Shown piece after piece: positions 1-64,000 of a stretch of DNA of 64,000 bases. The stretch is from an uncultured Nitrospira sp. GTDB lineage: Bacteria > Nitrospirota > Nitrospiria > Nitrospirales > Nitrospiraceae. How positions within the stretch are numbered: position 1 is the first letter of the stretch; each line of letters starts with the position of its first letter. The notes under the pieces are model-generated. The model worked only from the letters and a program-made list of their open reading frames with translations. It ran no database searches and was not told the origin of the DNA. A program made the translations under genes and the position numbers. The stretch is from contig CAYUYE010000002.1 in the NCBI GenBank assembly GCA_964449255.1, positions 250,318-314,317 on the forward strand. Reading direction: 5' to 3'.

Positions 1-947
1 ACTGCGACATGGCCGTGGCGAATAGTGTGATCGCGCTGCAGGCCGGCGTGAAGCAAGTCCAGGGCACGATCAACGGCATCGGTGAACGCTGCGGTAATGC
101 GAACCTCTGTTCGATCCTGCCCAATCTGCAACTGAAAATGGGCACGCGGGCATTGGGGACGCGACTCAAACGCCTCCGGGAGGTCTCGCACTTCGTCGCC
201 GAGATCGCCAATCTGGTGCCGGATAAACATCAGCCCTATGTCGGGGATTCCGCCTTCGCGCATAAAGGCGGTGTGCATATTCACGCCGTGCAGAAGAACC
301 CCGCAACCTATGAACATGTGCGTCCCGAACTGGTTGGAAACCGGCAGCGTTTTTTGGTGTCGGATGCCGCGGGACGGAGTGCGTTGCTCGCGAAGGTGGA
401 GGCCTTTGGATTTGCGCTCAGTAAGGATCATAAGGCCGTCCAGGACTTGATGGCGCAGCTGAAACAGCGCGAGAACGAAGGGTATCAGTACGAAGGCGCG
501 GAGGGGTCGTTCGAACTTCTGGTGCGGAAAGCCCTTGGCAGCCATACGCCGTCGTTCCAGTTGCTGGGGTTCCGCACGATCGTGGAGAAGGGGGAGTCCG
601 ACCTGGAGTCGCGGGCCGAGGCCACCGTGATGGTCAAGGTGGGCGACGATATCGAGCATACGGCCGCCGTCGGCAAAGGGCCCGTCAATGCGCTGGATCA
701 TGCGTTGCGTAAGGCCTTGGAGAAGTTCTATCCGGAGCTACGGGAGGTGCGGCTGCTGGACTATAAGGTCCGCGTACTCGCAGCCAGTCACGGAACGGAG
801 GCGAAAGTACGGGTGTTGATCGAGTCCGGCGATCAGAAGGACAAATGGGGGACCGTTGGGGTGTCGGCGAACATCATGGAGGCCAGCTGGCAGGCCTTGG
901 CGGATGGGATTGAGTACAAGCTCCTCAAACGGGACCGACGGCACTAG
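1..947 (+). CDS. cimA: citramalate synthase / 2-isopropylmalate synthase family protein, C-terminal ~315 aa (5' end outside window)
   Basis: The reading frame is open to the window edge. A GTINGIGERCGNANL motif typical of the end of the HMGL-like barrel is followed by a LeuA-type C-terminal regulatory domain. Choosing CimA over LeuA is from recollection only. Confidence 0.7.
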   Translation, partial: CDMAVANSVIALQAGVKQVQGTINGIGERCGNANLCSILPNLQLKMGTRALGTRLKRLREVSHFVAEIANLVPDKHQPYVGDSAFAHKGGVHIHAVQKNPATYEHVRPELVGNRQRFLVSDAAGRSALLAKVEAFGFALSKDHKAVQDLMAQLKQRENEGYQYEGAEGSFELLVRKALGSHTPSFQLLGFRTIVEKGESDLESRAEATVMVKVGDDIEHTAAVGKGPVNALDHALRKALEKFYPELREVRLLDYKVRVLAASHGTEAKVRVLIESGDQKDKWGTVGVSANIMEASWQALADGIEYKLLKRDRRH

Positions 948-980
948 GCTGATTTCTTCATGGACCATGGCAGTCGTCAC

Positions 981-1009
981 TTGACAGACATGATAACCTC
1001 GCGTAACTT
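981..1009 (+). promoter_or_regulatory. candidate sigma-70 promoter upstream of ihfA (TTGACA-N17-TAACTT)
   Basis: A perfect -35 hexamer TTGACA at 981-986 is followed by a 17-nt spacer and a weak -10 TAACTT at 1004-1009, about 78 nt upstream of the ihfA ATG. Confidence 0.3.
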
Positions 1010-1086
1010 ATGTGAAAATTTGGCCTCCTGTGTTGTAAGAGGCTGTTGGGTCAGGTGATCAGCGACGTGTCTGTCGAGGGGGACGC

Positions 1087-1362
1087 ATGAGAAAGTCGGA
1101 CATCGCCAACGAAATCTTCAAACAGGTGGGTATTTCAAAGAATGAGGCCGCGGATATCGTTGAACTAATTCTGAACATGTTGAAATCAGTGTTGAATAAG
1201 GGAGAATCGGTCAAAATCGCCGGATTCGGCAACTTCATCGTGCGGAGCAAGGGGCCGCGGAAGGGACGTAATCCCAGGACTGGCGAGGAGATCGGGATCA
1301 CGCCTCGACGGGTGGTGACCTTCCGGCCAAGCCAGGTGTTTAAGAAATACGTCAACTCATAA
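1087..1362 (+). CDS. ihfA: integration host factor alpha subunit (HU/IHF family)
   Basis: This 91-aa protein has GFGNFxVRxKxxRxGRNPRTGEEIxIxxRRVVTFRPSQ, very close to E. coli IHF-alpha as I remember it. Confidence 0.85.
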   Translation: MRKSDIANEIFKQVGISKNEAADIVELILNMLKSVLNKGESVKIAGFGNFIVRSKGPRKGRNPRTGEEIGITPRRVVTFRPSQVFKKYVNS

Positions 1363-1766
1363 TGGAATTGAGGACTTCCACATCGTCCGGTCGAAGCGTC
1401 GCCTCCACGGCGATCCCCGTGCTGGGGAGCAAGGTGTTCTACAAGATCGGCGAAGTGAGTGTGATGACCAAGCTGCCGGCCTATGTGCTGCGCTTTTGGG
1501 AATCGGAGTTCCCCTTCCTGAAGCCAAAGAAGAGTCGCGGGAATCAGCGCTTATATGTGCAGCGGGATATCGAGACGGTCTTGGAAATTCGGCGCATGTT
1601 GTACGACGAGGGCCATACGCTCGCGGGGGTAAAACGCTTTTGGGCGCGGCGTGGCCGGCATGCCCAGGGCAAGAAATCTCCGCGGGAGATCGCCACCCGC
1701 CTGCGTGGCGATCTGCAGGCCATTCTACGACTCTTGGAGGTCCATTCCCGTACCGAGGTATCGTGA
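1362..1766 (+). CDS. MerR-family transcriptional regulator
   Basis: The ATG overlaps the ihfA stop (TAATG). The N-terminal HTH is YKIGEVSVMTKLPAYVLRFWESEFPFLKPKKSRGNQRLY. The ihfA-merR pairing is a common arrangement. Confidence 0.75.
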   Translation: MELRTSTSSGRSVASTAIPVLGSKVFYKIGEVSVMTKLPAYVLRFWESEFPFLKPKKSRGNQRLYVQRDIETVLEIRRMLYDEGHTLAGVKRFWARRGRHAQGKKSPREIATRLRGDLQAILRLLEVHSRTEVS

Positions 1767-1831
1767 CTCAATCTCGCGACCTGCTCCGGAGACGGTCGTA
1801 TCGATTGCCCCTGTGACAGATTCGCTTGGGT

Positions 1832-1908
1832 CGGGGCGTGGCGCAGCCCGGTAGCGCACTCGCTTGGGGTGCGAGGGGTCGTGGGTTCAAATCCCGCCGC
1901 CCCGACCA
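1832..1908 (+). tRNA. tRNA-Pro (anticodon GGG)
   Basis: A manual cloverleaf fits: acceptor CGGGGCG/CGCCCCG, D arm GCGC-AGCCCGGTA-GCGC, anticodon stem CTCGC/GCGAG with loop TTGGGGT (GGG plus G37), T arm GTGGG-TTCAAAT-CCCGC, and an encoded CCA. Confidence 0.9.
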
Positions 1909-2006
1909 ATTTTGTTGTGTCGTTTCTCGCTTGGTTGGAGTGGCTGCGGTCGTGGCCGCGGGATCCGGCCAAGCAGCGGCGAGCAGAGCGTGGGAGAGGA
2001 TGAAAG

Positions 2007-2028
2007 GCTGCCTCCGGCAGCTTTTTTT
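2007..2028 (+). terminator. rho-independent terminator after tRNA-Pro
   Basis: A GCTGCC / GGCAGC stem is followed by a run of seven T. Confidence 0.65.
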
Positions 2029-2030
2029 GT

Positions 2031-2834
2031 GTGTCCGCGTTGTCTCGCACGATTCTTGTCACCAACGACGACGGTATTACTTCTCCGGGCATTGAGGCGC
2101 TCGCCCGTGCCGCCTCGCGCCTGGGGACGGTCTGGGTCGTCGCGCCGGACCGTGAGCGGACCGCGGTGGGCCACGCATTGACCTTGCACAAACCGCTGCG
2201 ATTGACGCGGGTGCGCCCGCGGTGGTTTGCCGTGAACGGCACGCCGACGGACTGCGTCAACCTGGCCGTGAAACATGTGCTGAAGCGGCCGCCCGCGCTG
2301 TTGCTCTCCGGGGTGAATCGCGGTGTCAATCTCGGCGATGACGTGACCTATTCCGGCACCGTGTCGGCGGCCCTCGAAGGGACGATTCTCGGCATTCCAT
2401 CCGTGGCCGTCTCGCAAGAGGGGTGGGAGGAGTTTCGATTTGCCGTCGCCGCCGGCTATGCCGTGGTCGTCGGTCGGGCGGCGCTCCAGCACCGGCTGCC
2501 GGAGGAAACTCTGTTGAACGTCAATGTGCCTAATCGCCCCAAGACCTCGATCCGAGGCGTGCGTGTCACGCGCCTCAGCCGCCGCCGCTTCGACAATCCG
2601 ATCGTCGAGAAAATCGATCCCCATGGACGGCACTACTATTGGATTGCCGGCACGCGGATCACCTGGCGCCGCCAGGCCGATTCCGACTATGCCGCTGTGC
2701 GGGCCGGCTATGTGTCGGTGACCCCGTTGCATCTGGACATGACTCATGATGACGCGCTCGGGACGCTCCGAGGCTGGGAGCTGTTTCGCCCGGCGGGTGT
2801 GAGAACCACTCCATCGAGGGCTAGGCGGCGATGA
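2031..2834 (+). CDS. surE: 5'/3'-nucleotidase SurE
   Basis: It has a GTG start and the N-terminal [14 protein letters not shown] signature of SurE, at 267 aa. Confidence 0.9.
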
Positions 2835-3475
2835 TCAGTCAGCTCATTGAAACGATCGTCGAGATGCTCAGCCGGTTTGTCATTGCGACGATTTCCGCAA
2901 TGGGATACGCAGGGATCGTCGTCACCATGGCGATCGAAAGCGCCTGCATCCCCCTGCCCAGTGAAATCATCATGCCCTTTTCCGGCTATCTGGTGCTCAC
3001 CGGCCAGTTTTCGCTTTTGGGGGTGACGCTGGCCGGGACGATCGGCAACGTCCTGGGTTCCATTGTCGCCTACGTGGCCGGGGTCTACGGCGGGCGACCC
3101 TTTGTCGAGCGGTATGGGCCGTATATGCTGATCCGCCAGCAGGATCTCGATCAGGCCGATCGTTGGTTTGCCAAGTATGGCGAGGCAGCGGTGTTGATCA
3201 GCCGCATGTTGCCGGTCATCCGGACCTTCATCTCGCTGCCCGCGGGCATTGCCCGGATGCCGTTTTGGCGGTTTGTCGTGTTCACCTTCATCGGCGCCTT
3301 TCCATGGTGCTTCCTCCTCGCCTATATTGGCCTCGTCATGGGAGAGCATTGGGCGGATCTGCGGCAATACTTTCATCAGATCGACGTGGTGATCGGGGCC
3401 GTCTTGTTCCTCGGCGTCGCCTATTTTCTCCGCACACATTGGCCCAAGCGGGCTCCACGCAACGTCTCGCCGTAA
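2831..3475 (+). CDS. DedA-family inner-membrane protein
   Basis: There is a 4-nt overlap with surE. The protein is multi-pass hydrophobic with DedA/SNARE-associated motifs (ESACIPLPSE, GRPFVERYG, RMLPVIRTFISLPAG). Confidence 0.8.
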   Translation: MISQLIETIVEMLSRFVIATISAMGYAGIVVTMAIESACIPLPSEIIMPFSGYLVLTGQFSLLGVTLAGTIGNVLGSIVAYVAGVYGGRPFVERYGPYMLIRQQDLDQADRWFAKYGEAAVLISRMLPVIRTFISLPAGIARMPFWRFVVFTFIGAFPWCFLLAYIGLVMGEHWADLRQYFHQIDVVIGAVLFLGVAYFLRTHWPKRAPRNVSP

Positions 3476-3476
3476 C

Positions 3477-4937
3477 ATGGTGAAGCTCTACAATACCCTC
3501 TCTGGTCAGAAAGAGGCGCTTGAACCGTTGACGCCGGGACGGGTGCGGATGTACGTCTGCGGCGTGACGGTCTATGACTATTGCCACCTTGGTCATGCCC
3601 GCAGCGCCCTCGTCTTCGACGTCCTGCGCCGCTATCTGGAGTATCGCGGCCTGGCCGTCGACTTTGTGAAGAACTTCACCGATGTCGACGACAAGATCAT
3701 CAAGCGGGCCAATGAACAGGGCATGACGTGCGACGCCGTGACCTCGAGATTCATTCAGGCCTACCACGAGGACATGGGCCGGTTGGGCGTCCGCCGTGCG
3801 ACGATCGAACCCAAGGCCACCGAACATATGGCGGACATCGTCACGCTCGTCGGAGAATTGATGGCCAAAGGTCTGGCCTATGCGATCGACGGCGATGTGT
3901 ATTTCGACGTGGCACGTTATCCGGCGTACGGGCGCCTCTCCAAGCGCAAGCTCGAGGACCTGCAGGCGGGTGCACGGGTGGAAGTGGACGAGCGCAAACG
4001 CAACCCCATGGACTTTGCCTTGTGGAAAGCGTCGAAACCTGGCGAACCGGCTTGGGACAGCCCGTGGGGGCCTGGGCGGCCGGGGTGGCACATCGAGTGC
4101 TCCGCTATGTCGATGCGGCATCTGGGCGAGACGTTCGATCTTCACGGCGGGGGGATGGATTTGATCTTCCCGCATCATGAAAACGAAATCGCGCAATCCT
4201 GCGGCGCCACCGGGAAAGAGTTCGCCCGGCACTGGGTGCACAATGGGTTCGTGCAGATCAACCAAGAGAAAATGTCGAAGTCGCTCGGGAATTTTTTCAC
4301 GATCCGGGAGATCTTCGAGAAGCTCGGGGCGGAAGAGGGCTGGCATGAGGCCACGACCGGAGAGGTGCTGCGCTATTTCCTGCTCGCCACCCATTATCGC
4401 AGCCCGCTCGAATTCTCGGACCAGAGCCTGCGCGAAGCGAAAAACGCTCTGAACGGGTTCTACGATCTGTTCACGCGGCTCAAGGAGCCCGGGCCCGCCA
4501 GGGGCCCTGCCGACGACCGGATCGGCACGGTGGTGTCGCAGACCCGCGCCGCGTTTCAGCAGGCCATGGACGACGACCTCAATACACCGGTTGCCATCGC
4601 CGCGTTACAACAGTGGCGGACTGAGGTCAACAAGCTGCTCGATCAAGGGCTGTCAGCGGAAGGCCGTCGACATGCTCGCGAGGAGTTTCGGAATTTGGGG
4701 GCGGTCGTGGGGCTCTTTCAAACGGATGCCTGGCAGTTCCACACGAAGCTCGCCGGGACCGCGCCAACCGTCTCTCGTGGTCCCTCGGATGAACAGATCG
4801 ATCAACTAATCGTCGAGCGCAACGAGGCGCGCAAACACAAGCATTTCAAGCGGGCGGATGAGATCCGCACGCAACTCGCCGACGCCGGCATCACGCTCGA
4901 AGACAAACCCGATGGCACGACCCGCTGGAAACGCTGA
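3477..4937 (+). CDS. cysS: cysteine--tRNA ligase
   Basis: It carries the class I HIGH-type motif (CHLGHARS), a KMSKS motif, and CGVTVYD at the N-terminus, at 486 aa. Confidence 0.95.
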   Translation: MVKLYNTLSGQKEALEPLTPGRVRMYVCGVTVYDYCHLGHARSALVFDVLRRYLEYRGLAVDFVKNFTDVDDKIIKRANEQGMTCDAVTSRFIQAYHEDMGRLGVRRATIEPKATEHMADIVTLVGELMAKGLAYAIDGDVYFDVARYPAYGRLSKRKLEDLQAGARVEVDERKRNPMDFALWKASKPGEPAWDSPWGPGRPGWHIECSAMSMRHLGETFDLHGGGMDLIFPHHENEIAQSCGATGKEFARHWVHNGFVQINQEKMSKSLGNFFTIREIFEKLGAEEGWHEATTGEVLRYFLLATHYRSPLEFSDQSLREAKNALNGFYDLFTRLKEPGPARGPADDRIGTVVSQTRAAFQQAMDDDLNTPVAIAALQQWRTEVNKLLDQGLSAEGRRHAREEFRNLGAVVGLFQTDAWQFHTKLAGTAPTVSRGPSDEQIDQLIVERNEARKHKHFKRADEIRTQLADAGITLEDKPDGTTRWKR

Positions 4938-5688
4938 GCCCGCCGACGCGCTGTACGGCGTCCACGCCGTCACGGAGGCGCTGGAGGCCGGCCGCCCGTT
5001 GATGCGGGTGCTCGTCCTGCACACACACGGTCAGTTGGAGGAGATCGTCCGGCTCGCGAGGGGCCGCGGGATTCCGGTCCATATCGAGCCGAAGGTCATG
5101 CTGGATCGTATGGCGCCCGGTGTGCGCCACCAGGGCGTGGTCGCGGTGGCGGCGGCGCGCCGGTATGCGTCGGTCGAGGACATGTTGAATCTAGGGAAAC
5201 GGAAAGGGGAGCCCGCCTTTCTCCTCGTGCTCGACGGCGTGCAAGATCCCCAGAATTTTGGCGCCATCCTGAGGAGCGCGGAAGCCGCCGGAGTGCACGG
5301 GGTGATCATTCCTGAACGGCGGGCGGTCGGGCTCACGGCCGCCGTGGCCAAGGGTTCAGCCGGCGCGATCGAACACGTGCGCGTCGCCCAGGTCACGAAT
5401 CTATCGAATCTACTGCAGGAGCTGAAGGAGGCGGGGGTCTGGATCTACGGGCTCGATATGCAGGCCGACAAGGCCTACAGCGACGTCGACTATACCGGGC
5501 CGGTGGCGTTCGTGCTTGGCGGAGAGGGCCAGGGTGTTCGCCCTGGGGTGTTGGCGGCCTGCGACGGGCGGGTACGGATTCCGATGGCCGGGAGAGTCCG
5601 GTCGTTGAATGCGTCCGCGGCGGCGTCGGTCGCGTTATTCGAGGTGGTTCGACAACGCGATCGACGACCCTTAAGGCCAACGAACTAA
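4912..5688 (+). CDS. rlmB: 23S rRNA (guanosine-2'-O)-methyltransferase RlmB (SpoU/TrmH family)
   Basis: SpoU substrate-binding and methylase motifs are present (LYGVHAVTEAL, DGVQDPQNFGAILRSA, RIPMAGRVRSLNASAAA). The start is uncertain: ATG 4912 is chosen, and ATG 4858 is the alternative. Confidence 0.85.
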   Translation: MARPAGNAEPADALYGVHAVTEALEAGRPLMRVLVLHTHGQLEEIVRLARGRGIPVHIEPKVMLDRMAPGVRHQGVVAVAAARRYASVEDMLNLGKRKGEPAFLLVLDGVQDPQNFGAILRSAEAAGVHGVIIPERRAVGLTAAVAKGSAGAIEHVRVAQVTNLSNLLQELKEAGVWIYGLDMQADKAYSDVDYTGPVAFVLGGEGQGVRPGVLAACDGRVRIPMAGRVRSLNASAAASVALFEVVRQRDRRPLRPTN

Positions 5689-5957
5689 CGAACCCGAATC
5701 ATGCCGCCTTGAATGGCGGCCTTCAAGAGCTGTGCGGTATTCGACACGCGAATCTTCTTCATCATGTTGGCGCGATGCGCCTCGACGGTCTTGACGCTGA
5801 TCTTCAACCGCTGTGCGATCTCCTTGTTCTTGAATCCCGACCAGATCAATTGAAGAATCTCGGTTTCACGGCTGGTCAAAGACTCCGGGCGTTTTTTGCG
5901 CGGCGGGAGCGTGATGGTGCCGGTGATCTTCTTAGCTCGCGCAGTGGTTTTGGCCAT
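5685..5957 (-). CDS. stand-alone LuxR/GerE-type HTH transcriptional regulator (90 aa)
   Basis: It has a GerE HTH (LTSRETEILQLIWSGFKNKEIAQRLKISVKTVEAHRANMMKKI) and no receiver or ligand domain. It is divergent from the prepilin peptidase gene. Confidence 0.8.
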   Translation of the reverse strand: MAKTTARAKKITGTITLPPRKKRPESLTSRETEILQLIWSGFKNKEIAQRLKISVKTVEAHRANMMKKIRVSNTAQLLKAAIQGGMIRVR

Positions 5958-6127
5958 AGTTAAGGCTCCTTACGCATGGCATAGTGAGTATTCTATCTGT
6001 CGTGTAACTGATGACAGGCGCAAAGTATTTCAGATTCTCTGATTTGTGTGCAATGGCTTATCTATCCTACTATGCCTAGGACGGTTTTCCCTGGACGGAA
6101 TTGCCCTTACCAGCTATATCGTAGAGA

Positions 6128-6910
6128 ATGAGCTTTCCGACCATCCTTATAGTGGTTTTTCTGTTCGGGGCCTTGGTTGGGAGCTTCCTGAACGTCTGTA
6201 TCTATCGGCTTCCCCGCAAGGAATCGATCGTCTGGCCAGCCTCCCACTGCCCCACCTGCCGACGCCCTATTGCTCCCTACGACAACGTCCCCATTCTCGG
6301 CTATGCGATGTTGGGGGGACGCTGCCGGAGCTGTAAGGTCCCCATCTCGTTGCAATATCCCCTGGTTGAGTTGACCAATGCGCTCGGCTGGGTCGCCATC
6401 GTCTGGCATTTCGGGTGGGGATGGCCGGCCGCAGCCTATGCCGTGCTCTTCTCGGCGCTGGTCGTCGTCACGGGAACCGACCTGTCCCATACCATGATTC
6501 CAGACGGCGTCACCCTGCCCGGGATCGTCCTTGGTCTGGTGGCAGGCGCAACGGTGTTGCCCCTGGGCATTCAGAACAGCCTGCTCGGGGTGCTGGTGGG
6601 CGGCGGATTGCTCTGGGGCCTGGCGGTGATCAGCCCCTATGTGTTTGGCAAAGAGGGCATGGGAGGCGGGGATATCAAACTGCTCGGCATGGTTGGCGCC
6701 TTCCTTGGCTGGCGCCCGGCCCTCTTGACCATCATGATCGGGGCCCTACTTGGCTCCGTCGTTGGCCTGAGCCTCATTGGGTTGAAAGTCATCAAACGGG
6801 ATGAATACATTCCGTTCGGCCCCTTTCTCGCCTTCGGGGCGCTCCTCGCGTTGTTCTTCCATGAGTCGTTGTTGAATTGGTATTGGACCTTGCTCCAGCC
6901 CGCACCTTAA
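6128..6910 (+). CDS. pilD: type IV prepilin peptidase / N-methyltransferase (A24 family)
   Basis: It has a Cys-pair zinc motif (HCPTCRRPI, GGRCRSCK) and the GMGGGDIKL catalytic Asp region, and is polytopic. Confidence 0.9.
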   Translation: MSFPTILIVVFLFGALVGSFLNVCIYRLPRKESIVWPASHCPTCRRPIAPYDNVPILGYAMLGGRCRSCKVPISLQYPLVELTNALGWVAIVWHFGWGWPAAAYAVLFSALVVVTGTDLSHTMIPDGVTLPGIVLGLVAGATVLPLGIQNSLLGVLVGGGLLWGLAVISPYVFGKEGMGGGDIKLLGMVGAFLGWRPALLTIMIGALLGSVVGLSLIGLKVIKRDEYIPFGPFLAFGALLALFFHESLLNWYWTLLQPAP

Positions 6911-7224
6911 GCGGGTCCCTCCTACGAAGGTAGCCGGTCCCCTCCGTATCTGATCGTCTGCTCACTGTATCTCTTTCGTTCCACGTTCATCGCCTCGAGA
7001 CAAACGCTCTCGACGAACCCCACTCACGGGCGCGTCGCCGCCACACGTTCCTCCAACGGGAAAACTCATTCAATCCCCAGTGATTTCCTCGATCGCGAGG
7101 GCGTGCGGGGGAGTGGGTTTCTCTGGTCCGCCACCTCTCTTTCACTGCGGCATGGAAATTGGAATCTCAGCGAAGACGCACGGAGAGCCACTTAGCCGTC
7201 AGAAATGGAAAGGGGAAGCGTCGC

Positions 7225-7665
7225 ATGAAGAACCGAGAGCGAGGGCATAGTTTGATCGAGCTGATGGTCACGCTCGCGATGGTGGCCATCCTGTCGGCGC
7301 TGGCGGTGCCGCAATTCGCCGTGGCTGCGGCGCGGTATCGTGAGCGGGCTGTGGTGTCGGAGGTGGCTTCCGAGCTTCGGCAAGCCCGTCTCCTGGCCTT
7401 GAGTAAGCGGCAGCGCGTCGAGGTGCGGCTCGCCGATGATCGGCAAGCGATCGACCTGGTGTTGAACGACGACGCGCAGACCCGGTTGCGCCGGTACGAT
7501 TTTCATGGCCGGGGCGTCGCACTGCTGTCGTGGCCCGAAGAACGAACACTCTGGTTTCATCCCACTGGTCGTTCGGCCAGCGCCGCCACCATTCTGCTTG
7601 GCAGCCACGGGGCGAATCCCCGTCGGATCACCGTCTCGCTCACGGGGCGGGTGGCGGTGTCATGA
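7225..7665 (+). CDS. GspH/FimT-family minor (pseudo)pilin, set 1
   Basis: The prepilin leader is MKNRERG|HSLIELMVTLAMVAIL (G-1, E+5, unusual H+1), followed by the AARYRERAVVSEVASELRQARLLAL helix typical of GspH/FimT. The start was moved from 7159 to the ATG at 7225. Confidence 0.7.
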   Translation: MKNRERGHSLIELMVTLAMVAILSALAVPQFAVAAARYRERAVVSEVASELRQARLLALSKRQRVEVRLADDRQAIDLVLNDDAQTRLRRYDFHGRGVALLSWPEERTLWFHPTGRSASAATILLGSHGANPRRITVSLTGRVAVS

Positions 7666-8183
7666 ACCACGCAAACTTGGACATGCGACACCACATGATC
7701 GGCCCAAGGCGCGATGACCGAGGGATGACCCTCGTAGAGGTCATGGTGGCGATGGTCATTGCCACTATCGGTTTGGCGGGGGCCATCGGCATGTTCGAGT
7801 GGGCCGAGCGTGGACTGCGCGCCGGAGCGACGGGCACACGCGCACTGGCGCTGGTCGAGTCGAGGTTGGAGTCGAAACGCGTCGTCCCATGGGAACGGCT
7901 GCTCGTCGACTCGGCTGTGAGCGGCGAACGAATGGAGACCCGCATGCACGACGATGGGGAGGTGCCGGATGTGGTGGCGGGGGACGGGATCTATTCGTCG
8001 GGCACGGAAGTGGATGGAATCCAGGTGACGTGGACAGTTCAACCGAATCGCACGGGGCGCTTGCTTGACAGCGGATATGTGCAGATCGAGGCGACAGCCA
8101 CGTACCCCGCCTGGGCTGGGAAGAACCGTACGATCACGCTGAGGACGGGGCGGGGCAACCCTCGCTTTGTAGGCGCGTCCTAA
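7662..8183 (+). CDS. PilV/GspI-like minor (pseudo)pilin, set 1
   Basis: The start overlaps the previous stop (ATGA). The leader is ...DDRG|MTLVEVMVAMVIATIGLAG (M+1, E+5). Confidence 0.65.
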   Translation: MNHANLDMRHHMIGPRRDDRGMTLVEVMVAMVIATIGLAGAIGMFEWAERGLRAGATGTRALALVESRLESKRVVPWERLLVDSAVSGERMETRMHDDGEVPDVVAGDGIYSSGTEVDGIQVTWTVQPNRTGRLLDSGYVQIEATATYPAWAGKNRTITLRTGRGNPRFVGAS

Positions 8184-8195
8184 GGAGTCATTTCT

Positions 8196-8960
8196 ATGCC
8201 ATTCTCGATGCCATTCGCGGGTTCACAGTTTCTACATCCGTTGCGAAACACCGCCGGGGTCGGGCTGACGGAACTGATGACGGCGCTAACCATCGGCCTC
8301 GTGGTGGTGTCGCTGTCGCTTGACACGCTCACGCACTTGGAGACGCGATTCCGACGGCAACACCGGCAGATGGCCGTGGCGCAAGATGCGCGACTTGGAC
8401 TGGAAGTGTTCGAGCAGGATATCCGTGCCGCCGTTGGATTGTCCGTCGACGGACGGCGCGCGCTGTTGCGGGCAGAGCCACGCCTACTTGAGTTGCGCGC
8501 CAACATGAATGGCTACGAAACGATACTCGTCGCGGCGGCATTGGTCGGCCAGACGGAACTCGCCGTGTCAGATGGCAGTCAGTGGCCAGCCGGCAAGGAA
8601 GTCCGCATTTGTCACCGCCTGCAGTGCGTCGACAATCGGCTCGTCCGTGCCGGGCAACGGAGCACAATCTCCCTCGCACAGCCGCTCGGCGAGTCATTCT
8701 CGCCTGGCGCGCACGTCTTCGTCGTCAATCACGTTCGTTACTCCGTCACGAATGATGACGGTGACCACCTGAAGTTGATGCGGCAGGTGGATGGAGGAAC
8801 CGCGACGCTCATCGACGACCTCGGCTGCCTCGGATTTGCCTATTGGACCGCGCTCGGCGAACCCACCAGTGAGATGAGCCAGGTCCGCGGACTTCGCCTC
8901 GAGCTATGTCTCGGCCATGATCGGCGTCGGATTACCAAGGATATCGCCATTCAGCTGTAG
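8196..8960 (+). CDS. PilW/GspJ-like minor (pseudo)pilin, set 1
   Basis: An AAGGAG RBS precedes the ATG. The leader is ...NTAG|VGLTELMTALTIGLVVV (E+5), followed by a DARLGLEVFEQDIRAA segment as in PilW/GspJ. Confidence 0.6.
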   Translation: MPFSMPFAGSQFLHPLRNTAGVGLTELMTALTIGLVVVSLSLDTLTHLETRFRRQHRQMAVAQDARLGLEVFEQDIRAAVGLSVDGRRALLRAEPRLLELRANMNGYETILVAAALVGQTELAVSDGSQWPAGKEVRICHRLQCVDNRLVRAGQRSTISLAQPLGESFSPGAHVFVVNHVRYSVTNDDGDHLKLMRQVDGGTATLIDDLGCLGFAYWTALGEPTSEMSQVRGLRLELCLGHDRRRITKDIAIQL

Positions 8961-8996
8961 CTCATATTTCACCCTGATTACCACAAGGAGAGACCC

Positions 8997-10448
8997 ATGC
9001 ATCGGTTCCCGTTCCCTGCCAACGACCACGGTATCGCGCTGCTCGCGGCATTGTTCATGATTCTCGCGCTGTCCCTGCTGGGAATGACCGCGCTGCACCT
9101 GGCCACGCAGGAGCTGGAAGGTGTGGCGGCACTGCGTATGGATTCGGCGGCTTTGCACATGGCGGAGGCGGGCGCGGAGCGGGTCGTCGGATGGATCCAC
9201 GATCCGGGCTCTGCTCCATCCGATCAGATACGCACCCTGTTCGCGAAACGGATGACAACTCCCTCCTCCAGTCCGTCGTATTTCGACGCACAGGGGATCT
9301 CGCAATTTCGAGGCACGGCGCAAGCGCCCGACGTCCTGCTTGAGGCCAGCCAGCCGACCCACGATCTCTGGCTCAACGACGCTGCGCGATCGGGCTTGTC
9401 TCCGGGCCAGGCCATTCCCAAAGTTGAATCGCTGAAGGTCTTTGGACCGACGCGGACCGATCTGCTGTGTACGGTCGAAGTGATGGCCAAGGACCCCACG
9501 CGTCCCCTCGATCAGGGGCGAACGGTCCGCATGCAACTGGCGGCGATCGAGGTGCCTCCGCTTGGAGCACCGGTCGAGGTGGGGAGCCTCGCGTCTTCGG
9601 GATCCGCAGCACCGTCGGTCCTGGTCCATTGGGGGCAAGTGCGTGTGCTGGGCGATGCGGTGGTCAGAAACTGGGAGGATGTGCCGGAGAAAATCAGCCT
9701 GGCGCCGCTGACCGGCCAATCGTATTTCGAGACGGCGCGGCGAGAAGACCGCTGGCATGAGTGGCGAGTGGGCGGGGCGATCACACTCCTGCAGCCAATG
9801 GCCGTGGATCCAGAGCCTCCGCTCAATGTCGCCCAACGGCTCATGCCGGTCCCGGGCGTCCGGTTCGACACCTGGGACTATGCCACCCTCAAGCGAATTG
9901 CCCAGGAGCACGGGGCCTACTATGCCGTGGATCAAGACGGGCGGCTGTACCTCGGGGGGCTCGCCGAAGGACGGACAGGACTCACGCTCGATGAGGTGAT
10001 GACGTCCCGTCACGTCGGCGATCGGCACGGGTTGGTGTTTATCGACACGTTGGATCAACAGGCCCCTCGGGCCGACAACCTTGCGACCCTCACGGCGCAG
10101 GCCTCCTACGCGGAGGGACTCTATGTGATCAATGCGCACGTCACGTGGCGCCCGCACTCGGCAGGGCTGAGCTTCCCGGCATTGACCCCGCCGACAGACG
10201 GCGCCACGAGCGTGGCGACCCGAGCGCCCGTGCAGTTGTCGGATATCCATCTGAACGGTGTCCTGTACACCCCCGGGTCGTTGACCATCGAGAACGGCCT
10301 GCGAGTCTTCGGCTCGGTGGTGGCGCAGGGGACCATACGGACGTCCGGCCGCGGTCTGGAAGTGTGGTACGACCACGATTTCAGTCGTGGCTTGTTCCGC
10401 GGCCTCCCGGTGGTGGCGGTGGCGCCCGGCACCTGGCGGGCTTTGTAG
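8997..10448 (+). CDS. large PilX/GspK-like protein (483 aa), set 1
   Basis: An AAGGAGAG RBS is present. The PilX_N-type N-terminus is NDHG|IALLAALFMILALSLLGMTALHLATQEL and lacks E+5, as in PilX/GspK. It has a long C-terminal extension. Confidence 0.6.
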   Translation: MHRFPFPANDHGIALLAALFMILALSLLGMTALHLATQELEGVAALRMDSAALHMAEAGAERVVGWIHDPGSAPSDQIRTLFAKRMTTPSSSPSYFDAQGISQFRGTAQAPDVLLEASQPTHDLWLNDAARSGLSPGQAIPKVESLKVFGPTRTDLLCTVEVMAKDPTRPLDQGRTVRMQLAAIEVPPLGAPVEVGSLASSGSAAPSVLVHWGQVRVLGDAVVRNWEDVPEKISLAPLTGQSYFETARREDRWHEWRVGGAITLLQPMAVDPEPPLNVAQRLMPVPGVRFDTWDYATLKRIAQEHGAYYAVDQDGRLYLGGLAEGRTGLTLDEVMTSRHVGDRHGLVFIDTLDQQAPRADNLATLTAQASYAEGLYVINAHVTWRPHSAGLSFPALTPPTDGATSVATRAPVQLSDIHLNGVLYTPGSLTIENGLRVFGSVVAQGTIRTSGRGLEVWYDHDFSRGLFRGLPVVAVAPGTWRAL

Positions 10449-10480
10449 CGACAGGTTGTTTCTTTCACGCGGAGGAAGGG

Positions 10481-12328
10481 ATGGAGACCATGAACGCAAT
10501 CAGTCATGTGCCACAGGCCGAGACCCAAGGAAGAGCTTTCACGCAGAGCCAACGGGTGCCGCGTCTTTCCGGCGCGACCTCGGCCGTCGGCCGGGATTCC
10601 CGGCGCGAGGCGTTCCGCCGCCTCGTGGACGACGGCGTGCTCACGGCCGATCGTTTCGAGCAGGCGATCGAGGACTCCGTCGGACGGGGCATCGACCTGG
10701 AACGCTACTTGATGGAAGAGTGCCACCTGTCGGGCACACAACTCGGTGCTGCCCTGAGCGCCCACTATGGACGTCCCTACGTCCCCTTCGATCGACGCAA
10801 GGCGATTCCGCCCGGGGTGTTGAAACAGGTGAAGATCGACTATCTTCGACGGCACCACTGGGCCCCGCTCAGCCGTGAGCAGAACCGGCTCACCGCCATC
10901 ATTGACAACCCGGCCGACATGGATCGCGTGCTCGACATCCAGTATGCCTTCCCGGGGACAGTCGTCGACCTGGTGGTCGGGTTGCGCCTCGATATCGCGC
11001 GTTTCTTAGACGCCGCGGACGGTGGGACGGTCGAGGAATCCATCCAAGACATCCTCGGCGAACTCATACGCGATGACGGGGAAACCGAGGTCTCCGCCAA
11101 GGGCGGTGAGGAGGCGGTCAACGAAAACACCTCGGCCATCGTGCGCTTGGTCAATCAGATCATCCTTGAGGCACACCGCCTCGGTGCGTCTGACATTCAC
11201 CTCGAGCCCTACTCGACGCGGAAGGACATGGTGGTGCGGTTTCGCGTCGACGGCGCCTGCTTTACGTATATGAAGGTGCCGGCCGCCTACCGCCGGGCGA
11301 TGGTTTCCCGTCTCAAGATCATGGCCAACCTGGACATCGCTGAATCGCGGAAGCCGCAAGACGGGAAGGTCCGCTTTCGGACGAGCGAGGGGAAGGAGTT
11401 GGAGTTGCGCATGGCCACCCTGCCGACCTCCGGGCAGAACGAAGACGTAGTGTTGCGAATCCTGACGTCCAAGGGGCTGTTGCCGTTGGAGGGCATGGAT
11501 CTGTCGCCAGAATTGATCGCCTCGCTCAAGCACATGGTGGCTCGACCCTACGGCATTCTGTTGTGCGTGGGACCGACAGGATCCGGAAAAACGACAACGC
11601 TGCATGCGCTGCTGTCGCACATCAATGACGATTCGCGAAAAATCTGGACGGTTGAGGATCCGATCGAAATCACCCAGGACGGTCTGCGCCAGCTTCAAGT
11701 GTTTCCCAAGATCGGCCTGACGTTCGCCTCGGCGCTGCGCGCGTTCTTGCGCGCCGATCCAGACGTCATCATGGTGGGGGAGATGCGCGACAAGGAAACG
11801 GCGGATATCGCAATCGAGGCCTCCTTGACGGGCCATTTGGTGCTCAGCACGCTCCATACGAATAGCGCCGTGGAAACAGTCACGCGGCTGCTCGATATGG
11901 GCTGCGACTCCTTTAATTTCGCCGATGCGATGATCGGGGTGCTGGCGAAGCGCCTCTGTCGGCGTTTGTGCGAGCGCTGCAAGGAGTCCTATCGGCCGGC
12001 GGAGACGGAGTGGTCTGAGCTGAGGCTGGCCTATGGGAGCGCCCAGTGGGAGCGCTTGGGTTTCCCCCTGCAAGCCGCGGACAGGCTCTGGCGGGCCAAG
12101 GGATGCGAGGCCTGCGCCCACACCGGATTCAAGGGGCGGGTGGCTCTCTACGAGCTGCTGCCGGGTTCCGATGAATTGAAAGTGCTGATTCAGACCAAGG
12201 CCCGCACCCATGAACTACTGCGCCTCGCGGCCCATGAGGGCATGCTGAGCCTAGTGCAGGACGGCGTCCAGAAGGTGCTCCGAGGTGAGACCACGCTGCA
12301 GGAGGTCAGGAAGGTCGCGGTCAAATAG
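10481..12328 (+). CDS. GspE/PilB/MshE-family type II/IV secretion ATPase
   Basis: A GGAGGAAGGG RBS precedes ATG 10481. The protein has a T2SSE_N-like N-terminal domain, Walker A GPTGSGKTT, Asp and His boxes (VMVGEMRD, GHLVLSTLHTN), and a CxxC...CxxC zinc cluster. Confidence 0.9.
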   Translation: METMNAISHVPQAETQGRAFTQSQRVPRLSGATSAVGRDSRREAFRRLVDDGVLTADRFEQAIEDSVGRGIDLERYLMEECHLSGTQLGAALSAHYGRPYVPFDRRKAIPPGVLKQVKIDYLRRHHWAPLSREQNRLTAIIDNPADMDRVLDIQYAFPGTVVDLVVGLRLDIARFLDAADGGTVEESIQDILGELIRDDGETEVSAKGGEEAVNENTSAIVRLVNQIILEAHRLGASDIHLEPYSTRKDMVVRFRVDGACFTYMKVPAAYRRAMVSRLKIMANLDIAESRKPQDGKVRFRTSEGKELELRMATLPTSGQNEDVVLRILTSKGLLPLEGMDLSPELIASLKHMVARPYGILLCVGPTGSGKTTTLHALLSHINDDSRKIWTVEDPIEITQDGLRQLQVFPKIGLTFASALRAFLRADPDVIMVGEMRDKETADIAIEASLTGHLVLSTLHTNSAVETVTRLLDMGCDSFNFADAMIGVLAKRLCRRLCERCKESYRPAETEWSELRLAYGSAQWERLGFPLQAADRLWRAKGCEACAHTGFKGRVALYELLPGSDELKVLIQTKARTHELLRLAAHEGMLSLVQDGVQKVLRGETTLQEVRKVAVK

Positions 12329-12727
12329 AGGGTTGGTTCGGGTCCGACCTGGGCACAGGCCCTCAATCTGTGGGGTTGGACGACCATCCCTATACAAGCT
12401 ACGTACGACACCAATCGTACGCATGGAGTATTGTTCGCGAGGGCCTGACAGTCGCTCCCGCCCGAGAATTCGCCGGTATCCAGGCGATCAAGGACGCTGC
12501 AGCATTCCGCTTTCTGGTTGCCACCTGGCCGCTCCCTGCTAGACTTAGGCTCGATGATCACCCTCCCAGGCACAACTGCCGCCTCGTGGCAAGATGCAAA
12601 AAACGGCGGCACGAGGAACGCAAAGTGTTCGTCGCCTCGCCGAGTTTTGGACTGAGATAGATCCCTCGAACGGGTGGGGACGCTCACAGAATCAGGGGGT
12701 TATGCACGGATCGAGGGGGCAGAGAAA

Positions 12728-12743
12728 AGGCACAGGCCTTGCT
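12728..12743 (+). promoter_or_regulatory. candidate sigma-54 (-24/-12) promoter for the second minor-pilin operon
   Basis: aGGCAC-aggcc-TTGCT matches TGGCAC-N5-TTGCW in all positions but one. The -12 element lies 28 nt upstream of the ATG at 12771. Confidence 0.5.
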
Positions 12744-12770
12744 CATTCAGGGCGGCGGCGAGGTATCGGC

Positions 12771-13340
12771 ATGACGCAATCGACTCAACAACGGGCGCGC
12801 ATCATAAGCCAGGGCGGCTTTACGCTCGTGGAAATGTTGGTCGTCGTGGGGATCGTGGCGGTGATGCTAGCGATGGCTATCCCGGGATTTTCCCGCATGG
12901 CGGCTCGAAACGAGGTCCAGCAGGCCGCGCGAGAGATGGCCGCGACGTTACAGACCTCTCGCTTGTTGGCCATGAACGTCAACACGCCAGTGGCGATTGC
13001 GCCTCAACTGGTCCCAGGCTCTGAAGGCCAGTCACTTCAGGTGGCCGTGGTCAACGCCAACACAGGGGGCCCACTTATCAATCCTACTTCGGGAGCGGCG
13101 CTCTCGACAGGTCTCCAAGTGAAGGCGGTGAATATCACGTCGCTCACGGGACCTGGGGGCGGCCCAGTCGCTCCGGTGATATTCAATCCGCAAGGACTTC
13201 TGGCCCCAATTGGGAATCTAGGGCAGGTGTGGCTCGTCAGGAACGTTCCGCAGAACACGGTCTACTCGATTACGATTTCTCCCGGTGGACGGGTTCGTTG
13301 GTGCGGGGTGGCGGTGGCGGCCGGGGGCGTGTGTCCCTAG
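12771..13340 (+). CDS. FimT/FimU (GspH-family) minor pilin, set 2
   Basis: The canonical leader is ...SQGG|FTLVEMLVVVGIVAVMLAMAIPGF, followed by an RNEVQQAAREMAATLQTSRLLAM helix. The start was moved from 12594 to ATG 12771. Confidence 0.75.
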   Translation: MTQSTQQRARIISQGGFTLVEMLVVVGIVAVMLAMAIPGFSRMAARNEVQQAAREMAATLQTSRLLAMNVNTPVAIAPQLVPGSEGQSLQVAVVNANTGGPLINPTSGAALSTGLQVKAVNITSLTGPGGGPVAPVIFNPQGLLAPIGNLGQVWLVRNVPQNTVYSITISPGGRVRWCGVAVAAGGVCP

Positions 13341-13351
13341 TGAGTGAGTCC

Positions 13352-13837
13352 ATGATGAAACCAATTGTACGAACACAGGGTGGGTTCTCGTTGATGGAGG
13401 TCATGGTGGCCGCCGGCATTCTTGCCGTGGGGCTGCTGGGTCTCTCGGGCATGCAGATCATCTCCCTGAACAAGAACGTGGATGCGAACGATTTGACGGT
13501 TGCCTCGAATCTGGCCAGCGAGATGATGGAACGGATTCAATTCAACCGGGGTCGGGCGACGGGAACGACAAACCCCTACAACAATATCGATACGACCATG
13601 GCCGGTACCGCTCCCAGTGCGGCGGAGACTCAGGCCAATGGCGACTATGTCCAATGGAGGACTGCCCTCACCGCGAGCGGGTTGCGCAATGCTCGCGGGG
13701 TGGTGACGCTCCAACCGATCGTCACAAACCCGCCCCTGAATCAGTTCCAAGTGCAAGTGCAGGTCAATTGGCAAGAAAAGACCGGCACCAATCTCAACCG
13801 AGCGGTAAATGTCATTTCGGTCATTGCCGTGGAGTAA
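13352..13837 (+). CDS. pilV: type IV pilus minor pilin PilV, set 2
   Basis: The leader is MMKPIVRTQGG|FSLMEVMVAAGILAVGLLGLSGMQ, typical of PilV-type pilus modification proteins. Confidence 0.75.
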   Translation: MMKPIVRTQGGFSLMEVMVAAGILAVGLLGLSGMQIISLNKNVDANDLTVASNLASEMMERIQFNRGRATGTTNPYNNIDTTMAGTAPSAAETQANGDYVQWRTALTASGLRNARGVVTLQPIVTNPPLNQFQVQVQVNWQEKTGTNLNRAVNVISVIAVE

Positions 13838-13848
13838 GTAGAGAAGGG

Positions 13849-15036
13849 ATGACGCGCATGAGGCCAAGCGCACGACAAATCCGCAGCTGCCCCCGGCCCG
13901 ACCGAGAGAAGGGGTTTACCCTTGTCGAAGTCATGATGGCCCTGGCTGTTCTGGCCATTATTGTTGGCGCGGGGTTCGGAGTGCTCATTGCCAGCGAGAA
14001 GGCGACGCACACCAGCGGCCAAATCGTCGACGCGCAGCAGAGCGCCCGCTTGGCCATGGATCTGCTCTCTCGTGATATCAAAATGGCCGGCTTCGGATGG
14101 CAATCGAACATGACCGTGGGGAATTGCCAAGTTCCGGCTGCCGCCCCGGCGACGGCAGCCCCGATTGTGCCCGTCGACAATAACCCGGCCGGCCAGGATG
14201 TGGGGCCTGATGGCATCCGGTTGGTCGTTCCCATGACCAATACTCAGACGCTGGCTGGTGCCGGGGCTCCCGTGGCCGCGTGGACGTTGTCGGCTGCTAC
14301 CACGCCGGGATTTTCGCAGATTCAGCTCCAGCCTGGGGCCGTCACGGCGATGACGAACGCCGGGCTCCTTACCACTTCCAATGTCGTGTCCATCAATGGG
14401 GCTTTCGCGGCGCAGGTGACCGGGCTGAGCGGGCCCAACGGCCTGCAGCTTCAGAATCCGGCACAGCTCCACATCAATTTCCCGATAGGGGCGCAGGTGT
14501 ACCTGCTGCAGTGCATCAACTACACGGTCGCCAACAATCCGGCCCAGTGCGGCAACCTTGCCGCTCCTTGCCTGATGCGTGGACCGGTCGGACCCGTCGG
14601 CGCGCAACAGGTGGCCATCGCCGACGGCATCGAAGACCTGCAGTTCGCCTACGGGTGCGACGGCTGCACGCTGTTGGATCTTGGAGGCGATGGTGTGATC
14701 GATGATCAGGGTGATGGCGGGGGATTTACCGCCGGAGACTTTGTTACGAACCAGCCATGGAACGTCGCGCCCATGACCTCGGAAAAGATTCGAATGGTCC
14801 AAGTGAATCTCGTCGCCAGGCAAGCCGCCAGGGCGGCGGATCGAGGATTGGGCGAAGGCAGTGCGGCGGCGTTGCTGACCCCCAATGCCTTGCAGATTAG
14901 CGATCACAACCATGTGAATGGCGTGTTTGCGGCCGGAGACTTTGGAGCCCAGACGCCGCCCTACACCTCAGTGCGCCGCAGAATCCTCACGAAAACGTTG
15001 GATGTGCGGAACATTCCGCTCTGCGACGCCTGTTAG
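13849..15036 (+). CDS. pilW: type IV pilus minor pilin PilW, set 2
   Basis: The leader is ...REKG|FTLVEVMMALAVLAIIVG, and it carries the PilW signature SARLAMDLLSRDIKMAGFG. Confidence 0.75.
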   Translation: MTRMRPSARQIRSCPRPDREKGFTLVEVMMALAVLAIIVGAGFGVLIASEKATHTSGQIVDAQQSARLAMDLLSRDIKMAGFGWQSNMTVGNCQVPAAAPATAAPIVPVDNNPAGQDVGPDGIRLVVPMTNTQTLAGAGAPVAAWTLSAATTPGFSQIQLQPGAVTAMTNAGLLTTSNVVSINGAFAAQVTGLSGPNGLQLQNPAQLHINFPIGAQVYLLQCINYTVANNPAQCGNLAAPCLMRGPVGPVGAQQVAIADGIEDLQFAYGCDGCTLLDLGGDGVIDDQGDGGGFTAGDFVTNQPWNVAPMTSEKIRMVQVNLVARQAARAADRGLGEGSAAALLTPNALQISDHNHVNGVFAAGDFGAQTPPYTSVRRRILTKTLDVRNIPLCDAC

Positions 15037-15057
15037 CACGGAAGGATACGAGCGATC

Positions 15058-15648
15058 ATGGATGCGAGAGACACAGTGTTTGGAAACGAGCGGGGTATCG
15101 CCACCCTGGCCGTCATGGTGATTTTAGTTCTGATGACGGCGCTTGGGATTGCGGCGCTCACGGTGACGAATATGGAGAGCACCTCGGCAGGGTACTCACG
15201 GACCAACGAGGCCGGTGTGCAAGCCGCAGAAGCCTGTGTCCAGACCGGTGTCCAAGTCATTCAGCAGGTGGTGATGGCTCGGATGGTTCCAGCGACGTTG
15301 CAGGTTCCGGCAGGACCTGTTCCTGCTGCCGCGATGGCTTCATTGGCAGCGGAGCTTGTGCAGTTGGACACCAACAATGCGGATGTGCCCATCGGAGCTG
15401 GCGCGTCCCCTGACCTCATCATGGCCGTACCGGTTGTCGGCCCGGTCTACCAAGTTGCTGGCGATATCGACAAGCAATACCGCAAGGTTCAAGGAAGCTT
15501 TGGCGACTCCTCGTCGGTGGTGGAGACATTCTATCGGATCAATTGTTTCGCCCAACATATAAGCACCGGCGCTGTCACCAACGTGCAGGCGGAATACTAC
15601 TGTTATGCGGCCTCCGGCGACCAAACGTGTAAGCGAAAGCCAACCTAA
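15058..15648 (+). CDS. pilX: PilX-like minor pilin, set 2
   Basis: The PilX_N-type N-terminus is NERG|IATLAVMVILVLMTALGIAALTV, with no E+5, at 196 aa. Confidence 0.65.
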   Translation: MDARDTVFGNERGIATLAVMVILVLMTALGIAALTVTNMESTSAGYSRTNEAGVQAAEACVQTGVQVIQQVVMARMVPATLQVPAGPVPAAAMASLAAELVQLDTNNADVPIGAGASPDLIMAVPVVGPVYQVAGDIDKQYRKVQGSFGDSSSVVETFYRINCFAQHISTGAVTNVQAEYYCYAASGDQTCKRKPT

Positions 15649-15660
15649 AGGAGCTGAACC

Positions 15661-16029
15661 ATGGCGATGCACACGCAACGAGCCCGATTCAGATCAGTTG
15701 GCGATCAGTCTCGAGGGACTATGTCCCTCGTACTGGCGCTGGTCGGCGCAGTCGCCCTCACTGCCGTGGAGACCTCCACGGTTGCCGCGCAGCAGACCGC
15801 TCCAGTTTCTCTTGCCGGCTATCAATCCGGAATGGTGACGTCGGTGCAGGGCAATAGTCTCGGGATCAATGGCGCGAGCTACCAGCTCTCGCCCGATGTC
15901 GTCATCGTCGATCCGGAAGACAAGCCGATGGAGCCGGTCGACATTCGCGTGAACGCGGAGGTCAAATTCCAAGTCAAGCGCGAGCAGGCGAATCGGATTG
16001 TCAGAATGATTCTTATTCTCCCGCAATAA
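15661..16029 (+). CDS. small secreted/membrane-anchored hypothetical protein (122 aa)
   Basis: An AAGGAG RBS is present. An N-terminal hydrophobic segment (MSLVLALVGAVALTAV) is followed by a beta-rich C-terminal half. I recognise no family. Confidence 0.5.
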   Translation: MAMHTQRARFRSVGDQSRGTMSLVLALVGAVALTAVETSTVAAQQTAPVSLAGYQSGMVTSVQGNSLGINGASYQLSPDVVIVDPEDKPMEPVDIRVNAEVKFQVKREQANRIVRMILILPQ

Positions 16030-16122
16030 ACAGAGAAGGGCCGACGGATCATGAACCTGAAACGCACGCACGAGATGGCGAACGGTAGCCCATCGGGGCA
16101 TCAGAACGAGGAGGGAATAGTC

Positions 16123-19100
16123 ATGGACTCTCGGACTATGAAATCCACGTGGATGGCTCTTGCACTGGCAATGGCGGCGCTGTCCGCGCCGACCGCAATT
16201 GGCCAGGCCCAAACGTTGGCCGACTACCAGGCGCAACCGCCCTTTGTGGCGGACGTTGTGCCGCCGAACATTCTAATCGTGATGGACAACTCCGGCAGTA
16301 TGACGAACCGCGCGTGCGAGTCCGCGAACTGCGGCTTGCTGGGCGGCGTACCGTCGACGAATACCAACTTCTGGAGTGCCACGACCTACTCCGGGTTCTT
16401 CAATACCATGGGCTGCTACATCTACGATGCCACCGACAATCGCTTCGAGCCCAGCTCAACGAAGGCCTCGATCGGCGCCATTTGTGGTGCAACGGAATGG
16501 GACGGGAACTTCTTGAACTGGGCGGTGTTCCGTCGGTTCGACGCCGTCAAGAAAGCCATGATCGGGAACGACTGCGTAGTCGCGCGAGCGACGGACGGAA
16601 CGTGCCCGCCGACCGGTACGCCGGCGTTGAGCACGATCAAAGCCCAAGCCAGATTCGATGGGACGAGCGAAGGACATGAGACGACGCCGTCAATTCCAAG
16701 GACCGCCACAGGCACGCAGTCAAGCTACCTCGGCAGGATTCCGGTCTCTGTGGCCCAGGGTGGAACGGGGACCAATCCAAATGATCTCTGGATCCACCTC
16801 CGTGGCGGCACATCGGGCATGCAGGGTCGGTTCTGTGTCGACAATGACAACAACGCGCCGGGGAGCACCGAAACCGCGTGTAATCGGAATGGAGGCGGCG
16901 GCGACGGCGATGCCTACAATGAGACGGCGAACTACTTCCAGATCCGAATCGCGTTAACCGGTCCTGCCGAAGGCGTGATCCATCAGATCGGATCGAAAGC
17001 TCGGTTTGGGTTGGCCGTGTTCAACAATGACGGATCGAACAATGGTATGCGGATCTTGAACGGCCTTGGCAGCCGCCAATCGATTGATTTTACCGGCTCG
17101 GTCGTCGAGACGTTCAACGACAATACGGCGGCGATGGTGGATGCGGTGGAAGAAGCGTGGCCTGCCACCTGGACACCGCTCGCGGAGACGCTCTATGAGG
17201 CCGCCCGGTATGTGGCGCAGATCAATTCGGCGTTTTATCCGGCGCAGTATGTCTATCCGATTGCGTTTTCGGGTGGAAACAGCAACGGCGCCAACTTCGG
17301 TTCGAACGGGGTCGGCTCGTTCGGTGCGCCGGAAATCAAGGCCACGACGGGGACCGAGACCTGCCCATCGCAGTACATCGGCGATGCCTGCGGCCGAGAC
17401 CCGTTCTTCTACGGCAGCAACCATACGCCGGCCTGGGCGAGCACGTCGTCTGAAGTGCGCTGCTGCAAAACGTTCATCATGGTCTTTACAGACGGTGAAC
17501 CGACTCAGGACCAAGGAGTGCCGGGCGTCTTGCAGAACTATGCAGGCGCAATCTCGGGCGTGCCCTGCGTCGGAGGCAACACGACAATCCACGCGCCGAA
17601 CGGAACCTGTAACACGAATCCGAATACACCTGCGTCGATCCTGATGGGCGAGCATAAGACTGATTATGGTTCGAACGGGACGCACCATTTGAACGACGTG
17701 GCCTATTGGGTCCACAGAAACGACCTCCGCCAGGCGACGATTCCGGTGCTCAATGTGCCTGGGCATGATTTGCAAGGTTTTCAGAACGTCACCGTGTATA
17801 CCTTTTTCGCATTCGGAACGATCGCCGGACGCGAGCTGATGATGCACGCGGCGCAACAGGGTGGGTTTGAGGACACGAACGGCAACTGGGTCCCCGATTT
17901 GCCGGTTGAGTGGGATAAGATCAATAACCGGGATGGGACCAGCGGATCCACGGTTGCGGGATGTAATGCCGACTGTATCCCCGATACTTACTTTGAATCG
18001 TCCAACATCGACGATCTCCAGGATCGGTTGTTGGCGGCGCTGACGGCCATTCTGCGGAAAAGCGCGTCGGGCAGCTCGGTGTCGGTGCTCGCGTCCTCCA
18101 TAACCGGTGACGGCGCCCTGTATCAGGCGTACTTCTATGTCAGTGATGTCGGGACTGGCGGGACGGACGTCAAATGGTTGGGATTCACGGAGGGACTGTT
18201 TATCGACCGGTACGGCAATCTGCGTGAAGATACCGTTCAGGACGGTCGATTGGTCCTCAAGGACGACTTGATCATCACCACCCGGTATATCGACAACCAG
18301 GCCGATCCCAACTACGGGAAGGTGTTGGTGGATAAATACCTGGACGGTGACGGGGATGGTGTCGCCGACACCTCGACGCCAACGGTGGCTAGTCAGGAAC
18401 TGAAGGACATCAAGCCCATTTGGGAAGCAGGGAAGCGCCTTGCCCTCACGCCATCCGCATCTCGCAATATCATTACGTGGGTGGATGTCAACAACGATAA
18501 GGTCGTGGATGCCGGTGAGCAGATGGATTTCAGCACCGTGAATTCGGCCACGCTGGCGCCGTATCTTCGCGCCACCGCAGGTTTGTACAACGAAAACAAC
18601 ATCATTAATTTCATCCGTGGCGATGCCATCACCGGGATGCGTCCTCGCACCATGGATGTGAACAACGGCGGAACGGTTTCTCCAATGGTCTGGAAGTACG
18701 GCGATCCGATTCATTCGCCGCCGACCTTAGTCGGCATCCCGCGGGCGAACTTCGACTTGATCTATGGCGATGGGACCTATTCGACCTTCTTCCAGCAGTA
18801 TAGGAATCGTCGCCAAATGATCTATGTCGGAGCGAATGATGGGATGTTGCACGCGTTCAACGCGGGGTACTACCACTCCGGTGACGATCCGACGACGGTG
18901 AACACGATCGAAAACGGCTGGTTCACGAAAAATCCGACGGACAACTCCAGTGGACAAGAGTTAGGTCAGGAGCTGTGGGCCTATGTGCCGTATGAATTGC
19001 TGCCGCAACTCAAGTTCCTGACACAGGCTGACTACACGCACGTCTACTTTGTCGATCTCAAGCCTAAGGTCGTCGATGTCCAACTCTGGCCCTTGACGGG

Positions 19101-20538
19101 GGATCCCAAACATCCCGGCGGATGGGGCACGGTCTTGATCGGTGGGTTCCGGATGGGAGGCAGTTGCGGCCAATGCACGGCCGGGTCTGGTGGTCCTCCC
19201 ATGACCGTCAATATCAGCGGGACGAACCGAACGTTCTATAGCGCGTACTTCGTGATGGACATCACCGATCCGGAGTCCCAACCGAAGCTGTTGATGAGCT
19301 TCAGTGACGCAGGATTGGGATTTACGACCAGCACTCCGGGGCTGGTGCGAGTAAGTCCTTCTTCCGACGTTCCGCTGAATGCCGCCAACGCCAAGTGGTA
19401 CATGTTGATCGGGTCCGGGCCGAACGGATACAACGCTGATCTCAGCACGGGCAATCAGACCCCGAGACTCTATGCAGTCGATCTCAAGGCCGGACCTGGG
19501 GTCGGGAATAGTCTAGTGACCGCCATGCCATTTGGAACATGGAAATCGTTCATGTCCGATGTCGTCAGCATGGACAGGGATCTGGACTATCGGGTCGACA
19601 TGGCCTACATGGGGCGGACCATCCACGACGGTGGGCTGCCCTGGAGAGGCAAGCTGTATCGGCTGTCCATTAAAGGCTGCGCCACTGCGCCTTGTTCACC
19701 CAATACGTGGGGTGTGGCAAACGGCACTGGGCGGCAACCAACCGAAATCGTAGACATGTTCAAGGACAAGCTAGGGGTGATGCGGGAGGCTGGTCCAATC
19801 ACCGCGTCTCCTGTGGTCACGCTTGATGATGGAAACGACAACTGGGTGTTCTTCGGAACCGGGCGGTATTTCAACGCCTCGGACAAGGTGAATACTGAGC
19901 AGCAGTATTTGTTCGGGGTCAAAGACTCGGTGGCAAAAGGAACGTGCGTCGAGGCGGGTACCACCAATTGTCAAAGCGATAATTTGGTCGATGTCTCGGA
20001 TGCCGTCCTGTGCATCACTTGTTCGGGTGGTCTGACTAATCAAGTCAGTGGTGTCACCGGTGCCTCCGATTTTCAAAGCATGATTGGGCTGGTGCAGAGT
20101 AGTCACGGCTGGTTCGCCAAGCTGAAGACGGCCGGGGAGCGAGCCATTGTGCCGCCCACTTTGATCGGAGGCACGATCTTCTTCCCGACCTTCATCCCGA
20201 CGAACGATATCTGTGCCTCGACAGGACTAAGCAAGCTGTACGCGATGTACTACAAGACAGGGACTGCGTACAAAGACCCAATCTTGGGGACTACGCCAAG
20301 CGGCGGCGACGCCAACGCCAATACGTCGGTGAGTTTGGGCAGCGGGTTGGCCTCGTCGGTCGTGGTGCAGATCATCTCCGATCCGAAAGGACCTGCCCCC
20401 TGTCCGAGCCCACCGTGTTCGCCGACGAACGCGATGTTGTTCATTCATACGGACTCCGGCGCGACCGTGGGCCAAGGTGCCAACCTGATCGGGAAACCGT
20501 GGAGCCGGTATCTGACCTGGTTGCATCAGCGGGATTAA
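16123..20538 (+). CDS. pilY1: PilY1-like pilus tip adhesin with N-terminal vWA domain (1471 aa)
   Basis: A GAGGAGGG RBS precedes ATG 16123. The signal peptide is MKSTWMALALAMAALSAPTAIGQA and the MIDAS motif is ILIVMDNSGSM. Two DxDxDxxxD / DxNxDxxxD calcium-loop motifs are present, with a propeller-like C-terminal part. Its position after pilX fits PilY1. Confidence 0.8.
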   Translation: MDSRTMKSTWMALALAMAALSAPTAIGQAQTLADYQAQPPFVADVVPPNILIVMDNSGSMTNRACESANCGLLGGVPSTNTNFWSATTYSGFFNTMGCYIYDATDNRFEPSSTKASIGAICGATEWDGNFLNWAVFRRFDAVKKAMIGNDCVVARATDGTCPPTGTPALSTIKAQARFDGTSEGHETTPSIPRTATGTQSSYLGRIPVSVAQGGTGTNPNDLWIHLRGGTSGMQGRFCVDNDNNAPGSTETACNRNGGGGDGDAYNETANYFQIRIALTGPAEGVIHQIGSKARFGLAVFNNDGSNNGMRILNGLGSRQSIDFTGSVVETFNDNTAAMVDAVEEAWPATWTPLAETLYEAARYVAQINSAFYPAQYVYPIAFSGGNSNGANFGSNGVGSFGAPEIKATTGTETCPSQYIGDACGRDPFFYGSNHTPAWASTSSEVRCCKTFIMVFTDGEPTQDQGVPGVLQNYAGAISGVPCVGGNTTIHAPNGTCNTNPNTPASILMGEHKTDYGSNGTHHLNDVAYWVHRNDLRQATIPVLNVPGHDLQGFQNVTVYTFFAFGTIAGRELMMHAAQQGGFEDTNGNWVPDLPVEWDKINNRDGTSGSTVAGCNADCIPDTYFESSNIDDLQDRLLAALTAILRKSASGSSVSVLASSITGDGALYQAYFYVSDVGTGGTDVKWLGFTEGLFIDRYGNLREDTVQDGRLVLKDDLIITTRYIDNQADPNYGKVLVDKYLDGDGDGVADTSTPTVASQELKDIKPIWEAGKRLALTPSASRNIITWVDVNNDKVVDAGEQMDFSTVNSATLAPYLRATAGLYNENNIINFIRGDAITGMRPRTMDVNNGGTVSPMVWKYGDPIHSPPTLVGIPRANFDLIYGDGTYSTFFQQYRNRRQMIYVGANDGMLHAFNAGYYHSGDDPTTVNTIENGWFTKNPTDNSSGQELGQELWAYVPYELLPQLKFLTQADYTHVYFVDLKPKVVDVQLWPLTGDPKHPGGWGTVLIGGFRMGGSCGQCTAGSGGPPMTVNISGTNRTFYSAYFVMDITDPESQPKLLMSFSDAGLGFTTSTPGLVRVSPSSDVPLNAANAKWYMLIGSGPNGYNADLSTGNQTPRLYAVDLKAGPGVGNSLVTAMPFGTWKSFMSDVVSMDRDLDYRVDMAYMGRTIHDGGLPWRGKLYRLSIKGCATAPCSPNTWGVANGTGRQPTEIVDMFKDKLGVMREAGPITASPVVTLDDGNDNWVFFGTGRYFNASDKVNTEQQYLFGVKDSVAKGTCVEAGTTNCQSDNLVDVSDAVLCITCSGGLTNQVSGVTGASDFQSMIGLVQSSHGWFAKLKTAGERAIVPPTLIGGTIFFPTFIPTNDICASTGLSKLYAMYYKTGTAYKDPILGTTPSGGDANANTSVSLGSGLASSVVVQIISDPKGPAPCPSPPCSPTNAMLFIHTDSGATVGQGANLIGKPWSRYLTWLHQRD

Positions 20539-20539
20539 T

Positions 20540-21619
20540 GTGCCGAGTGCTACGCCGAAAATAACGTCTCGGGGACGGTGGCAGCCGAAGTCAAAAGCGT
20601 CGGCTCCGCCACCTCCCCTCCTCGGGGACCTCAAGGACGAGCGGGCTCCGGTTCGGGCGGGACGGATCCGTCCCTATCTGTTGACCGGGGCCGCCTGTCT
20701 TCCGCTGCTCGCGGGGCTATGGATCTGGTTTGAACTGCCAACCACACCAGTCGTTCCGGTAGCGTCCTCCGCAACCTCCGCGCCATCGCATTCTGCCGGA
20801 CCAACGATTCAGTCGGTTCGAGTCGTACCTGACGGCGAGGCCGGCGCTCTGACCGTGCGGGCGGACGAAGCAGCAGCGGGTCGTCTTCCCGATGGGACGC
20901 GTCTGCAATGGTATGCCAATGAGAAGCCTCTGCCCGGGCAGACTGCTGCCGTCCTTCCAGCCGGGATGGTGAAGAGGGACGACCGGGTCTTGGTGGAGGT
21001 GACCTCGAACTATGGAGCACTCGATGCCTCGGTGCTGAGATCTCCGGTGTTTGTCTTTGGCAACGTGGCCCCGGTCGTCCTCAAGGCGACCATTGATCCT
21101 TCGAGTCCTCGCGCCGGGGATCGGCTCCGTGTGCTGGTGGAAGTGACGGATGTCGATCAGGATGAGGTGAGCCTATCGATCCGATGGTCCAAGAATGGGA
21201 CCTTGGTGCAGGACGGGCCCTCCCATACGCTGGATGTCGAGGGGATCGTCAGGGGTGATCATGTCGTCGTCGAAGTCGTTCCCGCTGACGGTCATGTCGA
21301 CGGGGTTGCGGTCAAATCGGCGGAAGTGATGATCGGCAACAGTGTCCCCCAAATAACCTCCACTCCGAAGTTTGCTGCTGATGGCCATCAGTTGCAGTCT
21401 GTGATCGTGGCCGTGGATCCGGATCATGATCCGGTACGATATCGGCTGGCGGCTGGTCCCTCGGGCATGACTGTTGATCCATCGAGCGGGCGTTTGGTGT
21501 GGACTCCGCCGGCGGGGATACAAGGTCCCCAACGAGTGCGCGTTGAAGCGCTGGACGATCACGATGGGGTCGCCGTTCAAGAATTCGAAGTGACCGTGCC
21601 CCGATCTCCTGCGTCATAG
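20540..21619 (+). CDS. membrane-anchored protein with repeated Ig/cadherin-like (He_PIG/CADG-type) domains
   Basis: The GTG start lies 2 nt after the pilY1 stop. It has one N-terminal TM helix (YLLTGAACLPLLAGLWIWF), repeated D-x-V-x-VEV segments, and a PSGMTVDPSSGRLVWTPPAG motif. The start codon is uncertain. Confidence 0.55.
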   Translation: MPSATPKITSRGRWQPKSKASAPPPPLLGDLKDERAPVRAGRIRPYLLTGAACLPLLAGLWIWFELPTTPVVPVASSATSAPSHSAGPTIQSVRVVPDGEAGALTVRADEAAAGRLPDGTRLQWYANEKPLPGQTAAVLPAGMVKRDDRVLVEVTSNYGALDASVLRSPVFVFGNVAPVVLKATIDPSSPRAGDRLRVLVEVTDVDQDEVSLSIRWSKNGTLVQDGPSHTLDVEGIVRGDHVVVEVVPADGHVDGVAVKSAEVMIGNSVPQITSTPKFAADGHQLQSVIVAVDPDHDPVRYRLAAGPSGMTVDPSSGRLVWTPPAGIQGPQRVRVEALDDHDGVAVQEFEVTVPRSPAS

Positions 21620-21762
21620 GGTAGCGGCCCGCATTCTCTTTCCCCTCCCCATGGGTGACGGCATGGGGTGCGGGACCTGTGGCCCGCCCTTGTCTTCCGA
21701 AAAAACCTTCTGCTAACATCTCCTCGATCGGAACTTCTGCGGAGGAGGGACTCCAAACCCGC

Positions 21763-22799
<1,037 letters not shown>

Positions 22800-22800
<1 letters not shown>

Positions 22801-23267
22801 TGGCCATTTGGGTGTCCTCGCGGGTGCGCCGTCCGTCCGTTCGGGCGCAGGCGGTTGCACGGATGGTCAGCCGCATGCTCCGCCTGCTGCGACAACCCCA
22901 GGCCGAGGTGAGTATCCTGTTCAGCGGGGACCTGGCCATGCGCCGGCTCAACCGCACCTATCGCCGCAAGGATCGGACCACGGACGTGCTGGCCTTCGCT
23001 GCCTCGGACGCGGATATGATGCGCTCGCACCTTCCCGGATTGGGCGACGTCGTGGTCTCGCTACCGACCGCCAGACGGCAAGCCAGGGCTGCGGGCCATT
23101 CCCTCGACCACGAGTTGACCTTGCTGCTGGCCCATGGGATTCTGCATCTGTGCGGCTACGATCACGAACGAAGTCCGCGGGAGGCGCGCCGGATGTTCCG
23201 GAAGCAAGCCGCCCTCGTGGCGGCCGTGGGACGAGGCGTGCGCCTCTGTTCCCGTGCGAAGGGATAG
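22800..23267 (+). CDS. ybeY: rRNA maturation endoribonuclease YbeY
   Basis: The ATG overlaps the phoH stop (TAATG). It has the HGILHLCGYDHE zinc motif, and phoH-ybeY synteny is conserved. Confidence 0.9.
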
Positions 23268-23276
23268 GTCATTGCG

Positions 23277-24212
23277 ATGGGATGGTTCGATCGGCTGAGC
23301 GATGGGTTGGCGAAGACACGGCTAGCGGTGCGAGGGTCGTTGGACCGTCTGCTGGGCAGAGGACCGGATCCGGCCGCCCTCGAAGAGCTTGAAAGCGCGC
23401 TGATCCAAGCCGATCTCGGGGTGAAGACGGTGGATCGGTTGATGGAGGGCGTACGCGCCGCGTACCTGTCGAGGGAGAGCGCCTCGCGGGACGTGCGGGC
23501 CTTGCTGGAGCGTGGGCTGCTGGACATCCTGCGCGGATCCGAAGGAGAGCCGCTTCTCGCCAAGATCCAGGCTGGGCCTCGTCCCTTTGTCATTCTTGCC
23601 GTCGGCGTCAACGGCGTAGGCAAAACCACCACGGTCGCCAAGATGGCCCAACGGTTCAAGCAGGCGGGGCTTCAACCGTTGCTCGTCGCGGCGGATACGT
23701 TTCGCGCTGCCGCCATCGAACAGCTGCAGGTGTGGGCACAACGCATCGGCGTCGACGTGGTGCATCAGCGGTCCGGGTCCGATCCGGCTGCGGTCGTCTT
23801 CGATGGGCTGACGGCGGCCAAATCTCGACAAGTCGACGTTGTGTTGATCGATACGGCCGGTCGGCTGCATACCAAATCCAACCTTATGGACGAACTGCGC
23901 AAGGTGGCTCGCGTCATCGCCCGGGAATTACCGGGGGCTCCGCATGAAGTGCTGCTCGTGCTTGACGCCACCGTGGGGCAGAACGCCATTGCCCAAGCCA
24001 CTCAATTCCACGAAGCCGTCGGTGTGAGCGGGATCGCCCTCACGAAATTGGACGGCACGGCGCGGGGTGGGGTCGTCGTGGCGATTGCCGAAGCCCTTAA
24101 GGTCCCCGTCAGGCTCATTGGGGTCGGCGAGGCCGCGGAGGATCTTCAAGACTTCCGAGCCGTAGAATTCGTGCAGGCGCTGCTGGGCCCTGAGCCATCC
24201 GGTCAGAACTGA
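23277..24212 (+). CDS. ftsY: signal recognition particle receptor FtsY (NG domains only)
   Basis: SRP-GTPase motifs are present: GVNGVGKTTT, DTAGRLH, TKLDGTARGG. Confidence 0.95.
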   Translation: MGWFDRLSDGLAKTRLAVRGSLDRLLGRGPDPAALEELESALIQADLGVKTVDRLMEGVRAAYLSRESASRDVRALLERGLLDILRGSEGEPLLAKIQAGPRPFVILAVGVNGVGKTTTVAKMAQRFKQAGLQPLLVAADTFRAAAIEQLQVWAQRIGVDVVHQRSGSDPAAVVFDGLTAAKSRQVDVVLIDTAGRLHTKSNLMDELRKVARVIARELPGAPHEVLLVLDATVGQNAIAQATQFHEAVGVSGIALTKLDGTARGGVVVAIAEALKVPVRLIGVGEAAEDLQDFRAVEFVQALLGPEPSGQN

Positions 24213-24355
24213 TCGCACCCCTGTCCGTCGGCTACACCAAACCGCTCGAACGCGTTGTTTTCTTGTCATATCGTGCCCTTGTGATAGGCTCCTAGCAGGG
24301 TTCCACCGTGCTGCGCCCGGCGGCCCGCTGTAGTGTCCGAAGGAGGATCGCGACG

Positions 24356-25141
24356 ATGTTGACGATGTTGGTGATCGATGATGACCGGCTCAATTGTGAG
24401 CTGATTCAGGCCGTGTTTTCCCGTCAAGGCTACCACGTCATGACCGCGACAAGCGGGCGAGAAGGCATTGAAGTATTCGACACCCAGCATCCCAGCGTGA
24501 CGTTGCTCGACCTGCGCATGCCCGAAATGGACGGCCTCGCGGTCCTGAAGGAAATCCGCTCGCGCGATCCCTATGCCCCGGTAGTCATGATCGGCGCGGG
24601 TGCCACCGACCTGCATGAAAATGTGGCGCGTGAACTCGGGGTGACCGATTTCCTGCGGAAGGGCCTCTCGCTGAGCGTGCTGATGCGAACGGTCAATGAC
24701 GCCGCCCAACTCTCGGTGCGCGTGCCCATCCCGTCGCCGTCAGCATCGGGCCAAGTTTCCAGGCAAGATACGCAGGAGTCGATCCTTGTGGTCGATGACG
24801 AACCGATGGTGCGCGATCTCCTCGTTCGTTTCCTCAGCATGCGCGGGTATCGAGTTCAGGGGGCCTCCTCCGGGGCTGAAGCCTTGGAGTGCGTTGAAGC
24901 CTCCCAACCTGACATTATCCTGCTCGATATCGTGATGCCGCAGATGGACGGGATCGAGGTCATCAAGACCCTCCAAGCCCGCGCCTTCGGCGGCGGCATC
25001 GTCGTGTTGACGGGCAGCCAGAACCAAGACGAGCTGCAGCAAATGTGGGAACTGGGGGTCCAGGAAGTCTTGTTCAAGCCGGTGGACCTCGATCGACTCC
25101 TGACTGCCGTGCAGCTGGTCTTGGTCTGCCGCGAGTGTTGA
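24356..25141 (+). CDS. response regulator with two receiver (REC) domains and no output domain
   Basis: Two CheY-like units are present (LVIDDD...LLDLRMPEMDG and LVVDDE...LLDIVMPQMDG). The start could also be 24308. Confidence 0.8.
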   Translation: MLTMLVIDDDRLNCELIQAVFSRQGYHVMTATSGREGIEVFDTQHPSVTLLDLRMPEMDGLAVLKEIRSRDPYAPVVMIGAGATDLHENVARELGVTDFLRKGLSLSVLMRTVNDAAQLSVRVPIPSPSASGQVSRQDTQESILVVDDEPMVRDLLVRFLSMRGYRVQGASSGAEALECVEASQPDIILLDIVMPQMDGIEVIKTLQARAFGGGIVVLTGSQNQDELQQMWELGVQEVLFKPVDLDRLLTAVQLVLVCREC

Positions 25142-25171
25142 GAATTCATCGAAGTTTGGGTAGGGTGAGCT

Positions 25172-27436
25172 GTGGCCCTACCCTGGTCCGTCCGCTTTAC
25201 CCATCTTCTTGCTGCCGGCTGTGTCCTGTGGGGTCTTTGCCCTGCAAGTAAGACCATTGCCGGGAGCCGGCCGACCGAAAAGGCCCCTCCCTCCTCGATC
25301 TCCAGCTCCCTGAGCCATCACGATCTTGCCGTCACGCTGGACCCGCCGACCCATCGGCTCGTCGCGCGTGACGCCACGACGCTTCACCTCGGCCCTTCCG
25401 CTCAATCGCCGCTCGAATTCGCCCTCGCCCCCACGCTCCGCGTGACCCGCCTGCGCGCTCACCAAGCGGGGCGTCAGATCCCGCTGACCTTTCAGAGCGC
25501 GACACGTGCCTCCACAGCATTAGCGGGAGAACCGACACAGATCGTCACCATCCGATTCACCGAGGCGGTCGCCGAAGGGCCGATGTCGCTCGAGTGGCAG
25601 TACGAAGGCACGATTCACGATCCCCCGCGCGAACCTCGTCATCTGCGGTTTGTCACCCCGAGCGAGACGTCCGGCCACATTGGGGTCGAAGGGATCTACC
25701 TGAGCGGGGAGTCGCAATGGTATCCCGACCAGCCTGGCGCGCTGCCGACCTTTGGCGTCCAGGTCACGTTACCGGCCGGGTGGGTCCCCGTGACACATGG
25801 CCGTCAGGTGGACGCCGTCCTTGATCAGGCCGAGCCCACCAAGACCGCGACAACGACGTGGGAGGTTCCGGACCAGACCGAGGCACTCAGCCTGGTGGCT
25901 AACCAATTCATCCAGACCGTTCGTGAGTGGAAGACGCGCGACGGTCAGACGGTGCGGCTGGAAACCGACCTCCTGCCCGAGAATGCGTCTCTCGCTCAAG
26001 AGTATCTAGATGCCTCCGCGCGGTATATCGATGCCTATACCCAACTGCTGGGGCCGTATCCCTTCTCCAAATTTGCGGTCGTGGAGAATTTTTTTTCGAG
26101 CGGGTTGGGGATGCCCTCATTTACCCTCCTGGGCAGCGGGATCATCAAGCGTCATTACGTGCAACCCTACGCGTTGGGCCATGAGATTGTGCATTCCTGG
26201 ATCGGCAATGCCGTCTTCAATCGCCAGGGGACAGGCAACTGGGTCGAAGGCCTAACGACCTATCTGGCGAACTATTACTACGATGAGTTGACCGGCCATG
26301 TCGATCAGGCCAAGGAGCAGCGGCGGCTGATGTTGGCTAGCTATGCGGTCTACGTGGCGCCGGATGGGGACTATCCGGTCAGGGAATTCCAGCGCAAGAC
26401 CGATCAACGGGACAATGCCATCGGCTACCAGAAGGCCGCCATGATCTTCCATCTGTTACGCCGCGAAGTCGGCGAGTCCGCCTTCTGGTCGGCGATCAAA
26501 CGGCTGGGCGAGCAGCATCGAGGACAACAGTTGGACTGGCAGGATCTCGAGTCGCTGTTCGGCGAAGCACACGGGTCCTCGTTAAGGCCGTTTTTCTCGC
26601 AATGGATCGACCAGCCGGGGGCCCCGCAGCTGTCGATGACCGCGACGGCCACGTCAGGAGGGCAGCTTGCGGACGCCGTCGCAGCACCCCAGGAGCTGCT
26701 GATACGCATTGAGCAATCGTCGGACAATCCCTTTCGGCTGACGCTGCCGATCAGAGTGCGGGGAGCAAATGGGGCGCACTATGACGCCACCGTCTCGCTG
26801 GGGGCACCGGCGGAGACCGTTCGACTCACGGTTCCGTTTCACCCTCGAGACGTGCAGCTCGACCCGGAGTTTCACGTCATGCGCCGCCTGGATCGGGCCG
26901 ACCTCCCGCCGATGCTCAATGTGCTGGCCACGGACAGCCGCCGGACGGTCGTCCTGGCGTCGGCCCGCAATGGCGAGGAGGCCAGCGTGTATCGCCGGAT
27001 CGTTGAGCGGTTGACGGCGCAGGAGACCGGGAGCCAGGCCACTCCCCCCACGACGGTCGTGGAACGGTTCGAAGCTGGAACTGAGACGGCGGCAGGGTCG
27101 GTGCTCTTCCTTGGGGTGGATCAGCAAGCGAGTTGGGCCGCCGAGGCGGAGGCGGCCTGCGCACAGCGGGTGCGCTACGCGGAGGAATCAGTCACCGTCG
27201 ACGGGACTTCGTACGAAGGGCCGCACCTGGCCCTCTTGGTCAGTTGCCCGCGCCGAGGTCACCCCGGCCACGTGGCGACACTGTTCTATGGCGCCACGCC
27301 GCAGGCCGCGGGGAAGGTTGCGCGGCTCTTGTTCTTTTATGGCTGGCAGAGCTACCTTGTCTTCCGCGACGGGGCGGTCGTGGGCCGCGGGGATTTTGGA
27401 GAGATTGGGTACAACGTACAGGTGAGACGTGATTAA
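25172..27436 (+). CDS. M1-family (aminopeptidase N-like) zinc metallopeptidase
   Basis: It has an HEIVHSW HEXXH motif with downstream WVEGLTTY (the E of HEXXH-X18-E) and an N-terminal signal-like segment. Confidence 0.75.
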   Translation: MALPWSVRFTHLLAAGCVLWGLCPASKTIAGSRPTEKAPPSSISSSLSHHDLAVTLDPPTHRLVARDATTLHLGPSAQSPLEFALAPTLRVTRLRAHQAGRQIPLTFQSATRASTALAGEPTQIVTIRFTEAVAEGPMSLEWQYEGTIHDPPREPRHLRFVTPSETSGHIGVEGIYLSGESQWYPDQPGALPTFGVQVTLPAGWVPVTHGRQVDAVLDQAEPTKTATTTWEVPDQTEALSLVANQFIQTVREWKTRDGQTVRLETDLLPENASLAQEYLDASARYIDAYTQLLGPYPFSKFAVVENFFSSGLGMPSFTLLGSGIIKRHYVQPYALGHEIVHSWIGNAVFNRQGTGNWVEGLTTYLANYYYDELTGHVDQAKEQRRLMLASYAVYVAPDGDYPVREFQRKTDQRDNAIGYQKAAMIFHLLRREVGESAFWSAIKRLGEQHRGQQLDWQDLESLFGEAHGSSLRPFFSQWIDQPGAPQLSMTATATSGGQLADAVAAPQELLIRIEQSSDNPFRLTLPIRVRGANGAHYDATVSLGAPAETVRLTVPFHPRDVQLDPEFHVMRRLDRADLPPMLNVLATDSRRTVVLASARNGEEASVYRRIVERLTAQETGSQATPPTTVVERFEAGTETAAGSVLFLGVDQQASWAAEAEAACAQRVRYAEESVTVDGTSYEGPHLALLVSCPRRGHPGHVATLFYGATPQAAGKVARLLFFYGWQSYLVFRDGAVVGRGDFGEIGYNVQVRRD

Positions 27437-28559
27437 GCGAATGATGCAAGGGACGACGCTACTCATCATTGTGATCGGCGGATTGACGCAAGCCGCGTGG
27501 GCGGCTGGAGAGCCCGAGCCGCCGGCTACGGCCGGTGCGAAGGCCGTCGCTGGGGCCGAACGGCACCTTTCCAACATCCGACAACTCACGTTCGGACGAC
27601 AAAATGCCGAAGCCTACTTTTCGTTCGAAGGGAACAAGCTGATTTTTCAATCCACGAACGATTGGACCGGCGCCACCGGGGATCCCCTGCCGGCGGTCAA
27701 GGACACACCGCCGAACGGGCTCGGCTGCTACCAGATGTACGTCATGGACTTAGACGCGGGCACGATCCGGATTGTCAGCAAGGGGATCGGTGCGACGACC
27801 TGCGGCTACTTCTTCCCCGGAGGGCGTCGCGTGCTCTACTCCTCCACGCATGGCTCGGGGGCCGGGTGCCCTCCGAAGCCGAATCGCGCGGAGGGGTATC
27901 GATGGGCGCTCGACGACTACGACATCTATTCGACGCGGCTGGACGGCCAACAGCTTCAACGCCTGACCACGACCGCGGGATACGACGCCGAGGCGACGAT
28001 TTCTCCAGACGGCAAGACGATCGTCTGGACGTCGGTGCGGGACGGCGATTTGGATCTCTACGCGATGAACCTCGATGGGACTCACGTGCGGCGGTTGACG
28101 ACCGAGGTGGGCTATGACGGCGGGGCGTTCTTTTCGCCGGACAGCCGGCGCATCGTCTATCGCGCCCAGCACCCGCAGACGGCGGAGGAGGTCGATGAAT
28201 ACCAGGCGCTGCTCAAGCAACGGGTGGTCAAGCCCAACCGGATGGAAATCTTTGTGATGAATGCGGACGGGAGCGGACAGAAGCAAGTGACACACAGCGG
28301 GGCGTCCAACTTCGCGCCGTATTTCCATCCAGATGGCCGGCGCATCATCTATGCGTCGAACGGCGCGGCAGGCGAGCGGGCGTTTCAGCTCTATCTGATC
28401 GGTGACGACGGCACCGGTCTGGAACAGATCACGATGGTGGGGCACTTCAACAGTTTTCCGATGTTTTCCCCCGATGGCACCAAGCTCGTCTGGGTCTCGG
28501 ATCGCCATGCCGCGCAGCCCGGTGAGTTCAACGTCTTTCTGGCCGATTGGGTGCCGTGA
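27429..28559 (+). CDS. periplasmic TolB-like beta-propeller protein (PD40/WD40-like repeats)
   Basis: A signal peptide is followed by repeated SPDG+xIVY/W segments, the PD40 repeat signature. Confidence 0.65.
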   Translation: MIKRMMQGTTLLIIVIGGLTQAAWAAGEPEPPATAGAKAVAGAERHLSNIRQLTFGRQNAEAYFSFEGNKLIFQSTNDWTGATGDPLPAVKDTPPNGLGCYQMYVMDLDAGTIRIVSKGIGATTCGYFFPGGRRVLYSSTHGSGAGCPPKPNRAEGYRWALDDYDIYSTRLDGQQLQRLTTTAGYDAEATISPDGKTIVWTSVRDGDLDLYAMNLDGTHVRRLTTEVGYDGGAFFSPDSRRIVYRAQHPQTAEEVDEYQALLKQRVVKPNRMEIFVMNADGSGQKQVTHSGASNFAPYFHPDGRRIIYASNGAAGERAFQLYLIGDDGTGLEQITMVGHFNSFPMFSPDGTKLVWVSDRHAAQPGEFNVFLADWVP

Positions 28560-29701
28560 ACCGTGGTGAATGGCTCGGCCTCTTGGTCGCGCCGTCCGGT
28601 CAAGAAGTGGGGAAACAGGAAGGACCGGCGCGTCGGGACGGTCCCGGTGCCTGGGTCGGAGCGCTCCTGCTTGGGTTTGCGCTGGCCGGTTCGCTGTACG
28701 GCCTGTATCTCCTGGACGTTCCCATCGCCCGCTTCGTTCGCTCGCTCCAACATCCCCTCGGGTACCTACTCGACCCACGACTAGCCCAACTCAGTCAGTT
28801 GGGTGATTGGGCCGGAGGCGGCATTCAGCTGGTCTCGTTCAGCCTGGGGGTGTGGGCCATTGGCTGGCTGGCTGGGCGATCGGCCTGGCTCCAGGCGGGT
28901 GCGCAAAGTCTGCTTGCCCACGGTATCGCGGCGCTGTTGACGAACGGGTTCAAACGGTCCCTCGGCCGGCCCCGGCCGAAGTTTAGCCATGCCGGAGAGT
29001 TTCAGCTCTGGCCCTCCATGGACAACGGGTTCGACTCCTTTCCATCCGGGCATGCCGCTGCCTCGTTCGCCGTGGCGGCGGTGCTGGCCGCTCATGTGCC
29101 TCGAGCACGCTGGTTTTGGTATGGCCTAGCGGCTGCCGTGAGCGGGAGCCGCGTCCTTCGCTCGGCCCATTTCCCGACCGACATCGTAGCCGGAGCCCTG
29201 GTGGGCGTCGCAGTCGGCTGGGTGGTGAGCCACGCGCTCGCCCGATGGCGAGGTTCGTTGATCGAGGTGTTGGAGGGATTCACGCCCTATGCCGTGGCGC
29301 TCTTCGCCGTGCTCTGGATAGGCAGTGGCGCGCTCGAGCGTGATCAGCTCGCGATCGGGTTCTTTTGGGCCGGTGCGGTGCTTGCCGGCCTAGGCATCGC
29401 AGGGCGATGGTTGGGCGCCCCGTCGTCGAACAATTGGCTGGCAAGGACGACAGGACGGCTGGCCTGTTGGGCAACGACCGCTGGGCTGGCGCTGGCAACG
29501 GCCTCGGGGCCCGTTATGCTGCTCGGCGCGCTGTTGGTGCTTGGGCAGTGGCTCCGCGCGTCCTCTCTTCAACGGACTACCGGCATTGGCGGAGAGTCCC
29601 TGGTGCCGGTCCAGTGGTGGTCCGAGGCCATCAAGGCCGTGGCGCTCCTGCTCGTGCTGACCTTCCTTTGGAACCTCCCTGGCGCGTTCCCGCTGCGCTG
29701 A
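28547..29701 (+). CDS. PAP2-superfamily membrane phosphatase
   Basis: The three acid-phosphatase motifs are present (KRSLGRPRP, PSGH, SRVLRSAHFPTD), with additional TM segments at the C-terminus. Confidence 0.8.
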   Translation: MGAVNRGEWLGLLVAPSGQEVGKQEGPARRDGPGAWVGALLLGFALAGSLYGLYLLDVPIARFVRSLQHPLGYLLDPRLAQLSQLGDWAGGGIQLVSFSLGVWAIGWLAGRSAWLQAGAQSLLAHGIAALLTNGFKRSLGRPRPKFSHAGEFQLWPSMDNGFDSFPSGHAAASFAVAAVLAAHVPRARWFWYGLAAAVSGSRVLRSAHFPTDIVAGALVGVAVGWVVSHALARWRGSLIEVLEGFTPYAVALFAVLWIGSGALERDQLAIGFFWAGAVLAGLGIAGRWLGAPSSNNWLARTTGRLACWATTAGLALATASGPVMLLGALLVLGQWLRASSLQRTTGIGGESLVPVQWWSEAIKAVALLLVLTFLWNLPGAFPLR

Positions 29702-29702
29702 C

Positions 29703-31481
29703 TCATCGAGGAAAGGCGTGTTCGGGAATCGGTGGGCGTCCCGAGGCGGCGCCCGCCGGTTTTGGCGGCAGCTTCACAATCGGTTCACTGGCGAGCAGGC
29801 TGTAGCCCTTCTGTTCGAGCAAAACCTCAAATTGCTCGGTCTCGGCCGGTAGCTTCGAGCGGAGCCGGCTGGGGAGCAGAATCATCGTGCGTCCCGGTTC
29901 ACGCAGCAGCGGCGGCAGCTTCTCCTCCTCGCCCGGCCTGATGACCACGGTCTTGCGGCGCGCGTAAAAAATCCACGAAGGCTTGTGCGGCCCATAGGTC
30001 ACGAACCGGTCGTTCGGGCCGAGATTGTAGCCCGCGATGGTCGCCAGCAGTTGCGGGGGACTAACGAAGAATTCGTGAAACCGTGGGAGGAAGACATGGA
30101 TGACCACGAGCAGCATGCAGCCGATGCTGGTTGCAGCGAGCCAAAAGGCCCCGGGCCGCCGGGTCTCGGACTGGGCAAACAGGTGGGCTAGGGCCGTGCC
30201 GACTACGAGGATCCCTCCGGCCGCCACCGGCCCATATCCCGGATCGTGCTGACTCGCCAACGGGAATTCCCTTTCCACCACGGAGATAAACGTCTCATAC
30301 AGATAGGGGACCGACAGCAACGTTAACCCCAAGACGTATCCGGTGACTGTGAAGAGGACGAGGGCAAGCCTGAGTCTCGGGGGCTGCTCCTCCCTGCAGG
30401 CACGCAGCCAAAAGGACGCGGCGAGAATGGACATCGCCGGAAATAGCGGTCCGATGTAATGGGGCAGGCGCGTCGCCGAAAGACTGAAAAAGATGAAAAG
30501 GGACGCCGCCCAAGCCGCGGCGAACAGTTCCAATCGCTGGTCGCGAACGGGCGCCGGCGCTGGTCCCGCTCCGGCCTCTCCCTGTCGCCAATCGCCCCAC
30601 GTGTTCCACAGTCCTGCGATGGAAAACCCGCTCCAAGGGAATAGCCCGAACAGCACGATGGGCACATAGAAGAAGATGGTGCCGCCGTGGCCGCCGATGA
30701 TGGTGAAAAATCGTCCCACCGTATCGGCTTGGGCCGACGCCGTATAGTGTTCCCCGTGAATCCACCACATCCCCGCATACCAGGGCAGCGCCAGGGCCAG
30801 GGTCACTGCGCTTCCAAGCAACGGCCGTCCGCGCGCCCAAAAATCGCCCCATTGTTTCGTGAGGGTGAGGTAGGTGCCCGCGGCGAGCAGCGGCACGAGC
30901 AGTCCCACCGGACCTTTGGTCAGCGTGCCAAGCGCCATGCCGACATAAAAGAGCCACAAGGCCGGTCGCCACCGGACCTCATGATGGAGCCCGAGCCAAA
31001 ATCCGTAGAGAGACAGCGTCGTAAAAAAAATGAGCACACTGTCCGTGAGCGCCACGCGGTTGATCGCGACCATCTCGACGTTGAGGGCCAACATGAGGCT
31101 GCCCACCAGACCGAACCAGGGACCGCGAAGGATGGACAGGACGCCGTAGTGCAAAAGGACGAGGAGCAATCCGAAGACCGCGGCATGCAACCGCGCCGAC
31201 ATCTCATTGACGCCGAAGACGCGATAGGCCGCGCTCATGATCCAATAGGTCAAGGCCGGTTTGGCAAAGCGCGGTTCGTAATTGAGCGTCGGACTCATGT
31301 AGTCGCCCGACTCGACCATTTCGCGCGCGGCCTCGGCGTTGCTGCCCTCGTCGCGGTCCGTGAGGCCGAGATTGCCCAGGCCGGAGAAAAACAGAAGCGC
31401 GCAGAGGCCGATGAGCAGTGGCACGTGCCACCACACGGGCGCGCCAGTTGTTGCAGGGAGGGGGACGGCGTAAGGCATCAC
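29703..31481 (-). CDS. ArnT/PMT-like glycosyltransferase (GT39/GT83 type, polyprenyl-phosphate-sugar dependent)
   Basis: It is polytopic with an N-terminal DRDEGSNAEAAREM loop motif typical of ArnT/PMT_2 enzymes, at 592 aa. Confidence 0.75.
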   Translation of the reverse strand: MMPYAVPLPATTGAPVWWHVPLLIGLCALLFFSGLGNLGLTDRDEGSNAEAAREMVESGDYMSPTLNYEPRFAKPALTYWIMSAAYRVFGVNEMSARLHAAVFGLLLVLLHYGVLSILRGPWFGLVGSLMLALNVEMVAINRVALTDSVLIFFTTLSLYGFWLGLHHEVRWRPALWLFYVGMALGTLTKGPVGLLVPLLAAGTYLTLTKQWGDFWARGRPLLGSAVTLALALPWYAGMWWIHGEHYTASAQADTVGRFFTIIGGHGGTIFFYVPIVLFGLFPWSGFSIAGLWNTWGDWRQGEAGAGPAPAPVRDQRLELFAAAWAASLFIFFSLSATRLPHYIGPLFPAMSILAASFWLRACREEQPPRLRLALVLFTVTGYVLGLTLLSVPYLYETFISVVEREFPLASQHDPGYGPVAAGGILVVGTALAHLFAQSETRRPGAFWLAATSIGCMLLVVIHVFLPRFHEFFVSPPQLLATIAGYNLGPNDRFVTYGPHKPSWIFYARRKTVVIRPGEEEKLPPLLREPGRTMILLPSRLRSKLPAETEQFEVLLEQKGYSLLASEPIVKLPPKPAGAASGRPPIPEHAFPR

Positions 31482-31491
31482 ACGAGCCAGC

Positions 31492-31782
31492 TTAGGGATT
31501 GGGGCGCGGTGCGCCGGCGCGGGGCGTGCGATAGATCAACATCAAGTTCCGAATATACACGATTGCCCCCACGCTTTGCCCGGCGATGAACACGGGATCC
31601 ATGCGGTAGATGGCATAGGCGAGGGTGATCAGGCCCCCGATCAGGCTCATGTACCAGAAGGCGACCGGCACCCGGCTCTCGGCATGCCGTTCCGAAGCCA
31701 ACCACTGGACGACCCAGCGCATGAAGAACAGGCCTTGTCCGAGAAATCCGATGCTCAACCACGCAATCTCGCTCGTCGGCAT
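31492..31782 (-). CDS. small membrane protein with lipid-A-biosynthesis N-terminal (LAB_N) domain
   Basis: It shows the FLGQGLFFMRWVVQWLASE ... FWYMSLIGG pattern. The start was moved to ATG 31782, so it abuts the upstream GT2 gene. Confidence 0.7.
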   Translation of the reverse strand: MPTSEIAWLSIGFLGQGLFFMRWVVQWLASERHAESRVPVAFWYMSLIGGLITLAYAIYRMDPVFIAGQSVGAIVYIRNLMLIYRTPRAGAPRPNP

Positions 31783-31786
31783 CGGA

Positions 31787-32545
31787 TTAGGAACGCCCTG
31801 AGGTGTGGCGAGGAGGCTGGATGGACGAGATGCGATACCGCAGCACGCGCCGCTGCATCCAACGCACGGCCACCAGATCGTAGAGGCCCTTGAAGAGCCG
31901 GTTACCAACGCCGTATTTCGAGACACCGTGGGCGCGTGGATAGTGCCGCACCGGGACCTCGGTGACCGTAAACCCGTGCATCAAGGCCAGGGCCGGGAAA
32001 AAGCGGTGCATGCCGTTAAAGAGTTGGAGCCGATCGACCACCGTGCGGCGGAAGATCTTCAGCGAGCAGCCGGTATCATGCACGCGATCGCCGGTGACGG
32101 CACTGCGCACGACGTTGGCGACCCGTGAGGAAATCTTACGGGTGAGGTTGTCATGGCGATCCTTTCGCCACCCACACACCAGATCATACTCCATGACGAA
32201 CGGCAGCAAGGTGTTGATATCGGCCGGGTCGTTCTGGAGATCGCCGTCGATGGTGATGACCAGGTCGCCTCTGGAGGCGCGAAACCCCGCGTCGAAGGCG
32301 GCGGTTTGCCCGTGGTTTCGGTCGAGGTGCAGCACGGAGACGGCGGGGTAACGCGCGGCCATGTCGTTGAGCACGGCCTCGCTTCCGTCCGTGCTCCCGT
32401 CGTTGACGAACAGAATTTCGAACCCCGCGGCCTTCGTTTCCGGGCGCGCCTGGAGGACCTTCAACAATTGTTCCGTGAGGGAGGCGAGATTGTCGCGTTC
32501 GTCCTTGATCGGCACGATGACGGATGCCCAAATGGGAGTGCTCAT
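31787..32545 (-). CDS. GT2 polyprenyl-phosphate glycosyltransferase (ArnC/GtrB/DPM1-like)
   Basis: It has VIVPIKDE, FVNDGSTDGS and DGDLQNDP (DXD) motifs. Confidence 0.85.
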   Translation of the reverse strand: MSTPIWASVIVPIKDERDNLASLTEQLLKVLQARPETKAAGFEILFVNDGSTDGSEAVLNDMAARYPAVSVLHLDRNHGQTAAFDAGFRASRGDLVITIDGDLQNDPADINTLLPFVMEYDLVCGWRKDRHDNLTRKISSRVANVVRSAVTGDRVHDTGCSLKIFRRTVVDRLQLFNGMHRFFPALALMHGFTVTEVPVRHYPRAHGVSKYGVGNRLFKGLYDLVAVRWMQRRVLRYRISSIQPPRHTSGRS

Positions 32546-32639
32546 GGGTGTGGGGCAGTCCGGGTGAGGGGGAGGGCGGCGTTCAACGGGGGCATTCTAA
32601 CCAATGGGGCGGGGGTGGTCAAACCGACGTGGGTCGACC

Positions 32640-33254
32640 TCAGCGCCGTCCCGCAGTGGGAGCGCCGTCGGCTTGGGCGGTTGAGGCGACGGTGAAGCGT
32701 AAGGTTCCCATGAGGGAGATTTCGTTAATTTGCTCTCCGACGTGGATCTCGACTTTATAGCGACCTTCCTTCCACCCGCCGGTGGGCGAAGGAAGCCGCA
32801 AATAGCCCGTTTCGTCCTCCAGCGCGATCTGCATGGTGTCTTGCGTAACGAGGGCGGCCGGGTCGGCCCCATGGACCGTCTCGGGGTAACAGAGACCGAA
32901 TACCTTGAAGCCCTGATAGTGCTGGTGCAACTGAAAGACGATGAACACAGCGGGGGTTTCAGGGGCGAAACGATCGGTTGGACTCACGGGAACGATCTCG
33001 TGGGTTCGGCGGAAGCCGAGTTCCTCGTCGATGCCTTGGGCGGTGGCGATTTGGAGGAACATGCCCTGGGGCGGGGCATCGTAATCATAGGGGCGGCTGT
33101 CCTCCGCCCGGTTTTGAAACTGGTCGATGGGCACGTTCGGTGTCAGCGGCGTCTCTTCCGCCCAGGCCGGTTCCACACCGAATCCCGGTCGGACGTCGAC
33201 CAATACCCAGGACGCGAACAGTAGCAACCAGAGGCCAGCGGACGGTCTACGCAT
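32640..33254 (-). CDS. secreted hypothetical protein
   Basis: The signal peptide is MRRPSAGLWLLLFASWVLV, and I recognise no family. The start was moved to ATG 33254. Confidence 0.5.
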   Translation of the reverse strand: MRRPSAGLWLLLFASWVLVDVRPGFGVEPAWAEETPLTPNVPIDQFQNRAEDSRPYDYDAPPQGMFLQIATAQGIDEELGFRRTHEIVPVSPTDRFAPETPAVFIVFQLHQHYQGFKVFGLCYPETVHGADPAALVTQDTMQIALEDETGYLRLPSPTGGWKEGRYKVEIHVGEQINEISLMGTLRFTVASTAQADGAPTAGRR

Positions 33255-33339
33255 GCTCCTGCTCCTACACCCCCATCCAGGCACTGTCAAGCGAGGCACT
33301 CCCAAGCGAGCTACGATCTAAGCAAGCGAGCTCGGGGCG

Positions 33340-33369
33340 TTGCCGGGTGAAAAAGCGCTTTGCTACAAT
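33340..33369 (+). promoter_or_regulatory. candidate sigma-70 promoter (TTGCCG-N18-TACAAT)
   Basis: The -10 TACAAT at 33364-33369 lies 36 nt upstream of ATG 33406. This argues against the longer ORF start at 33340. Confidence 0.4.
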
Positions 33370-33405
33370 TGCTTCCCTAGGAATTACGAGGAAAGGGACT
33401 GGCTC

Positions 33406-34827
33406 ATGCTTCCACAGAACGTTGATCAAGTCGCTCAGCCCATGGGCGAATACCAACCGGTCGATCAGTGGCAACGCCACGTGAACACGATTTTTCAGGC
33501 CATTCGCGGTGACCGGGCGGGGGACTACTACCAGACGTTTGCCACCGCCGACTATCGGTTGGCCCATGCCTTGGCGGCGGATTACGTCGAGCGGGTCCGC
33601 GCACGCGACGCGAAGTCCTCACCCGAGCAGAAGGGGCGGCCGCTGGTTGTCCAGGAGTGGGGATGTGGGCACGGCAACCTGGCCGCCTGTTTTCTGACAC
33701 ACCTGCGGGCCCTGGATTCCACGGGCGCGATCTATCCACGCCTGCGCTACGTGCTCGTGGATTCTCGCGAGGAGGCGTTGGCGTCGGCGCTGGGCCATCC
33801 GGATTTGGCCCCCCACAGCGATCGGGTGGACACGCTGCTGGCCTCGGTGACCGATTTGTCGATGGTTGCGGCCGGATCGGTCGACCGCATTCTGTGTAAC
33901 GAGTTGTGGAACGAGCTGCCCACGAAACTGATCTCCAAGAAGAACGGCGAGGTCGAAGAGGAGCATGTCCGCCCGAACATGGGGGAATTCAAACATGCCC
34001 AGATTGAAGATTGGTCGGGATTTCTCCGCGCCTGGGGCCAGCCGGACGTGGCGCGGCTGCGCGAAGACTCCACGTTCTTCGATGAGTTGATCTGGGAGCG
34101 TGAATATCATCCGGTCGATTGGAAGGAGGTGCCCTACCGGAAGACCATCACCGAGTACCTCAAGCCGTTCGAGGATGAAGTGCTGATCCCCGTCAATCTG
34201 GGCGCCTTCGCCTGCGTCAAGGAAGCGCTCCGTGTACTGGCGCCTGATGCCATCGGGATGAGCGCGTTCGATGCGGGCAGCGCCGATTTCCAGATGTTGA
34301 ACAGCCCCGACAAGCCCTGCACCGGTCATTTCGGGGGGCTCTACAGCGTCATGGTGAACTTTGCCTTGATTGAAGCGGTCGCCAAACATCTGGGTGCCAA
34401 GCACCTGCAGATTGAGCCGCAGCGGGAATTTATAGGGCGCAGCCTCGGGGTGAACGTCATGCCGTTGACGGATTTGCTCGCGTCGCATCCCGACGTCGGC
34501 CGCCTGAATCGGTGGCAGCAAGACCGGCTCGTCGTCCAGACCCTGCAGGCCCTCAATGCGCACTATCGAAGTCCCTATCCACGAACGCTCCAGTTCCCGC
34601 TCTCCGCCGACATGCCGGAGGCGGAACGGGTGTCGCTCCAGCGTCAGTTGGCCGCCTTGTCTCGTGAGGGCGTGCCGCACACCGCGGCCTATCTCGCCGA
34701 GGAGGAAGTGATGGCCGCCCTGCCCGATCTGGAGACACTGGGATATGATCGTGAGGGGATCCTGATGGCCCTCAGCGCCCCACCAGCCGGAATCGACTAC
34801 ACCCACTGGTCGATACAGCCCAAGTAA
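33406..34827 (+). CDS. putative SAM-dependent methyltransferase, MidA/NDUFAF7 (DUF185)-like
   Basis: The motifs VVQEWGCGHGNLAACFL (E-x-G-x-G-x-G) and ILCNELWNELP resemble the MidA-family motifs as I recall them. The remainder is unrecognised. Confidence 0.35.
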   Translation: MLPQNVDQVAQPMGEYQPVDQWQRHVNTIFQAIRGDRAGDYYQTFATADYRLAHALAADYVERVRARDAKSSPEQKGRPLVVQEWGCGHGNLAACFLTHLRALDSTGAIYPRLRYVLVDSREEALASALGHPDLAPHSDRVDTLLASVTDLSMVAAGSVDRILCNELWNELPTKLISKKNGEVEEEHVRPNMGEFKHAQIEDWSGFLRAWGQPDVARLREDSTFFDELIWEREYHPVDWKEVPYRKTITEYLKPFEDEVLIPVNLGAFACVKEALRVLAPDAIGMSAFDAGSADFQMLNSPDKPCTGHFGGLYSVMVNFALIEAVAKHLGAKHLQIEPQREFIGRSLGVNVMPLTDLLASHPDVGRLNRWQQDRLVVQTLQALNAHYRSPYPRTLQFPLSADMPEAERVSLQRQLAALSREGVPHTAAYLAEEEVMAALPDLETLGYDREGILMALSAPPAGIDYTHWSIQPK

Positions 34828-35048
34828 TGCCTTCCGACCGGCGTGCCCCAGCCACGACAAGTGCTCGGGGAGTGGGGCTTATCTCTTGACTATTCCTTGA
34901 AATTTCTTTAGCCTCTGCCGCGATTTGGCCGTATTTTATCAGCAGTCCGACTGAAAGCGGTCTTATCTGGGAGCGGCGCCGTCGACGTGAAGTAGTTGCA
35001 GCGTGCCGAAAGCGGCTCCTAGCCCGTCACACCAAAGGATGCGCCGGT

Positions 35049-35312
35049 ATGTTTGGTTCATTCGGTTGGATGGAATTGCTGCTGATTTTGATCATTGTCC
35101 TGATCATTTTCGGCGCAGGGAAATTGCCACAATTGGGCGAAGGGCTTGGCAAGGCTATCAAGGGATTCAAGAAGACTGTCCATGAGGCGGATGCCATCGA
35201 CGTCACGCCGGGCGCGGAAGCCCAGGCTCCTCCGCCGGTGCAGCAGGCGCAGGAGGCCACGCCTCCCTCTCAGGCGGGAGCTGTGCCCCAGCAGACGACC
35301 AAGCAAGGATAA
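35049..35312 (+). CDS. tatA: twin-arginine translocase subunit TatA/E
   Basis: It has MFGSFGWMELLLILIIVLIIFGAGKLPQLGEGLGKAIKGFKK followed by a Pro/Ala/Gln-rich tail. Confidence 0.9.
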   Translation: MFGSFGWMELLLILIIVLIIFGAGKLPQLGEGLGKAIKGFKKTVHEADAIDVTPGAEAQAPPPVQQAQEATPPSQAGAVPQQTTKQG

Positions 35313-35544
35313 GACAGTAAGGATAAGAGGAACTCGAAGGGCAATCGTTTCAGGATGTTCAAGATGGCCATCATGTCACCCACCCATCCCCGGGTGATTT
35401 GTGACCGCGGCGGCCGCTCCGAGCAAGGTGAACACGGTGCTCATGGGGCGCGCGAGTAGTAACGCGTCGGGGTTGGGTGAGTGAATGGTGGTCATTTTCA
35501 ACATCCGACCGGGCGGTCGGATTAAGGAAACAAGGACGTCCGAC

Positions 35545-35832
35545 ATGTTTGGCCTGGGTGCTGGAGAGATCCTCATTATTTTGGTGATCGCGTTCCTGCT
35601 CTTTGGGCCGAAGGAACTGCCGGAAATCGGGCGTCAGGTGGGGAAGGCCGTGAAGGGCTTCAAAGAGACGGCGGATGACCTGCGAAAGACCGTCGAGCCG
35701 GAGCTGAACCTGATTCAGCAAGAAGTCAAAATGGCGCAGCAGGACATTGAGCTATCCATAAAAGAGGCGGAAGAGGAAATTACCCACGCCACTTCGGAGC
35801 AGGAGAAAAACTCGGAATCTAAGTCGGGGTGA
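35545..35832 (+). CDS. TatA/TatB-family protein (TatB-like)
   Basis: It has MFGLGAGEILIILVIAFLLFGPKELPEIGRQVGKAVKGFKE followed by an amphipathic acidic tail. The start was moved to ATG 35545. Confidence 0.75.
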   Translation: MFGLGAGEILIILVIAFLLFGPKELPEIGRQVGKAVKGFKETADDLRKTVEPELNLIQQEVKMAQQDIELSIKEAEEEITHATSEQEKNSESKSG

Positions 35833-36108
35833 GGCGTGTGGGCGTGGCCGAGCGTGAAGGAGAGGCGGGGTGACGCCCCGCACCGGCCGCGGGTAAAGCG
35901 AACAGACTGGGCGTTGGTTGAAGGATAACGCACCAGCCGGGCCAGGCCAAGCAAAGGGGGTGCGTCGGCCTTCTCGAAAATCACGCAGAGTGTGGGGTTT
36001 TAGTCACGGTGGTTCCCTCCCGTGACCCTGTTCTCGGAATGAGCCGGAACTGAGGCAAGGTCACATCAGGCCTCGTGTTGAGCGGATCAGCTCTACATTT
36101 CCTGTGGT

Positions 36109-36124
36109 GGGTACAGCGTTTGCT
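36109..36124 (+). promoter_or_regulatory. candidate sigma-54 promoter upstream of the porin gene
   Basis: gGGtAC-agcgt-TTGCt has GG and GC correctly spaced, about 100 nt upstream of ATG 36226. Confidence 0.3.
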
Positions 36125-36225
36125 GTGAGGTCAGAATGGATGCGTCCTGGCAGTGGGCACCGATCTGGGTTTCACGGGCTGTCAGTGGGGCAACGAGCTT
36201 TTTTATCTCTTACAGGAGGAGCGCT

Positions 36226-37893
36226 ATGAGACGGATTTTTGGACGACATGGGTGGCTTCGCCACTCGCTGGTCCTTGCGGCCGGGCTCCTGGTTGCAGGT
36301 CTACCAGTTCTCGCGACGTCCGCCTTCGCCGGGTATGAATTGCCGCCCGGGGAGCGGATCACTAACCTCCCGCCGATTCCTCGGGCTATCCCGCAGAAGG
36401 AAGCCTATGAAAATTACGATCCGATCATCGGACGGAATTTCGACCTGAAGAACCTCTGGCTCCGCGCGGATGTACGCGTCCGTCCAGAAATGCGGACCAA
36501 CACCTGCTTCGGCAACAATATCAACGCCAACGCGTCGTGTAACACCGCGACAACGTTCGGCACCCGGGGCAAAGCCAATGATCAGTACGTGCAACAGTGG
36601 GTACGCTTGGGTATCGGGTACGATCTGTCGCCCGACGTGAATTTCTACATGGAAATCATCGACGCGGCGACCTGGGGCGGGAACGGGAACAACCTCAATG
36701 CCGGCAACGGCGGCGATCCGCTAAACCATGCCTGTTCGTCCAACGCGGCCGGGCAGTGCCGTCTGGGCGTGCGCGCGGCCTACATGTTGGTCCGGAACTT
36801 GGCCGGCGTGCAGGGCTTGAGCATCAAGGCCGGCCGGCAATACGTCATCTTCGGCAACCACTCCTTGTTCGGCCACTTTGACTGGGCCAACACCGGTTAC
36901 TCTCATGACGGTGTCATGCTGAACTACAACTGGGGTGGAAAGAATGTCGAGAGCTGGTTGGGTTGGTTCCGTAGCTCAGAGAGCGATCTGGCGCAGGGCG
37001 CGCCGGTCGGCAGCGGCGGTCCCAACATCAACGGAACTGGCGGCAACGATGCCAATCGTGACGCCGACATGTTCATCTTCTACAACCAGATCAAGAACGT
37101 TCCTGGGATGTTGATCGAGCCCTACTACGTGTACTACAAGAACGGGTATGGGTCGACCGACAACCGGGGGTTTGGCCTCGGAACACCGAAGCACTCGAAC
37201 CAAACGAGACACACCCTTGGTCTCCGCAGCGAATTGCGCAAAGGGAACATTGACGCGATCAACGAAACGATCTACCAGTTCGGCGCGATGGGCGACCTGG
37301 GCGGGCCCAATGCCGCACAGAATGCCAACGGGCAGAGTAAGAATCTCCACATCAACGCCTGGGCGATGCGTAACTGGATCGGGTATACCCATTATCAGCA
37401 TGCCTGGAAGCCTCGGTTGGGCTTGAACCTGGACTATGCCTCGGGCGACGGACGGGCGATGTGTAACAACGGGCATGCGACCGGGTGTAAGTCAGCCAAC
37501 ACGTTCGAAAACTTCTTCCCGACAAACCACATCCACATGGGCTTAATGGACGTCCAGGCCTGGAAAAACATGTTGAGCCCTTCGGTCAACCTCCAGGCGC
37601 GGCCGAGCGCTGTGGACCACATCGAGCTGTGGTACACGAACCTCAATCTTGCCAACAAGCGTGATTGCTGGTATCGCGCGGCGCAGGGCTGCTATGTGTT
37701 CTCGCAATTCAACAACACCAAATCCCACATCGGTGATGAATTCGACATCAGCTGGACCCGCATGTTTGCTGACGGGAAGGTGTCCTTCCAAGCGACCTAC
37801 GGCACCCTGTTCTCGGGCGGCTACATCCAGCAGAACTTGAACACCAGCGTGAACCAGCACTGGGCCTACCTCCAGCTGTGGATGAACTTCTAA
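36226..37893 (+). CDS. outer-membrane beta-barrel porin
   Basis: A CAGGAGGAG RBS is present, with signal peptide ...LPVLATSAFA. It shows alternating aromatic/polar beta-strand patterning and a C-terminal ...LQLWMNF ending in Phe. The start was moved from 36136. Confidence 0.65.
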   Translation: MRRIFGRHGWLRHSLVLAAGLLVAGLPVLATSAFAGYELPPGERITNLPPIPRAIPQKEAYENYDPIIGRNFDLKNLWLRADVRVRPEMRTNTCFGNNINANASCNTATTFGTRGKANDQYVQQWVRLGIGYDLSPDVNFYMEIIDAATWGGNGNNLNAGNGGDPLNHACSSNAAGQCRLGVRAAYMLVRNLAGVQGLSIKAGRQYVIFGNHSLFGHFDWANTGYSHDGVMLNYNWGGKNVESWLGWFRSSESDLAQGAPVGSGGPNINGTGGNDANRDADMFIFYNQIKNVPGMLIEPYYVYYKNGYGSTDNRGFGLGTPKHSNQTRHTLGLRSELRKGNIDAINETIYQFGAMGDLGGPNAAQNANGQSKNLHINAWAMRNWIGYTHYQHAWKPRLGLNLDYASGDGRAMCNNGHATGCKSANTFENFFPTNHIHMGLMDVQAWKNMLSPSVNLQARPSAVDHIELWYTNLNLANKRDCWYRAAQGCYVFSQFNNTKSHIGDEFDISWTRMFADGKVSFQATYGTLFSGGYIQQNLNTSVNQHWAYLQLWMNF

Positions 37894-37920
37894 GCTGAGA
37901 CCCAGGCGAGAAAGGAGATC

Positions 37921-38349
37921 ATGCTCATGAAGAAGACATTGATGCTTCTGGCCGCCGCAGCGACGATGATGCTGTGCGCGCCAGTGCCTGACGTTCACGC
38001 ACAGGACGCGGTCGCCCATACCTACCAGGCGATTCAGCTCCTGACCGACTATCCTGGTGGGGGCAAGCGCTTCAGTGCCTATAAAGTCCCCGAAGATTTC
38101 GTGAAGACGTGGGGGGCCGATGTGCGCAACAGCGACGAGGCGTTGACGCATATTACCGAAGCCATGAACCAGGTTGGTGACAACATGGCTGCGAAGAAGC
38201 AGCTCGATCTTGCGCATTGCTATGCCAAGGCGCGCGAGCACAAGGAAGCGCGACTCTCGGCGCAGGGTGCCCTGCATTACCTGTGTCAGGGATCGAGCGA
38301 TGACAAGTGCCAGAACGTGCCGAAGTTCGGCAGCTACGTGGCCCCATAA
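37921..38349 (+). CDS. small secreted hypothetical protein (142 aa)
   Basis: An AAAGGAG RBS is present, with signal peptide MLMKKTLMLLAAAATMMLCAPVPDVHA. It lies 27 nt downstream of the porin gene and I recognise no family. Confidence 0.55.
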   Translation: MLMKKTLMLLAAAATMMLCAPVPDVHAQDAVAHTYQAIQLLTDYPGGGKRFSAYKVPEDFVKTWGADVRNSDEALTHITEAMNQVGDNMAAKKQLDLAHCYAKAREHKEARLSAQGALHYLCQGSSDDKCQNVPKFGSYVAP

Positions 38350-38378
38350 GGCGAGCGTAGACAAGGCAGTCTGAAAGT

Positions 38379-38415
38379 CCCCGCTGAGGTGATCCCTCAG
38401 CGGGGATTTTGTTTT
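38379..38415 (+). terminator. rho-independent terminator
   Basis: An 11-bp perfect stem CCCCGCTGAGG / CCTCAGCGGGG with a 5-nt loop is followed by ATTTTGTTTT. Confidence 0.85.
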
Positions 38416-38511
38416 CGTGAAGCTGTAAAGGACGTTCGGGGTTGGAGGTGTAAGGCCTGAAGCCAGCCTGGAGCCTCGAACCCATATCGTTCAGCGATTT
38501 TTCCTGAGCCT

Positions 38512-38619
38512 TTACCTCAGCCTCATCCCTCTATCCTCCGTCTCTTTTCCCCGAGCCTCAACCCTCACCTCGGGCTCAGCCTCAGCCTTAACCTCGATCT
38601 GGACCTCTGCCTCAACCTT
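38512..38619 (-). repeat. 6-nt-periodic (GAG-NNN)n low-complexity tract, in frame with and immediately after the thrH stop codon
   Basis: The minus-strand translation directly after the thrH TGA is KVEAEVQIEVKAEAEPEVRVEARGKETEDRGMRLR, ending at TAA (38512-38514). Confidence 0.6.
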
Positions 38620-39240
38620 TCAGGTTGGGAGCTGCCCCGCCTTGGCGAATCGCGCCTGAAGCTCCGCGTAGGTGTGCGTGACCGGAAACTGTGGGAATTC
38701 CTTCGGCAAGTGATCGGGTGGCCGGAAGAAAAAGCCCGCATGGGCCTCGCCCAGCATGGCTGTGTCGTTGTAGGCGTCCCCCGCGGCCATGGTGAAGAAG
38801 TTGAGCGACTTCAGCGCGGCGACCGAATGCTTCTTCTGGTTGTTCATCCGCATGTGGTAGTTCACGATCCGCCCGCTCCCGTCGATCTCCAATTGGTTGC
38901 AGAACAGGGTCGGATATCCCAGCTGCCGCATCAGCGGCTTGGCGAACTGATAAAAGGTGTCGGACAGAATGAGCACCTGGCAGCGCTCCCGCACCCAGGC
39001 CATGAAGCCCGGGGCGCCCTCCAGGGGACCCATTTTGTCGATGACCTCTTGGATATCCTGGATGGTCAGGCGATGACGGTCGAGAATCGAGAGCCGTTGC
39101 TTCATCAATTTGTCGTAGTCCGGCATCTCTCGGGTCGTCACCTTGAGATCTTCGATGCCGGTTTTGATGGCCACGTTGATCCAGATTTCAGGAACCAGCA
39201 CGCCTTCCAGGTCCAAGCACACGATGACGGGTTGTTGCAT
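38620..39240 (-). CDS. thrH: phosphoserine phosphatase / homoserine phosphotransferase ThrH
   Basis: It aligns along its full length with Pseudomonas ThrH as I remember it (CLDLEGVLVPEIWI, ILSDTFYQFAKPLMRQLGYPTLFC, AAGDAYNDTAMLGEAHAG). The start was moved to ATG 39240. Confidence 0.85.
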   Translation of the reverse strand: MQQPVIVCLDLEGVLVPEIWINVAIKTGIEDLKVTTREMPDYDKLMKQRLSILDRHRLTIQDIQEVIDKMGPLEGAPGFMAWVRERCQVLILSDTFYQFAKPLMRQLGYPTLFCNQLEIDGSGRIVNYHMRMNNQKKHSVAALKSLNFFTMAAGDAYNDTAMLGEAHAGFFFRPPDHLPKEFPQFPVTHTYAELQARFAKAGQLPT

Positions 39241-39338
39241 GGTTTCCTCTTCCCTTGCGGTTTGCGGTGAGAGGTCTGAAGTGGGAGGCTCAAGCGATCC
39301 GGTGGGGCCTCCCACTTGAGCCTCGGATCGGGCTGCGC

Positions 39339-40172
39339 TTAGCTGTGACCTGGCTTTGATCCGTTCTCCTGAGGTGGGGTGGGCACCTTGCGGGCGGCAA
39401 ATTCCTGGCTGAGCAAGCGCCAAAGTTTGTCGAGGAAGCTATCCAGAAGCGCCGAGCCTTTGCCCCCGGTCGTTCGTTCAGCCTCATGCCGTTCCGCCCA
39501 TTCTAGCGCGAGGGGCAACGGAATCAGCCGGGGGGCATCCTGGCGCAGGCTGGCCCAGAGCAGGCCCAAGGCGGTACCGAGGCGCACGGAGACGGGGACG
39601 GACTGGACCGGGTGGTGCTCCACGTCCTCGCACCATTCGGGGGGCGATGTGACGAGCAGATCACGGCACGCGGACGGGCGGTGCTCGTAGATTGTGCAGC
39701 GCTCGTTTTCAAGAAACGGGCACGGGACGCGCAAAGCGAAATAGGCTCGATTGAGCGGTTCGAGTTCCTCATCGGACATCGGGCGCGTGGTATCGGCCAA
39801 GGCCTGGAGCTTCGACCGCAATCCTGCGCGCTCGAGCGCGGCCAAGGTCCGGTCGAGCCGCTCGTGTAACCGGGCGCGGTCGGACTCAGGTAACTGACGC
39901 ACCGCATCCAGCAGGGGAAACGTTTCCGGGGCCGACATCGGGACCAGCATCCGACAGCAGGCCGCGCAGCCTTGCCGGCAGGAGATGCTCTGTCCGGCAG
40001 CCTGCACGGCCTCCACCTCGAGCTGTTGGGCCTGAGCCGCGAGCTGCCGGCCGAGCGGAATGATCGCGGTCACTGGGACGAAACCGGTGGGTACCTCGAC
40101 GGAGGTGGTAATGCGCCCCGCCGGCGTGGCCAGGGCCAGTTCGCAATGCTCGGTAGTGGTCGATCCGCTCAT
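39339..40172 (-). CDS. YkgJ-family (UPF0153) cysteine-cluster Fe/Zn-binding protein
   Basis: It has CRQGCAACCRML and CPFLENERCTIYEHRPSACR motifs. Confidence 0.65.
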   Translation of the reverse strand: MSGSTTTEHCELALATPAGRITTSVEVPTGFVPVTAIIPLGRQLAAQAQQLEVEAVQAAGQSISCRQGCAACCRMLVPMSAPETFPLLDAVRQLPESDRARLHERLDRTLAALERAGLRSKLQALADTTRPMSDEELEPLNRAYFALRVPCPFLENERCTIYEHRPSACRDLLVTSPPEWCEDVEHHPVQSVPVSVRLGTALGLLWASLRQDAPRLIPLPLALEWAERHEAERTTGGKGSALLDSFLDKLWRLLSQEFAARKVPTPPQENGSKPGHS

Positions 40173-40297
40173 ATCGTCAGGCTGGTGCAGGATAAAAGAC
40201 CGAGGCGAAGTCGGTCAAGCGAGTGGCCGCCCCGATCGGCCCATGAGTCGCTTGCTCCGCAAGGAGTCTCCCGGCTACTGTGTGGCACGGAGGCTCC

Positions 40298-40678
40298 ATG
40301 CGGCTGACGGGACACGAGCTGGGCATGCTGCGCGAGTACATGCATGATTTGGTCGAGCAAGCGCGACAAGAAGAGCAGGCCCATCGGGCCTTCGGTTTCT
40401 CCGCTCCGGCATATCGTCCGGACCAGGCCCTCTCCGACCTTTTGGCGGTTCTTGACGACCGCATCGAATCGGAAGGGCTGCAGGTTGGTTTACCCGAAGG
40501 TTTTCTGCACCGCATGTGGACCCTCTGTAACGAGGCTCAGCAGGTTGTGAGCGAACGCGTGTGGTTGGAGAAAAACCTGGCCTCGGAAACCTTGTCGCGC
40601 AGTCGTATGCGAGAACTCACCTATCGGGCGCTGGTGGCATACCTCGAACAACCGGAAGGCCCAGTCCATGGTCGCTAG
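40298..40678 (+). CDS. hypothetical protein (126 aa, helical)
   Basis: A GGAGG RBS precedes ATG 40298. It overlaps the next gene by 11 nt, and I recognise no family. Confidence 0.4.
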   Translation: MRLTGHELGMLREYMHDLVEQARQEEQAHRAFGFSAPAYRPDQALSDLLAVLDDRIESEGLQVGLPEGFLHRMWTLCNEAQQVVSERVWLEKNLASETLSRSRMRELTYRALVAYLEQPEGPVHGR

Positions 40679-41900
40679 CTCCTGGGGGCGATGGACTCAA
40701 GTCGTTCTCCAGGTAGTCGGGATCTCCTGCCTGGTCGCGTCCCACCCCAGCGCCTGGGCCCTAGGCCCCGCGATGCCCTCACCGCACCCAGAGGCGAGGC
40801 TCATCCTGGACCCGCTCATCAAAGAAGGGCTCGAGATGCCAACTGCGTTGACCCATGCTGGTGACGGGACCGGGATCCTCTACGTCGTTGAGCAAGCGGG
40901 TCGCGTGCGTGCCGTTCAAAATGGGGCCTTGGTCGCCAAGCCCTTTCTCGACATCAGTGATCGTGTCTTGGCCGGGGGAGAGCGGGGGCTCTTGGGCCTG
41001 GCGTTCCATCCGAACTATCGCGAGAACGGACGTCTCTTCGTCAACTATACCCGCAAGCCGGACGGTTGGACGGTGTTGGCGGAGCATCACCGTCGCGAGG
41101 ACGGCGCTACAGCCGATCGGCGCGAACAGATTCTCATGGTCGTGCCGCAGCCCTATGCCAATCACAACGGTGGCATGGTCGCCTTCGGGCCGGATGGCAT
41201 GCTGTACATCGGCCGTGGGGACGGGGGCGCTGGCGGCGATCCGGGGAACCGCGCACAAAACCCTGATGAGCTATTGGGGAAAATCTTGCGGATTGACGTG
41301 GACCACGGCGATCCCTATGCCATTCCGGCGGACAATCCATTCGCGCGCGGAGGCGGCCGTCCGGAGATCTTCGCCCTCGGGCTTCGGAATCCCTGGCGCT
41401 TTTCCTTCGACCGGCTCACCGGCTTCTTCTGGGTGGCGGACGTCGGCCAGCATCGATGGGAAGAGGTGGATCTGGTCACGCGCGGTGGCAACTATGGGTG
41501 GCGGGTCATGGAGGGCAATCACTGCTTCGAACCGGCAGACGGCTGCCGCCGCCAGGGCCTCACCACGCCAGCCGTCGAGTATGCCCGGCAATCCCCACGC
41601 TGCTCCATCATCGGCGGGTATGTGTATCGCGGCACGGCCATACCGGGATTGGTCGGGACCTATGTGTTTTCGGACTACTGCAGCGGCGAGGTCATGGGGG
41701 TTCCGGCCCTCGCGGACCTTCCTGATCAGCCTGCGTCCCCGACGGTCCTGGCCGAAACGTCGCTCCATCCGTCGTCATTCGGACAGGATGAACGCGGGGA
41801 GCTCTACCTGCTCGACCATCGGAGCGGTGGGCTCTATGCTCTTCGACCGGGGGTGAACGAATCGGACAGCGGAGGTGCACGTAGAAAGGAAGGACCATGA
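40668..41900 (+). CDS. PQQ-dependent sugar (glucose/sorbosone) dehydrogenase family protein
   Basis: A signal peptide is present, with GLLGLAFHPNY, NHNGGMVAFGPDGMLYIGRGDGG and RNPWRFSFD motifs. Confidence 0.75.
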   Translation: MVASSWGRWTQVVLQVVGISCLVASHPSAWALGPAMPSPHPEARLILDPLIKEGLEMPTALTHAGDGTGILYVVEQAGRVRAVQNGALVAKPFLDISDRVLAGGERGLLGLAFHPNYRENGRLFVNYTRKPDGWTVLAEHHRREDGATADRREQILMVVPQPYANHNGGMVAFGPDGMLYIGRGDGGAGGDPGNRAQNPDELLGKILRIDVDHGDPYAIPADNPFARGGGRPEIFALGLRNPWRFSFDRLTGFFWVADVGQHRWEEVDLVTRGGNYGWRVMEGNHCFEPADGCRRQGLTTPAVEYARQSPRCSIIGGYVYRGTAIPGLVGTYVFSDYCSGEVMGVPALADLPDQPASPTVLAETSLHPSSFGQDERGELYLLDHRSGGLYALRPGVNESDSGGARRKEGP

Positions 41901-42373
41901 CGAAAGGCGGTCGATACTGGTTGATGAAATCGGAACCATCCGCATTTTCAATCGACGATTTGGCCCGATCGCCCAAGCAGCGGACCTGCTGGGATGGCGT
42001 GCGCAACTATCAGGCGAGAAACTTCATGCGATCGATGGCGATCGGCGATCACGTGCTGTTTTATCACAGCAACGCGGAGCCGCCCGCAGTCGCCGGCCTT
42101 GCGGAGGTGGTCCGGACGGCCTACCCGGATGACAGCGCCTTCGACAAGAAGGACAAACACTACGATCCGAAAAGCCGGCCGGATGCGCCGATCTGGGACA
42201 TGGTCGACATCAAATTCCTGCGGAAATTCTCTACGCCCCTGACCTTGGATGCTCTTCGCACGCAGCCGGGGCTCAAGAACATGGAGCTCCTACGGAAGGG
42301 GTCGCGGCTCTCAGTCCAGCCGGTTCGGCCCGAGGAGTGGCAGATTATTCTGACACTCGCCGGTTCGAAATGA
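41897..42373 (+). CDS. EVE (PUA-like) domain protein
   Basis: The ATGA start overlaps the upstream stop. It has YWLMKSEPSAFSIDDL ... WDGVRNYQARNFMR ... GDHVLFYHSN. Confidence 0.8.
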   Translation: MTKGGRYWLMKSEPSAFSIDDLARSPKQRTCWDGVRNYQARNFMRSMAIGDHVLFYHSNAEPPAVAGLAEVVRTAYPDDSAFDKKDKHYDPKSRPDAPIWDMVDIKFLRKFSTPLTLDALRTQPGLKNMELLRKGSRLSVQPVRPEEWQIILTLAGSK

Positions 42374-42484
42374 GAGGGAGGCACCTCGTCATTTCTGAGC
42401 GATCACGAGAACCCATCCAAAGAACCTAGCGTCAAGACATCCATGATCTGAGGCGGTGTAACCCTAATGGATGACGAGGGAATG

Positions 42485-42552
42485 AGCAGCTCCAGTTGGA
42501 TCTTGAGAGGAAGGCGACCGCTCGCTTCCGGCGCCTGGCGCGGCATACCTTC
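42485..42552 (+). repeat. copy 1 of a ~68-nt intergenic direct repeat (core TCGCTTCCGGCGCCTGGCGCGGCAT)
   Basis: A 25-nt perfect core (42522-42546) plus flanking similarity matches 62764-62832 in the same orientation. Confidence 0.8.
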
Positions 42553-42877
42553 CACGGCGGTCTGAGGCGGAAGCTTCCGGAATTCCCTCCGCCGCGATCT
42601 GTCGATCACGGTGCCTCGGTCAGTTCCAGCGTTCCCTCCTCAGACGCCGGGAGGATCCCAGCCGCTCCGGCGCAAGTCGCTCGTGCTCGCTTCCTCCCTT
42701 GTGTGAGAGAGTGGGTAGGGCCACACCGCTCCCAAGCGTGGCCCCGCTCGGACGCAGCCAAGAGCCGCCTTCACTCCTCGTACCTTTTCGAGATAGGTTC
42801 TAACGTGAGACGTTCCAGGTAGAAGGTTCGAGCAGGCCGGACCCTGCCTCAACTTCGACCTTAGCCTTGGCCTACTG

Positions 42878-43126
42878 TCACGTGCTGGCTTTGCCGTTGT
42901 CCAGATACCGATGTTGCCAGTCCAACCAGGCGTGGCCGAGTTCGTGCGCGAGGATGTAACGGCGGCGGGTGACGGGGAGGCTCTTGCGGATGTAAATGGT
43001 ACGTGTGTCGCTATCCCAAATTCCATCCGCCTCCTTGTCGCGGGCGTCCATTTCGGTGTCGGTCACCTGCTTGACGGCAATCCGATAGCCGAATGGTAGG
43101 ATCACTCGTAACGGGATGCGGTTCAT
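42878..43126 (-). CDS. 82-aa HEXXH (metallopeptidase-like) protein
   Basis: It has an ILAHELGHAWLDW motif and a plausible GAAGGA RBS, and sits isolated in a gene-poor patch. Confidence 0.45.
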   Translation of the reverse strand: MNRIPLRVILPFGYRIAVKQVTDTEMDARDKEADGIWDSDTRTIYIRKSLPVTRRRYILAHELGHAWLDWQHRYLDNGKAST

Positions 43127-43467
43127 GACGGCTATCCTTCTCGATCAAACTCACCTTAGCAGTTGGCCTGTTCGGGGGACGTCGATTCACGGTTTTCTAT
43201 AGGCTATTTCGGACTGTATCTAGCCTAGCACAGTCTGCTCCCCCTTCTCGTCCTTATAAAACAATCGTAAAAACAATAGCTTAGAAGCACTGCCCCAGAT
43301 CATGGCGGCGACTGGCAACCGTGCCTTCCCAGACTTCTCTTGTGGGATCGCAAAGGCTGTGCGGGCAACCAAGGCGCTAGTCTTGGGTCGAGTTTCATTG
43401 CCATGCCGCCTGAGCCTGTCGGCCAGGCGGGAGGGGTACGGGACGCCGACAGGAATCGCGAACAATT

Positions 43468-43496
43468 TTGTCGCCTGTGCGTGGGAGGACTATAAT
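43468..43496 (+). promoter_or_regulatory. candidate sigma-70 promoter (TTGTCG-N17-TATAAT)
   Basis: A consensus -10 TATAAT at 43491-43496 lies 26 nt upstream of ATG 43523. Confidence 0.5.
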
Positions 43497-43522
43497 GAGA
43501 CGATATTGCGGGGACATACCCC

Positions 43523-44611
43523 ATGAAGACCGTCCTGGTTCTCGGTGCAGGGAAGATCGGGTCGCTGATTGCCTGCCAACTCGCACGAAGCGGGGACTAT
43601 CTCGTCCATCTGGTCGACCGCACCGTCGAGCCTTGCCGAGACCTGGTCAAGGAACTCGATCTCTCCCATGTCCTGCCAGGCGCACTCGACGTGCAGGATC
43701 GCAAGGCGCTGCGCGCCTATCTGACCACCCAGTCCCCGGTGGCGGTGATCTCCAGCCTGCCGTACTACTGCAACATCCCGGTGGCTGAGGCGGCGAAAGA
43801 GGCTGGCGTTCACTATTTCGACCTGACTGAGGACGTCGGGGTGACCGATCAGATCAAGATCCTCAGCCAGGGGGCCGCTGCGGCATTCGTGCCTCAGTGC
43901 GGCCTCGCGCCAGGCTTCATCAGCATCGCGGCCCATGAACTCATAACGCATTTCGAGTCGCTCGATACCGTGAAGATGCGGGTCGGCGCGCTGCCGGTGC
44001 ATCCGAGCAACGCACTCAAGTACTCGCTCACCTGGTCGACCGACGGGTTGATCAACGAGTATGGGAACGTTTGCTACGGCATTGAGCAAGGGCGCAAGAC
44101 GCCGCTGCTCCCGCTCGAAGGGTATGAGACTATTGAGGTGGATGGGCTGTTGTACGAGGCCTTCAACACCTCAGGGGGGTTGGGCACACTGGCAGACACG
44201 TACGCCGGGCGTGTGAAGACGATGAACTACAAGACGCTCCGGTACCCCGGGCATTGCGAGAAGATTCATCTGCTGATGAACGATCTGAAGTTGAACGAGG
44301 ATCGCGACACGCTCAAGCATATCCTGGAACGGGCCATCCCGCGGACCTTGCAGGATGTGGTCCTCATCTACGTCTCGGTCACCGGAATGCAGAACGGTCA
44401 CCTGTTCGAAGAAACGTACGTCAAGAAGGTCTACCCGGAAAGCATCGCGGGAAGGCTGTGGTCCGCCATTCAGGTCACTACGGCCTCCGCGCTCTGTACC
44501 GTGGTCGATCTCGTCCTCAGCACGCACGACGGATACAGCGGGTTCGTACGGCAGGAATCATTCATGCTGACGAATGTCCTCCAGAATCGATTCGGCGCCT
44601 GCTATCGCTAG
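43523..44611 (+). CDS. saccharopine dehydrogenase-family oxidoreductase (possibly L-lysine 6-dehydrogenase-like)
   Basis: It has the N-terminal Rossmann motif VLVLGAGKIGS and a saccharopine-dehydrogenase-type C-terminal domain, and is followed by an ALDH7-type gene. Confidence 0.65.
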   Translation: MKTVLVLGAGKIGSLIACQLARSGDYLVHLVDRTVEPCRDLVKELDLSHVLPGALDVQDRKALRAYLTTQSPVAVISSLPYYCNIPVAEAAKEAGVHYFDLTEDVGVTDQIKILSQGAAAAFVPQCGLAPGFISIAAHELITHFESLDTVKMRVGALPVHPSNALKYSLTWSTDGLINEYGNVCYGIEQGRKTPLLPLEGYETIEVDGLLYEAFNTSGGLGTLADTYAGRVKTMNYKTLRYPGHCEKIHLLMNDLKLNEDRDTLKHILERAIPRTLQDVVLIYVSVTGMQNGHLFEETYVKKVYPESIAGRLWSAIQVTTASALCTVVDLVLSTHDGYSGFVRQESFMLTNVLQNRFGACYR

Positions 44612-44632
44612 GTCGCAAAGGGGATCGATGCC

Positions 44633-46165
44633 ATGTCCGATCCTGCTCTGATCCTGAAATCCCTCGGCCTTTCGTCTCCACAGACGGGCGCCAACGCCGG
44701 ATCATGGTGGTCCGCACCCTCAGGCTCGCGGTCCATCGAGTCGCTGAATCCTTCGACGGGTCAGGTGCTAGGGTCCGTCTCGCCCGGGACCCCGGAGGAC
44801 TACGAGCGTGTCGTGCGCGAGACCCAAATCGCATTCGAGCGCTGGCGGTTGGTACCCGCACCCAAACGGGGGGAGGTTATCAGACGGATCGGCCAGGCCT
44901 TGCGTGAGCACAAAGACGTGCTCGGGACGCTCGTGTCCCTCGAGGTGGGAAAGATCAAGGCGGAGGGGGACGGCGAGGTGCAGGAAATGATCGATATGGC
45001 GGATTTCGCCGTCGGGCAATCGCGCATGCTGTATGGCCAGACGATGCACTCCGAGCGCCCGCAGCATCGGATGTACGAACAGTGGCATCCATTGGGAGTC
45101 GTCGGGGTCATCACGGCGTTCAATTTTCCAGTCGCCGTCTGGGCTTGGAACGCGTTCCTCGCCGCGATCGCTGGAGACACGGTGCTCTGGAAGCCGTCGC
45201 CAAAGGCTCCGCTCTGTGCGCTGGCTGTGCAGCGCCTCTGCAATCGGGTGTTGGAGGAGGCCGGGCACCCCGGCATCTTCGCGCTCTTCATCTCCGATGA
45301 GGTGGCCCAAGCCGAACGCATGGTGGGGGACGGGCGATTGCCGTTGATCTCGTTTACCGGCTCGGTGCCGGTGGGCAGACGGGTCGCCGAGGTCGTCGGC
45401 AAACGGCTGGGACGGACGTTGCTCGAATTGAGCGGCAACAACGCCATCATCGTCGACGAGGAGGCCGATCTCGATCTGGCGACGCGAGCGATTGTGTTCG
45501 GCGCGGTGGGCACTGCCGGGCAACGTTGCACGACGACGCGGCGGCTCCTCGTGCACGAAACGCAGATGGACCGGCTGCTGCCGCGCCTACGGGCCGCGTA
45601 TCAGGGCGTGACAATCGGTGATCCGCTTCATCCAGGCACCTTCATGGGCCCGCTCATCGATCGCGCGGCGGTGGAGGCGTATCGTGCCACACTGGAGGAA
45701 GTCCGGCGCGAAGGCGGCGAGGTCCTGTGCGGTGGGCGCGTCCTCGAACGGCCGGGATTCTTCGTGGAGCCGACGATCGTGCGGGCGCAGCCGCACTGGT
45801 CGGTCGTCAAGCGTGAGACCTTCGCGCCGATCCTGTATGTGATGCCGTATAAGACGCTCGAAGACGCGGTAGCGATGCACAACGACGTGCCGCAAGGGCT
45901 CTCGTCCGCCATCTTTACGAACAACCTGCGCCAGGCTGAACGGTTTCTCTCGGCCGTCGGCAGCGACTGCGGGATCGCCAACGTCAACATCGGAACGAGT
46001 GGCGCGGAAATCGGCGGCGCGTTCGGGGGCGAAAAAGAGACGGGTGGGGGACGCGAAGCAGGGTCCGATGCCTGGAAGGCCTACATGCGCCGGCAGACGA
46101 ATACGATCAACTGGGGGACCGACTTGCCGTTAGCCCAGGGGATCCGATTCGACCTGCAGTCGTGA
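44633..46165 (+). CDS. aldehyde dehydrogenase, ALDH7 / piperideine-6-carboxylate (alpha-aminoadipic semialdehyde) dehydrogenase-like
   Basis: ALDH motifs are present ([17 protein letters not shown], catalytic Cys), and the N-terminal region resembles the antiquitin/AmaB family. Confidence 0.75.
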
Positions 46166-46187
46166 GGCCGGAAGAAGGAGTCACGCC

Positions 46188-46784
46188 ATGGTCAAAGGCA
46201 GGCAACTCGATGCGCTGATCGAACCAATGGTTGCTCAGTACGTGTCAAAAAATCGCGCGGCTCAGGCGATGAAGGCGGATTTGGATACCATCGCCGTGGG
46301 ACTCATGCCGGTGATCGACCATCTCACGATCAGAACGAACGACATCGATCGCCGGGCGAAAGAATTCGTGGATCTCGGCTATGCCTATGTGGAGACGATT
46401 GAATACAGCGATTGGTATGCCAAGGTCTATCGTGCGCCCGGCTATCCGGCGCTCTTCGTCGACCAGGCCTATGCGGACGCGCGAGGCAAGACGAGCGTCA
46501 TTCCACGTTGGGTCGCGAAATTCGGCGACGGCGTGTTCCATCACGTCGCCGTGCGGGTGGAAGACATTGAGCAAGCCATCGCGAGGCTAAAAGCGAAAGG
46601 CGTGACCTTCGCCGCGGAGATCGTTGGCGAGCGCGGTGGCGTCCTGCGGCAGATCTTTAGCGTGCCCGAATTGGTGGAGGGCGAGCCGTTCTCGGTGCTG
46701 GAACTGGCCGAGCGCCACGGGGGCTATCTCGGATTCATGCCGCCGCAGGCCGACAGCCTGATGCGCTCGACGGTGCTCAAATAG
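46188..46784 (+). CDS. VOC-fold protein, short DUF1338 (HglS-related)-like
   Basis: It has VIDHLTIRTNDID and FHHVAVRVEDIEQAIARLKAKGV motifs. At 198 aa it is far shorter than characterised HglS enzymes. Confidence 0.4.
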   Translation: MVKGRQLDALIEPMVAQYVSKNRAAQAMKADLDTIAVGLMPVIDHLTIRTNDIDRRAKEFVDLGYAYVETIEYSDWYAKVYRAPGYPALFVDQAYADARGKTSVIPRWVAKFGDGVFHHVAVRVEDIEQAIARLKAKGVTFAAEIVGERGGVLRQIFSVPELVEGEPFSVLELAERHGGYLGFMPPQADSLMRSTVLK

Positions 46785-46788
46785 GTGG

Positions 46789-47676
46789 CTAGCTTGTAGG
46801 TCCAGAGGAAGAGGGATTGTCGGTCGGCATGGCCTGTTTGGGTGTGCCGGGCTGCGTGTCGAAGGGTGTGTACATCTTCGAGAGGATCTTCTGCCCTTCC
46901 GGGGACAGCGCGAACTTCGCAAACGCCTCCACCAGCGGATGCGCCGACGGCCGCGAGAGGAACAACACGGGCCGGCGGAGTTTGTAGCGGCCGTTCTTCA
47001 CCGTGGGGTCGCCTGCTTCGACCTGGTCGATGGTGAGGATGCGGATCGGAATTCCCTGCTCCTGAGCCTCAAGCGCCGCTTTCAACGACACATAGCTGAT
47101 CGTATTGTCGCGGCCCGACACGCTCGCGAGCGCCTTCTGGTCGGCCCGGGCGGGTTTGTCCGATGGGACGAGTTTACCGGCCACCCCGAGCGTCTGCTCG
47201 AAACCGGTCTCGATATTTTGGTCATTGGTACGGCGAATCACTTCCACGTTCGTATCCGCGCCGTCGAGCTCGGCCCAGCGCCGAATTTTCCCTGTAAAGA
47301 GCGACTGGACTTGTCCGGTGCTGGCGTTCAGCAGGGGATTGGCGAAATTGACAATGACGGCGATCCCGTCCCACGCCACCTGATTGGCCTTCAATCCCGA
47401 TTCTTCAGAGCCGGAAACGGCAATATCCGCCTGACCAACCCGAGTCATTTCCACCGTCTCGAGCGTCCGATCCCATTCAATGTCGATCACCGACCCTGGG
47501 TTGGCCTTTTCATACGCGCGGGCCAACTCGTGAATCGCCGGCTGCTCCGGCCCATGCCCGACCACAAGAATCCGCTTCCCCTCGCCCGCGAATGTCGTGG
47601 TGCCCAAGAGTATGAGCACGGTCACGAGCGCAACCGGCCACAGGATTCGGACCGCGGGTTGGATGTGGTTCACCAT
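46789..47676 (-). CDS. PstS-family (PBP_like_2) periplasmic substrate-binding protein
   Basis: A signal peptide is followed by a type-2 periplasmic binding fold pattern (VSGSEESGL, WDGIAVIVN, ISYVSL). Confidence 0.6.
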   Translation of the reverse strand: MVNHIQPAVRILWPVALVTVLILLGTTTFAGEGKRILVVGHGPEQPAIHELARAYEKANPGSVIDIEWDRTLETVEMTRVGQADIAVSGSEESGLKANQVAWDGIAVIVNFANPLLNASTGQVQSLFTGKIRRWAELDGADTNVEVIRRTNDQNIETGFEQTLGVAGKLVPSDKPARADQKALASVSGRDNTISYVSLKAALEAQEQGIPIRILTIDQVEAGDPTVKNGRYKLRRPVLFLSRPSAHPLVEAFAKFALSPEGQKILSKMYTPFDTQPGTPKQAMPTDNPSSSGPTS

Positions 47677-47835
47677 AGGTGCCGCTCTTGCTCGAGGAGA
47701 CCATGCGGTCTTGGCTCAAGGCCACACCGCATCTGCCCCTATTCTACCGCCAAATTAGGCCGGCGGAATGACATTAGGCGCCTATAATCTGCAGGGTGGC
47801 CGGGGGTTGCAGCGAGAAGGGATGTGAGGTGGCCC

Positions 47836-48492
47836 CTACCGGTCTTGCCGCACTTCGTTTGCCAGCTCATCCGGATTATCCGGTTTGGCTGGGTAATAGG
47901 TGGCCAGCAATTGTCCGCACTCGGCAATGGCCTGGCAGAGGGTCTCTACCGGAGGGGCCTGCCGCATCCCATCCACGATGTGATCGACCACTCGTTCCCA
48001 CGTTCCGGCGGGCACCCGTTCGTTGATCCCCCGATCGGCCAGGATCTGAACGCGCCGTTCAAGGAGCGACAGCAGGATAAGGATGCCGGTGCCATCGCGC
48101 GTGCGCGGGATGCCGTGGTGATGAAATGCCAGTTGCGCGCGCAGCGATACCTTGGCGCGGCGCCGTTCGTCTGACGTCAACCATCGAATCACCGGGGGCG
48201 TGCTGCCGATCAACGTGCCGAATAGATACGCGCCGACCGTGGCCAGCAGGGTCCATCCGGGATGAGCGAACGACCAACCCCAGCCGCCCCACCAGTAGTC
48301 CCAGCAGAGGGTCAATGCCAGGATGAGCAGACCCACGATGAGACCGGCGACGTGTCGAGTCTCGCGGTAGTGGCCCGAGGAACGGACGACGACCGGAACG
48401 ATTTCGCCCTGGGTGCCGCGCTCCGCATGCCGTACGGCGTCCCGAATCTGCGCCTGTTCCGATGCCGAAAAGATCTCCATCTCCTTCACCAT
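47836..48492 (-). CDS. TPM-domain (DUF477-type) membrane protein
   Basis: It has FSASEQAQIRDAVRHAERGTQGEIVPVV, then TM segments, then GILILLSLLERRVQILADRGI. The start was moved to ATG 48492. Confidence 0.65.
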   Translation of the reverse strand: MVKEMEIFSASEQAQIRDAVRHAERGTQGEIVPVVVRSSGHYRETRHVAGLIVGLLILALTLCWDYWWGGWGWSFAHPGWTLLATVGAYLFGTLIGSTPPVIRWLTSDERRRAKVSLRAQLAFHHHGIPRTRDGTGILILLSLLERRVQILADRGINERVPAGTWERVVDHIVDGMRQAPPVETLCQAIAECGQLLATYYPAKPDNPDELANEVRQDR

Positions 48493-49403
48493 TCGCCTGA
48501 CGCGCCGCCTCCGCCGAAGTCGCCGCCGCCACCTGAAAACACATCGCCGCCGCTCGAGCCGTAGCCTCCGCCGCGGCTCCATCCGCCCGTCGGCCACGGA
48601 TCGTACCAGCCCGGTCCCCAGTCGCGTGTGCGGCGTGCGTTGCGCATCGACCCCTGAAAGATAGTCGATAGCAGCCAGGCGCCGAACCCGCCCAATCCCG
48701 CGGCAAGGGCAATGAGGATCAAACCCGCTGGAATCGAGAGGAGTCCGGCCAGCCCGGCACCGACGAGGCTGCCAAGGGGGCGATATTGTGCCGCGATCAT
48801 TCCGCCGACGAACGTACCGACAACCACACCCACGAGGATCTGGCCGAGGCCATCTCCGGATGTAGCGGGGGCGGGACTCGGCGTCTCGAGGGACGAGGGC
48901 TCTTTATCAAGAACCTTCTGTAACGCGTCCAGCCCGGCCGTCACGCCCCCTGAGAAATCGCCCGTGCGAAATCTGGGAATGATCTGTTGTCGAATAATGC
49001 GCGAGGCGACCACGTCCGGCAGGGCGCCTTCCAATCCATAACCCACTTCGAACCGCACGCGGCGGTCGCCTGGAACCACTAAGAGGAGCGCACCGTTGTC
49101 CTGTTGTTTGGTGCCCAGGTGCCAGGTGGTGGTTACTCGGTGCGAGAAGGCCTCGAGCGATTCACCCTGCAGGGAGGGAATCGTCAAGACGGCGATCTGT
49201 GTGCCGGTGCGGGACTCGTAGGCGGCGAGTTGCGATGTGAGGCGCGCCTCGACATCGGGGGAAAGAATCTGGGCCTGATCGACGATGCGTCCCGTCAGCG
49301 GCGGGACGTCGAGGGCGACACAGAGTGGAGTGAAGGCCAGTGTTAAGGGTACGGTCAATAAAACGGAAAACAGCGCCTGTCTGAGTATCCCCACATTCCT
49401 CAA
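48486..49403 (-). CDS. TPM-domain protein (YgcG-like) with Gly-rich C-terminal tail
   Basis: A signal peptide is followed by LTGRIVDQAQILSPDVEARL...TGTQIAVLTIPSL and VRFEVGYGLEG, then TM segments and a GGGxxGGG tail. Confidence 0.75.
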   Translation of the reverse strand: MRNVGILRQALFSVLLTVPLTLAFTPLCVALDVPPLTGRIVDQAQILSPDVEARLTSQLAAYESRTGTQIAVLTIPSLQGESLEAFSHRVTTTWHLGTKQQDNGALLLVVPGDRRVRFEVGYGLEGALPDVVASRIIRQQIIPRFRTGDFSGGVTAGLDALQKVLDKEPSSLETPSPAPATSGDGLGQILVGVVVGTFVGGMIAAQYRPLGSLVGAGLAGLLSIPAGLILIALAAGLGGFGAWLLSTIFQGSMRNARRTRDWGPGWYDPWPTGGWSRGGGYGSSGGDVFSGGGGDFGGGGASGEW

Positions 49404-49433
49404 CGTGCCCTCAGCGTTTGTTTGAGTCTCGCG

Positions 49434-50030
49434 TTAGAACTTCACCTCCGGCGGCTTGGCCACGCCCTTTTCGTCCGCGACGGTGAAGTTGGGTTTTGGC
49501 TCGAGATGCAGCAAGAACTTGGCCGTCAAATTGGTTGGGAAGTAACGGACGGCCTTGTTGAACTCGGCGACCTTGTCGATGTAGCGCTTGCGGGCGACGG
49601 TGATCCGATTCTCGGTCCCTTCGAGCTGGCTTTGGAGATCGCGAAAACTTTCGTTCGCTTTCAAGTCGGGATATTTTTCGACGACGACCATCAAGCGAGA
49701 GAGCGCCGAGGACAGGTCGGACTGCACTTGCTGAAATTTCTTGAACGCGGCCTCGTCCTTGAGTAACTCTGGTGTGGCCCTAATACCGGTTGCGGCCGCC
49801 CTCGCATTGGTGACGGCTTCCAGCGTCTCTTTCTCATGGGCCGCATAACCCTTGACCGTGTTGACGAGATTCGGGATGAGGTCAGCTCGCCGTTGATATT
49901 GGTTGATGACCTCGCTCCACGCCGCGTTCGTATCCTCGTCCAGACCCTGAATCTCGTTGTAGCCGCAGCCGGAAGTCCCGGCGAGGGCGAGGATCAGCAG
50001 CCATGACATCGGGCGCATTCGTATCCGCAT
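49434..50030 (-). CDS. LemA-family protein
   Basis: It has a lipoprotein-like N-terminus (LAGTSGCGYNE) and LemA motifs (QRRADLIPNLVNTVKGYAAHE, RITVARKRYIDKV). The start was moved to ATG 50030. Confidence 0.85.
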   Translation of the reverse strand: MRIRMRPMSWLLILALAGTSGCGYNEIQGLDEDTNAAWSEVINQYQRRADLIPNLVNTVKGYAAHEKETLEAVTNARAAATGIRATPELLKDEAAFKKFQQVQSDLSSALSRLMVVVEKYPDLKANESFRDLQSQLEGTENRITVARKRYIDKVAEFNKAVRYFPTNLTAKFLLHLEPKPNFTVADEKGVAKPPEVKF

Positions 50031-50318
50031 GGAATCGGCCTCCTTCGTGCGATGCCCACCGCCATGAATCTCGAACATACGTAAAATGACAATAGGACCG
50101 TCATCCGGGTGTGTCAAGGGCGGTCCCGGCGGCGCTGGGCGCTGAATGCCCCATTGTTCCCCAACGGTGTGTGGATGTGCCGACACCAGTTGGGGCGCCA
50201 TGCGACAGGGCGGGCTGTAACCCTGTGACGCATCAGTAGTCCCATCGGCGGCATTCTCATTGCTAACCTCTAGCCTGAATGTGCCTGTTCATAGGTAGGC
50301 GCGCCGAGGAGGTCATGG

Positions 50319-51719
50319 ATGACGATGGATAGCCGGCAACTCGGTCATTCGCAGTTGGTCGGCGACGAGACCGCGCAGATTGACGACCACGGGGTATCCA
50401 GTCTGCGCTGCTTCTCCTTCCTCCAGGATGTGTTGGCCGACTTTCACCCGAGGGACTTCGCCGTTCGCTGCTGGGATGGCCGCGTGTGGCCCGCCGAACC
50501 TGGCCAACCGACTCGGTTCACGCTGGTGCTGACCCATCCCGGCGCAGTCCGCGCCCTGTTTCTCCATCCGAGCGAAACCGCCGTGACCGAGGCGTTCTTG
50601 AATCAGGACTGCGACGTAGAAGGCGACCTCGAAGCGGCCACCGTCTTGGGGAGATTCTTGAAGGATCGCCGATGGGATGTTGGGTTGCTCCTGTGTCACG
50701 CGCCGTGGTTGTGGGGCCTGCCTAGTCGAAATCCTGGCGAGAGTCCTGGCCCGAGCCTTGAACCTGAGGGCTGCCAACGCGCGTCGCTTGGGGGAGCCCT
50801 GCACTCCAAAACACGCGATCGGCGGGCCGTCTCCTATCACTACGATGCGTCGAATGAATTTTACGCGCTCTGGTTGGATCGACGCATGGTCTATTCCTGT
50901 GCCTATTTTGAGCAAGCTCAAGAGAGCCTCGAAATCGCCCAAGCACGCAAGCTCGACTATGTCTGCAGGAAACTACGGCTGAAACCGGGCGACCGGCTGC
51001 TGGATATCGGCTGCGGCTGGGGCGGGTTGATCCAACACGCCGCGGAACATTATGGCGTGCAGGCCATCGGCATCACGTTGAGCACGCGACAGGCGGAATG
51101 GGCGAATCAGCGCATTCGAGAGCGACAACTGGTCGGGGTCTGTCGGGTGGAGGTTCGCGACTACCGGGATCTGCCCTCGGACGGGCGATACGACAAAATC
51201 GTCAGCATCGGAATGGTCGAGCACGTCGGCACGACGCGATTGCCTTCGTACTTCGGTGCCGTATGGGAGGCGTTGTGTCCCGGGGGCGTCTTCCTGAATC
51301 ATGGGATCGCCGCCCGCGCGGGAATGCCCGGCCAGCATAGCGAGTTCATCGATCGGTACGTGTTTCCGGATACGGAGCTGCCGCCGCTGGATGACACGGT
51401 CCGCGAGGCGGAACGGGTGGGGTTCCACGTCCGCGACGTCGAGAGCCTGCGGGAGCACTACGGCTTGACCCTGCGCCGCTGGCTGCGCCGCCTGGAGGCT
51501 CGCCATGACGAAGCGGCGGCGCTGCTCGGAGAAAAGGGGTACCGAGTCTGGCGGTTGTATTTGGCGTCCTGTGCGCACGGGTTTCACGCGGGCCTGTTCG
51601 ACGTGTATCAGACTCTGCTCTCCAAACCGTTTCACGGTGTGAGCGGGTTGCCGCTCACACGCGAAGATTGGTACCGGCCGACTGCAGACGAGGCCCGCTG
51701 CCTTTCGGCAGCCGGTTGA
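50319..51719 (+). CDS. cyclopropane-fatty-acyl-phospholipid synthase-family SAM-dependent methyltransferase
   Basis: It has YHYDASNEFYALWLDRRMVYSCAYF and LLDIGCGWGG motifs. Confidence 0.85.
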   Translation: MTMDSRQLGHSQLVGDETAQIDDHGVSSLRCFSFLQDVLADFHPRDFAVRCWDGRVWPAEPGQPTRFTLVLTHPGAVRALFLHPSETAVTEAFLNQDCDVEGDLEAATVLGRFLKDRRWDVGLLLCHAPWLWGLPSRNPGESPGPSLEPEGCQRASLGGALHSKTRDRRAVSYHYDASNEFYALWLDRRMVYSCAYFEQAQESLEIAQARKLDYVCRKLRLKPGDRLLDIGCGWGGLIQHAAEHYGVQAIGITLSTRQAEWANQRIRERQLVGVCRVEVRDYRDLPSDGRYDKIVSIGMVEHVGTTRLPSYFGAVWEALCPGGVFLNHGIAARAGMPGQHSEFIDRYVFPDTELPPLDDTVREAERVGFHVRDVESLREHYGLTLRRWLRRLEARHDEAAALLGEKGYRVWRLYLASCAHGFHAGLFDVYQTLLSKPFHGVSGLPLTREDWYRPTADEARCLSAAG

Positions 51720-51791
51720 CGCTCCCCACGTAAAGGCCTATAAGCATTTGCCACGGGTGGGACTGCTCACAATCGGCAATGGAGGCTGGGC

Positions 51792-52868
51792 ATGAAGCGA
51801 AACGCGGTGCGAGTGGGACTGCTGGTCTGCTGTGTCGTCGGCAGCGGTTGGCTTGGGACGTCGTATTTCGCGGCGGTTGCCGCGCATGAGTTGGGAGAAG
51901 CTGGCTGGCCGTTGATCACCGTGGACGGAGTGACGGTGCCGGACATCGGTCCGCTCCCGATGAACGTGCCGATTCCACCGGGCAACCTCAATTACAAGGG
52001 GAAGGTCGCACTCGGCACGCAGCTGTATTTCGACGGGCGCCTCTCGAAGAACGGGGCGATCTCCTGCGCCTTTTGCCATACACCGGGAGCCGGTTTTGCC
52101 GACCCTCGCCAGACCTCGATCGGCATTGACGGCAAAGTCGGCGGGCGCCAGGCGCCGACGGTCTTCAATACGGCGTTTAATCCCATTCAATTTTGGGACG
52201 GACGGGCCGGCACGTTGGAAGAACAGGCCATCGGCCCGATCCACAATCCGATTGAAATGGGCGAGACCCACGAAAACGTCGTCAAGAAGTTGAACAAAAT
52301 CGCCGGCTATCGAGAGCAATTTCGCGCCGTGTTTGGAACCGACGTGAGCCTCCAGGGTATTGCCGAAGCGATTGCGGCCTACGAGCGTACGGTGCTGTCG
52401 ACGAATTCCGCGTTCGACAAATACTTGGCGGGCGACAAGGCCGCCATAGGTGACTCGGCTGTTCGCGGCCTGGCGTTGTTCAAAAGCAAGGCCCGATGCA
52501 TTCTCTGTCACTATGGTCCCAATTTCACCGACAATGGATTCCACAATCTCGGCGTGCCGCAGGTCGGGCCGTTGAAGGAAGACCTTGGGCGCTACGCGGT
52601 CACGCGGATGGACTCCGACAAAGCCGCCTTCAAGACGCCGACGCTCCGTAGCATCGCGCAAACCGCCCCCTACATGCACGATGGAGCGTTCAAGACGCTG
52701 GAGGAGGTGATCGACTTTCTCAACGGAGGCGGCGGGGCCAACCCTCAATTGGACCCCTTCGTGAAGCCGCTCAATCTGTCTGCGGAGGAGAAGGCCGATC
52801 TCCTGGCTTTTCTCCAGGCACTGACCGGGGAGCCCATCAAATTCGAGTTTCCGAAGCTGCCCAAATAA
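51792..52868 (+). CDS. di-haem cytochrome c peroxidase (CcpA/MauG family)
   Basis: Two CxxCH motifs (CAFCH, CILCH) are present, with the FWDGRA motif and a signal peptide. Confidence 0.85.
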   Translation: MKRNAVRVGLLVCCVVGSGWLGTSYFAAVAAHELGEAGWPLITVDGVTVPDIGPLPMNVPIPPGNLNYKGKVALGTQLYFDGRLSKNGAISCAFCHTPGAGFADPRQTSIGIDGKVGGRQAPTVFNTAFNPIQFWDGRAGTLEEQAIGPIHNPIEMGETHENVVKKLNKIAGYREQFRAVFGTDVSLQGIAEAIAAYERTVLSTNSAFDKYLAGDKAAIGDSAVRGLALFKSKARCILCHYGPNFTDNGFHNLGVPQVGPLKEDLGRYAVTRMDSDKAAFKTPTLRSIAQTAPYMHDGAFKTLEEVIDFLNGGGGANPQLDPFVKPLNLSAEEKADLLAFLQALTGEPIKFEFPKLPK

Positions 52869-52926
52869 ACGATGAATCCTTTTTGGGGGCGATGACTCTT
52901 AAAGAGCAGGTCCCATAGCAGACAGG

Positions 52927-52946
52927 CCGGCTGCGGCAGCAGCCGG
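52927..52946 (+). terminator. GC-rich hairpin (possible terminator/processing site) between ccp and the DUF1264 gene
   Basis: It is an 8-bp stem CCGGCTGC / GCAGCCGG with a 4-nt loop, and no T tract follows. Confidence 0.3.
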
Positions 52947-52975
52947 GTGAACTCATTCTCACCTCAGGAGGCGGT

Positions 52976-53488
52976 ATGGTACGACAGACACTCATGCTCG
53001 TGGCGGTTGGCGCCCTGTTGGGCGGTTGCGCAGAACATGCCCACACGATGGCGGCGGCCAAGCCAACCCCTGCGACGGGGTTTGACATCCATGTGATGGC
53101 CCCACACAAGTTCGAAGACGGGACGGTCCATGGCCCGTATCATCACTACTGTAAGGCCATCAAGCCGGAAGTACTGCAGTGTCTCTTGTTTGAAACCACG
53201 GCTCCGGATGCGTTGTTGACGGACGTCGAGTATTTCATCGCCAAGCCGGTGTCTCGTGCGGCGGTCGACCTCGACACGTGGAATAAGTTCTATCACGACC
53301 ACGACGTCGAGATTCAGACGGGCCGCGTCCAGGTGTTGGACATGCCGGACGCCCAGGCGAAGGAGATTGCGGCGGCGGCAGCCAAGACCGACGGCATCAT
53401 TTTCCACCTCTGGCCGGATGGCAAGAAGGCGCCCGACGGCAATGTCGGACATCCGCAATCGGTCGGCCACAAGCATCGGACCGAGTAA
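52976..53488 (+). CDS. DUF1264 (OBAP-like) protein, secreted/lipoprotein-like
   Basis: It shows the HHYCK...QCLLFE...VEYFI...YHDHDVEIQTG pattern of DUF1264, with an N-terminal LLGGC lipobox-like segment. Confidence 0.55.
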   Translation: MVRQTLMLVAVGALLGGCAEHAHTMAAAKPTPATGFDIHVMAPHKFEDGTVHGPYHHYCKAIKPEVLQCLLFETTAPDALLTDVEYFIAKPVSRAAVDLDTWNKFYHDHDVEIQTGRVQVLDMPDAQAKEIAAAAAKTDGIIFHLWPDGKKAPDGNVGHPQSVGHKHRTE

Positions 53489-53569
53489 GCTGCGATTTGA
53501 CGGTCAAGAGCGGAGGCCGTTCCTCACGAACGCCTCCGCTTTTTTTCTGAACGGCAAGGAAGACACTCG

Positions 53570-54022
53570 ATGGGCAACGCGTTTACCGGTGGGAGCCTGG
53601 GTTTGGTGCTGGTCTTGTCGGCCGGCGCCGCCTTGGCCACCAACGGTGAGATCTTGAGACCGCGCGTGCCTGCGGATCACATTGAGGCGGCCAAGCAGGT
53701 CAAGAATCCCTTTCCGGCCACGGCGGAACACATCGCGCAAGGTCAGAAGCTCTTCGAGGGGAAGGCCTTCTGCGCAGCCTGTCATGGGCGAGACGGCAAA
53801 GGCCTCGGCGCTGACCTGGATTACTCGACGTTCAAGGGGCCGCTCCCGAGGAACTTTACCGACAAGGTGTGGCAGGCGGCGCGGAGCGACGGCGAATTGT
53901 TCTGGATCTTGAACAACGGCAGTCCGGGGACCGACATGGCGCCGTTTGTCCCGCTGGTACTGACCGAAGAAGAAGCGTGGCACGTGTTGCTCTACGTCCG
54001 GTCCTTTGGCCGCTCTGAATAG
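53570..54022 (+). CDS. class I c-type cytochrome
   Basis: It has a signal peptide, a single CAACH haem motif and a downstream Met (GTDMAPF). Confidence 0.8.
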   Translation: MGNAFTGGSLGLVLVLSAGAALATNGEILRPRVPADHIEAAKQVKNPFPATAEHIAQGQKLFEGKAFCAACHGRDGKGLGADLDYSTFKGPLPRNFTDKVWQAARSDGELFWILNNGSPGTDMAPFVPLVLTEEEAWHVLLYVRSFGRSE

Positions 54023-54036
54023 CATCAGCCGCCGGC

Positions 54037-55044
54037 ATGACCCGCGCGCGCTCACGACTCCGGCTCTGGTTTCTGGCGATGAGCGTCCTTGCGGCAACCC
54101 CTGCGCCGGCCCACGCCGGTGAGTGGTCGGCGGTCGTCGGGAACAAAACGGTCTACACCGACAACGTCTTTGAGTTTTCCGCCGCGCGCCGTCTCACCCT
54201 CTCGGAAGACCCGAGTCAACCAACGGTCGTCCCGGTGAACCGCCCATCCGATGTCGTGTGGGAGCCCTATGTCGAGCTGAATCGCTCGTTCGATCATGGC
54301 CGGTCCAAGACCGAGATTTCGGCCAAGGCGCAAGGCTTTCTCTTCACCAACAATTCGGCTTTCAACCACGGCATGTATCGCATTCAGGCGCGGCACACCG
54401 TTACGCCCGATACGTCCCTGTTGATTCGGTATCGGTACACGCCGGATCTGTTTCTCGGCCCGAATACCGAGCGCCGAACTGGTCTGGGGCTATCGGAAGA
54501 GGAACGTGTGACGTCGCATGTGTGGCGGGTCCAGCTGGAGCAGCGGTTGTCCGACGCCTGGCGTGGGACGCTCATCGCACGCTACGGTCTCCGCCAGTTT
54601 AATGCGGCGTTCGCCGAACGCGATACGACGTTCTGGACCATGGGGCCGCAGTTTAGCTATCAGGGCTTTTCGCGAGTGGTGCTGACGGCCGGGTATCTCT
54701 ACGAGCGGGGGGTGGCCGATGGCCGTGACGACGTGCAATTCAGGGACGACGTGTCCTATCACCAACACGTCGTCGTGGCGGGGGCCACGGTGAAGCTCGC
54801 CGAACGCGTGAGCCTGGACCTAGGCTACTTCTATCGACGCAAATTGTTTACAAGCACGATTCTCGGGGATTCAAATAACGGCCTCCGAGACAATACGCAT
54901 CAGGGTACGGCCGGATTGCGCTACCAGGCGACTCCGGCCATGGCCGTCACGTTTGACTATCAACGGACCCAACGGGATTCAAATGCCGCCCAGCGCGGCT
55001 TCTTCAGTAACAACGTGGCCCTCGGCCTCGATTACCGCTTCTAA
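54037..55044 (+). CDS. outer-membrane beta-barrel protein (unknown family)
   Basis: The signal peptide is ...AATPAPAHA, with alternating beta-strand pattern and a C-terminal LGLDYRF. Confidence 0.5.
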   Translation: MTRARSRLRLWFLAMSVLAATPAPAHAGEWSAVVGNKTVYTDNVFEFSAARRLTLSEDPSQPTVVPVNRPSDVVWEPYVELNRSFDHGRSKTEISAKAQGFLFTNNSAFNHGMYRIQARHTVTPDTSLLIRYRYTPDLFLGPNTERRTGLGLSEEERVTSHVWRVQLEQRLSDAWRGTLIARYGLRQFNAAFAERDTTFWTMGPQFSYQGFSRVVLTAGYLYERGVADGRDDVQFRDDVSYHQHVVVAGATVKLAERVSLDLGYFYRRKLFTSTILGDSNNGLRDNTHQGTAGLRYQATPAMAVTFDYQRTQRDSNAAQRGFFSNNVALGLDYRF

Positions 55045-55210
55045 TTTCCCAGTCAAGGCAGAATGGCGAGAGCTAGAGCTGCTTGTCCCCCGGCAGCCCT
55101 CTCAACGCTCTTGGGGTGCTGCGAGAGATGCGGAAGCGAGAGGCCAATGTCTCCCCTGTATCGATCACATACTCCTTGAGGATTGTCGCGAGACGCCCTA
55201 GAACAGCCTT

Positions 55211-56401
55211 GTGGCTACTGAGACTCCCTCCGGCACCATCCATCTTGCAGCGCAGGGCCAGGCTCGCATTCTCGCGGGCCACCCCTGGCTGTACGAATCC
55301 GACATCGCCTCCGTTGAAGGCACGCCGCAGCCCGGTGATGTCGTGGAGGTCCTGGCCTCTCACGGCCAGTCGGTCGGTCGAGGGCTGTATAGTCCTCAAT
55401 CGAAAATCCCTGTGCGTCTGCTCACGAGAAGTCAGGAGGCCATCGGCGACACATTCTGGCGTACACGCATACAGGCTGCGGTGGCACTGCGGAAACAGGT
55501 CGTCTCAGGCACAACAGCCTATCGCCTCGTCCATGCCGACGGCGACGGGCTCCCCGGTCTGATTGTCGACCGTTACGGAGAGGTGCTCGTGATGCAATGT
55601 GTGACCGTCGGCATTAATCGGCGACGAGAGACACTGGCCGATCTGTTGTTGTCTCTCACCGGGGCGACTGCGGTCTACCTTCGCAATGATTCGCCCGCGC
55701 AGACCCGTGAGGGCCTGACGAGCGAACGCATGTTTCTCCGCGGCAGCAGCGCGACCGCGATGGAAATCCGGGAAGGTCCCGCGCGATTCATCGTGGATAT
55801 CGCAGCCGGACAGAAGACAGGGTGGTTTTGCGATCAGCGGGATAACCGCCTCGCTGTCGCGGCGATCTCCAAAGGCAAGGACGTGTTGGACGCCTTCTGT
55901 CACACGGGAGGTTTTGGTGTGCAGGCGGCTATGGCCGGCGCGCGGTCGGTGTCCGGCCTCGACGCCAGCCGCCCCGCGGTCGAGCAAGCCCGCGCCCACG
56001 CCGTCCTCAACCAGGTCTCGCCTATCTGTGATTTCCGGAGCGGCGATGCGGCCGAGGCCCTCAAAAAGCTCGGGCGTTCGCGCAAACGTTTCGATGTGGT
56101 GATTCTCGACCCACCGGCCTTCGCCAAACGCCGCTCCGTGCGGGGCTCCGCGCTAGAAGGCTACCAACATCTCAACGCCCTGGCGTTGCCGCTCATCAGA
56201 CAAGGCGGGACGCTCGTGACCTGCTCTTGCTCCCACCATGTCAGTGAAACGGATCTCTGCGCTGTCGTCGAAGCCGCCGCGCGCCGCGCCCGTCGCCGCA
56301 TCAAGATCCTCGACCGCCGCGGCGCCGGGCCCGATCATCCAATCAACCCTGACGTGCCGGAGACGCGCTACCTGACCTGTTTGCTCGTGGCTGTCTCATA
56401 A
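55211..56401 (+). CDS. rlmI: 23S rRNA m5C1962 methyltransferase RlmI-like (PUA + class I SAM MTase)
   Basis: It has GHPWLYESDI (PUA), VLDAFCHTGGFG and DVVILDPPAFAK motifs. Confidence 0.8.
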   Translation: MATETPSGTIHLAAQGQARILAGHPWLYESDIASVEGTPQPGDVVEVLASHGQSVGRGLYSPQSKIPVRLLTRSQEAIGDTFWRTRIQAAVALRKQVVSGTTAYRLVHADGDGLPGLIVDRYGEVLVMQCVTVGINRRRETLADLLLSLTGATAVYLRNDSPAQTREGLTSERMFLRGSSATAMEIREGPARFIVDIAAGQKTGWFCDQRDNRLAVAAISKGKDVLDAFCHTGGFGVQAAMAGARSVSGLDASRPAVEQARAHAVLNQVSPICDFRSGDAAEALKKLGRSRKRFDVVILDPPAFAKRRSVRGSALEGYQHLNALALPLIRQGGTLVTCSCSHHVSETDLCAVVEAAARRARRRIKILDRRGAGPDHPINPDVPETRYLTCLLVAVS

Positions 56402-56467
56402 GCGTGAACGATTGAACTGGACGCACTGGACGTCTGATCATGCTCGACCGAGCGGTGAGTCGCCGCG

Positions 56468-57364
56468 TTAGGCGTTCACCGGCTCGATGAATCTGTTGAT
56501 GACCCAGCCTTCCAGGTCGGTCTCGTCGCTGACGTCGACTTTGGTCCAGCGCGCGCCTTTTTCCAGCACAAATACTTCGGCGCGCTTGGGCAGCGGATCC
56601 CCTGCGAGGGGAAACTCGGTCCCCGGTCCCGTGCGGATGTTCAGGGCCTCCGCCACAACCCGGACGCGTTCCCGTTCGTCCGCTCGCCGCCCCAGCACTC
56701 GTGAACGGATATGTTCCAGTGGAAAGGCCGGCCCGGGGTCACGCTTGCGGTCTGGGGCCACATCTTCGTGGCCGATGACGTCGCGGAGGTCGTAGGTGTG
56801 GACGAGCAGGAGAGCCAGCTCGAGGGCACGTTGAATTTGAATCTCCGTGTAGGCGTGCCACCACTTAGGGGTCTGATCCAATCGGTGCTTGGCATGGAGT
56901 GCCTGATCGCGCGGATATTCAGCCCCGAACCAGGCTTTCAGAGTGTCGCCCTGTGCCGTGAGCGGACCCGCATTGTCCATCTCAATCCCAATCGCATGGC
57001 CGTTGAGGCCGCTCAGGCCCTCCCACTGACTCACGCCGGCGTGCCAGGTCTTGACGTTAAAGGGGGCGAGCTGGGTGATGCGACCGTCGCGGGCGATCAC
57101 GAGATGGGCGGAGGCCTGGGAAAGGGGGTTGCACAGCCAGTCGCAGGACGCCTGGGCGTTTCGCCCAGCCGTGTAGTGAAAGATCAAATAAGCGGGTGTG
57201 ATGGGCTCACCGCGGTTGGGCGTGTCGCGAAAGGTCACCCCCGGCCCCTTCAGACGATGCCGTTCAACGATATAGGGCTGGACGGATTTCAGCATCGTTC
57301 TGGAGGCCGGCCCTCCTCTCGATCTCTGTTTGGGACGTTGGCGCTTGCGGGTTGATCGGCGCAT
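56468..57364 (-). CDS. N-acetylmuramoyl-L-alanine amidase (Amidase_2/AmpD-type) with C-terminal SH3b-like domain
   Basis: It has IFHYTAG, HLVIARDG and GHEDVAPDRKRDPGPAF motifs and a C-terminal LNIRTGPGTEF...WTKV SH3b pattern. There is no signal peptide. The start is uncertain (57364 or 57295). Confidence 0.75.
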   Translation of the reverse strand: MRRSTRKRQRPKQRSRGGPASRTMLKSVQPYIVERHRLKGPGVTFRDTPNRGEPITPAYLIFHYTAGRNAQASCDWLCNPLSQASAHLVIARDGRITQLAPFNVKTWHAGVSQWEGLSGLNGHAIGIEMDNAGPLTAQGDTLKAWFGAEYPRDQALHAKHRLDQTPKWWHAYTEIQIQRALELALLLVHTYDLRDVIGHEDVAPDRKRDPGPAFPLEHIRSRVLGRRADERERVRVVAEALNIRTGPGTEFPLAGDPLPKRAEVFVLEKGARWTKVDVSDETDLEGWVINRFIEPVNA

Positions 57365-57563
57365 GGGTCAGTCCGCCTTCTTGTGTGAGATGCGATGGTG
57401 GTCGGTAATCTACTGGAGCAGTCGCAAAGCCTGTACCACCGGATTCGGCTGTCCTGGGCGGCCCAGTCGAGGAGGAAACAGCCCGATGTCATTGAAATCG
57501 CAATGGCTTGTCGGTGCTAGGACAGGGCGAACTCTTCGAAATGTATCTAATTTTTCGGCCGGC

Positions 57564-57579
57564 GTATCCAATCAGATAC
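57564..57579. promoter_or_regulatory. GTATC-N6-GATAC palindrome (operator-like), copy C
   Basis: cGTATCcaatcaGATACg lies 33 nt downstream of the transporter stop and about 185 nt upstream of the amidase start. An extra GTATC half-site sits exactly 21 nt away (57543-57547). Confidence 0.45.
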
Positions 57580-57611
57580 GAGCGCTTGGGGGCGGACAGC
57601 TGCGATGACGG

Positions 57612-58934
57612 TTAGACTTTCGGGGGCTCGTCAACGCTCCGACGGAGCGCTTCATGGTGGCGGCCGAGATACAGGCCGTTCACAAGCCAGAGTCCTGCGA
57701 TGGGAACCGCGGCCAAGGCGGATTCGCCGATCGTGAGACCGGCCGATTGCAGCGCGTTGGATATCCAGCTGCTGGCCATGTCACCGCCCCGGTGCACGAC
57801 GGTATCGATCACGTTCTTGGCTTGATACTTCTCCTCTTTCGATACGACGGTGAAGAGGGTTTCCCGAGTCGGTTTGGCGATGGCAAACTCCCCGGCGCGT
57901 CTCAGGATGCCGAAGACCACCAGCACGGCCAAGATCGGCACCACACTGAAGACCGTAAACCCGAACACGTTGAACGCGGGCACGGCGGCAAGCAGCGTGG
58001 TGACGCCGAGGCCCGAGAGCAATCGCCCGGTGAGGAGCAGTTGGGTGAGCACCGTCACGCCGTTCACGGCGAAATCCACCCAGGCGAACAGTTGAGTCCG
58101 TTCTTCCGGGCTGCCCACGACTTGCGGCACCAACACCATCTGCTGGCTATACAGCATCGTCGACAGCACCGAGTAGCAGCCAAGATACAGGCAGATCCCC
58201 AACAGATAGCGCGATTGAAGGATGCGCCTGATGCCCACCCAGAGACTGGGTGGCTCACCAGCCTGCTCCTTGGTGGCGAGGGTATGGCCCCCCGCTCGTC
58301 TCTCGTGATGCGTGGCATGCGTCTTCAATACGGCAAAGAAACACGTCATCGCGGTCAGCAACAAGCCAATCGAGACCAGGAGCAACGGGGCCACACCGAG
58401 GGAGGGTACCATCAAGGCCGTGAACAACGGCCCCGCGACGGCGCCCAGACTTCCGCCCGCCGCGATGAACCCAAACAGCCGTCTTGCGGAGTCCGTGGAA
58501 TACAAGTCCGCCATCACGCTCCAGAACACCGAGACCACGAAGAGATTAAAGACGCTGACCCAGACAAAGAAGATGGGCGCTACGGTCGCGAGTGGTACGT
58601 CGGTGCTCAAGGCGAGGAAAAACAGGAACAGGTTGCTCGCGAAAAACAGATAGACCGTCGGGATGAGTTTTCGCACCGACAGCCGACCTGCGATCCAGCC
58701 GAATACCGGGACCAGGATCAGCATCGACACAAACACGGCCGAGAAGAGCCAGGGCAATTTGGCCGCGCCGGTCTGCACCCCCATTTCATCCCGCACCGGA
58801 CGCAAGACGTAATAGGACGCCAGTAGGGTGAAGAAATAGAGGAACGAAAACACCAGCGCGCGGATTTCCTCGCGCCTGACGGCGATGATGCGGCTCAACA
58901 GATAGTGGAGGGTGATGGGATCGGCCGTTGTCAT
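57612..58934 (-). CDS. TLC/NTT-like (ATP:ADP antiporter family-related) MFS-type transporter
   Basis: It has about 12 TM segments and the N-terminal pattern REEIRALVFSFLYFFTLLASYYVLRPVRDEMG, typical of Npt1/Npt2-like transporters as I recall. The start was moved to ATG 58934. Confidence 0.5.
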   Translation of the reverse strand: MTTADPITLHYLLSRIIAVRREEIRALVFSFLYFFTLLASYYVLRPVRDEMGVQTGAAKLPWLFSAVFVSMLILVPVFGWIAGRLSVRKLIPTVYLFFASNLFLFFLALSTDVPLATVAPIFFVWVSVFNLFVVSVFWSVMADLYSTDSARRLFGFIAAGGSLGAVAGPLFTALMVPSLGVAPLLLVSIGLLLTAMTCFFAVLKTHATHHERRAGGHTLATKEQAGEPPSLWVGIRRILQSRYLLGICLYLGCYSVLSTMLYSQQMVLVPQVVGSPEERTQLFAWVDFAVNGVTVLTQLLLTGRLLSGLGVTTLLAAVPAFNVFGFTVFSVVPILAVLVVFGILRRAGEFAIAKPTRETLFTVVSKEEKYQAKNVIDTVVHRGGDMASSWISNALQSAGLTIGESALAAVPIAGLWLVNGLYLGRHHEALRRSVDEPPKV

Positions 58935-59213
58935 GCTGGGGAATGCGGCCTGGACTATACCCGATGCGGCGGGGGGATACCACCACCACCCGCGATGGCG
59001 CTGATTGTCCGACTCCCGTTCCGGGGGCAAGTTTTTGCGAGGGGTGGGACACGCGCGTGGCGCCTCGAATGTTCCTCCTTCGTGGAAGCGGACAACTGTG
59101 GTTCGCTGCCTCACTCGTGTCTCGGAGGACTGTTGAGCGAGCGTAGCGCGGCAGGGAGCAGGGCCTGATGGATCTATGCCGAGGGTAGCCGAACGTGGGA
59201 ATCGCCTGAAGTT

Positions 59214-59250
59214 GTATCAAGCCGGATACGGAGGGTATCGGAAGGGATAC
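59214..59250. promoter_or_regulatory. two tandem GTATC-N6-GATAC palindromes, centres 21 nt apart (operator-like), copies A and B
   Basis: tGTATCaagccgGATACggaggGTATCggaaggGATACg lies in the 527-nt divergent intergenic region between the transporter gene and the nuclease gene. Confidence 0.5.
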
Positions 59251-59460
59251 GTCGAAGAAAATAGGACAGTTTCCATTTCCGCAGGATTCTGTGGAGTTTT
59301 CACTCCCCCGGCGCTGGCGGGGTCTTTGCACGTTCCCCTCTGAGTGGGTGTTGCCTCCGCGGCGGTGGGGTTCTCCAGGACGGCGACCCTTCAGGGAACG
59401 CCCCGCCATGCTCCTCAAAACTTGCACTTCCCGTCACAGGAGCCGACAGTGGAGACGGTC

Positions 59461-60399
59461 ATGCCGGTTGAACTGAGTCACATGAAAACCCTGGCTGAAT
59501 TGGCCGGGGAAGCGCAAGGGATTCTCCGAGACATGGGGCGCCTTGCGCGCGTGCCCCTCAGCAAAAAACCCCAAGATTACAGCCGGCGCAAAGGATACGC
59601 CCCGGCGTTCTTGCAACGGTTCCCCGTCCCCCGCCCGATACTGACGTGCGCCAACCGGGACGACGAAGTGCCGCTGCTCGACGGCTCGGGGACGGAACTG
59701 AAGTACGAGCATTTTTCCATAGCCATGTCCAAATCGAGGCGGCTGGCGCGGTACGTGGCCTGCAACATCGACGGCTCGCGCAGCGTGAGGATTCGTCGCG
59801 GCAAAGATACGTGGAGTCTCGATCCGCGGATCGACACACAGTATCAGTGCGGCGAAGAACTCTACGCGGACAATGAGCTGGATCGCGGTCATCTCGTCCG
59901 ACGCGAAGATGCGGTGTGGGGCGAGAAGAAAGTGGCGGCCGTGGCCAACGAAGATACGTTCCATTTTACCAATTGCGCGCCGCAACATGCGCAGTTCAAC
60001 CGAAAGATCTGGCTGGGGCTCGAGGGCTACATCCTAAAGAATTCCCGAGCGCATCAGCTCCGCGTCAATGTGTTGACGGGGCCGGTCTTTCGAGAGGATG
60101 ATCCGACCTATCGCGAGGTCCAACTGCCCCGTGAATATTGGAAGGTGGTCACGGTGGTCACGGATGGGCGCAATTCCGCCACCGCCTATATGATCAGCCA
60201 ATCCGAGCTGCTTGAGCGTCTCCGCGCGTTCGGGTTTGGCACGTACAAGACCTATCAAGTCAGCATTGCCCACGTCGAATCCCTCACCGGCCTCGATTTT
60301 GGAACCTTACGAAACTACGATGGCTTCTCAACCCAAGAACGCCGAGTTGCGGGCCCGATGCGAACGGAGATCCGATCTTGGCGCGACATTCGGATCTGA
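59461..60399 (+). CDS. DNA/RNA non-specific endonuclease (beta-beta-alpha-Me, Endonuclease_NS family), no signal peptide
   Basis: It has the LDRGHLVRRED (DRGH) motif and downstream TNCAPQHAQFN Asn. A GTGGAG RBS-like element precedes ATG 59461, and the N-terminus is hydrophilic. Confidence 0.8.
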   Translation: MPVELSHMKTLAELAGEAQGILRDMGRLARVPLSKKPQDYSRRKGYAPAFLQRFPVPRPILTCANRDDEVPLLDGSGTELKYEHFSIAMSKSRRLARYVACNIDGSRSVRIRRGKDTWSLDPRIDTQYQCGEELYADNELDRGHLVRREDAVWGEKKVAAVANEDTFHFTNCAPQHAQFNRKIWLGLEGYILKNSRAHQLRVNVLTGPVFREDDPTYREVQLPREYWKVVTVVTDGRNSATAYMISQSELLERLRAFGFGTYKTYQVSIAHVESLTGLDFGTLRNYDGFSTQERRVAGPMRTEIRSWRDIRI

Positions 60400-60468
60400 C
60401 ATCTGACAGGAGCGGTCCGATGACGCGCACGTCTTGTTACCCCCACCTCACACCTCACGGAGGATACG

Positions 60469-62592
60469 ATGCCTGAAACAACTCAGGTCCGCCTTGGCAA
60501 GAAGAGTGAACCAGGGATCACGCTCCGCAAGAGTGACGACTTGATTGCGGTGCGTACCCGTTCCACACGATCGATCAGGACAGGGGCGGTGCGTACGCCC
60601 GAGTCCGGGGAGGTAGCGGATGGGTTTCTCGTGTTCGCCATCCCGGATGCCGGGGTCGAGGTGTATCGCGTGCCGCCCGGAGCGGGTCGGCGGTCGCTGG
60701 AGGGGCGTAAATCGGCGCTTCGTGCGGCCCCGGACGTCCGTTTTGCCGGCGGTGTCATGGTCGATGACAAGTCCGGCGAACCGGTGCTTTACACCGAGAA
60801 TCTATTCATCAAGTTCGTCGATGACGCCGATCCGGAAGACTGCCGCGCCGTCATTCGAGACGCCGGCCTCACGATCAAGAAGGAGCTGACGTACGCGACG
60901 AATTCGTTTTTCGTCGGGGCGCCTGAGGGGACGGGCACGAGAGTGTTCGAGATGGCCGCCTCGCTCTTGAATCGAAAGGACGTCGAGTATTGCCATCCGG
61001 AACTCGTCCGTCCGAAAGCGCGTCGTCAGATCGCAGCGGAGCAATGGCACTTGAAAACGACAACGATCAACGGCACGCCTGTCGCCGCGAGCGCGAACGT
61101 CGAGGCGGCGCATCAAATAACGATGGGAGAGGGGGCCACGATCGCCGTCATCGATGACGGGGTGGACGTCGATCATCCGGAGTTTGCCGGGGCGGGCAAG
61201 ATTGTGGCGCCGCGGGACGCCACGCTTGGCACTGGCGATCCACGTCCGAAGGATGCGGGTTTCGAGGAAAATCACGGCACCGCCTGTGCGGGGGTGGCCT
61301 GTGCCGCGGGGACCGAAAAGGCATCGGGCGTCGCGCCCAAGGCCAAGCTGATCCCCATTCGACTCAACTCGGCGCTCGGCTCCCAGCAGGAGGCGGAGGC
61401 GTTCGAGTGGGCGGCCAACCACGGCGCCGACGTGATTTCGTGCAGCTGGGGCCCGCAAGACGGGGCGTGGTTTAACCTCAACGATCCGGCGCACAACCAA
61501 AAGGTGCCGATCCCGGCCAGCACTCGTTTGGCGATCGACTATGCGACGACCAAGGGTCGCAACGGCAAGGGATGCATCGTGCTGTTTGCCGCCGGGAACG
61601 GCAACGAAAGCGTCGACAACGACGGCTATGCCAGTTACGAGCGGGTCATCGCCGTGGCCGCCTGTAACGATCGGAGCAAGCGCAGCGTCTATAGCGACTT
61701 CGGCAAGGCCATCTGGTGCGCCTTCCCGAGCAGCGACATGGGGCACTCGCCGTTTCAGCATCCGGCGCCCCTGACAGCGGGGATTTGGACGACCGACCGC
61801 ACCGGCTCCCCCGGCTATAACTCCGGCAAGTCTTCTGAGGGCGACACCCGCGGCAACTACACGAATAGTTTCGGCGGCACCTCCAGCGCCTGCCCTGGTG
61901 CGGCAGGGGTGGCGGCGTTGGTCCTGTCGGTGAATCCCACGCTCAAATGGCAGGAGGTGCGGGACATTCTCAAGCAGTCCTGCGACAAGATCGATCCACA
62001 GGGCGGCAACTACACGGCCGAGGGCTGGAGTCGGTTCTACGGCTACGGGCGGTTGAACGCCGAGACGGCGGTGAAACTCGCGAAGCCGTCGACCAACAAC
62101 CGTGTCTTGATCAGCCGCACATTCAACGAACCGGTTCCGGACCTCCAGACCGTCACGGTATCGCTCGACGTCAACGATGCGACCGTGGTGGAGAATCTGA
62201 TCGTGCATTTGGATCTGGAGCACACCTACATTGGTGATCTGATCGTGACACTCATGCCGCCGTCCGGGTTGGCGCCGGCGAAAGTCACGTTGCACAATCG
62301 CGCGGGCGGCGCCGCGCAGAACATCAAACGGTCCTATGACATGCTGGATACGACCGCGCTCGCTGCCTTCAAGGGCAAAAACCTCAAGGGGACTTGGACC
62401 CTCAAGATCCAAGATGCGGAGGCACGGGACGAAGGCACGCTGAAGCAATTTGGGCTCGAATTGGTGTTCGGATCGGGCGGGATGCGTATGGAGGGTGCGC
62501 CAGGCAATGGGACCGGCGCGCGGACCAGACGCGTGGCCGGAGGCCGTGCAAGAACGACTGCGGGGCGGCGTCGGACGGCCCGTCAGAGCTAA
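60469..62592 (+). CDS. S8-family subtilisin/kexin-like serine protease with proprotein-convertase P-domain, no signal peptide
   Basis: The catalytic motifs are AVIDDGVD (Asp), HGTACAG (His) and GGTSSACPGAAG (Ser). The P-domain pattern is HTYIGDLIVTLMPPSG ... LKGTWTLKIQD. It also has a ~190-aa N-terminal pro-like region and an Arg-rich C-terminal tail. Confidence 0.85.
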   Translation: MPETTQVRLGKKSEPGITLRKSDDLIAVRTRSTRSIRTGAVRTPESGEVADGFLVFAIPDAGVEVYRVPPGAGRRSLEGRKSALRAAPDVRFAGGVMVDDKSGEPVLYTENLFIKFVDDADPEDCRAVIRDAGLTIKKELTYATNSFFVGAPEGTGTRVFEMAASLLNRKDVEYCHPELVRPKARRQIAAEQWHLKTTTINGTPVAASANVEAAHQITMGEGATIAVIDDGVDVDHPEFAGAGKIVAPRDATLGTGDPRPKDAGFEENHGTACAGVACAAGTEKASGVAPKAKLIPIRLNSALGSQQEAEAFEWAANHGADVISCSWGPQDGAWFNLNDPAHNQKVPIPASTRLAIDYATTKGRNGKGCIVLFAAGNGNESVDNDGYASYERVIAVAACNDRSKRSVYSDFGKAIWCAFPSSDMGHSPFQHPAPLTAGIWTTDRTGSPGYNSGKSSEGDTRGNYTNSFGGTSSACPGAAGVAALVLSVNPTLKWQEVRDILKQSCDKIDPQGGNYTAEGWSRFYGYGRLNAETAVKLAKPSTNNRVLISRTFNEPVPDLQTVTVSLDVNDATVVENLIVHLDLEHTYIGDLIVTLMPPSGLAPAKVTLHNRAGGAAQNIKRSYDMLDTTALAAFKGKNLKGTWTLKIQDAEARDEGTLKQFGLELVFGSGGMRMEGAPGNGTGARTRRVAGGRARTTAGRRRTARQS

Positions 62593-62763
62593 CGAGCTGA
62601 TGGATCCTGTGCGGCGGGAGTGAGTTTCACAGAATGAGGCCACCCGAATCACGGCGGCCTCATCCTGGACAAAAGGCGCAGACGAGAGCCTATCTCAGGA
62701 TAGTGAGAGTCAATTCGATCGTGACCTGTGACTGCGTGACCTCCTGGCGGCTGACAGAGAGCA

Positions 62764-62832
62764 AGCAGCTCAGGCTAGGTCATAGGGAGGAATGCGACCC
62801 ATCGCTTCCGGCGCCTGGCGCGGCATCCCTTC
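62764..62832 (+). repeat. copy 2 of the ~68-nt intergenic direct repeat
   Basis: The core TCGCTTCCGGCGCCTGGCGCGGCAT at 62802-62826 is identical to 42522-42546, and the flanks are similar (AGCAGCTC...GAGGAA.GCGACC). Confidence 0.8.
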
Positions 62833-63366
62833 AAACCGCACTTCGTGTGAGCCGGCAGCTCATCGGGCAAAGCCCTCCCCATTGACGCTGCCGGATAAGC
62901 ACCTTGAATTCCTCAATACCTGATCAGTTCACTGAAGGTGTCTGTCCGTGCGCGATCGTGGCGCTGCGAATGCCCGGCACTATCAAGGGAGTTGAGAGCG
63001 ACTAAGTCGGAGGGGTTTCTCCGGCGGCGCAAGGAAGACGGCTTCGCCGGAAGAGCCGCCGGTACTAGCGAGCTTGGTCGGAACGCCACCGTTGACAAGC
63101 TTGTTCCCGCTCGGAAATCGAGGGGAGCGGCGGTCAATCCTCAAGCAACTGTAAGATCGACCCTAACCTCTTCACGGAACAGGGCCCGGCAACCCTGCTA
63201 CTTTCCATGAAATTCGTGCCTAGGGAATAGCAAATTCCTTTCCTTAGGGTTCTATGCTATGGAGGGGACACCGAGACGGCGGGGCTCATGCCGCGGGGAC
63301 TAGAATCTTGTGCCAGGTGTAAGATCAAGGGCAGACCCCGTTAACTCACGGAATAGTGGACGTCAA

Positions 63367-63663
63367 ATGAAGCGCAGGTACATCGGTATAGCGCTCGTAA
63401 CGATACTGGCGTGGATTGGCTTGGCTACGCCGTTGTCGATTCTGTGTGAGTTCACAGAGACCTGCAGCGGCTGGTTGCTTTGGTTGCTTCAAAAGTATCC
63501 CGGTAAGCTCTTTGTTCCAGAAGCGCAATCAATTGACTCAATGGTGTATCTGGCGGACACCTTTGGCTTCCTCGTTGGCGGGGTCCTATCGATAGTACTT
63601 GGCTATATATTGACGAAACTGGCCAGGAGGAGGACGTTGCAGACGGATGGGGGTAAATCATGA
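63367..63663 (+). CDS. small membrane protein (98 aa, 2-3 TM), immunity-protein-like
   Basis: It has hydrophobic helices IGIALVTILAWIGLA and FGFLVGGVLSIVLGYIL. Local G+C is visibly lower than the rest of the window. I recognise no family. Confidence 0.45.
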   Translation: MKRRYIGIALVTILAWIGLATPLSILCEFTETCSGWLLWLLQKYPGKLFVPEAQSIDSMVYLADTFGFLVGGVLSIVLGYILTKLARRRTLQTDGGKS

Positions 63664-63670
63664 GTCGTAA

Positions 63671-63856
63671 AATGGTCAATGCACCCTCTATGCTGTCGAT
63701 CCCCTCGACCGAGTCATGCAACTGACCAACGCGATCAACGGCCTCAAGGGCTTCATCTACGATGACAACGACAATCTGGCGACGGTGACGGAAGCCGGGG
63801 TCACGACGACCTACACCAATGTGGTACGGAGAAAAGGGGGCAGGCTACTGTTTTGA
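63671..63856 (+). pseudogene. orphan YD/Rhs-repeat fragment
   Basis: The frame translates to ...LYAVDPLDRVMQLTNAINGLKGFIYDDNDNLATVTEAGVTTTYTN..., about two YD repeats. It is bounded by stops at 63668 and 63854, with no full-length Rhs gene around it. Confidence 0.5.
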
Positions 63857-64000
63857 AGCTTTACGGTGCCGCCCCCGGGCGCGCAGGGTGGATGCCAGTC
63901 CGACATGGCCGCGATGGGCTGTCTCCCTGTGGCCGCTCCACCTGGCTGTTGCCGATTCACACAGGTACAGAGCGTCGCAAGGTCATGCGCGAAGAGGGAG

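Follow-up and report, generated by a model that had tools for sequence, protein, structure and literature searches.

Paired GTATC-N6-GATAC palindromes as probable enhancers of a sigma-54 regulon in Nitrospira

The window analyzed here, a stretch of 64,000 nucleotides from an uncultured Nitrospira sp., carries copies of one palindrome, GTATC-N6-GATAC, on both sides of a transporter gene, with an amidase gene beyond one end and a nuclease-protease gene pair beyond the other. The locus raises the question of what these palindromes are, which of the neighboring genes they serve and which protein recognizes them. Judged from sequence comparisons, they are probably enhancers (upstream activator sequences, UAS) for a bacterial enhancer-binding protein (bEBP) of the type encoded on contigs C17 and C23, acting at sigma-54 promoters of the nuclease-protease genes and of the amidase. 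The features of the region are the following (coordinates in the window, strand, description):

56468-57364, minus strand: N-acetylmuramoyl-L-alanine amidase, Amidase_2 with C-terminal SH3 (Pfam)
57423-57438, minus strand: predicted sigma-54-like promoter TGGTACAGGCTTTGCG, TGGTAC-N5-TTGCG, score 5.5; predicted start site near 57412
57543-57547, unstranded: promoter-proximal half-site (amidase strand: GATAC), at a distance of 21 nt from the 57564 palindrome
57564-57579, unstranded: putative UAS palindrome GTATCCAATCAGATAC, exact match, near the regulon consensus; centre at about -160 from the predicted amidase start site
57612-58935, minus strand: MFS/TLC-like transporter (Pfam), flanked by the sites
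59214-59229, unstranded: putative distal UAS palindrome GTATCAAGCCGGATAC, exact match; centre near -119 relative to the predicted start site of the nuclease
59235-59250, unstranded: putative proximal UAS palindrome GTATCGGAAGGGATAC, exact match; centre near -98, with 21 nt to the centre of the distal site
59277-59305, plus strand: conserved block TTCTGTGGAGTTTTCA and neighbors, located between UAS and -24 element; contains an imperfect hairpin
59315-59330, plus strand: predicted sigma-54 promoter TGGCGGGGTCTTTGCA, TGGCGG-N5-TTGCA, GG-N10-GC, -24/-12 score 6.5; predicted start site near 59341
59461-60399, plus strand: non-specific DNA/RNA endonuclease, NucA type (Pfam Endonuclease_NS, E = 5e-52), first gene of the operon
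60469-62592, plus strand: subtilase S8 with P-domain (Pfam Peptidase_S8 2e-47, P_proprotein 8e-16), second gene of the operon

Occurrence and phasing of the palindromes

A pattern scan of the window returned exact GTATC-N6-GATAC matches at 57564-57579, 59214-59229 and 59235-59250, which are the three copies that the sequence-only reading had described, while dinucleotide-shuffled versions of the window gave 0.00 matches. The centers of the tandem pair (59214/59235) are 21 nt apart, as had been claimed, and the lone GTATC reported 21 nt from the 57564 palindrome was also recovered. The genome-wide scan that had been proposed as a check established the palindrome as a real motif: when spacings from 0 to 14 were compared, N6 yielded 21 exact copies in the genome and each of the other spacings 0-4. 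Of the 21 copies, 19 were non-coding under a coding mask that leaves approximately 24% of the genome non-coding. The regulon consensus of the sites is cGTATCCRATYGGATACg, and the exact sites also carry information at positions outside those used for selection (C6, A8, T9, G11 and the flanking C/G).

The phasing seen in the window is a genome-wide rule. Same-register half-sites cluster at +/-20 to 23 nt from the exact sites (18 counts, with an expectation of 0.013 per offset and type), a partner 21-23 nt away being either a full or a half site, and tandem pairs with this distance are found at a minimum of five other promoters besides the nuclease pair. Near the amidase, the 57543 half-site is the weak partner in a strong-plus-weak tandem with the 57564 palindrome.

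The hexamer GATACG, whose recurrence downstream had been pointed out, is indeed present at 59594, 59806, 59953 and 60463 and enriched (4 vs. 0.24 expected on that strand), but it is not kept in the orthologous locus L047. In view of this and of their differing codon contexts, the intragenic copies were rejected as additional half-sites and are treated as chance or codon-driven.

Position relative to sigma-54 promoters and neighboring genes

The surroundings of the sites were searched for -24/-12 elements by employing an ad hoc score, with the background taken with the same score. In 15 of the 21 exact sites, a -24/-12 promoter scoring at least 6 was found within 300 bp and pointing away from the site, and the same held for 13 of 65 one-mismatch sites; in the background, this arrangement occurred at 4.0% of random positions and, among the 41 sites of 12 control palindromes, at one (binomial p of approximately 5e-17 by our own arithmetic). 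The distance from the UAS center to the -12 element ranged from 82 to 224 nt, with a median of 132, and six exact sites had no promoter scoring 6 or more. The association was also observed in another species of the genus (G004), where 13 of 21 sites had such a promoter, four promoters scored 8.0 and eight sites were without a promoter scoring at least 6. Taken over the whole genome, palindrome and -24/-12 element together precede around 24 promoters. The genome encodes rpoN (C15:38568-39050) and 20 Sigma54_activat (bEBP) proteins; the one on C23 has an HTH_8 domain, and the genome thus encodes a bEBP with a C-terminal HTH.

The palindromes had originally been interpreted as operators of a dimeric transcription factor. 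We retain the second half of this proposal, as they are candidate sites for bEBP dimers, and replace the first: the sites lie 70-210 bp from the nearest promoter element, whereas a classical operator would overlap the core promoter or the transcription start or lie immediately beside it. Those in the window are located approximately 100-160 bp upstream of -24/-12 promoters, which is the position of a bEBP enhancer, and their predicted action is therefore activation from a distance.

In the mechanism that we propose, the C-terminal Fis-type helix-turn-helix of the activator would bind each GTATC-N6-GATAC as a dimer. Two sites, or a full and a half site, 21-23 nt apart would be separated by two helical turns, on the same face of the DNA, where they could nucleate the AAA+ oligomer; the DNA would then loop between sites and promoter, and the ATPase would remodel the closed complex of sigma-54 RNA polymerase at the -24/-12 promoter some 100-160 bp downstream. 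The 59214/59235 pair would in this way drive the promoter at 59315-59330 and the nuclease-S8 protease operon, and the 57564 site with its 57543 half-site would drive the weaker promoter at 57438-57423 and the amidase.

Phylogenetic footprinting, also suggested by the sequence-only reading, supported the nuclease pair and its promoter and gave no support to the amidase site. L047 is the single Nitrospiraceae locus orthologous to the nuclease-S8 operon, with identical gene order. There, the pair and the promoter (TGGCGGGCAGTTTGCA) are kept, while the spacers and the remaining intergenic region have diverged: the distal UAS reads GTATCGAGATGGATAC, with both half-sites kept and a changed spacer, and the proximal one GTATCGGAAGAGATAC. 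The block at 59277-59305 is one of three conserved islands in the intergenic alignment of the two loci; its hairpin was detected by a terminator-like scan, no IHF consensus was seen in it by eye, and it could be a site for a bending protein. The ATG at 59461 aligns with the ATG of L047 and is the likely start of the nuclease, a GTG at 59344 being implausible because the predicted transcription start lies near 59341. In nuclease loci of other phyla, the UAS pair was found in none of 79; the cassette has spread horizontally across phyla without these sites and is wired to the enhancer in Nitrospiraceae only.

The amidase is the first open reading frame downstream of the minus-strand promoter and a predicted member of the regulon. 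Its promoter, with a score of 5.5, is weaker than most regulon promoters; in G004, the orthologous gene is preceded by a similar TGGTAC-N5-TTGCC. The amidase UAS was absent from all four orthologous amidase loci examined (G004, G028, G013 and L047), where the genes stand in other contexts and the upstream regions are unalignable, so this footprint was abandoned. The amidase site thus appears to be lineage-specific.

The transporter had been included with the amidase and the nuclease-protease genes in one co-regulated set. Shared control remains the prediction for the latter two. On the transporter side, no facing -24/-12 element was found within 300 bp of the pair, even at a threshold of 4.0, and the 57564 site is positioned 3' of the transporter stop codon; the transporter is probably a bystander rather than a target.

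A different assignment is suggested by the motif itself. Footprint and ChIP-seq data define the identical inverted repeat as the binding site of RhpR of Pseudomonas syringae, a phosphorylated response regulator with a large regulon (PMC4191427) that is OmpR-like (PMC2222644), and the genome encodes four OmpR-type regulators. Together with the third of the sites that are without a strong -24/-12 element, this would fit a conventional dimeric regulator that uses the palindromes as operator or activator sites at sigma-70 promoters, one version being an RhpR-like response regulator of the OmpR family. We regard this as very unlikely, since the upstream regions of the four OmpR-type (Trans_reg_C) genes all lack a site, and the RhpR-like candidates were rejected as none of them adjoins a site. 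For the nearest one (C18), ispH lies between gene and site, and the site serves a divergent sigma-54 promoter. Further, no sigma-70-like promoter was predicted in 57300-59500, around the sites, and a conventional regulator leaves unexplained why the sites are placed 80-220 bp from -24/-12 elements far more often than by chance.

Conservation, regulon content and candidate regulators

In a set of 36 genomes, approximately 259 sites were counted family-wide, as opposed to 29 matches of the reversed control. The motif is maintained throughout the family and also in two of the order's three sister families, with turnover of individual sites. Sister family f4 has 19 sites vs. 3 in the control and genome G058 has 7 vs. 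0, while one sister genus shows no enrichment (18 vs. 19). At a lipoprotein gene common to this genome and G004, the site is conserved at the orthologous promoter; this gene, TpsB and the haem peroxidase are the candidates at present for a conserved core of the regulon.

These data also bear on a non-transcriptional role, such as that of a dispersed repeat or of a two-part target for restriction-modification or methylation. The 5-N6-5 form resembles Type I targets, and the spacers vary freely. Such a role is nevertheless extremely improbable, considering the intergenic location of 19 of the 21 sites, their fixed position relative to sigma-54 promoters, the phasing of half-sites, the A/T preference within the spacer, the flanks, which are not repeated, and the conservation across the order despite site turnover.

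The sites are not local to the cassette and form part of a regulon of approximately 24 promoters, the predicted products of which are lipases, proteases, a peroxidase and envelope or secreted proteins. In line with the earlier observation that no regulator gene is adjacent, the candidate bEBPs are encoded on other contigs. The regulator is likely to belong to a bEBP subfamily whose recognition helix reads LQRTYLARLI(K/R)Q and which has the following members in this genome:

C17:2908-4343: orphan REC-AAA+-HTH protein
C23:9970-11691: GAF-AAA+-HTH paralogue, helix LQPSYLSRLCRQ

We infer binding of the palindromes by this subfamily, activation of the downstream promoters and the existence of an inducing signal. 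In a sister family, REC-type bEBP genes of the subfamily lie directly behind one or more palindromes and a sigma-54 promoter (L039, L040, L041 and L141), which suggests that they are autoregulated via the same palindrome. The DNA-binding domains of these proteins match only C17 and C23 here (E = 1e-15, vs. E of 1e-5 or higher for the other 18 bEBPs). The C23 gene is flanked by two tandem-UAS promoters, and in G039 a site with a promoter lies 100 bp beyond the subfamily gene. As for the helix, G058 carries the canonical LQRTYL type, the non-enriched sister genus has a diverged helix (LQRSYLARVLKQ), and in two zero-site genomes the best hit carries a different one. A search for a solved structure of a close DNA-binding domain with known site returned only weak matches, ZraR and FleQ, and C17, C23 and the f3 protein all fall below the NCBIfam cut-offs of the NtrC, AtoC, ZraR, NifA and NorR equivalogs.

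One of the other 18 bEBPs of the genome might instead bind these enhancers. For the C17 gene, no site with up to two mismatches was found within 9 kb, and autoregulation of C17 was discarded; no autoregulation was seen in this family, and no kinase is adjacent to C17. C23, the only bEBP within 3 kb of sites, was rejected as the sole regulator: its orthologues do not track the motif counts, being absent from G002-G004, G011 and G028, which have 7-25 sites, and present in motif-poor genomes. Moreover, f4 is enriched in sites, yet has only weaker homologues of the subfamily. Set against these points are the co-localization of the subfamily with the palindrome, or its autoregulation by it, in f3, f4, G017 and G058, the restriction of DNA-binding domain similarity to C17 and C23, and the zero-site genomes in which the best hit lacks the helix. 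A binder from outside the C17/C23 subfamily is on balance unlikely, and we favor that subfamily.

The gene of the GAF paralogue on C23 adjoins genes for a cyclase, FHA proteins and a Ser/Thr kinase.

The content of the regulon invites a broader and doubtful proposal, namely that one phosphorelay-controlled sigma-54 activator is the master switch of a "conflict and exterior" arsenal in Nitrospirales. If so, the arsenal might comprise lipases (Tle1-like and patatin), a papain-like protease, a haem peroxidase and a leaderless amidase, as well as two-partner secretion, CsgG-type pores and the NucA-S8 cassette, which is intracellular. The nuclease operon would then be an example of effector cassettes that arrived by horizontal transfer and were domesticated by gaining this enhancer, and potentially self-harmful modules would be gated transcriptionally, with envelope damage, phage or predator attack or the biofilm state as signal; the GAF paralogue would be a second input to the same sites. 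For Nitrospira-type nitrite oxidizers, which are key nitrifiers, hardly any regulon has been defined by experiment. The present analysis provides a testable cis-element, approximately 24 predicted target promoters and two candidate regulators, along with an apparent case in which a nuclease-protease "conflict" cassette that moves horizontally has been connected to an enhancer network specific to its host.

Comparison with known systems

The DNA motif of RhpR is identical to the sites described here. RhpR, however, lacks an AAA+ domain (PMC2222644) and controls its own gene through a promoter site, whereas here no OmpR-type gene adjoins a site and the sites track sigma-54 promoters. The identity of the motifs is convergence of a common half-site, not homology. 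As the same motif is the proven site of an unrelated protein, sequence alone does not name the binder; a motif look-up by itself would have misassigned these sites, and regulators of unrelated classes can share the RhpR inverted repeat.

A parallel in kind is the PrsR/PrsK PEP-CTERM regulon (Haft et al. 2006; PMC1569441). Its one bEBP-type response regulator was deduced from two DNA motifs approximately 60 nt apart, one for the activator and one of the -24/-12 type, which together stand in front of many single-gene operons encoding exported proteins. PrsR (TIGR02915) is the second-best NCBIfam match of C17, over the full length, with a score of 412.3 vs. a cut-off of 502.6. Motif 1 of PrsR is a 17-mer ending in TTTACA (PMC1569441), in contrast to GTATC-N6-GATAC here. 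No PrsK/PrsT-type kinase or TPR gene was seen adjoining C17.

The architecture resembles that of NtrC-type enhancers such as glnAp2: palindromic sites for dimers are arranged in tandem on the same helical face, a GG-N10-GC promoter follows approximately 100-150 bp downstream, the activator is a REC-AAA+-Fis-type HTH protein, as is the C17 candidate, and rpoN is in the genome. The half-sites differ, the NtrC site being TGCACC-N5-GGTGCA, and so do the targets, nitrogen assimilation in the case of NtrC and hydrolases together with envelope or secreted proteins here. The regulon is new, of a known type.

Palindromes in the window and across the genome

A pattern scan of the window located three exact copies of GTATC-N6-GATAC, at 57564, 59214 and 59235, as the sequence-only reading had reported, while none is expected from dinucleotide shuffles of the same DNA. 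The copies at 59214 and 59235 form a tandem pair with centres 21 nt apart, and the third is accompanied by a single GTATC half-site at 57543, again at a distance of 21 nt. The surrounding genes were laid out as that reading had described them and are listed together with two predicted promoters.

56468-57364, minus strand: Amidase_2+SH3 protein (amidase)
57438-57423, minus strand: TGGTACAGGCTTTGCG, predicted sigma-54 promoter reading into the amidase
57612-58935, minus strand: MFS/TLC-like transporter
59315-59330, plus strand: TGGCGGGGTCTTTGCA, predicted sigma-54 promoter (GG-N10-GC) ahead of the nuclease
Plus strand: Endonuclease_NS nuclease
Plus strand: S8 subtilase with P-domain

A genome-wide scan, proposed in the same reading, was performed on the source assembly (3.49 Mb, 61% GC, 68 contigs), in which the window is C2:250318-314317. 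The motif proved real, spacing-specific and intergenic, since the N6 spacer yielded 21 copies vs. 0-4 for any other spacer of 0-14, and 19 of the 21 sites fell in the ~24% of the genome that a coding mask left as non-coding. The symmetrised consensus, cGTATCCRATYGGATACg, has a central A/T preference, and positions outside the selection criteria were also informative. Among twelve control palindromes, TGATC-N6-GATCA occurred 16 times and the other 11 only 0-7 times each; it may be the motif of another regulator or reflect a GATC-core effect, and none of its copies lay near a sigma-54 promoter.

The 21-nt phasing turned out to be a genome-wide rule rather than a local oddity: same-register half-sites clustered at +/-20 to 23 nt from the 21 exact sites (18 counts vs. 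0.013 expected per offset and type). Most regulon promoters combine a strong palindrome with a weaker partner retaining one half-site, a pattern that the amidase site and its lone half-site fit. Full tandem pairs, 21-23 nt apart, comprise the window pair, one each on contigs C6, C7 and C18, and two on C23; relatives carry them too (genomes G004, G038, G041 and G055, and the fetched locus L047).

Association with sigma-54 promoters and conservation

The tandem pair is followed after ~70-95 bp by the predicted nuclease promoter, and that of the amidase lies ~130 bp from the third site. Using a simple -24/-12 score of our own devising, promoters were counted when they scored at least 6, lay within 300 bp and pointed away from the site. 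This arrangement was found at 15 of the 21 exact and 13 of the 65 one-mismatch sites, against a background of 4.0% of random positions and 1 of 41 sites for the twelve control palindromes; a third of the exact sites had no strong promoter. Site centres and -12 elements were separated by 82-224 nt (median 132). The genome encodes rpoN and 20 Sigma54_activat proteins. In G004, another species of the genus, 13 of 21 independent exact sites showed the same link, with four consensus-grade promoters.

Enhancer, or upstream activator site (UAS), geometry of bacterial enhancer-binding proteins (bEBPs) is established for NtrC-type activators. The palindromes had been read as operators of a dimeric transcription factor; a regulatory role is supported, but with -24/-12 promoters facing them, their geometry identifies them as predicted bEBP enhancer sites, not operators, and they belong to what we infer to be a new sigma-54 regulon. 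Co-regulation of the transporter, also proposed, was not supported: no -24/-12 element faces it, even with a low threshold, and the site at 57564 is found past its stop codon, so that this gene is best seen as a probable bystander.

Within the family, the motif outnumbered its reversed control by ~259 to 29 (36 genomes, of 60 relatives searched), and enrichment extended to two sister families of the order. In the third sister family, the genus of small complete genomes showed none (18 sites vs. 19 control).

The nuclease itself is spread widely and patchily across phyla. Among the relatives fetched (loci L047-L126), close ones with 45-57% identity occur in Bacillota, Chloroflexota, Pseudomonadota, Acidobacteriota, Fusobacterium, Nitrososphaeraceae archaea and Methanolinea, which points to wide horizontal spread. 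The only Nitrospiraceae member among the 80 fetched nuclease loci, L047 (68% identity), was also the only one to keep the tandem pair (GTATCGAGATGGATAC and GTATCGGAAGAGATAC, 23 nt apart) and a promoter (TGGCGGGCAGTTTGCA); among these loci, the enhancer is restricted to Nitrospiraceae copies. Conservation in L047 covers the half-sites; the spacers have changed, as has most of the intergenic region. A block at 59277-59305 between UAS and -24 element is conserved there (TTCTG.GGAGTTTTCA) and contains an imperfect hairpin; inspection by eye showed no IHF consensus, and a terminator is implausible at that position. The hexamer GATACG recurs on the same strand at 59594, 59806, 59953 and 60463 (four vs. 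0.24 expected), two of the four encoding Asp-Thr with the rarer GAT codon; these copies are not conserved in L047.

The third site is lineage-specific, because orthologous amidases in G004, G028, G013 and L047 lack it. The amidase promoter is weak (score 5.5), and confidence in this gene as a predicted target is lower than for the nuclease operon. Upstream of the amidases of L047 (at 2190-2290) and G028 there is a different sequence conserved between the two, GTATCCTTGCTTCTC...CGATAAGGAGCG, distinct from the N6 palindrome. Transporter and amidase may be co-transcribed in L047, where the amidase begins ~150 bp after the transporter.

Predicted regulon and candidate regulator

Approximately 24 UAS-plus-promoter signatures were detected in the source genome, and their first downstream genes were surveyed. 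They include:

Tle1-like phospholipase
Patatin-like protein with membrane domain
Papain-like protease fused to alpha/beta hydrolase
HExxH protein
Metallopeptidase with ricin-lectin domains
Animal-type haem peroxidase
C4:154022 onward: secreted 1956-aa multicopper-oxidase-like protein (weak multicopper-oxidase match)
Cadherin-like and lactonase-propeller lipoproteins
CsgG-like pore
Operon of lipoprotein, DUF4384 protein and Ser/Thr kinase

Predicted targets in G004 include a ShlB-type TpsB and the orthologue of a lipoprotein likewise targeted in the source genome; those in the sister family include TpsB together with a haem peroxidase, a TPS exoprotein together with CHAT and DUF928 proteins, and also kinases and a TonB receptor. 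The theme of the predicted regulon is degradative or conflict enzymes together with envelope and secreted proteins, and many members look like accessory genes. One sister-family island (L039/L040 in G055:C18; L041 in G038:C8) carries at least seven UAS/sigma-54 promoters, with two paralogous autoregulated bEBPs, two histidine kinases, a TonB receptor, TpsB plus haem peroxidase, and a TPS exoprotein plus CHAT and DUF928 proteins.

In four sister-family cases, ~450-aa REC-AAA+-HTH genes directly follow palindrome(s) and a sigma-54 promoter, which indicates putative autoregulation. Their closest homologues in the source genome are an orphan response regulator (C17:2908-4343; 52-54% over full length) and the GAF-AAA+-HTH protein on contig C23 (55-56% over AAA+-HTH). 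When the search was narrowed to the DNA-binding domain, these two proteins were the sole matches at E = 1e-15, the other 18 bEBPs giving at least 1e-5. The recognition helix LQRTYLARLI(K/R)Q is found order-wide in the REC type; the C23 protein has LQPSYLSRLCRQ, the genus without motif enrichment has LQRSYLARVLKQ, and the best match in two zero-site genomes carries a different helix. In a genome of sister family f4, a site and promoter lie 100 bp beyond the subfamily gene. No candidate reached a curated equivalog cut-off, the best matches being AtoC, PrsR and NtrC. On this sequence evidence, we moderately favour the LQRTYLARLI(K/R)Q subfamily as binder of the palindromes.

Among the bEBPs, the C23 protein alone has sites within 3 kb, and two tandem-UAS promoters flank it. 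Proximity made it the first candidate, but it was rejected as sole regulator, its orthologues not following motif abundance. Its surroundings (C23:7000-22000) form a signalling island encoding a cyclase+FHA protein, the GAF-bEBP and an FHA+SLT transglycosylase; one tandem UAS precedes the CsgG-like pore and a divergent one the operon of lipoprotein, DUF4384/FlgT_N protein and 748-aa Ser/Thr kinase. Each of the four sites in the island has an outer-base variant (TTATC, CTATC or GATAA), as do sites adjoining GAF-type orthologues in L028 and L032, a possible sign that the GAF paralogue differs slightly in specificity.

Comparison with known systems

The motif is identical in sequence to the GTATC-N6-GATAC site bound by RhpR of Pseudomonas syringae (PMC4191427), an OmpR-like protein (PMC2222644), so that the window palindromes could be sites of a similar OmpR-type regulator. 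However, none of the four OmpR-type regulators in the source genome has an upstream site, and such a model gives no account of the sigma-54 link; we read the identity as probable convergence on a common half-site, and retain the bEBP enhancer assignment. A literature search found no description of a GTATC-N6-GATAC/sigma-54 regulon in Nitrospira. Conceptually, the PrsR/PEP-CTERM signature comes closest: there, an activator motif and a -24/-12 motif stand ahead of many exported-protein genes (PMC1569441), though with another motif and another protein family.

Follow-up and report, generated by a model that had tools for sequence, protein, structure and literature searches.

A conserved nuclease-protease cassette of Nitrospira and its possible relation to the NucA-peptidase conflict systems

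Two adjacent genes in a 64-kb stretch of DNA from a nitrite-oxidising Nitrospira-type bacterium (the window, i.e., the whole stretch that was analysed) encode a leaderless non-specific nuclease and a leaderless kexin/furin-type S8 protease. That this cassette is a functional unit is well supported: genes and regulatory motifs are conserved jointly in several genomic contexts, and linkage to proteases runs through the nuclease clade. It is plausible that the protease activates the nuclease by cleavage. That the cassette as a whole is a proteolytically activated module of the suicide or defence type, a lineage-specific form of the NucA-peptidase systems, we propose tentatively and with slightly less than even confidence.

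Two leaderless enzymes

The cassette consists of the following elements:

59449..60399, plus strand: leaderless NucA/EndoG-type non-specific nuclease (profile match, alignments, AF2 model, fold search)
60400..60468, plus strand: intergenic spacer of 69 nt with a strong Shine-Dalgarno sequence (SD), GGAGGA, at 60459-60464 and no terminator
60469..62592, plus strand: leaderless kexin/furin-type S8 protease, 707 aa (profile, alignment, PDB matches, predicted fold)

The first gene product is an Endonuclease_NS enzyme as originally predicted (PF01223, E=3.8e-52, residues 75-282 of the 312-aa form; 177.6 bits vs a cut-off of 23). The catalytic motifs LDRGHLV (His), FTNCAPQ (Asn; Mg-binding) and WLGLE (Glu) are invariant in an alignment of 78 homologues and also in a separate alignment of 10 sequences. 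Among solved structures, Anabaena NucA (1ZM8/2O3B), EndoG, EXOG and the Serratia nuclease are nearest in sequence and fold; NucA, which has the same catalytic motifs, is closest by sequence (E about 1e-8). The AF2 model has a mean pLDDT of 85, and Foldseek matches it with a probability of 1.0 to CPS-6, EndoG, Serratia nuclease and NucA at target-normalised TM values of 0.65-0.72. An invariant N-terminal helix, EL..MK.L.EL, is followed by a variable linker (about 19-43) and the catalytic core. The start initially assigned, ATG 59461, lies four codons inside the frame and yields 312 aa. Translation probably starts at GTG 59449, which has AGGAG 6 nt 5' of it; the resulting 316 aa are the length of all Nitrospira homologues.

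The second gene product combines an S8 catalytic domain (PF00082, E=2e-47) with a P-domain (PF01483, E=8e-16). The triad D229/H269/S472, the oxyanion Asn377 and the motifs VIDDG, HGTACAG, AAGNGN and GGTSSACP are invariant in 14/14 aligned homologues. Kexin and furin are the best PDB matches, and the furin alignment extends through the P-domain. In the protein, residues 1-100 form the N-terminal region, followed by a predicted I9-like prodomain (105-180), the catalytic domain (about 220-527), the P-domain (574-664) and a basic, disordered tail (669-707). The pro-like N-terminus of about 190 aa and the basic tail that had been pointed out earlier are thus both recovered; the former comprises about 187 aa and includes a beta-alpha-beta-beta-alpha-beta prodomain predicted with a pLDDT of 80-94. 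The prodomain region ends with VRPKARR|QIAAEQWHL (KARR187), and in the aligned homologues a consensus RxRxRR precedes QQWHL, marking a putative autoprocessing site. The family is 55-70% identical across phyla. The architecture of pro-region, S8 domain and P-domain appears to be shared over the whole length with PrcA (alr1381) of Anabaena/Nostoc. The window protease is about 54% identical to Nostocales proteins of 662 aa whose genes have a small divergent neighbour, as in the pair alr1381/all1380, which is annotated as the locus of the calcium-dependent protease (PMC4390845; PMC3610870). In databases these proteins carry no PrcA name; they are putative counterparts of alr1381. They differ from the window protease in that they have no basic tail and that their genes adjoin a stand-alone prodomain paralogue instead of a nuclease.

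No hydrophobic N-terminal segment is present in about 80 nuclease homologues (maximal 12-residue Kyte-Doolittle mean <1.7), and no signal peptide in 14 protease homologues from many phyla, in which a conserved hydrophilic N-terminus starts at Met1. A Tat motif is absent from both proteins. Kexin and furin are located in the secretory pathway, and typical bacterial Endonuclease_NS enzymes have either an export signal or a dedicated inhibitor; Anabaena NucA is secreted and inside the cell is neutralised by its inhibitor NuiA. The window nuclease has neither a signal peptide nor an inhibitor gene: nothing like NuiA, no further conserved small gene for an inhibitor and no conserved small ORF is present. 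The description as a leaderless pair without a visible inhibitor gene is therefore upheld.

The classical location of bacterial Endonuclease_NS enzymes and of kexin-type proteases is outside the cell, and this would speak for a non-classical export (vesicles, lysis or an unrecognised signal) and for an extracellular role, e.g., in nutrient acquisition or biofilm matrix turnover. The exoproteome of Anabaena included Alr1381 and All1380, the product of the divergent neighbour gene, yet many cytoplasmic proteins as well (PMC4390845). Moreover, across many phyla neither family has a recognisable C-terminal secretion domain, and the nuclease clade is fused to cytoplasmic-type STAND and TPR modules, which indicates an intracellular role. 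We regard export as quite improbable.

Operon, promoter and conservation of the pair

The regulatory region and the neighbouring amidase locus contain the following features:

56468..57364, minus strand: AmpD-like Amidase_2 plus SH3_3 protein without signal peptide (family assignment)
57423..57438, minus strand: sigma-54-like element TGGTACaggctTTGCg, about 60 nt 5' of the amidase start (read from sequence; tentative)
57564..57579, no strand: third palindrome copy GTATCCAATCAGATAC, 5' of the amidase gene (pattern search; comparison with L176 and L081)
59214..59229, no strand: first tandem palindrome GTATCAAGCCGGATAC, candidate enhancer (UAS) site of a sigma-54 activator (pattern search, conservation)
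59235..59250, no strand: second tandem palindrome GTATCGGAAGGGATAC, candidate UAS (pattern search, conservation)
59315..59330, plus strand: sigma-54 type -24/-12 promoter TGGCGGGGTCTTTGCA, TGGC-N7-TTGC (sole window match, conservation)

The co-directional arrangement with a 69-nt spacer (60400-60468) is confirmed. In all related loci the spacer measures 63-77 nt, and sequence conservation starts exactly at the start codons of both genes. Because of the strong SD, the lack of a terminator between the genes and the conserved sigma-54 promoter and palindromes upstream, nuclease and protease are, as read from the sequence, one co-transcribed operon. TGGC-N7-TTGC has a single match in the window and is located 5' of the nuclease in every related locus; in an alignment of six loci TGGC and TTGC are invariant columns whereas the rest of the intergenic region is 47% identical. 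The palindromes are conserved 65-100 nt 5' of the promoter. GTATC-N6-GATAC occurs three times in the window vs zero expected, and the cassette palindrome is kept at the same place in eight further loci (L001, L002, L003, L161, L172, L173, L175, L176). A gene for a GAFTGA-type activator, i.e., an enhancer-binding protein, is absent from the 64-kb window.

The AmpD-like amidase probably belongs to the same regulon, although its association with the cassette is tentative. The palindrome on the amidase side has an identical site in L176 and a related one in L081. TGGTACaggctTTGCg deviates by one mismatch from the sigma-54 consensus, and similar TGGTAC-N5-TTGC elements precede the amidase in L001 and L165. 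In L172 a different Amidase_2 (with PG_binding_1) is positioned directly 5' of the cassette.

The cassette, i.e., nuclease, protease, palindrome(s) and TGGC-N7-TTGC, is intact in nine distinct Nitrospira-like loci (the window, L001, L002, L003, L161, L172, L173, L175, L177) which represent four neighbourhoods. A wider co-occurrence in unrelated genomes, raised originally as a point to check, did not materialise. The protease family adjoins a nuclease in 3/80 loci, all three from Nitrospiraceae, and stands without it in the 77 other genomes, where it is surrounded by unrelated housekeeping genes (ATP synthase gamma, DEAD helicase, TonB receptor, dehydrogenases); outside Nitrospira no conserved effector partner of the protease was seen. 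Conversely, this protease is next to none of the nucleases in 80 metagenomic loci. The pairing is specific to a Nitrospira lineage. Even there both genes occur singly: the related genomes L081 and L165 have the nuclease with intact catalytic residues and the same promoter and no adjacent protease, and L176 has kept the protease but lost most of the nuclease.

Because each gene survives alone in relatives and because of the probable co-regulation with the AmpD-like amidase, a reading as salvage and turnover is allowed. A sigma-54 regulon of the nutrient or nitrogen limitation type might switch on three hydrolases, the amidase for muropeptides, the nuclease for RNA/DNA turnover and the PrcA-type protease for protein turnover, which would have no zymogen relation; nuclease and protease would be in one operon for no other reason than that both are required at the same time. 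The palindrome and the sigma-54-like element ahead of the amidase fit such a regulon equally well. The stand-alone, widely conserved protease family with its housekeeping neighbours and the probable correspondence of the Nostocales homologues to a calcium-dependent protease locus agree with it. However, a free cytoplasmic nuclease acting on DNA and RNA is hazardous, the nuclease clade otherwise sits in conflict-type architectures (STAND, TIR, SIR2, CHAT, TPR-S), the MFS neighbour is not recognisable as AmpG, and in other loci the cassette adjoins IS200 transposase, PIN and patatin genes as well as pYEATS genes. On balance we consider salvage unlikely, yet an alternative of some weight.

With respect to the surroundings the original prediction applies only in part. 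It had placed the cassette in an accessory-looking end of the window beside repeats, with defence islands in mind. Only the 1.4 kb 3' of the protease are unique, and in these no repeats of at least 14 nt exist; on the upstream side the genes for an rlmI-like methyltransferase, the amidase and an MFS protein keep a synteny that is conserved in Nitrospira. For the most part the cassette is surrounded by conserved chromosome rather than by a classic defence island.

NucA nucleases linked to proteases

A trypsin, S8 or M4 domain is encoded within 3 kb of the nuclease in 43/80 metagenomic loci, compared with a single match in 945 kb of flanks as a control. Architectures confirmed by Pfam are S8+Trypsin_2 / nuclease / TPR-S+Trypsin_2, Trypsin_2-nuclease fusions, nuclease-S8-trypsin, Trypsin-AAA + STAND + nuclease, and CHAT + SIR2 + nuclease. 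Proteases of several classes recur in this nuclease clade, either as fusions or as neighbours. The window nuclease is 45-57% identical to the nucleases from S8+trypsin / nuclease / TPR-S-trypsin cassettes and from trypsin-nuclease fusions. An NJ tree places the Nitrospira nucleases next to those linked to TPR-S-trypsin, and the two groups have the N-terminal helix motif in common. Residues which would distinguish protease-linked from protease-less nucleases were not seen in the alignment.

A fortuitous adjacency would mean that two unrelated genes came together a single time in an ancestor of Nitrospira and have since been passed on jointly, without any functional link. The confinement to one lineage and the existence of both single-gene states agree with this. 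Nevertheless, pair, promoter and enhancer were retained in four genomic neighbourhoods, and spacer length and SD are conserved despite a divergence of the nucleases to 65-70% identity. A chance protease neighbour is unlikely also because the clade has been linked to proteases independently and repeatedly. Hence, we give mere coincidence very little credit.

By its sequence the nuclease belongs to the protease-associated NucA-peptidase clade. The NucA-peptidase conflict system, 'System 3', was predicted computationally by Kaur, Burroughs, Iyer and Aravind (eLife 2020; PMC7159879), who proposed a proteolytic deployment of the nuclease for this clade. In both instances a leaderless NucA/Endonuclease_NS nuclease is genetically coupled to serine peptidase(s), sometimes of the S8 type. 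The differences are considerable. The defining trypsin-like partner is absent from the cassette, and no trypsin-like ORF exists in the whole 64-kb window; its place is taken by a kexin/furin-type S8 protease with P-domain from an otherwise stand-alone family. EAD1, STAND and Death-like components, which are optional in the published description (PMC7159879), are lacking in cassette and flanks. The published system is found mainly in Alphaproteobacteria whereas the cassette is from Nitrospirota and under a sigma-54 promoter. It seems that in Nitrospira a PrcA-type protease, which stands alone in other phyla, has come to replace the trypsin-type enzyme with which these nucleases are usually paired.

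Experimental work on such a coupling of protease and nuclease was found in the literature for one protein only, LypC from the CARD-NLR-like LypABC system of Caulobacter crescentus (Nat Microbiol 2026; PMC13236601). LypC joins a trypsin-like peptidase to a NucA-type endonuclease in 662 aa, and many homologues of the window nuclease have the same architecture, e.g., L128, likewise with 662 aa. LypC differs from the cassette as a single fusion with a trypsin instead of two genes with an S8 protease, and it needs a CARD-protease and an NLR-like ATPase.

Experimental proof of protease gating is confined to nucleases of the MBL fold, where a proteolytic unmasking of pro-nucleases was demonstrated (Tuck et al., Science 2025; PMC12799240); S8-linked MBL clades exist (PMC12642450). 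In these modules (trypsin/caspase/S8) an inactive cytoplasmic nuclease is unmasked by a site-specific cut of a neighbouring protease, as may be the case here, and the nuclease gene is usually located upstream of the protease gene. Yet metallo-beta-lactamase and beta-beta-alpha-Me nucleases are unrelated folds, and a sensor (Hachiman, Avs and others) controls the MBL-associated proteases or forms a fusion with them, whereas the cassette has none (STAND, TPR-S, CARD).

As a further candidate IetAS had been invoked. An S8 protease in a defence context is common to IetAS, the PADLOC 'subtilase' models and the cassette. IetAS is reportedly an anti-phage system with an S8 protease, said to go back to Gao et al. 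in 2020. The protease matches PDLC03014 weakly and partially (E=3.5e-15), and the cassette has no IetA-like ATPase gene. We reject this kinship; the match reflects generic S8 similarity.

A possible route of activation

The favoured reading, proteolytic activation, may be envisaged as follows. The operon would be silent until an enhancer-binding protein, responding to a signal, activates the sigma-54 promoter, and a cytoplasmic non-specific nuclease would therefore be tolerated without an inhibitor gene. Both proteins would then be made in the cytoplasm. The protease would mature by cutting its own prodomain after KARR, and by analogy with kexin and furin it is probably Ca2+-dependent and Arg/Lys-specific. 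Next, it would process the nuclease, the candidate target being the flexible N-terminal segment behind the EL..MK.L.EL helix. Finally, the freed nuclease would degrade nucleic acids as an effector of suicide, abortive infection or stress lysis, and the co-regulated amidase may act alongside.

The original reading as a protease-gated nuclease is backed by the protease linkage of the clade, the operon and its conservation. Not found were a sensor, a conserved dibasic site in the variable N-terminal linker of the aligned homologues, and an N-terminal segment which occludes the active site; in the AF2 model no segment does so confidently, and the N-terminal helix itself is of low confidence. The low-confidence segments of this model, residues 1-30 and 253-261, are candidates for unmasking. 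The points that count against gating include, apart from the missing sensor and dibasic site, the single-gene relatives and the finding that in LypC the catalytic residues of the nuclease are dispensable for lysis (PMC13236601).

The reverse relation, in which the protease degrades or restrains the nuclease like an antitoxin and its loss or inhibition unleashes the nuclease, would account for adjacent, co-transcribed genes and for the lack of a separate inhibitor gene. It is disfavoured because the nuclease-only genomes L081 and L165 retain intact catalytic residues and so keep an apparently functional nuclease, and we deem it improbable. Degradation would also agree less well than activation with the position of the nuclease as the first gene and with a kexin-type processing specificity.

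Nuclease and protease of the cassette

The two genes of the cassette are co-directional and 69 nt apart, as originally predicted. The gap carries GGAGGA 4 nt 5' of the protease ATG and no terminator. In related loci the spacer stays within 63-77 nt, although identity between the nucleases has dropped to 65-70%.

Features of the cassette and of its regulatory region
59214-59229: palindrome GTATC-N6-GATAC, upstream of the nuclease gene
59235-59250: second palindrome GTATC-N6-GATAC, upstream of the nuclease gene
59315-59330: TGGC-N7-TTGC, sigma-54 -24/-12 element, upstream of the nuclease gene
57564-57579: third copy of the palindrome, upstream of a leaderless AmpD-like amidase gene (56468-57364, minus strand)
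59449-60399, plus strand: nuclease gene
60469-62592, plus strand: protease gene

The nuclease is a member of the Endonuclease_NS family (Pfam, E=3.8e-52). The catalytic motifs LDRGHLV, FTNCAPQ and WLGLE are kept, and they are invariant among 78 homologues. By sequence and predicted fold the nearest solved structures are Anabaena NucA, EndoG, EXOG and the Serratia nuclease (AF2 model, mean pLDDT 85; Foldseek probability 1.0). AGGAG is positioned 6 nt 5' of GTG 59449, and a length of 316 aa is common to all Nitrospira homologues; therefore, we place the start at 59449 and not at ATG 59461, as had been assumed. Neither start yields a signal peptide. Further, a hydrophobic N-terminus is absent from about 80 nuclease homologues and from 14 protease homologues of many phyla, and in both families conservation begins at Met1. 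In the nuclease N-terminus a helix that is invariant precedes a linker (residues ~19-43) that is hypervariable and modelled with low confidence (AF2 and alignment). An N-terminal amphipathic motif is common to the Nitrospira proteins (EL..MK.L.EL) and to TPR-S-trypsin-linked relatives (RPRLADL). A conserved dibasic kexin site was considered and rejected: the RRK of the window protein (residues 41-43 of the 312-aa form) is not present in homologues. The alignment contains no residues which separate protease-linked from protease-less nucleases.

The second protein matches Peptidase_S8 and the proprotein-convertase P-domain (Pfam); kexin and furin are its best PDB matches. The predicted triad is intact, and D229, H269, S472 and N377 are invariant among the 14 homologues. 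The proposed pro-like N-terminus of ~190 aa agrees with the model: the first ~187 residues hold a confidently predicted beta-alpha-beta-beta-alpha-beta prodomain (105-180, AF2), and the region closes with ...VRPKARR immediately ahead of a furin-like QQWHL motif. The last ~40 residues form the expected basic tail, which is disordered. The AF2 model of the whole protease is poor (pLDDT 53.6, from a 14-sequence alignment). Family members share 55-70% identity over the full length and are found in Cyanobacteria, Acidobacteriota, Planctomycetota, Proteobacteria, Verrucomicrobiota and Actinomycetes. Next to the Nostocales homologues (662 aa, ~54% identity to the window protease) lies the small, divergently oriented neighbour that is also seen at the Anabaena/Nostoc locus annotated as calcium-dependent protease (PrcA; alr1381/all1380); by name, the protease cluster members are generically 'S8 family peptidase' only.

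This arrangement, a PrcA-type protease with a conserved divergent all1380-type neighbour of ~190 aa, is seen in Nostocales, Pyrinomonadaceae and one proteobacterial locus (homologous loci L046 and L050-L080; minus strand, e.g., L052:6965-7540). The neighbour is a paralogue of the prodomain of the protease (pairwise E=1e-5) and ends in basic residues (...MERGLR), resembling a cleaved prodomain. On these two grounds it probably serves the protease as a free-standing inhibitor or chaperone.

Regulatory region and conservation in Nitrospira

One or two GTATC-N6-GATAC palindromes are located ~65-100 nt upstream of TGGC-N7-TTGC, a correctly spaced match to the sigma-54 -24/-12 consensus. Every related locus has both, among them L001, L002, L003, L161, L165, L172, L173, L175 and L176. 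TGGC and TTGC do not vary in the intergenic alignment, which is otherwise 47% identical. Three palindromes were observed in the 64 kb, none being expected. The third, 5' of the amidase gene, is followed by a sigma-54-like element with one mismatch (the elements span 57423-57579), which suggests a small regulon shared by amidase and cassette. A gene for a sigma-54 activator (GAFTGA motif) is absent from the window. An Rfam search gave no match above noise, and 50-64 kb of the window contain no tRNAs. The palindrome shared with the amidase also favors an alternative view: a sigma-54 regulon for turnover or salvage may include the operon, nuclease and protease being simply co-expressed. Interest would then be modest and organism-specific.

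The intact pair is found in the window and in L001, L002, L003, L161, L172, L173/174, L175 and L177/178, i.e., in four different neighbourhoods. L161 carries the nuclease of Nitrospira tepida, a cultured relative which possesses the cassette. Across neighbourhoods the cassette is accompanied by its own regulatory region. Within the Nitrospira-like lineage the nuclease-protease pair is a unit.

Neighbourhoods of the intact pair
1, the window's own: AmpD-like amidase, MFS/TLC transporter, cassette; BON, MFS_3 and glycogen-debranching genes in other genomes
2, L172: pYEATS, membrane protein, Amidase_2+PG_binding_1
3, L173: IS200-transposase, PIN, patatin
4, L177: glyoxalase, acetyltransferase

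In L172 (837-2451) a multi-pass membrane protein and the Amidase_2+PG_binding_1 gene lie directly upstream of the cassette, after the pYEATS gene, in a holin/endolysin-like arrangement. Here, in another genomic setting, the cassette is associated with a peptidoglycan amidase for a second time and independently.

Single-gene states also exist. In the Nitrospira genomes L081 and L165 the nuclease keeps its promoter and has its catalytic residues intact, and phosphoglucomutase occupies the position of the protease. In L176, the closest relative of the window (~87-90% DNA identity; GCA_964386815.1, CAYLUM010000016.1, 1884-8804), a deletion of ~760 nt has reduced the nuclease gene to a remnant for residues 238-312; promoter and palindromes are retained. 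The protease there, at 96% identity, is intact, and part of it is duplicated. An SRA-HNH nuclease gene follows the second protease copy. Such states are compatible with a dispensable module in decay. They speak against an antitoxin-like protease which restrains the nuclease, and they show as well that nuclease and protease are not obligatorily interdependent. As the original prediction had it, an inhibitor gene is not visible: a search for a conserved small inhibitor or immunity ORF found none.

Protease linkage beyond Nitrospira and proposed proteolytic gating

Co-occurrence of the pair holds in Nitrospira-like loci, but not outside Nitrospiraceae: at 80 genome protease loci the nuclease was found only at three, all Nitrospiraceae, and among 80 nuclease loci from metagenomes no protease of the window type was seen. 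In viral contigs there was one match to the nuclease and none to the protease. No neighbour is conserved across the other loci of the protease family. Annotated upstream genes there encode ATP synthase gamma, GMC oxidoreductase, DEAD-box helicase, beta-lactamase, hydroxyacyl-CoA dehydrogenase, TonB receptor and the like. Because these are unrelated housekeeping genes in other phyla, with no variable-effector pattern, the idea of a general defence protease was rejected.

A trypsin-like, S8 or M4 peptidase domain is fused to the nuclease or at most 3 kb away in 43 of 80 metagenomic nuclease loci, and in 38 of the 57 having at least 3 kb of flank. The control gave 1 match in 945 kb of flanks; since the protease queries were drawn from the foreground loci, it is biased and the roughly 100-fold enrichment is an upper estimate. 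In a neighbor-joining tree the Nitrospira nucleases adjoin the TPR-S-trypsin-linked ones. The pairing is confined to the lineage, while protease linkage as a theme extends clade-wide.

Architectures around nuclease homologues (Pfam domains, except for L118)
S8+Trypsin_2 (948 aa), nuclease, TPR-S+Trypsin_2
Trypsin_2-nuclease fusions, 600-660 aa, >4000 clusters
nuclease, S8, trypsin
Trypsin-AAA, STAND (NLR-like ATPase; LypAB-like), nuclease: L168, Polaromonas conjugative plasmid pPNAP01
alpha/beta-hydrolase-CHAT, SIR2, nuclease: L170, Rhizobium leguminosarum plasmid
TPR-S-trypsin and TIR-STAND with nuclease homologue: L118:80-4498
astacin or M12/M14 genes adjoining the nuclease

In several of these (L118, L168, L170) the nuclease homologues are apparent effectors.

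The original observation is confirmed and its interpretation supported in part; the cassette is a new, lineage-specific version of a predicted kind of system and no new category. This very coupling of nuclease and peptidase, with a core of NucA and trypsin and occasionally S8, was predicted computationally as 'System 3' (Kaur, Burroughs, Iyer and Aravind, eLife 2020; PMC7159879). Caulobacter LypC, a trypsin-endonuclease fusion within the CARD-NLR-like lysis system LypABC, was studied experimentally; lysis needed peptidase activity, not the nuclease catalytic residues (PMC13236601). Its likeness to the trypsin-nuclease fusions among our homologues is one of architecture only: actinobacterial or nameless entries predominate in the best 120 fusion matches, and no name links them to LypC. 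Proteolytic unmasking was demonstrated for a nuclease of the MBL fold, which is unrelated to that of the window nuclease; trypsin, caspase or S8 proteases are its partners (PMC12799240, PMC12642450). Protease-armed effectors are emerging as a general design in bacterial immunity. In the literature we found described neither a pairing of a NucA nuclease with a kexin/PrcA-type protease nor sigma-54 control of a NucA nuclease-protease module. To our knowledge, NucA-type protease-armed effectors have been predicted only and never dissected.

The analysis shows the architecture, the protein families, the lack of export signals, a cassette conserved along with its regulatory motifs, and protease linkage throughout the clade; cleavage of the nuclease, its activation and a physiological trigger we infer. 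In the reading with the best support, the operon would be off until a sigma-54 activator fires, both proteins would remain in the cytoplasm, and the protease would mature itself and then process the nuclease, with the N-terminal helix and linker as candidate site. The central claim, proteolytic gating of the nuclease, gains from the clade-wide linkage but loses by the missing sensor module, by a protease which elsewhere is a generalist and by the single-gene relatives; its prospects are about balanced at best. We consider rather improbable the fuller version, a doubly gated suicide module in which a sigma-54 activator responding to infection or to envelope/nutrient catastrophe induces operon and amidase, and a calcium-dependent, furin-like cytoplasmic protease matures a NucA pro-nuclease which destroys the cell's nucleic acids. 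Non-classical export of the pair has no positive sequence support; we retain it as a rival because Alr1381 and All1380 were detected in an exoproteome, one which also held many cytoplasmic proteins.

Nitrospira is a key nitrifier in wastewater and soils, and the cassette would bear on how it resists phages and on lysis of its cells in biofilms. The suicide module, if real, would provide the first defined substrate for the enigmatic pan-bacterial PrcA family, imply programmed cell death in Nitrospira biofilms, and represent capture of a housekeeping-type protease in place of the trypsin of NucA-peptidase systems. Sigma-54/enhancer control is a possible safeguard for a cytoplasmic non-specific nuclease. 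The cassette is a candidate substrate source for the widely conserved, functionally obscure PrcA/kexin-like cytoplasmic proteases. With a simple promoter, no fused sensor and a relative of its host in culture, it is a minimal test system for a beta-beta-alpha-Me nuclease as zymogen, and for its minimal design and its presence in a cultured organism it merits experiment.

Sequences around the cassette

A 616-aa antisense ORF (60802-62652, minus strand) spans nearly the entire protease gene, and several more, 60-390 aa long, cover parts of the MFS and nuclease genes. They are not genes but spurious frames of the sort common in high-GC DNA. In other Nitrospira the gap between an rlmI-like methyltransferase gene and the amidase is a variable slot (L161:1-4286; L165:1171-4120), filled with TIR_2 and DUF4062 genes (N. 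tepida type) or with caspase-like Peptidase_C14 and patatin; in the window it is empty (66 nt; equivalent ~56401-56468). The repeats reported next to the cassette were not recovered, as none of at least 14 nt occurs downstream of the protease. The 1.4 kb 3' of the protease are without counterpart in related Nitrospira loci and have a lower GC content (0.56 in the last kb). A 69-nt segment at 62764-62832 is shared with 42485-42552 at 82.6% identity.
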